Below are positions 1-5,032 of a stretch of 5,032 bases of DNA, piece after piece. The stretch is from a virus. The DNA lies in IMG/VR virus record IMGVR_UViG_3300020030_000096, positions 1 through 5,032 of that record, one strand, 5' to 3'. The notes beneath the pieces were generated by a model. That model was given only the letters and a program-made list of their open reading frames with translations. It made no database searches and was not told the origin of the DNA. The number at the start of each line of letters is the position of its first letter. Positions within the stretch are counted from its first letter, which is position 1. The position numbers were made by a program, and so were the translations under genes.

Positions 1-121
1 CCACGCGAGGACTGATTAGAAGAATCTCCAGTGTTGCGCCCGCGTCTGTACTTAGACTTCGGACTTAGCAGGCGCGGGCGCTTTGGTGTCCGGGTCGAAC
101 GGAGGAACGAAAGCATTTGCA
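1..121. repeat. Terminal redundancy (circular-genome assembly overlap), identical to 4912-5032
   Basis: Base-by-base comparison shows 1-121 equals 4912-5032 exactly (offset 4911). The junction falls inside a hairpin loop and next to the 3' end of a gene, which fits a linearised circle rather than a biological terminal repeat. Confidence 0.95.
36..81. other. GC-clamp hairpin spanning the stop codon of the VP5-like gene (second copy at 4947-4992)
   Basis: Arm 36-44 GCGCCCGCG pairs perfectly with 73-81 CGCGGGCGC (9 G:C pairs). The stem extends 46-48/69-71 after one T/G mismatch. The 20-nt loop (49-68) reads t-ACTTAG-ACTTCGG-ACTTAG, three tandem ACTT units. Confidence 0.7.
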
Positions 122-345
122 GCAGCAACCTGCGTCGGAGCACAAGCTACAAGCTCGCCAGTCTCGTCAGAATACTGACCAATTTCGTAAAGGAAAAAAT
201 CGTCTGGATGCTGACCAACGGTAGTACGACTATCGCGAACGAGATCAGAAAAAGACCGAGATGCATCAGCAGCAGAACGACTGAAAAACGGCGTATTAAA
301 AACCTGAAGTTTAGAGTCGAAAACGGAAAAAACTTTAAGGATCAT
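52..345 (-). CDS. VP5: VP5-like small nonstructural protein of gokushoviruses (97 aa)
   Basis: Complete ORF with ATG at 345-343 and TAA at 54-52. The N-terminus MILKVFSVFDSKLQVFNTPFF...RSFSDLV...HPDDFFLYEIGQYSDETGEL matches my recollection of the conserved pattern (M..K.F.V.D.K...F..PFF...A.R.F......HP.DF.L.EIG.fDd.tG) of the small protein found next to VP4 in gokushoviruses. Its ATG overlaps the VP4 stop as ATGA. Codons are rich in third-position T, like the other genes. Confidence 0.75.
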   Translation of the reverse strand: MILKVFSVFDSKLQVFNTPFFSRSAADASRSFSDLVRDSRTTVGQHPDDFFLYEIGQYSDETGELVACAPTQVAAANAFVPPFDPDTKAPAPAKSEV

Positions 346-1259
346 GATTGATTCTCTTCCATAACGCGTCTGAGTTTAGCAGCTTTCAATTCTTGGACGC
401 GTTCACGAACTGAAAGACGATGAGGTGAAGCTTCACCAGTATCTTCAAAATCGCGACCTCGCTTTTCGCGCAATCGCTTAATCTCTTCATAGCGAACAAT
501 ATCAGAACGCTCCAACAACTTATCAAAATAAGCTGGAGGGTTCATCATAATCTTTTCACTAAGAATAAGTCGATCATTAGTATAAATATCAGTCATGTAC
601 TTTTCACAGAAGTCATGACCAATGCCAGGTTTGAGCGAGCAATGACAAAATTCAGCAACTTTACCGTCATAATGCTCAAGCTTCAAAGGACCTGTAATTT
701 TCTTCGTAACATAACGAGCGACGTAAGCGGCAGTCTCAAAGTTGACTGAACCAATCGAACTAAAACCATACGGCCAAAGCTTCTCAAGCGTTGCACTGCG
801 ATAAAGGTTATTGCCTCGACGAATAGACCAGAGCTTTTTATCAACAAAAGTCACGCCAAAAATAACGGCGTGATAATGAGGACGTCCAAGCTTATCGCCA
901 TATTCACCGCACATGAAAAAACGAAGCTGTTGACCAAAACGACTCATGAAGTACTTACGCATACGCTTCATGAACAACTGAAAGTGCTCGTAATGAAGTG
1001 AAGCATCGGCAGGCAAATGAGCATCATCATAAGTCAGCGTAAGAAACATGTTGTTCTTATGTGACTTAGCTTCAACAACACATCGAGCAGCCCATTCACG
1101 AGACTTAGAAAGTCGACAGCCAATACATTGACCGCAAGGAATTTTGAACTCAGAAAAAGGAATCGCTTTGGAAGAATCAAAAGTTATGGCATTGCGATTG
1201 CCATTCTTGGTCTTTGTACCAGCCAGACGATAGGCAGTTATTGGGTGATAGCAAGGCAT
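342..1259 (-). CDS. VP4: VP4 replication initiation protein (HUH rolling-circle endonuclease), 305 aa from ATG 1259; ORF open to an in-frame TTG at 1271 (309 aa)
   Basis: Rolling-circle Rep motifs are present in order: motif I FLTLTY, motif II (HUH) RPHYHAVIFG, motif III with catalytic Tyr AAYVARYVTKK. The Cys cluster PCGQCIGCRLSKSREWAARC is typical of microvirus VP4. The N-terminus MPCYHPITAYR is typical of the family, so ATG 1259 is preferred over TTG 1271. No Shine-Dalgarno precedes either start. Confidence 0.93.
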   Translation of the reverse strand: MPCYHPITAYRLAGTKTKNGNRNAITFDSSKAIPFSEFKIPCGQCIGCRLSKSREWAARCVVEAKSHKNNMFLTLTYDDAHLPADASLHYEHFQLFMKRMRKYFMSRFGQQLRFFMCGEYGDKLGRPHYHAVIFGVTFVDKKLWSIRRGNNLYRSATLEKLWPYGFSSIGSVNFETAAYVARYVTKKITGPLKLEHYDGKVAEFCHCSLKPGIGHDFCEKYMTDIYTNDRLILSEKIMMNPPAYFDKLLERSDIVRYEEIKRLREKRGRDFEDTGEASPHRLSVRERVQELKAAKLRRVMEENQS

Positions 1260-1468
1260 TTTTCGAGACAAGCCATATGCAATTCACGAAGAATCGTTTC
1301 ACGAGTAGAGCGAGAACGAACTTGGAAAGAAATTAAAGAAGTCCAAGGACGGTCGCGATAAAGCGTCCAAGTCACGAGCTTGCGACGACCAACATAAGTC
1401 GATTCGCCAGGCACAAGCCAACAGACACCAAAATCCTTAAGGGTAAGACGAAAAGCCGCGGAAGCCAT
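1238..1468 (-). CDS. Orphan hypothetical protein, 76 aa from ATG 1468 (ORF track starts it at TTG 1477, 79 aa)
   Basis: Sense-strand ORF filling the VP8-VP4 gap. About 40 of 76 codons end in T and Arg is mostly CGT, the same bias as VP1, VP8 and the other clear genes. It ends 22 nt inside VP4, which lacks its own SD, so it may couple VP4 translation. It has no SD of its own and I recognise no motif. Confidence 0.5.
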   Translation of the reverse strand: MASAAFRLTLKDFGVCWLVPGESTYVGRRKLVTWTLYRDRPWTSLISFQVRSRSTRETILRELHMACLEKCLAITQ

Positions 1469-1545
1469 AGATAGCAAAGTTTCAAATGAAGAAGATGTTC
1501 AAAATGATAACTATGACGACCGCGACAGGTAAATAGTGTTAACGC

Positions 1546-1668
1546 TTAAATGCGGAAACCGCCACGCATTGGCGTAGCACGAGTATTCAAAGTCTTCGTA
1601 CGAGAAGCACCTTTACGGAAAATACGCTTAGATGCCTTACGAGAAAGCTTATGACGACGACGAAACAT
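1546..1668 (-). CDS. VP8: Small basic DNA-binding/packaging protein (phiX174 J analogue, gokushovirus VP8/ORF8-like), 40 aa
   Basis: Hand translation gives MFRRRHKLSRKASKRIFRKGASRTKTLNTRATPMRGGFRI, with 14 of 40 residues Arg/Lys. The C-terminal PMRGGxR motif is characteristic of these proteins. SD GAGG at 1677-1674 sits 5 nt before ATG 1668-1666; stop TAA at 1548-1546. It is too short to appear in the supplied ORF track. Confidence 0.85.
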   Translation of the reverse strand: MFRRRHKLSRKASKRIFRKGASRTKTLNTRATPMRGGFRI

Positions 1669-1675
1669 ATAAACC

Positions 1676-1774
1676 TCACTTTTTAAAAAGTTTCTTAACG
1701 GCTTTAAAGGCCTTCCAAATCGCAGAACCAGAGTTCAGCAAAACACTAACAAACTTTAAAATCGCATCTATCAT
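1676..1774 (-). CDS. Predicted 32-aa cationic amphipathic micro-protein MIDAILKFVSVLLNSGSAIWKAFKAVKKLFKK
   Basis: ATG 1774-1772 overlaps the VP2 stop TGA 1773-1771 (ATGA coupling). Its own stop TGA 1678-1676 is embedded in the SD of VP8. It fills an otherwise unexplained 102-nt gap in a compact genome, and 14 of 32 codons end in T. It corresponds to the C-terminal half of track ORF 1676..1867. There is no separate SD. Confidence 0.45.
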   Translation of the reverse strand: MIDAILKFVSVLLNSGSAIWKAFKAVKKLFKK

Positions 1775-2391
1775 TTCGCAAGACGAGCAGCACCAACAGC
1801 GGAATTTACAACCGGAGCAGATGTGCCGAACGGATTCAAAAGTTGCATCCATTGGCCGAAAGACCAAGCTCCAGAGTGATTTTTCATATAGTCAAAGGCC
1901 ATTTTGTGTCTTTCAGTCTCTAGCGCAGAATTAGCAGTCTTAAGCTTCTCTTGAGCCCATTGCTCTTTAAGAATGTAATTAGTCAACGCTTGAGTAGCAA
2001 CGGCTTCAAGAGAACGATTAGCTTCAAAATCAACACGCTTTTCCTCAGTTTTATTCAAAGCAGTCTGACTTTCAGCCTGACGAGCTGAAGAAACGCTCTG
2101 CTGTGTCTGAGCTTTGATCAAATCTTCCTGAGACCTGCCAAGAGAGGCTTCAACAGCCTTGGCAGACGCACCAGAGACATCAGGAGCCTCGATGATAGGA
2201 GCATTACCAGGAGCACCAGAACCTCCAGTTGCAGTCAGTATTGGATTAAGACCTGCTTTACGCAAGTCATCAACTTCCCACAGATGTCGATTCTGCATCA
2301 CCTCTTTCTGATGCTTCCAATTGAAATAAGAAGCAAGAGCAGAAGTACCAATACTAGCAGCACCACCAGCTAAAGCAGTCCAAGCTGACAT
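1771..2391 (-). CDS. VP2: VP2 minor capsid / DNA pilot protein (206 aa)
   Basis: It sits immediately downstream of VP1. It has a Gly/Ala/Ser-rich N-terminus and the conserved VP2 core ...QNRHLWEVDDLRKAGLNPILTATGG... (the xxDLkaAGLNPxL signature of gokushovirus VP2). AGGA lies about 9 nt upstream of ATG 2391-2389. Confidence 0.85.
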   Translation of the reverse strand: MSAWTALAGGAASIGTSALASYFNWKHQKEVMQNRHLWEVDDLRKAGLNPILTATGGSGAPGNAPIIEAPDVSGASAKAVEASLGRSQEDLIKAQTQQSVSSARQAESQTALNKTEEKRVDFEANRSLEAVATQALTNYILKEQWAQEKLKTANSALETERHKMAFDYMKNHSGAWSFGQWMQLLNPFGTSAPVVNSAVGAARLAK

Positions 2392-2392
2392 A

Positions 2393-2455
2393 TCACTGTC
2401 CTAAAGCAAAGATAACGATCACACCTACAGCAGCAAGCCAAAAAACTAAAGCCAT
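2393..2455 (-). CDS. Predicted 20-aa hydrophobic (single transmembrane span) micro-protein MALVFWLAAVGVIVIFALGQ
   Basis: Hand translation of the VP1-VP2 spacer. SD GAGG (2464-2461) sits 5 nt before ATG 2455-2453, as good as or better than the sites of the other genes. Stop TGA 2395-2393 lies 1 nt before the VP2 ATG, and the VP2 SD sits inside its last codons. 10 of 20 codons end in T. There are no charged residues, and 17 consecutive apolar residues (A2-L18) could approximately span a membrane. Confidence 0.55.
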   Translation of the reverse strand: MALVFWLAAVGVIVIFALGQ

Positions 2456-2465
2456 ATCAACCTCA

Positions 2466-4097
2466 TTAAAAATGATCAACCAGACCAGGAACAGAATAGA
2501 CAGGCATCGGACGAGCACACTTCAAACGAATATACGAGTCAAACAAAAATTGCGGTTCACTAGTCACAGCAACAACTCGCTCGACAGGCGGATTATCTTG
2601 AATAAATTGAGACGAAAGAGCTGGCAAAGAGCTGAACTTCTGCGCTAAATGCCAACTATCCAACGGCTGAGGATCAGTTGAGCGGAATTTCCCTGTAATC
2701 TGGCCGGGATAATAACGATACTCAGCGTAGCGTTCTTGATAACCAAAAACCTTGTCATCATCAACAGTGCCTTGCGCATAAATTTCTTTATTGAGAACAG
2801 CTTGTTCGCCAAGGTGCGCAAGCACAGGCCAATAAAAATCAAAGCGACCTTGGCGTGACCACATGCGATTCAGACCTTGCTGGTAAGTCAGGTCAGCACG
2901 AACATTCACAAAACCAAAGACATAGCCGTGCTCGACAAAAGACTTCGAGAAACCATGGAACGAATCTGAGACCACACCAAAAGCAGCCAGATTTCCTTGC
3001 GGAGTCGTCTCATTAGTAGCTGAGGTCTGCTGAACAGGGTTGATCGAAATACGAGCAGATGAACCGCCAAGGTATTCAGGACGTTGCAAACGAGCATCAG
3101 GCGAGATCACGCCGAAGTGAGAGCGAAGAATTTCTGTGTATCGCGTACCGCCGCGAGCGTCGCGTTCATAAAGCTTTTGGATCTGGAAAGCTTGACGGAG
3201 ATCATTAATTGAGATCGGCGTAGCTGTTGAAAGGTCAGCAGTACCAGAAAAGCTAAGGGCAGGATCTTTCCAGCGCAAAATACCACGCGCGGCTTGATGC
3301 TGAGAGCCAGCATCAAATTTAGCCTTCACGGTGTCAAAACCAAAATTGTTAGTATCGCCAGTAAGCGACAAAGAGCCAATGGAAATTTGATTCGTTTGAA
3401 TCAGATCAGTCGAAAAATCAAAAAGAGGAGAACCATTGCCAACAACGCTACCTGAAAGCGAAGCACTACCACCAATTGAAATTTCTACACCTGGGCCTTT
3501 TTGCGGCCACGGCAAACAAGACGTGAAATAGTCATGACGCTTACCACGACGAACCAAACTGTAATCAGAAAAATTATCTGGACCATCACCGGTCGGAACT
3601 TTCAAAGATTCTTGAAGATTCTCATCTCTAAACCATTCATTGAAAATGAGATTGTAAGCGCGGAAAGGAAGCGCATTTACTTTCAAAGCTTTATTGACAT
3701 TCGTCGGAAGACCGAAATAATCCCAAAGCGTCTGATTCTGAACATTCGTACCAGAGACCGTCGGAATTAAAAAGTCTGTTGAATCAGTTGGATTCTTCTG
3801 CTCACCATTGAACTTCTGCCAATTGTCCCAAACAAGCCGATTGGGAACAAAGAAGAAGAAAGTCTCCAGATAAAGATTGTCCATAAAGGGAACAATCGGA
3901 GTAGCTAAACGAGCAAACAAAGTAGCTGTCAGCTTAAAAGAATCTCCTGGAAGAACTTCATCGACATAAAAAGGTACAAGATAACCAGAATTAAAAGTTG
4001 TCTTATAACCATGAGAGCGGTCAAAAACCGATCGAGGAATCTGAGTCGAAGGAATCTGAGAGAACAGATGCTGAGTAGAACGATTAACAGATGACAT
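2466..4097 (-). CDS. VP1: VP1 major capsid protein (543 aa), Microviridae F-protein family, gokushovirus type
   Basis: The size and N-terminus (...HLFSQIPSTQIPRSVFDRSHGYKTTFNSGYLVPFYVDEVLPGDSF...) match the conserved gokushovirus VP1 opening (RS.FD.S...KTTF..G.L.P....EVLPGD.F). An in-frame TAG immediately precedes ATG 4097-4095. Third-position T bias is strong. Confidence 0.95.
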   Translation of the reverse strand: MSSVNRSTQHLFSQIPSTQIPRSVFDRSHGYKTTFNSGYLVPFYVDEVLPGDSFKLTATLFARLATPIVPFMDNLYLETFFFFVPNRLVWDNWQKFNGEQKNPTDSTDFLIPTVSGTNVQNQTLWDYFGLPTNVNKALKVNALPFRAYNLIFNEWFRDENLQESLKVPTGDGPDNFSDYSLVRRGKRHDYFTSCLPWPQKGPGVEISIGGSASLSGSVVGNGSPLFDFSTDLIQTNQISIGSLSLTGDTNNFGFDTVKAKFDAGSQHQAARGILRWKDPALSFSGTADLSTATPISINDLRQAFQIQKLYERDARGGTRYTEILRSHFGVISPDARLQRPEYLGGSSARISINPVQQTSATNETTPQGNLAAFGVVSDSFHGFSKSFVEHGYVFGFVNVRADLTYQQGLNRMWSRQGRFDFYWPVLAHLGEQAVLNKEIYAQGTVDDDKVFGYQERYAEYRYYPGQITGKFRSTDPQPLDSWHLAQKFSSLPALSSQFIQDNPPVERVVAVTSEPQFLFDSYIRLKCARPMPVYSVPGLVDHF

Positions 4098-4107
4098 CTA
4101 AAAATCC

Positions 4108-4118
4108 ATATATATATA
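4108..4118. repeat. (AT)n microsatellite-like tract atatatatata between the upstream hairpin/T-run and the VP1 start
   Basis: Read directly from the sequence. It lies 11 nt upstream of the VP1 ATG on the sense strand. Confidence 0.8.
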
Positions 4119-4124
4119 GATAAC

Positions 4125-4164
4125 AAAAAAGGCGGCTAAGTCCAAAAGCCTCGACTCAGCCGCC
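4125..4164 (-). terminator. Intrinsic-terminator-like hairpin plus T6, 28 nt upstream of the VP1 start
   Basis: Arms 4131-4142 and 4153-4164 form 11 Watson-Crick pairs. The single A/C mismatch on the + strand becomes a G.U wobble in minus-sense RNA, giving a continuous 12-bp stem only in the sense transcript. The loop is 10 nt. Sense-strand TTTTTT (4130-4125) follows; no T-run follows on the + strand. Confidence 0.6.
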
Positions 4165-4216
4165 TTACGGATCAAAAACCCAAGACTCCGGAAAGCTTTA
4201 TCACCGTACAACGAAG

Positions 4217-4244
4217 CATATACCACAAAGCAAAGAGAAAGCAA
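4217..4244 (-). promoter_or_regulatory. Weak candidate sigma70-type promoter (sense strand): -35 TTGCTT (4244-4239), 16-nt spacer, extended -10 TGgTATATG (4225-4217)
   Basis: By-eye match only: -35 is 3/6 and -10 is 4/6, plus a TGn extension. The host is unknown. Confidence 0.2.
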
Positions 4245-4256
4245 ACATCGAAGCAA
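4228..4256. repeat. Three helically phased copies of AAGCAA (sense TTGCTT) at 4228, 4239 and 4251
   Basis: The first two copies extend to AAAGCAAA (4227-4234 and 4238-4245). Spacing is 11 and 12 nt, about one helical turn. The array ends 10 nt from the downstream direct repeat of the candidate origin. Confidence 0.6.
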
Positions 4257-4265
4257 TGCGTTAAA

Positions 4266-4282
4266 TACCCGCGCGCAGATCG
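4266..4282. repeat. Direct repeat copy 1 (tacccgCgcgcaGatcg) flanking the long hairpin
   Basis: 15 of 17 positions are identical to 4332-4348. Both differences are transitions. Both copies are followed by GAG (copy 2 after a 2-nt insertion). Confidence 0.85.
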
Positions 4283-4288
4283 GAGTGT

Positions 4289-4329
4289 CACCGGAACCAG
4301 TTACATCAAGTAAGTAACTGGTTCCGGTG
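4289..4329 (-). other. Perfect 16-bp stem / 9-nt loop hairpin; candidate viral-strand (rolling-circle) origin
   Basis: Arm 4289-4304 caccggaaccagttac is the exact reverse complement of 4314-4329. The loop on the sense strand reads TTACTTGAT, which contains ACTTGAT, the heptamer spanning the gpA cleavage site in the phiX174 origin (CAACTTG/ATATTAATAAC). Confidence 0.55.
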
Positions 4330-4331
4330 TG

Positions 4332-4348
4332 TACCCGTGCGCAAATCG
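4332..4348. repeat. Direct repeat copy 2 (tacccgTgcgcaAatcg) flanking the long hairpin
   Basis: See copy 1. The offset between copies is 66 nt. Confidence 0.85.
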
Positions 4349-4359
4349 TTGAGATATCT

Positions 4360-4389
4360 AAAAAAAAAGATCGCCGCAAACGGGCGATC
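4360..4389 (-). terminator. Rho-independent terminator downstream of VP3
   Basis: GC-rich stem GATCGCC (4369-4375) pairs with GGCGATC (4383-4389), with a possible eighth pair, and a short loop. On the sense strand it is followed immediately by nine T (4368-4360). Confidence 0.75.
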
Positions 4390-4401
4390 GAAAGGATTTT
4401 G

Positions 4402-4422
4402 AAGGGATGGAAACCATCCCTT
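4402..4422. other. Perfect 9-bp / 3-nt-loop hairpin just after the VP3 stop
   Basis: AAGGGATGG aaa CCATCCCTT. No T-run follows on either strand. Confidence 0.7.
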
Positions 4423-4439
4423 ATATGAGTTATTAGTAA

Positions 4440-4883
4440 TTACCCGTTGTTGTCAGAAGAAGACGGTTTAACATCATCAGCGGACGCTGCAGAAGCAGTA
4501 GGCTCAGGAGTCTTAGCTTCCTCAGGAGCGACAAAACCAAGCTCTTCAAGCTTAGATTTTTGCACAGGATCATTAAGCGCGTGAAGGAATTCAGAAGGTG
4601 AGTTATTAAACGAAGCACGAACATGAGAAGGAAGGCTTTCAAAGTATTCAGTTGCACGAGCAACAGCATTCTGAGCAGTCTGAAAATCTGTGACATCAGA
4701 AAAGTCACCAAACTGAATTGGGCGCTTCGGTGAAAAAGGATCAGTCAAAAAACCGGTCTCAGCATACTTTTGCAAGATATTGTCGATCATGGTCTCATCT
4801 TTAAAGTGCTGCTGAGTCATCGACGGTTCAGTAAAGACAATGCCTTCAGCGGTAGCGTTTGTGTGATTAATTTTGAACTTCAT
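4440..4883 (-). CDS. VP3: VP3 internal scaffolding protein (147 aa)
   Basis: From ATG 4883-4881, preceded by GGAG (SD) with a 5-nt spacer. The sequence ...TQQHFKDETMIDNILQKYAETG...FGDFSDVTDFQTAQNAV..A.EYFESLPSHVRASFNNSPSEFL... matches the chlamydiaphage/gokushovirus VP3 scaffold pattern (Q.FKDE.DIN.I..K....G; FGDF...D...A; F..LP...R..F.N.P..FL). The 48-codon upstream extension in the ORF track crosses a terminator hairpin and the circular junction and is not credible. Confidence 0.88.
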   Translation of the reverse strand: MKFKINHTNATAEGIVFTEPSMTQQHFKDETMIDNILQKYAETGFLTDPFSPKRPIQFGDFSDVTDFQTAQNAVARATEYFESLPSHVRASFNNSPSEFLHALNDPVQKSKLEELGFVAPEEAKTPEPTASAASADDVKPSSSDNNG

Positions 4884-4896
4884 ATAAGCTCCATAT

Positions 4897-4924
4897 AAAA
4901 AAGTCCTCGCACCACGCGAGGACT
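4897..4924 (-). terminator. Rho-independent terminator after the VP5-like gene, abutting the VP3 ribosome-binding site (distal arm duplicated at 5-13)
   Basis: AGTCCTCGC (4902-4910) pairs perfectly with GCGAGGACT (4916-4924), with the 5-nt loop accac. The sense strand continues ...GGACTTTTTTATATGGAGCTTATATG, so the T-run runs straight into the VP3 SD and ATG. Confidence 0.7.
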
Positions 4925-5032
4925 GATTAGAAGAATCTCCAGTGTTGCGCCCGCGTCTGTACTTAGACTTCGGACTTAGCAGGCGCGGGCGCTTTGGTGT
5001 CCGGGTCGAACGGAGGAACGAAAGCATTTGCA
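4912..5032. repeat. Second copy of the terminal redundancy (identical to 1-121); includes a duplicate of the last 23 codons of the VP5-like gene (4963-5032) and of the GC-clamp hairpin (4947-4992)
   Basis: Exact identity with 1-121. Confidence 0.95.

Follow-up and report, generated by a model that had tools for sequence, protein, structure and literature searches.

Does the short gap between the genes for the DNA pilot protein VP2 and the small basic protein VP8 of a gokushovirus hold a gene of its own and, if so, what might a peptide of that size do for the phage? The window, by which we mean the whole stretch of DNA analysed here (5,032 nt, 44% GC), carries an exact 121-nt terminal repeat (positions 1..121 = 4912..5032) and therefore represents a circular gokushovirus genome of 4,911 nt assembled with overlap. 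Every gene lies on the minus strand, and the frame in the gap is referred to below as MID (Table 1). Six GenBank genomes, all from human samples, show 85–87% identity to the window over 81–95% of the length, and both MID and VP8 are unannotated in all six of these closest genomes. VP8, for which we use the name given in PMC7062461, matches phrog_10695 (E = 2.7e-12) and has homologues in 88 phage records.

Table 1. Features of the window that bear on MID and its surroundings (coordinates in nt of the window).
Feature	Coordinates	Strand	Remarks
VP5	52..345	minus	
VP4	342..1259	minus	
VP8	1546..1668	minus	40-aa basic J-like DNA-binding protein; downstream partner of MID
Shine-Dalgarno of VP8, AGTGAGGTT	1672..1680	minus	contains the MID stop TGA (1676-1678)
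MID peptide gene	1676..1774	minus	32 codons, stop included; MIDAILKFVSVLLNSGSAIWKAFKAVKKLFKK
ATGA, VP2 stop TGA overlapping MID start ATG	1771..1774	minus	GTGA in 12 versions
VP2 (DNA pilot protein)	1771..2391	minus	annotation of relatives; upstream partner of MID
20-aa hydrophobic ORF, MALVFWLAAVGVIVIFALGQ	2393..2455	minus	own Shine-Dalgarno (TGAGGT); possible, not obligatory partner of MID
VP1	2466..4097	minus	
VP3	4440..4883	minus	

Several features elsewhere in the genome were recorded in passing. Several hairpins lie in the VP3-VP1 intergenic region (4100..4440): inverted repeats of 16 nt (perfect; 4289-4329) and of 14 nt (4129-4166), and stems that resemble terminators, with a T-run, at 4369-4389 on the minus strand. 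An unannotated ORF between VP8 and VP4 (1238..1468, minus strand, about 76–79 aa, TTG-extended to 1477) overlaps the VP4 start and is intact in 56/61 relatives at about 82–84% identity, with no match in Pfam or PHROG. Overprinted on VP8 is a hydrophobic ORF of 30 aa (MRFICFVVVISFLVRHLSVFSVKVLLVRRL; 1587..1679, minus strand) with a GTG start inside the VP8 Shine-Dalgarno; all but one of 61 relatives keep it open, probably as a by-product of the Arg codons of VP8 and of the conservation of VP8. A survey of overprinted ORFs for alternative lysis candidates gave no discrimination at about 85% genome identity.

The boundaries of MID are tied to both of its neighbours. Its ATG (1774-1772, minus strand) overlaps the VP2 stop TGA (1773-1771) as ATGA, and its own stop TGA (1678-1676) falls within AAGTGAGGT, 7 nt ahead of the VP8 ATG (1668-1666). 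An earlier reading made from the letters of the window (the sequence-only reading) had described the start overlap (1774-1771) and the stop embedded in the VP8 Shine-Dalgarno in these terms, along with a VP2-VP8 gap of 102 nt (1669..1770) and a like ATGA at the VP4/VP5 junction (342-345), and each of these statements agrees with the sequence. In the window the frame is also open upstream of the ATG, back to a TTG at 1867. This upstream extension is not conserved, several relatives having a TAA immediately before the start, and since one close relative combines a GTG start with a TAA directly upstream, the longer open frame is not part of the MID gene; querying with this longer frame (63 aa) returned no matches. 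We also rejected an origin of MID as a C-terminal extension of VP2 made by frameshift, because the upstream frame is unconserved and TAA abuts the start in GTG copies, and as a split-off VP2 C-terminus, because no match to the family HMM turned up in other VP2 proteins. By eye, the C-terminus of the window's VP2, FGQWMQLLNPFG, resembles the extreme VP2 C-termini GELLRWMP of L097 and L103.

An open frame of 32 codons is unremarkable by itself and well within chance, and the question accordingly becomes one of conservation as a gene; that conservation is beyond chance. MID was intact in 11/11 relatives found independently of its own sequence. Frame, length and both ends are kept in all six genome-level relatives, and 5/5 relatives found via VP2 have MID intact, two of them at 56–57% VP2 identity. 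Degenerate DNA patterns, which required GAR at MID codon 21, recovered it from about 60 IMG/VR and 26 metagenome contigs, mostly labelled human gut. None of the 72 distinct nucleotide versions of MID contains a stop or a frameshift. A single aberrant copy was found, a version of 47 aa on the ENA contig P0002 (542 nt) whose sequence is divergent beyond residue 25; it may be disrupted or a chimera of the assembly.

Substitutions within the gene follow its own frame, in which dN/dS is 0.09–0.125, versus 1.0 and 1.37 in the other two sense frames. For codons 2–21, which were unconstrained by the first search patterns, pooled Nei-Gojobori estimates gave a dN/dS of 0.125 with pS = 0.36. Synonymous sites are free to vary (pS 0.33–0.36), and variable sites number 13, 5 and 25 at codon positions 1, 2 and 3, respectively. 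Leu6 is encoded by TTA, CTT and TTG, and Arg14 by CGC, CGT and AGG; all four codons occur at Ser17 and likewise at Ala18, and Ile2 and Asp3 are retained by synonymous codons in other lineages. Such synonymous codon switches are explained only by selection on the peptide in that frame. MID is also far more conserved than VP2, with pN of 0.04–0.06 against 0.20 for the VP2 C-terminus. The reading frame, length and amino-acid sequence of MID are under purifying selection, and we regard it as almost certainly a real translated gene. The sequence-only reading had asked for a comparison of the VP2-VP8 spacer (frame conservation, dN/dS) as a check on its proposed 32-aa micro-ORF, and that comparison (frame intact in 11/11, dN/dS about 0.1, 72 intact versions, conserved ends) upholds the micro-ORF as a genuine gene.

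Both ends of the gene are fixed: the start on the VP2 stop, as RTGA, and the stop on the VP8 initiation region. RTGA is present at the VP2/MID junction in all MID copies, and the VP2 stop is TGA in 69/69 genomes. TGA stops are found only at overlaps (VP2/MID, MID/VP8 Shine-Dalgarno and VP4/VP5), and VP1, VP3, VP5 and VP8 end in TAA. No Shine-Dalgarno-like motif precedes MID in any of the 64 copies with an ATG start. GAGG occurs at -13..-10 in 11 of the 12 copies with a GTG start (e.g., among L001, L024 and L035), where it arises from synonymous VP2 codons (Arg AGG, Leu TTG); these copies are probably one lineage and were therefore counted as one event. The duplex between the VP8 Shine-Dalgarno and the anti-Shine-Dalgarno has an energy of -8.5 kcal/mol, and the element is invariant in 53 sequences. 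A conserved start placed on the upstream stop, with no Shine-Dalgarno of its own, marks MID as a translationally coupled gene, one whose translation presumably depends on that of VP2. Ribosomes ending VP2 would re-initiate on the overlapping MID ATG and, because ATG copies are preceded by no Shine-Dalgarno, re-initiation would yield MID late and in amounts well below those of VP2. Ribosomes ending MID would then stop within or beside the VP8 start, preserving an ancestral VP2-to-VP8 coupling.

Could this pattern arise without a functional peptide? Conservation might in principle come from a spacer element acting as RNA or DNA, or from an antisense frame (plus strand, 1632..1934), with MID not being a sense-strand gene at all, which we find hardly credible. 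A spacer element was discarded on the freely varying synonymous sites, on RNA folding no better than that of shuffles (z = -0.34) and on a search of Rfam that gave no match to the spacer. The antisense frame is open in all 53 of 53 sequences, with dN/dS of 0.14–0.21, but it shares third codon positions with MID and is therefore also open, as expected of a by-product of the sense ORF; moreover, its ends vary (46–87 codons), its dN/dS is higher than that of MID, it has no Shine-Dalgarno, and the strand on which it lies holds no other gene in any relative, and we set it aside. A different possibility accepts translation and denies the peptide a function, so that MID would serve as a mere ribosome relay from VP2 to the VP8 start. 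The tight overlaps at both MID ends in three lineages fit such a relay, as does the direct adjacency of VP2 and VP8 in genomes without MID. A relay would, however, require just an open frame, whereas the amino acids of MID are under strong purifying selection, evident in both dN/dS and the synonymous codon switches, and VP8 owns a strong Shine-Dalgarno, making a functionless relay highly improbable.

Beyond the immediate clade, a tblastn search and a full HMMER scan recovered MID homologues of 36–39 aa (MIDTIVKFVQTLLTGCSAIWEAFKAVKNLFKGKKNG, MIDTIVNFVKTLLVGASSIWEAFKAVKKLFKGDKNGKTT) from viruses of chicken and dog and from one ENA contig, the full scan yielding three representatives. A 28-aa homologue, MIDKVLSLFGNLIKAVWSIVEFIKGVKK, is encoded in KT264806 and MG945561 of the bird/dog lineage, and its ungapped alignment to MID reaches z = 5.0, a value exceeded by 0.1% of shuffles. 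In every lineage the homologue lies between VP2 and VP8, overlapping or abutting both. The chain in KT264806 runs VP2, ATGA, 31-aa hydrophobic ORF, ATGA, 28-aa homologue, ATGA, VP8. Closer inspection of this genome (L102 / L145, bird faeces) revealed two overlapping hydrophobic 31-aa ORFs between VP2 and the 28-aa homologue (2283..2461), at 2283..2378 and 2287..2382, of which the first has ATGA overlaps on both sides.

MID was missing from 9 of 10 other gokushoviruses sampled via VP8 and from the lytic EC6098, where VP2 and VP8 are spaced by 2 nt. Among these other gokushoviruses, the VP2-VP8 gap is 2–18 nt in four records and EC6098, or an ORF-free 57 or 96 nt, one such gap holding hairpins; two records have unrelated small ORFs in the gap, and one has a different gene upstream of VP8. 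MID was accordingly inserted, in certain lineages only, into a VP2-VP8 junction that was ancestrally tight, and the insertion kept the coupling on both sides. The same genomic gap corresponds to the VP2-VP8 "non-coding region" of enterogokushoviruses, which is among their most variable regions (PMC7062461); in the MID clade, unlike there, the gap is a conserved gene, and in EC6098 it is just those 2 nt. Of the unrelated small gap ORFs, in KT264831 (L104) and PP511568 (L100), one encodes a strongly basic peptide of 22 aa, MSKFRRFLRTYKKMRRIFKRKR, and the other, of 60 aa, includes a hydrophobic stretch and overlaps the start of VP8. The gap seems to be a hot spot for small accessory genes.

The consensus form of MID occurs on 533 public contigs, including TPA entries such as DAH88296.1, and the databases carry it already, solely as a nameless "hypothetical protein." Neither Pfam nor Foldseek returned a match to MID, and the best PHROG matches (E = 0.03–0.27) were to families of unknown function; judged by these searches, MID belongs to no described family. 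A PDB match to designed dTor repeat proteins (E = 1e-14) is an artefact in which about 4 bits per repeat are summed over 9–12 identical repeats, and matches to endolysins (phrog_3572, E = 0.038; a Synechococcus phage peptidase M23, E = 2) were dismissed as chance level. A prophage and host scan of genome contigs gave chance matches only, for example to group II intron proteins, E. coli genomes had no MID match, and the metagenome contigs carrying MID are all phage-sized.

Over all 32 residues, the hydrophobic moment of MID is 0.49 at 100 degrees, compared with 0.17 +/- 0.09 for shuffles (z = 3.7), and 0.02–0.04% of shuffles exceed it; the hydrophobic-moment calculation that had been suggested as a check thus finds the peptide amphipathic over its whole length. 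AlphaFold2, run on the single sequence (mean pLDDT 79.5), predicts helices at residues 2–13 and 18–30 with a break at NSGS. The helix-hinge-helix architecture put forward in the sequence-only reading is retained on this prediction, but its simply hydrophobic N-terminal helix is not, the N-terminal half being amphipathic too (moment about 0.5). Likewise, the net charge of +6 given there applies to the minority K21 sub-lineage to which the window belongs, whereas most copies have E21 and a charge of +4. No canonical transmembrane segment was detected in MID, its maximum Kyte-Doolittle average over 19 residues being 1.19–1.47 against a threshold of 1.6; on the same measure, the neighbouring 20-aa ORF scores 2.64 and TisB 2.5. 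Hydrophobic positions of MID exchange solely with other hydrophobics, and polar positions are free, including the E21K charge reversal. N10 and N14 change jointly to D10 and R14, at i and i+4 spacing, and the invariant residues include D3, F8, L13, S17, W20, A22, F23, K24, A25 and K27.

MID thus has a predicted helix, a moment above chance and a positive charge, the physico-chemical properties of a cationic amphipathic alpha-helical peptide. Given that it is both strongly amphipathic and cationic, a membrane-active peptide is a reasonable reading. The computed moment and hydrophobicity values resemble those of delta-lysin, PSM-alpha3, magainin and TisB. The sequence-only reading had gone further and joined MID with the 20-aa ORF on the other side of VP2 in a possible two-peptide module for membrane disruption. 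The two do co-occur frequently, the 20-aa ORF being present in 69/72 clade genomes, but obligate pairing fails: L017 and L056 keep MID without it, the same Shine-Dalgarno driving VP2 directly there, and the chicken/dog lineage has no such ORF at its VP1-VP2 junction. We treat this frequent but non-obligatory association as suggestive. A different small hydrophobic ORF is coupled directly upstream of the MID homologue in the bird/dog lineage. The other suggestion of the sequence-only reading was that MID may instead be a tail that binds nucleic acid, and it may indeed be one.

No lysis gene is known in gokushoviruses (PMC7062461), which are without a homologue of phiX174 E and of which only some have acquired peptidases (PMC7062461, PMC9239249). 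The best overall explanation, to which we assign a probability of roughly 45%, is that MID is a small, late, translationally coupled gene of an animal-gut gokushovirus lineage whose product acts on membranes in lysis or egress. Its 32 residues would form a helix, a hinge of small residues and a second helix, with an interfacial Trp that is conserved and a C-terminus rich in Lys. The peptide would most likely bind and perturb the host cytoplasmic or outer membrane, and its role would most likely be in lysis or egress, or in the control of their timing, in phages that have no inhibitor of peptidoglycan synthesis, no endolysin and no holin. Taken separately, the assignment of that role to membrane perturbation for lysis or egress is a tentative one. 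It is favoured by the physical chemistry of the peptide, by its presumed late, low and coupled expression, by the lack of a known gokushovirus lysis gene and by the precedent of phiKT gp28; against it stand the few lineages with MID, its absence from EC6098, a conservation tighter than that of VP2 and the lack of a canonical transmembrane segment. As MID is absent from EC6098 and from 9/10 sampled gokushoviruses, it cannot be a general gokushovirus solution to lysis. A more specific form of this reading, in which MID is a candidate delta-lysin-like, ribosome-coupled lysis or egress effector that permeabilises membranes and does not block cell-wall synthesis, perhaps with help from the small transmembrane ORFs beside VP2, is doubtful at present.

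The degree of conservation exceeds what a generic lipid-disrupting peptide would need, and MID may therefore have a specific protein partner. One such partner would be found in the virion, with MID as an accessory of virion structure or assembly, either a second J-like tether or a co-factor of packaging, that is produced alongside the pilot and DNA-binding proteins; its hydrophobic face would dock on the capsid interior, VP2 or VP8, and its Lys-rich C-terminus would contact the ssDNA. The location of MID between VP2 and VP8, the translational chaining to both, the basic C-terminus and the very high conservation all suit this role, yet we hold it to be unlikely: the net charge is just +4, the basic residues occupy one face of an amphipathic helix and do not form a disordered Arg/Lys tail like that of VP8, the E21K reversal is tolerated, and most gokushoviruses assemble without MID. 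Alternatively, the partner would be a defined host protein, such as a cell-wall precursor enzyme as for amurins, a defence protein or a receptor, which MID would inhibit specifically without acting on lipid. Small-phage single-gene lysis proteins are known to act on specific host proteins, a precedent that, with the strong conservation and many invariant residues of MID, speaks for an inhibitor; but substitutions in MID preserve amphipathicity and not particular polar-face side chains, and similarity to known families was not found, so that we rate a dedicated host inhibitor as quite improbable.

In guts and oceans, few ssDNA phages are as abundant as gokushoviruses; surveys of microvirus gene content usually discard very short ORFs. 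MID is conserved like core proteins, wired into the VP2-to-VP8 translation chain and endowed with the physical chemistry of a membrane-active peptide; for membrane action or lysis in a single lineage of gokushoviruses, it is a good candidate that can be tested at little cost. Were MID a lysis effector, Gokushovirinae would have their first identified lysis mechanism and ssDNA phages a new type of single-gene lysis, and the VP2-VP8 gap would prove to be a cradle of genes of this kind. An active MID would add a lysis mechanism to the subfamily and provide a new compact scaffold for antibacterial peptides. Even if MID proves inactive, it shows that conserved genes can reside in the "non-coding" VP2-VP8 gap, which deserves annotation.

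Among known systems is the phage lysis peptide phiKT gp28, or "disruptin," which is cationic and amphipathic (bioRxiv 10.1101/515445). Like MID, it is small and cationic, is predicted to form amphipathic helices and lacks an enzymatic domain, and it is proposed to act directly on the membrane at the end of infection, as we propose for MID. It differs in its length of 56 aa and in belonging to a tailed phage with a holin and an endolysin, neither of which is encoded in the MID genome, and the two show no sequence similarity. The lysis genes phiX174 E and MS2 L and other Sgl of ssRNA phages offer another parallel, since there, too, a tiny accessory gene is squeezed among essential genes in a very small genome. 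Translation of MS2 L, too, begins when ribosomes that have terminated close by re-initiate. Both E and L possess a genuine transmembrane domain together with characteristic motifs (Pro21 for E, a Leu-Ser motif for L), and they are overprinted on other genes, whereas MID is not overprinted, lacks the canonical transmembrane domain, at least one of which characterises an E- or L-type lysis protein or a holin, and has no similarity to E or L.

In size and shape, MID is like S. aureus delta-lysin, the phenol-soluble modulins and E. coli TisB, which are peptides of 22–32 aa with an amphipathic helix over the whole length and a Lys-rich C-terminus. These are of cellular origin, however, and because their alignment scores to MID are only marginally above those of shuffles (z = 2.2–2.5), the resemblance is confined to physical chemistry. 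Gokushovirus VP8 and phiX174 J are, like MID, small basic late proteins encoded beside the pilot-protein gene. VP8 is conserved across gokushoviral subfamilies (PMC9239249) and is Arg/Lys-rich throughout and non-amphipathic, whereas MID is hydrophobic, amphipathic and confined to few lineages.

What the first reader, a model, noticed from the sequence alone, without database searches (positions are those of the whole stretch)
2393..2455. Unannotated 20-aa transmembrane micro-ORF with a strong SD between VP1 and VP2
The 74-nt VP1-VP2 spacer encodes MALVFWLAAVGVIVIFALGQ. It is preceded by GAGG at ideal 5-nt spacing, the same GAGGTT..AT ATG context used by the clearly real VP8 gene. It stops 1 nt before the VP2 ATG, and the VP2 SD lies inside its last codons. 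The peptide is essentially one uncharged membrane span. Gokushoviruses lack a homologue of the phiX174 lysis protein E, and I know of no established lysis gene for the subfamily. A dedicated, well-translated membrane peptide is therefore a plausible lysis, membrane-targeting or superinfection-exclusion factor. It is below the length cut-off of standard ORF callers.
Basis: partly seen in the sequence, partly recalled or inferred. Interest (0 to 1): 0.7.

Follow-up and report, generated by a model that had tools for sequence, protein, structure and literature searches.

The report
Tiny membrane-peptide gene in gokushovirus
A 63-base gene that annotation pipelines miss lies between the capsid and pilot-protein genes of a very common human-gut gokushovirus and encodes a conserved 20-residue membrane-type peptide; unrelated peptides of the same kind fill the same slot in other gokushovirus lineages, so they are testable candidates for how these phages, which have no known lysis gene, act on the host membrane.

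Summary
The ORF at 2393-2455 (minus strand) encodes MALVFWLAAVGVIVIFALGQ. It has GAGG 5 nt upstream, stops 1 nt before the VP2 ATG, and fills a 74-nt VP1-VP2 spacer.

It is a real gene under selection, not a chance ORF. All 58 distinct junctions of this clade keep it (57 at 20 aa, one at 19). Changes fall 54/13/97 on codon positions 1/2/3. pN/pS is 0.31 in frame against 0.76 and 2.7 off frame. No charged residue ever appears in positions 1-19. Hydrophobic overprinted ORFs in the same genomes are broken in 19-25% of relatives.

At least four other, sequence-unrelated single-helix micro-ORFs (21-29 aa) occupy the same slot in other gokushovirus clades; family B has pN/pS 0.155. The 20-aa peptide is absent from GenBank annotations, PHROGs, Pfam and a 15-billion-protein collection, and no paper in the library describes it.

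Function is untested. A late membrane or lysis role is the best guess (about 0.4). Against a sole-lysin role: about half of gokushoviruses lack any such ORF, and one otherwise intact clade genome has it cleanly deleted. A second conserved 32-aa amphipathic ORF follows VP2.

The parts
2393..2455 (-). Micro-ORF: 20 codons plus TGA, encoding MALVFWLAAVGVIVIFALGQ (family A junction micro-protein).
   Evidence: Searches give the sequence. Searches show conservation. Searches show the codon-phase pattern and pN/pS.
2461..2464 (-). Shine-Dalgarno GAGG for the micro-ORF, 5 nt before the ATG and 1 nt after the VP1 stop.
   Evidence: In relatives the VP1 stop is fused to the SD as TAAGGAG, and 53 of 58 loci keep GGAG or GAGG.
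2399..2402 (-). AGGA, the likely SD of VP2, embedded in micro-ORF codons 18-19.
   Evidence: Codons 16-19 (TTT GCT TTA GGA) are nearly invariant, including GCT and TTA at their third positions, which indicates a double constraint.
2466..4097 (-). VP1 major capsid gene, upstream neighbour.
   Evidence: Pfam Phage_F, E = 6.5e-193.
1771..2391 (-). VP2 (DNA pilot / minor capsid) gene, downstream neighbour. Its ATG lies 1 nt after the micro-ORF stop.
   Evidence: homologous to annotated VP2/DNA pilot genes.
1676..1774 (-). Second small ORF, 32 aa, MIDAILKFVSVLLNSGSAIWKAFKAVKKLFKK. Its ATG overlaps the VP2 stop (ATGA), and its stop overlaps the SD of the VP8-like gene. It is an amphipathic cationic peptide and a possible partner of the 20-mer.
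   Evidence: present in 49/51 relatives, pN/pS 0.136, hydrophobic moment 0.67; called 'hypothetical protein' in public records.
1546..1668 (-). VP8-like Arg-rich 40-aa gene, with the same SD context as the micro-ORF.
   Evidence: phrog_10695, E = 2.7e-12.

Best explanation
The 63-nt ORF is a true protein-coding gene of the late (structural) gene block.

Shown:
- It is kept open, with start, stop, length and SD, in essentially every member of a very abundant human-gut gokushovirus clade.
- It evolves under purifying selection in its own frame.
- Selection specifically preserves an unbroken, uncharged hydrophobic stretch of 19-20 residues.

Inferred:
- Ribosomes finishing VP1 meet the SD that abuts the VP1 stop, and translate the 20 codons.
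- They terminate 1-2 nt before the VP2 ATG, so that VP1, the peptide and VP2 are translationally chained.
- The released peptide is too short to be targeted co-translationally. It partitions post-translationally into the host cytoplasmic membrane as a single helix.

Most likely role (inference, about 0.4): a late-acting membrane effector that contributes to host lysis or membrane permeabilisation. It could block a membrane step of cell-wall synthesis through helix-helix contact, as the TM domains of phiX174 E and phage M LysM do. Or it could depolarise the membrane, like 19-aa type I toxins. It may act together with the 32-aa amphipathic cationic peptide encoded right after VP2.

Unrelated peptides of the same design in the same slot of other clades suggest repeated de novo birth of such effectors from T-rich spacer DNA.
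For: Gene reality:
- 58/58 distinct clade junctions keep the ORF.
- 25/28 independent metagenome contigs keep it.
- The stop codon varies (TGA/TAA/TAG), and one locus uses a GTG start.
- Tree-aware changes fall 54/13/97 on codon positions 1/2/3, chi-square p about 1e-14.
- pN/pS is 0.31 in frame against 0.76 and 2.74 off frame.
- All replacements in positions 2-19 are between hydrophobic or small residues (I/V, F/I, L/V, A/V, A/I/T/V, A/C/G/S, A/S/T/V). Only residue 20 varies freely.
- SD GGAG/GAGG is kept in 53/58 loci.
- Internal control: hydrophobic overprinted ORFs in the same genomes are intact in only 40/53, 43/53 and 1/9 relatives.

No RNA-level explanation: folding z-score +0.77, no terminator or promoter in the spacer, no Rfam hit.

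Membrane character: GRAVY 2.33; the summed Hessa-scale value is about -2.6 kcal/mol (scale values from memory).

Parallel families in the same slot:
- B (26 aa): at least 15 of 16 clade loci; pN/pS 0.155 against 0.82 and 12 off frame.
- C, D, E and F.
- Their stops overlap or abut the VP2 start.

Open niche: gokushoviruses have no identified lysis gene (PMC7062461, PMC3394797). SD plus TMD plus small size are the working criteria that found new single-gene lysis proteins in ssRNA phages (PMC7693330).
Against: - No functional data of any kind.
- 53 of 120 unselected gokushovirus junctions have a spacer of 15 nt or less and no ORF. Chp2 and phiMH2K lack it.
- The six-gene enterobacterial gokushovirus EC6098 lyses E. 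coli without it (PMC7062461; relative L384 has only a hairpin there). So lysis in the subfamily does not generally need this gene.
- One otherwise intact clade-A genome (L143, identical to L438) has the ORF cleanly deleted. L437 carries a T-run frameshift.
- In ssRNA phages, 178 of 293 TMD-containing candidates had no effect in E. coli (PMC7693330), so a TMD alone predicts little.
- T-rich coding strands (33.7% T) yield hydrophobic ORFs by default.
- Twenty residues with no flanking charges is shorter and plainer than any lysis protein characterised so far.
Confidence: 0.42

Rival explanations
1. Host-membrane-protein modulator that is not lytic. The peptide binds a host inner-membrane protein, as bacterial small membrane proteins such as MgrB, AcrZ, KdpF and MgtS do. 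It might block the entry route of competing phages (superinfection exclusion) or retune transport or energy during infection.
For: - The selection evidence is the same as for the main reading.
- Apparent dispensability in one intact genome and patchy, clade-specific distribution fit an accessory, host-specific function better than an essential one.
- Family-B phage L392 lies next to a bacterial Na:Ala symporter gene in a Phascolarctobacterium MAG contig. Prophage-borne exclusion would therefore be conceivable.
Against: The ORF is embedded in, and apparently coupled to, the late structural genes rather than placed with early or lysogeny-expressed genes. No target is known. Exclusion proteins are usually larger.
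Confidence: 0.2
2. Structural or assembly helper of the pilot protein. The peptide works with VP2 (and perhaps the 32-aa peptide) in virion assembly or in membrane penetration at entry. It could be packaged, or it could chaperone the hydrophobic, Gly-rich VP2 N-terminus.
For: - It sits between the two virion genes and is chained to VP2 translation.
- In clades A and B, small peptide ORFs flank VP2 on both sides. In L218 the two types sit in tandem just before VP2.
- From memory: filamentous ssDNA phages have 32-33-aa hydrophobic, translationally coupled virion proteins (pVII, pIX).
Against: - VP2 N-termini look alike in clades with and without the micro-ORF (by eye), so nothing has been split off VP2.
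- Half of gokushoviruses assemble without it.
- L011 has a VP2 only 56% identical to the window's, yet carries the clade-consensus 20-mer. So the peptide does not co-vary with VP2.
Confidence: 0.18
3. Pure translational relay. The ORF matters only because ribosomes translating it deliver themselves to the VP2 start and set the VP1:VP2 ratio. The peptide itself is irrelevant.
For: - SD fused to the VP1 stop; stop 1-2 nt before, or overlapping, the VP2 ATG in all families.
- The VP2 SD lies inside the last codons, which are invariant even at silent sites.
- Synonymous change per site is somewhat lower than in VP1.
Against: - A relay needs no particular amino acids. Yet second codon positions are almost frozen (13 changes against 97 at third positions). 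pN/pS is 0.31 in family A and 0.155 in family B. No polar or charged residue is ever admitted.
- Direct 8-nt VP1-VP2 coupling works in other clades.
Confidence: 0.06
4. Not a gene. It is a chance ORF in T-rich spacer DNA, conserved for an RNA or DNA element.
For: The T-rich strand favours hydrophobic ORFs. The clade is only about 11% divergent in this stretch.
Against: - Codon-phase pattern, p about 1e-14.
- 58/58 junctions intact, against 75-81% for control off-frame ORFs.
- No stable fold and no Rfam match.
- Chance probability is at most 0.075%.
Confidence: 0.02

Closest known systems
phiX174 lysis protein E (Bullavirinae; Pfam Microvir_lysis)
   Same: Both are small membrane proteins of a microvirus whose active part is a single N-terminal TM helix. 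E's mechanism (inhibition of MraY with SlyD as chaperone) is established knowledge, cited from memory.
   Different: - E is 91 aa and overprinted inside gene D. It has a conserved Pro in the helix and a charged C-terminal tail.
- This peptide is 20 aa and intergenic, with no Pro, no tail and no detectable sequence similarity (no Pfam hit).
Single-gene lysis proteins of ssRNA phages (e.g. 37-residue LysM blocking MurJ; MS2 L; the 33 new Sgls of PMC7693330)
   Same: They are tiny and highly diverse, usually with one TMD and an SD. They arise de novo at different genome positions in related phages. This matches the several unrelated families seen here in one slot.
   Different: - Those are mostly overprinted and at least 25 codons long, and were tested functionally.
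- Family A is 20 codons, below their search cut-off, and lies in its own intergenic slot. Nothing here has been tested. Families B-E (24-29 aa in most members; one family C variant is 21 aa) would pass their three screening criteria.
Type I toxin peptides such as Ibs (18-19 aa), TisB, ShoB and Hok (from memory)
   Same: Same size and near-pure hydrophobicity. My remembered IbsC sequence has GRAVY 2.44, against 2.33 here. Those peptides depolarise the inner membrane when expressed.
   Different: Those are chromosomal, repressed by antisense RNAs, and not phage late genes. No sequence similarity. No antisense element was looked for here.
Bacterial small membrane-protein regulators (KdpF, AcrZ, MgrB, MgtS, PmrR; from memory)
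   Same: One-helix peptides below 50 aa that act by binding larger membrane proteins, and that gene callers miss.
   Different: Those are host-encoded and usually carry flanking charged residues. No partner is known here.
Filamentous-phage minor coat proteins pVII and pIX (33 and 32 aa; from memory)
   Same: Very small hydrophobic proteins of ssDNA phages, encoded in tightly packed, translationally coupled genes.
   Different: Those are virion-tip components of membrane-assembled filaments. Gokushoviruses are icosahedral and assemble in the cytoplasm.

Membership tests
phiX174 E / Microvir_lysis | Detectable sequence homology to protein E | tested here: not met
   Pfam scan of the 20-mer and of the clade consensus at E up to 10 gave no family. 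PHROGs gave only chance-level hits, E of at least 0.15.
phiX174 E / Microvir_lysis | Overprinted in the scaffolding gene in another frame | tested here: not met
   The ORF lies wholly in the VP1-VP2 spacer, 2392-2465.
phiX174 E / Microvir_lysis | N-terminal TM helix with an essential proline, plus a basic C-terminal domain | tested here: not met
   A hydrophobic helix-length segment is present. However, there is no Pro in any of 24 peptide variants and no C-terminal domain.
phiX174 E / Microvir_lysis | Inhibits MraY and needs SlyD | not testable with these tools
   Needs genetics or biochemistry.
ssRNA-phage-type Sgl (operational criteria of PMC7693330) | ORF of at least 25 codons | tested here: not met
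   Family A is 20 codons. Families B, D, E and most of C, at 24-29 codons, meet or nearly meet it; one family C variant (L359) is 21.
ssRNA-phage-type Sgl (operational criteria of PMC7693330) | Legitimate Shine-Dalgarno sequence | tested here: met
   GAGG 5 nt upstream in the window; GGAG or GAGG in 53/58 relatives.
ssRNA-phage-type Sgl (operational criteria of PMC7693330) | Predicted transmembrane domain | tested here: inconclusive
   TMHMM and Phobius were not available. Kyte-Doolittle GRAVY is 2.33 and the Hessa-scale sum is about -2.6 kcal/mol over 19 residues, which favours insertion (scale values from memory).
ssRNA-phage-type Sgl (operational criteria of PMC7693330) | Causes lysis or growth arrest when expressed | not testable with these tools
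   Needs an experiment.
Canonical holins | One to three or more TMDs plus a charged, hydrophilic C-terminal tail; paired with an endolysin gene | tested here: not met
   There is no tail (the peptide ends ...FALGQ). No endolysin or peptidase was seen: the five large proteins match only Phage_F, REP_ORF2-G2P, Phage_ORF5 and Chlamy_scaf, or nothing.
Type I toxin Ibs-like peptides | Sequence family membership and a cis-encoded antisense RNA | tested here: not met
   No Pfam or Rfam match. No promoter-like site on the opposite strand within the spacer. Only size and composition resemble these toxins.
Protein-coding gene (general) | Frame-specific purifying selection, with conserved start and stop across relatives | tested here: met
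   with the control.

The most novel reading that the evidence does not exclude
The junction micro-proteins would be the missing lysis system of many gokushoviruses. These are family A (20 aa) and the unrelated families B-E (21-29 aa), perhaps each paired with a second small peptide flanking VP2. They would be the smallest phage lysis effectors known. They would have been born repeatedly de novo from T-rich spacer DNA in one genomic slot, and each could point to a new weak spot in the envelope of gut diderm bacteria such as Negativicutes.
Probability: 0.3. Interest if true: 0.88.

Novelty: new variant of a known kind. Interest (0 to 1): 0.68.

Why it matters
Gokushoviruses are among the most abundant ssDNA phages in the human gut and in the environment, yet how they lyse or otherwise manipulate their hosts is unknown (PMC7062461).

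This work shows that a widespread clade carries at least one, and probably two, selected genes that are invisible to standard annotation. VP1 relatives saturated an 8000-hit search, and one variant of the neighbouring 32-aa ORF is recorded on 533 contigs.

The VP1-VP2 junction is also a recurrent birthplace of tiny membrane peptides. That yields a short, concrete list of 20-29-residue peptides that can be synthesised and tested for lysis, membrane depolarisation, exclusion or virion association. If active, they could serve as minimal 'protein antibiotic' leads.

It is also a clean natural example of de novo membrane micro-protein genes arising from T-rich DNA. And it argues that microvirus annotation needs a lower ORF length cut-off at gene junctions.

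Tried and rejected
- tblastn of the 20-mer against 50,697 phage records found only the six close relatives, with weak E-values. It was useless for distant relatives, so I sampled junctions through the conserved VP1 C-terminus instead.
- PHROGs and Pfam scans of all the micro-peptides gave nothing significant.
- Exact look-up in the 15-billion-protein collection: the 20-, 26/29- and 27-mers are absent. Only the 32-mer is present, as 'hypothetical protein'.
- The look-up of encoding contigs for the window's VP1 returned no record.
- RNA-element reading rejected: no fold beyond shuffles, no Rfam hit, no terminator or promoter in the spacer.
- Readthrough or frameshift fusion rejected. The gap from the VP1 stop to the micro-ORF ATG is 9 nt (in frame) in most relatives but 10 nt in the window and in L240 and L249. 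The gap to the VP2 ATG is 1 or 2 nt. So no frame relation is conserved.
- 'Split-off VP2 transmembrane segment' rejected: VP2 N-termini look alike with and without the ORF (by eye).
- Family B's alternative frame (MTYKSQLLQSYLCVLLLSCVLLV) rejected: pN/pS 0.82 against 0.155.
- Overprinted hydrophobic ORFs inside VP5, VP1 and VP2 rejected as rival lysis genes: disrupted in 25%, 19% and 89% of relatives.
- A crude search for SD-preceded TM micro-ORFs in all intergenic regions of 111 genomes found 5 of 7 sense hits at the VP1-VP2 junction. Only 2 lay elsewhere, against 5 antisense-control hits. The strict filters missed several known cases, so this is only indicative.
- Reference isolates Chp2 and phiMH2K carry no such ORF. 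The SpV4 record was fetched but its junction was not examined.
- Host assignment for clade A failed. The nearest genome-collection hit is a 71%-identical VP1 on a short 'Veillonella' MAG contig that has no micro-ORF.

Full report
**What the window is.**
- The 5032 bases are one circular gokushovirus genome of about 4912 nt with a 120-nt terminal repeat (1-120 equals 4913-5032). All genes are on the minus strand.
- Pfam identifies VP1 (2466-4097, Phage_F), VP4 (342-1259, REP_ORF2-G2P), VP5 (52-345, Phage_ORF5) and VP3 (4440-4883, Chlamy_scaf).
- VP2 (1771-2391) matches the annotated VP2/DNA pilot genes of relatives. A 40-aa Arg-rich VP8-like gene lies at 1546-1668 (phrog_10695).
- The nearest GenBank records are six human-associated gokushoviruses at 85-87% nucleotide identity.

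**Checking the observation.**
- On the minus strand the order is: VP1 stop TAA at 2466-2468; GAGG at 2461-2464; five bases; ATG at 2453-2455; 19 more codons giving MALVFWLAAVGVIVIFALGQ; TGA at 2393-2395; one base; then the VP2 ATG at 2389-2391.
- AGGA, the likely VP2 ribosome-binding site, lies inside codons 18-19. The start context GAGGTTGATATG is almost the same as GAGGTTTATATG of the VP8-like gene.
- The peptide has no charged residue. Its GRAVY of 2.33 is the highest of all 18-45-aa ATG ORFs on either strand.
- By chance, about 1% of shuffled or Markov-generated 74-mers contain a closed ATG ORF of at least 20 codons. Only 0.005-0.075% contain one this hydrophobic.

**Is it a gene?**
- I collected junctions without reference to the spacer, by scanning public contigs for the conserved VP1 C-terminus.
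- All 58 distinct clade-A junctions from GenBank and IMG/VR keep the ORF: 57 at 20 codons and one at 19.
- Twenty-five of 28 further metagenome contigs keep it, 14 of them with junction sequences not seen before.
- The stop codon varies among TGA, TAA and TAG, and one locus starts with GTG.
- Among 47 nucleotide haplotypes, variation is strongly phased. Column entropy is 5.25/1.47/9.29 for codon positions 1/2/3. Parsimony changes on a neighbour-joining tree are 54/13/97, chi-square p about 1e-14.
- Pairwise pN/pS is 0.31 in the ORF's frame, against 0.76 and 2.74 in the other two frames. That is similar to the N-terminus of VP2, at 0.35.
- Every replacement in positions 2-19 swaps one hydrophobic or small residue for another. 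Only the last residue (Q/H/N/R/C/G/stop) is free.
- The Shine-Dalgarno element (GGAG or GAGG, usually fused to the VP1 stop as TAAGGAG) is kept in 53 of 58 loci.
- As an internal control, three hydrophobic ORFs overprinted in VP5, VP1 and VP2 of the same genomes are intact in only 40/53, 43/53 and 1/9 relatives, and they accept prolines and stops.
- L011 has a VP2 only 56% identical to the window's, yet carries the clade-consensus 20-mer.
- An RNA-level explanation finds no support. The spacer folds no better than shuffles (z = +0.77). It holds no terminator-like or promoter-like site. Nothing in the window matches Rfam.
- I conclude with high confidence (above 0.9) that this is a translated, selected gene for a membrane-type peptide.

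**Anatomy and likely expression.**
- The SD abuts the VP1 stop, and the ORF ends 1-2 nt before the VP2 ATG. This is the classic geometry of translational coupling, so VP1, the peptide and VP2 are probably read in a chain.
- Codons 16-19 (TTT GCT TTA GGA) are almost invariant, GCT and TTA even at silent sites. The 3' end therefore serves both as coding sequence and as the VP2 ribosome-binding site. This also explains a somewhat lower silent-site change rate than in VP1.
- Fusion products are unlikely. The frame relation to VP1 (gap of 9 or 10 nt) and to VP2 (gap of 1 or 2 nt) is not conserved.
- A 20-residue chain is released before it leaves the ribosome tunnel. Membrane insertion would therefore be post-translational (inference from general knowledge).

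**Beyond the finding: the same design in other clades.** In an unselected sample of 120 gokushovirus junctions, 53 have a VP1-VP2 gap of 15 nt or less. Eleven carry a hydrophobic micro-ORF filling the gap. These ORFs fall into sequence-unrelated families:
- **A:** this one.
- **B:** MNDLQISTIAIVSLCIIVVLRTFGLI, 26 aa, TTG or ATG start after GAGG/GGAGG, stop overlapping the VP2 ATG. It is found in at least 15 of 16 loci sharing the VP1 ending PMPVYGVPGLMDHF. pN/pS is 0.155 against 0.82 and 12 off frame.
- **C:** MNWFSAIASLLGIVIVALLIFQFMSRL.
- **D:** MRDLIFLVGLVLVVFMMVYLLQQFIPAG and three variants.
- **E:** MDTIKKVFKVFIWFMLIMCVFYLLGLLL, in a gokushovirus region within a 76-kb Bacillota MAG contig, apparently a prophage.
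- **F:** a longer type of about 55-60 aa.

A crude genome-wide search placed 5 of 7 SD-preceded intergenic TM micro-ORFs at this junction, against 5 antisense-control hits. Other clades fill the spacer with a GC-rich hairpin instead (L014, L384, phiMH2K). The cultured references Chp2 and phiMH2K have no such ORF.

**A second hidden gene.**
- Directly after VP2, with its ATG overlapping the VP2 stop, lies a 32-codon ORF (1676-1774): MIDAILKFVSVLLNSGSAIWKAFKAVKKLFKK. Its stop overlaps the SD of the VP8-like gene.
- It is present in 49 of 51 relatives, has pN/pS 0.136 in frame, and forms a strongly amphipathic, cationic helix.
- Public records call it 'hypothetical protein'.
- Family-B genomes have a different 26-aa ORF in that position (MNKWFSALCVAIGAAATYLGQFLFGK, 14 loci).
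- In L218 a B-type and an MNKW-type ORF sit in tandem between VP1 and VP2.
- Small peptides thus tend to come in pairs around VP2, which hints at a two-component function.

**What it most likely does.** Shown: a selected, SD-driven gene for an uncharged, helix-length hydrophobic peptide inside the late gene block. Everything further is inference.
- The best-supported reading (about 0.4) is a late membrane effector that contributes to lysis or permeabilisation.
- In favour: gokushoviruses have no recognised lysis gene (PMC7062461, PMC3394797). The known small-phage lysis proteins act through single TM helices; the 37-residue LysM is described in PMC12506998, and phiX174 E is cited from memory. 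SD plus TMD plus small size is exactly how new ssRNA-phage lysis genes were found. Those genes likewise arise de novo, unrelated to each other, in close relatives (PMC7693330).
- Against: half of gokushoviruses lack any junction ORF. Six-gene EC6098 lyses E. coli without one (PMC7062461). One clade-A genome (L143, 100% identical to L438) has lost the ORF by a clean deletion of about 64 nt between TTATGG microhomologies, while every other gene stays intact. In ssRNA phages most TMD-bearing candidates did nothing in E. coli (PMC7693330).
- The rivals are a non-lytic host-membrane modulator or exclusion factor (0.2), a VP2-associated assembly or entry helper (0.18), a pure translational relay (0.06, contradicted by the amino-acid-level selection) and a non-gene (0.02).

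**Comparison with known families.**
- It is not a member of the phiX174 E family. There is no homology, it is not overprinted, and it has no proline and no tail.
- It falls under the 25-codon screen used for ssRNA-phage Sgls, though it meets the SD criterion and very probably the TMD criterion. Most members of families B-E pass or nearly pass all three.
- It is not a holin: there is no charged tail and no partner endolysin.
- In size and composition it most resembles 18-19-aa Ibs-type toxins and bacterial one-helix regulators (from memory), but it shares no sequence family with them.
- No paper in the searchable library describes a VP1-VP2 micro-ORF in gokushoviruses (texts read). Subscription-only literature could not be searched.

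**Host hints.** A family-B phage lies next to a bacterial Na:Ala symporter gene on a 20-kb Phascolarctobacterium MAG contig. The nearest genome-collection relatives of the window's VP1 are labelled Veillonella, Sutterella and similar. This suggests diderm gut bacteria, but the host of clade A remains unknown.

**Verdict.** It is unannotated and, within the literature I could search, undescribed. It is part of a wider, previously unnoticed pattern. Its function is open but now directly testable. I class it as a new variant of a known kind (small phage-encoded membrane peptides) and score interest at 0.68.

Noticed in passing
window 1676-1774 (minus strand): Conserved 32-aa ORF MIDAILKFVSVLLNSGSAIWKAFKAVKKLFKK between VP2 and the VP8-like gene. 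Its ATG overlaps the VP2 stop, and its stop overlaps the next SD. It is amphipathic and cationic, has pN/pS 0.136, and is present in 49/51 relatives. Public records call it only 'hypothetical protein'.
   Followed up: yes
L042, L065, L122, L123, L250-L262, L013, L392 (just after the VP1 stop): Family B micro-ORF MNDLQISTIAIVSLCIIVVLRTFGLI (about 26 aa, TTG or ATG start), with its stop overlapping the VP2 ATG. pN/pS is 0.155. The other open frame, MTYKS..., is not selected.
   Followed up: yes
L029, L115, L359 (family C); L293, L319, L351, L368 (family D); L405 (family E); L383, L404, L093 (family F): Further unrelated single-helix small ORFs (21-60 aa) fill the VP1-VP2 gap in other gokushovirus clades, including a gokushovirus region (apparent prophage) on a 76-kb Bacillota MAG contig.
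   Followed up: partly
L251 about 1030-1111 and L042 about 954-1035 after rotation to the VP1 stop; L218 first 200 nt after VP1: Family-B genomes carry a second small ORF after VP2 (MNKWFSALCVAIGAAATYLGQFLFGK, 14 loci). In L218 a B-type and an MNKW-type ORF lie in tandem before VP2. Family C shares the MN(K)WFSA start, so these ORFs may be homologous and mobile between junctions.
   Followed up: partly
L143 (about 1989-2002) and L438, which are 100% identical genomes: A clade-A genome with the micro-ORF cleanly deleted (about 64 nt, between TTATGG microhomologies). All other genes are intact, including the 32-aa ORF. The independence of the two records is unknown.
   Followed up: yes
L437, junction after VP1: One extra T in the T-run of codons 15-16 shifts the micro-ORF into the VP2 frame. 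It could be a real variant or a homopolymer assembly error.
   Followed up: no
L392 (contig JBJDXD010000014.1, positions 1-5397): A family-B gokushovirus genome is followed by a bacterial sodium:alanine symporter gene on a 20-kb Phascolarctobacterium MAG contig. This suggests integration and a Negativicutes host.
   Followed up: partly
L014 3625-3683; L384 after VP1; L375 (phiMH2K) 1603-1683; L381: Where there is no micro-ORF but a long VP1-VP2 spacer, the spacer holds a GC-rich hairpin. L014 and L384 have a T-run after it and look terminator-like. L014 also has a (TTTG)n repeat.
   Followed up: no
window 4098-4440: The large non-coding region upstream of VP1 holds a perfect 16-bp inverted repeat (4289-4304 / 4314-4329), a 14-bp one (4129-4142 / 4153-4166), a TA-rich palindrome (4104-4121) and a terminator-like hairpin (4369-4389, minus strand). 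These may be origin or transcription signals.
   Followed up: no
window 147-266 and 3929-4126 (minus strand): Hydrophobic ORFs overprinted in VP5 (39 aa) and at the VP1 5' end (27 aa from its ATG) are open in many relatives but broken in 19-25% of them. They are useful negative controls and are not conserved genes.
   Followed up: yes
window 1-120 and 4913-5032: The terminal 120 nt are duplicated, which is the signature of a circular genome assembled past its start.
   Followed up: yes

Follow-up and report, generated by a model that had tools for sequence, protein, structure and literature searches.

Gokushoviruses rank with the most abundant ssDNA phages of gut and environmental viromes, and where they begin the rolling-circle synthesis of their genomes is the question raised by a hairpin in the VP3-VP1 gap of the phage analysed here. 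The window, by which we mean the whole 5,032-nt stretch of DNA, represents a circular gokushovirus genome of 4,911 nt with a terminal overlap, as bases 1-121 recur at 4912-5032. The phage is a human-gut gokushovirus with every gene (VP1, VP2, VP4/Rep, VP5 and VP3) on the minus strand (Table 1). Its VP3-VP1 gap of 342 nt (4098-4439) is the only large non-coding stretch in the genome because the VP2-VP4 gap contains conserved small ORFs, among them one for a 40-aa Arg/Lys-rich protein. An earlier note on this DNA had singled out the hairpin as a candidate rolling-circle origin carrying a phiX174-type nick heptamer in its loop and bracketed by 17-nt direct repeats. In the searchable literature we found no mapped or proposed gokushovirus replication origin, and no report of gokushovirus cleavage, 5′-end mapping or origin-dependent replication.

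Table 1 Features of the window that bear on the candidate origin, with positions numbered from the first base of the window
Feature	Position	Strand	Remarks
Upstream 17-nt direct repeat, virion sense CGATTTGCGCACGGGTA	4332..4348	-	nearly invariant, in the window's clade only
Hairpin 5′ arm, virion sense CACCGGAACCAGTTAC	4314..4329	-	perfect 16 bp; upper part CAGTTAC conserved as sequence in the subfamily, lower part covaries
9-nt loop TTACTTGAT	4305..4313	-	predicted Rep nick G4307/A4306 (ACTTG|AT), after the 7th loop base
Hairpin 3′ arm GTAACTGGTTCCGGTG	4289..4304	-	+3 to +18 from the predicted nick
TGACAC box, candidate Rep binding site	4285..4290	-	+17 to +22 relative to the predicted nick; shares bases with the two final pairs of the stem
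Downstream 17-nt direct repeat, virion sense CGATCTGCGCGCGGGTA	4266..4282	-	centre varies in the clade; ends CGAT and CGGGTA kept
VP3, scaffold	ends at 4440	-	
VP1, major capsid protein	4097-2466	-	Pfam Phage_F, E=6e-193
VP2	2391-1771	-	
VP4, HUH rolling-circle Rep, presumed reader of the element	342..1271	-	PF23343, E=3e-25; weak phiX GPA match
VP5	345-52	-	

The hairpin is as the earlier note described it. Its two 16-nt arms (4289-4304 and 4314-4329) are 100 % complementary across the 9 intervening nucleotides, and no other perfect inverted repeat of that size is present within the window, the expected number of perfect 16-bp stems with loops of 3-20 nt being ~2e-5 per 4.9 kb (4911 x 18 / 4^16). 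The loop, read on the coding strand as TTACTTGAT, does contain ACTTGAT, and this is the single occurrence of the heptamer in the whole window (4305-4311, minus strand). Since ~0.92 copies of ACTTGAT are expected per genome on both strands the mere presence of the heptamer says little, and what is informative is its location within the loop. The earlier note has the phiX174 cut site right, the phiX174 record reading CAACTTG|ATATTAATAACACTATAGACCAC with the rep_origin annotated at A4306 of that record, and the nick predicted by analogy on the minus strand of the window, between 4307 (G) and 4306 (A), is properly placed relative to the phiX174 cut.

In six GenBank relatives, which share 81-85 % identity with the window overall, the opening ~170 nt of the gap, with the hairpin among them, are nearly invariant despite an overall divergence of 15-19 %. 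In two of the six a C-G pair of the stem has become A-T by compensatory change, and the loop in these relatives reads T(T/G)ACTTGAT. Three samples of more distant relatives were drawn by Rep protein similarity only, ignoring the hairpin. Set A comprised 22 viral contigs whose Rep is 44-50 % identical to that of the window; a coding-strand hairpin with CTACTTGAT(G/A)T in its loop was present in 20, where it was often the strongest perfect hairpin of the genome, while one of the remaining contigs carried CTCTTGAT and the other was incomplete. Set B comprised 79 contigs from many environments with a Rep 31-73 % identical to a phiMH2K-like Rep, and was searched for a pattern consisting of a stem of >= 7 bp, NCTTG(A/T)T and a downstream T(G/C)AC. 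This full pattern was found in 58/79 real genomes and in 0/1,580 shuffled ones. Set C comprised 50 loci from bacterial and archaeal species genomes, including true prophages of Desulfovibrionaceae, Sutterella, Intestinirhabdus, Oscillibacter and other Clostridia, and the element was present in 47 of them. Locus scans with the single Reps of Chp2 and phiMH2K had given 2-3 loci each and were replaced by a Rep alignment headed by a divergent sequence.

A covariance model built on 64 elements detected the element in 92 of 100 viral contigs at E<1e-3, once per genome barring contig terminal repeats, and recovered the loop variant ACTAGAT which had been missed by the pattern. Most genomes without a model match carry diverged versions. 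Chp1 reads GGGCTATAT-cctCTTGgct-ATATAGCCC followed by GAGCGACAC between VP3 and ORF8, and two contigs (L216 and L218) have the loop ctaGCTTGtcct followed by AGGTGACCAC. Of the cultured phages, Chp2 forms a stem of 14 bp around the loop TCTACTTGAT, and SpV4 and phiMH2K have the loop ACTTGTT. The element also occurs in EC6098-type E. coli prophages, one E. coli prophage reading CCTGGCACAGT-gccCTACTTGATGTa-ACTGTGCCAGG-TGACACC between the scaffold and capsid genes (E=3.6e-14). Over 130 Rep-selected elements the loop motif is conserved as NC(T)(T/A)G|(A/T)T, and the subfamily consensus around the predicted nick is (C/T)TAC(T)(T/A)G|(A/T)TG, the window itself reading TTACTTG|ATG. Two near-identical elements (L259 and L234) differ only at position -2 (T/A), so that Rep evidently tolerates both bases. 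Conservation of the loop motif together with a covarying stem, for which the earlier note had proposed to look in the intergenic regions of relatives, extends through the subfamily. The hosts of element-bearing phages include Chlamydia, Spiroplasma, Bdellovibrio, Enterobacteria, Desulfovibrionaceae and Clostridia, and as the sequence of the element is kept across several host phyla, a phage-encoded protein fits better as its reader than do host factors.

Because some 5′ arms had been placed out of register by MAFFT, pairing was assessed in a covariance-model alignment of 96 distinct elements, in which all 12 modelled stem pairs show changes on both sides. Double-change cells numbered 247 compared with 88 ± 9.5 in shuffles, 0/500 of which reached any of five measures, and 85 % of cells were paired compared with 29-38 % when the partners were slid by 1-3 columns. 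An alignment of this kind leans toward the modelled structure; the slid-partner control and independent counts of perfect stems agree with its outcome. Perfect stems of 6-16 bp are present in the 130 Rep-selected elements, with dozens of unrelated sequences in the lower stem. Conservation of sequence is seen in the upper stem (CAGTTAC/GTAACTG) and in the loop, GTAACTG (+3 to +9 from the predicted nick) being nearly invariant even where its first bases are unpaired. As the lower stem has no conserved sequence, it is the pairing that is selected and not a palindromic operator or a duplex site for a dimeric protein. The comparison of these sequences supports strong subfamily-wide selection on the hairpin and its ACTTGAT loop as a DNA structure.

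We noticed a second conserved block, the TGACAC box, on the 3′ side of the hairpin, which in other genomes lies just beyond the stem. When 150 unique elements were anchored at the predicted nick, positions +17 to +20 were T, G, A and C, each in 97-99 %, and +22 was C, while +10 to +14 vary freely; this sample was gathered in part with a pattern spanning -12 to +7, and the box lies outside that pattern. For 112 of the 130 Rep-selected elements the T of the box falls at +17 and for the other 18 at +18, no other position being taken within the interval searched, over stems of 6-16 bp and a spacer of 0-8 nt between the 5′ arm and the motif. Such ruler-like spacing from nick to box implies that the loop motif and the box are contacted by a single reader.

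The element follows VP3 in 73 of 83 diverse genomes and lies outside long open frames in 78 of them, while the next recognisable gene varies with gene order, being Rep in 58 and VP1 in 13. It is on the coding strand in ~95 % of cases; in the other ~5 % the whole element is inverted relative to all genes, with loop and box kept. Microvirus intergenic hairpins often act as terminators, and since the transcribed strand carries this hairpin between the end of VP3 and the start of VP1, it might work at the RNA level as a terminator, an attenuator or an mRNA-stabilising hairpin. The stem however is followed by ACACTCCGATC and not by a T-run, the sole site flagged by a terminator scan being the neighbouring hairpin at 4389-4369 with its T9, and an Rfam search of the element returned no match, so that a terminator or a known RNA family was rejected. 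Nor do terminators require an invariant loop sequence, and the position of the element relative to the genes shifts with gene order. Inversion relative to both Rep and VP1, with loop and box kept, fits a function at the level of DNA and not of RNA, and we regard an RNA-level role as very unlikely indeed.

A single-strand hairpin with a conserved loop would also suit a complementary-strand origin or a packaging signal. Second-strand synthesis can start from virion DNA at structures recognised by host primase, RNA polymerase or primosome, examples being the phiX174 PriA site, the primase hairpins of G4 and the sso elements of plasmids. Single-strand origins are, like the element, strand-specific and present once per genome, and the VP3-VP1 gap in which this stable ssDNA hairpin lies is strongly structured (z = -8.6). 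Even phiX174 and G4, however, have different host priming signals, whereas loop and box are conserved in sequence across host phyla. Moreover, the heptamer nicked in phiX174 recurs in the loop, and the presence of another box at constant spacing is the signature of a Rep origin. Three further hairpins in the same gap could serve priming, and the inverted cases would need a separate nick site to be inverted too. Complementary-strand initiation has been suggested for other microvirus intergenic hairpins, namely those of the reekeekee- and roodoodooviruses, which lie by Rep or capsid genes, show compensatory substitutions and in one clade have an identical loop; the tie was tentative and the authors could not assign a function (PMC9865509). 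Unlike the gokushovirus element those hairpins have not been described with a nick-site motif or a downstream box (PMC9865509). We consider a complementary-strand origin improbable.

That the sequence is conserved and the spacing fixed implies a reader encoded by the phage, which need not be Rep, and VP5 as well as the 40-aa basic protein are encoded in the genome. The element might on these grounds be a packaging or encapsidation signal, or a site for a VP5/C-like or J/VP8-like DNA-binding protein, in place of a nick site. This would leave the identity with the phiX174 cleavage heptamer unexplained. According to Fluit, Baas and Jansz (1985), the 30-bp phiX174 origin is reportedly itself required for both replication and packaging, in which case a packaging role largely collapses into that of an origin; as a separate explanation we think it highly improbable.

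The flanking repeats, by comparison, did not prove to be general. Two near-identical 17-mers are indeed present as the earlier note had stated, TACCCGCGCGCAGATCG at 4266-4282 and TACCCGTGCGCAAATCG at 4332-4348, differing by two transitions (C/T and G/A), and they have palindromic cores (TGCGCA, GCGCGC). In a predicted DNA fold the two repeats partly pair with each other and would extend the stem. All six GenBank relatives have the upstream copy unchanged, and the centre of the downstream copy varies among them; over 61 unique contexts of the window's clade the copies usually match at 12-13/17 positions, and a few members are without the downstream copy. The match between flanking 17-mers exceeded all shuffles in 3/92 diverse genomes, two of them being the window and a close relative, and elsewhere was no better than in shuffled flanks. 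Iterons were accordingly rejected as a general gokushovirus feature, and the iteron-hairpin-iteron layout, which the earlier note had likened to the origins of other HUH-Rep replicons, is confined to one clade. The repeats are a clade-specific accessory outside the conserved core of the element.

The repeats contain GTGCGCA, which resembles the XerC arm of E. coli dif, and this invites the reading of the element as an XerCD/dif-type attachment site, acting as duplex or as folded single strand in the manner of CTX-phi. Some gokushoviruses are known to integrate via dif-like motifs in non-coding regions (PMC7062461). Such motifs occur however in a minority of the subfamily (PMC7062461) whereas the element is near-universal. 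The 11-6-11 layout of a 28-bp site with two 11-bp arms and a 6-bp spacer is absent from the element, and in the E. coli prophage the element is internal, between the scaffold and capsid genes, and not at a junction. A dif/XerCD site was rejected on the rarity of dif motifs in the subfamily and the prophage-internal position of the element, and we give it almost no credence. Double copies of the element in two loci (L304 and L318) had raised the possibility of integration at the hairpin, which was rejected as both are tandem prophages. A Rep search of 185,579 species genomes returned no close relative of the window's Rep (best 46 % identity) and no prophage-host junctions within the hairpin or the 17-nt repeats in the window's clade.

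The presumed reader, VP4, contains the motifs FLTLT, RPHYHAV (HUH) and AAYVARYVTKK with its two tyrosines, as well as an N-terminal four-cysteine cluster, and FLTLT, RPHxH and YVARY are invariant in 13 diverse gokushovirus Reps. A search of solved structures found no homologue of VP4. The HUH region of the protein can be aligned to that of phiX174 protein A (EYGDKLGRPHYHAVIF versus EYGTANGRLHFHAVHF, E=8e-8) and the two-tyrosine catalytic motif of phiX174, FYVAKYVNKK, conforms with that of VP4 to the common pattern YVA(K/R)YVxKK, so that the initiators of phiX174 and gokushoviruses are homologous in their HUH and YVA(K/R)YVxKK motifs.

The sites on which the two initiators act, or would act, can be compared in the same way. 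In the 30-bp origin of phiX174, cut by gene A protein, ACTTGAT spans the cut on the virion/coding strand just as in the window, and the 10-nt recognition sequence CAACTTG|ATA shares 7 contiguous identities of 10 with TTACTTG|ATG. Both read GAC at +18 to +20 from the actual or predicted nick, which would give them a two-part layout in common, the phiX174 (A)GAC(CAC) falling at the offset of the gokushovirus TGACAC box, and in place of the phiX174 sequence TAGACCAC two diverged gokushoviruses have GTGACCAC. The second box at a fixed +17/+18 makes the element look like a phiX-type two-part origin whose spacer has been turned into a hairpin arm. The sequence identity of the downstream key block of phiX174 with the TGACAC box is only ~4/8, the GAC coincidence has a chance of ~1 in 20 to 1 in 64, 14/30 positions of the two origins are identical in a manual count, and the gokushovirus covariance model has no match to phiX174. 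There are also clear differences. The phiX174 nick site has no hairpin (best stem 1 bp) whereas the gokushovirus element is a covarying hairpin; the phiX174 spacer is AT-rich whereas positions +3 to +16 of the window, GTAACTGGTTCCGG, belong to the G+C-containing 3′ arm of the hairpin; and the phiX174 origin lies inside gene A whereas the element of the window lies in the non-coding VP3-VP1 gap. The contrast drawn by the earlier note with a hairpin-less phiX174 origin is less sharp than stated there, given that the phiX174 GAC matches the offset of the TGACAC box. Beyond the heptamer, the likeness of the aligned sequences to the phiX174 origin is suggestive and not proven.

Presentation of a conserved loop to an HUH Rep by a hairpin is found likewise in the origins of CRESS-DNA viruses (geminivirus TAATATT|AC and the circovirus nonanucleotide) and of rolling-circle plasmids (pT181 and pMV158 types). 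The geminivirus nonanucleotide is cut after the 7th base of 9, and the predicted cut in the window, after the 7th base of a 9-nt loop, would have the same geometry. As in those replicons, a covarying hairpin with an invariant loop and an HUH Rep are found together on the gokushovirus genome. In CRESS viruses and plasmids the stem of such an origin is usually accompanied by adjacent iterated Rep-binding sites; general iterons are absent from gokushoviruses, which have instead a universal single box at +17/+18 and an upper stem conserved as sequence. The Rep of the window moreover belongs to the two-tyrosine phiX-like group and is without the superfamily-3 helicase domain of CRESS Reps. By analogy, the element would seem to work like the phiX174 origin and to be presented like a CRESS or plasmid stem-loop. 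It departs from both families in traits that define them, having neither an AT-rich spacer, nor a place inside Rep, nor general iterons.

The element is in our view best explained as a rolling-circle nick site. The viral-strand origin would consist of the hairpin (4289-4329) and the TGACAC box (4290-4285), with the cut at 4307/4306 on the minus strand, and would have the same role across the Gokushovirinae, a reading to which we assign a probability of about 0.78, as all of the evidence is comparative. Of the earlier proposal, the hairpin with its ACTTGAT loop is supported, being conserved, single-copy and paired with a Rep that shares the catalytic motifs of phiX174 protein A; the iteron layout has been set aside and the contrast with phiX174 revised. 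In a literature search of gokushoviruses and Microviridae we found no earlier description of the element, although a passing mention in the genome papers of phiMH2K, Chp2 and SpV4 is possible, and a search with sequence strings of the element returned unrelated primers only.

We infer Rep binding at the element, the exact position of the cut and cruciform extrusion, and envisage initiation as follows. The inverted repeat would extrude or melt in the supercoiled RF, exposing TTACTTG|AT as single strand on the packaged strand, and VP4 would take its position from the upper 3′ arm (GTAACTG, +3 to +9) and, 17 nt downstream, from the TGACAC box. One tyrosine of YVARY would then cut between G4307 and A4306, leaving Rep linked to the 5′ A, and the 3′-OH of the G would prime synthesis by the host polymerase. 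After one round the regenerated origin would refold in the displaced strand, where the second tyrosine could cut and reseal, freeing a circular genome for packaging.

A wider reading, which we hold tentatively and at rather less than even odds, is that the element acts as viral-strand origin in all Gokushovirinae and that its homology to the 30-nt phiX174 origin extends over the whole length, taking in nick motif, 17-nt ruler and GAC box. The ancestral microvirus origin would in that case have been a stem-loop of the CRESS/plasmid type, and the hairpin would have been lost in the phiX lineage when the origin moved into gene A. The ~5 % of genomes with an inverted element would under an origin model have the antisense strand packaged, a situation without precedent in Microviridae; the alternative is misassembly of the contigs. 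If homology over the whole length holds true, these genomes package the antisense strand and would be the first negative-sense microviruses.

An element of ~45-66 nt with a defined predicted cut site makes the question of the gokushovirus origin directly testable. E. coli offers a test bed, since its EC6098-type prophages carry the element and a system for their resurrection and transformation is available (PMC7062461). The element also suggests a route to gokushovirus phagemids. As an annotation landmark it provides a natural coordinate zero for thousands of metagenomic genomes, and the covariance model could flag microvirus genomes and tell which strand is packaged. The element would also link the hairpin-less origin of phiX174 mechanistically to the stem-loop origins of other HUH replicons.

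Besides the element, the hairpin with the predicted ACTTGAT nick motif in its loop accompanied by a TGACAC box, the non-coding gap between VP3 and VP1 holds three further hairpins, any one of which could be the complementary-strand origin. The same region contains TTGTGGTATATGCTT on the minus strand (window ~4212-4226), unchanged in all six close relatives; VP1 starts ~115 nt downstream of it. The sequence of this stretch is similar to that of an extended -10 promoter element (TGnTATAnn), but it was not called by a simple sigma-70 scan. The interval between VP2 and VP4, seemingly a 500-nt gap, is coding and contains two short ORFs, both without annotation in the GenBank relatives, the Arg/Lys-rich one of which probably encodes a J/VP8-like DNA-binding protein.

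Features of the window, and elements in viral contigs (L2xx) and bacterial-assembly loci (L3xx) sampled by Rep similarity
Feature	Source	Position	Strand	Remark
Hairpin GGGATGG/CCATCCC	window	4402-4421	minus	unchanged in six close relatives
Hairpin GATCGCCC...GGCGATC, then T9	window	4369-4389	minus	sole terminator-like site
14-bp stem, then T6	window	4129-4166	minus	pairing kept though arms vary among relatives
40-aa Arg/Lys-rich ORF, MFRRRHKLSRKASKRIFRKGASRTKTLNTRATPMRGGFRI	window	1546-1668	minus	conserved
Short ORF, begins ATGATAGAT	window	~1674-1773		immediately after VP2
Inverted element	L225	~4370-4438	opposite Rep match
Inverted element	L226	4109-4176	opposite Rep match
Inverted element	L227	1372-1438	opposite Rep match
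Inverted element	L233	2062-2100	opposite Rep match
Inverted element	L311	5202-5269	opposite Rep match
Inverted element	L314	1396-1464	opposite Rep match
Inverted element	L322	2480-2547	opposite Rep match
Inverted element	L324	3057-3125	opposite Rep match
Inverted element	L330	1762-1827	opposite Rep match
ACTAGAT-loop elements	L234, L247, L249, L254, L257, L261, L264, L281, L217, L232, L265

Within the loop, positions C-4, G-1 and T+2 relative to the predicted nick are essentially fixed. Position -2 appears to tolerate either T or A because the ACTAGAT variant, a T to A change at this base, occurs in elements that are otherwise near-identical; those of viral contigs L234 and L259 differ essentially at the -2 base alone. 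The N-terminus of Rep (window 342-1271, minus strand) carries four cysteines within residues ~7-52 (C7, C46, C49 and C52 in the window), invariant in 13/13 diverse gokushovirus Reps. They may form a zinc-binding module, a possible reader of the TGACAC box in duplex form.

Tandem gokushovirus prophages were found in loci from Intestinirhabdus alba (L304, 4000-11000) and an uncultured Clostridia (L318, 6500-14500), with one copy of the element per prophage unit in each. The former comprises two adjacent diverged phages, 72-83% identical and spaced by 4,331-4,342 nt, while the repeat in the latter is identical with a spacing of 5,173 nt.

In nine sources the Rep match and the complete element, TGACAC box and loop motif included, are on opposite strands. 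VP1, placed by tblastn in only the four viral contigs among these (L225-L227 and L233), is on the Rep strand in each. The inverted orientation may be an artefact of misassembly at the palindrome. Packaging of the antisense strand is, to our knowledge, without precedent in the Microviridae; phages carrying the element inverted would package that strand, should it serve as their viral-strand origin.
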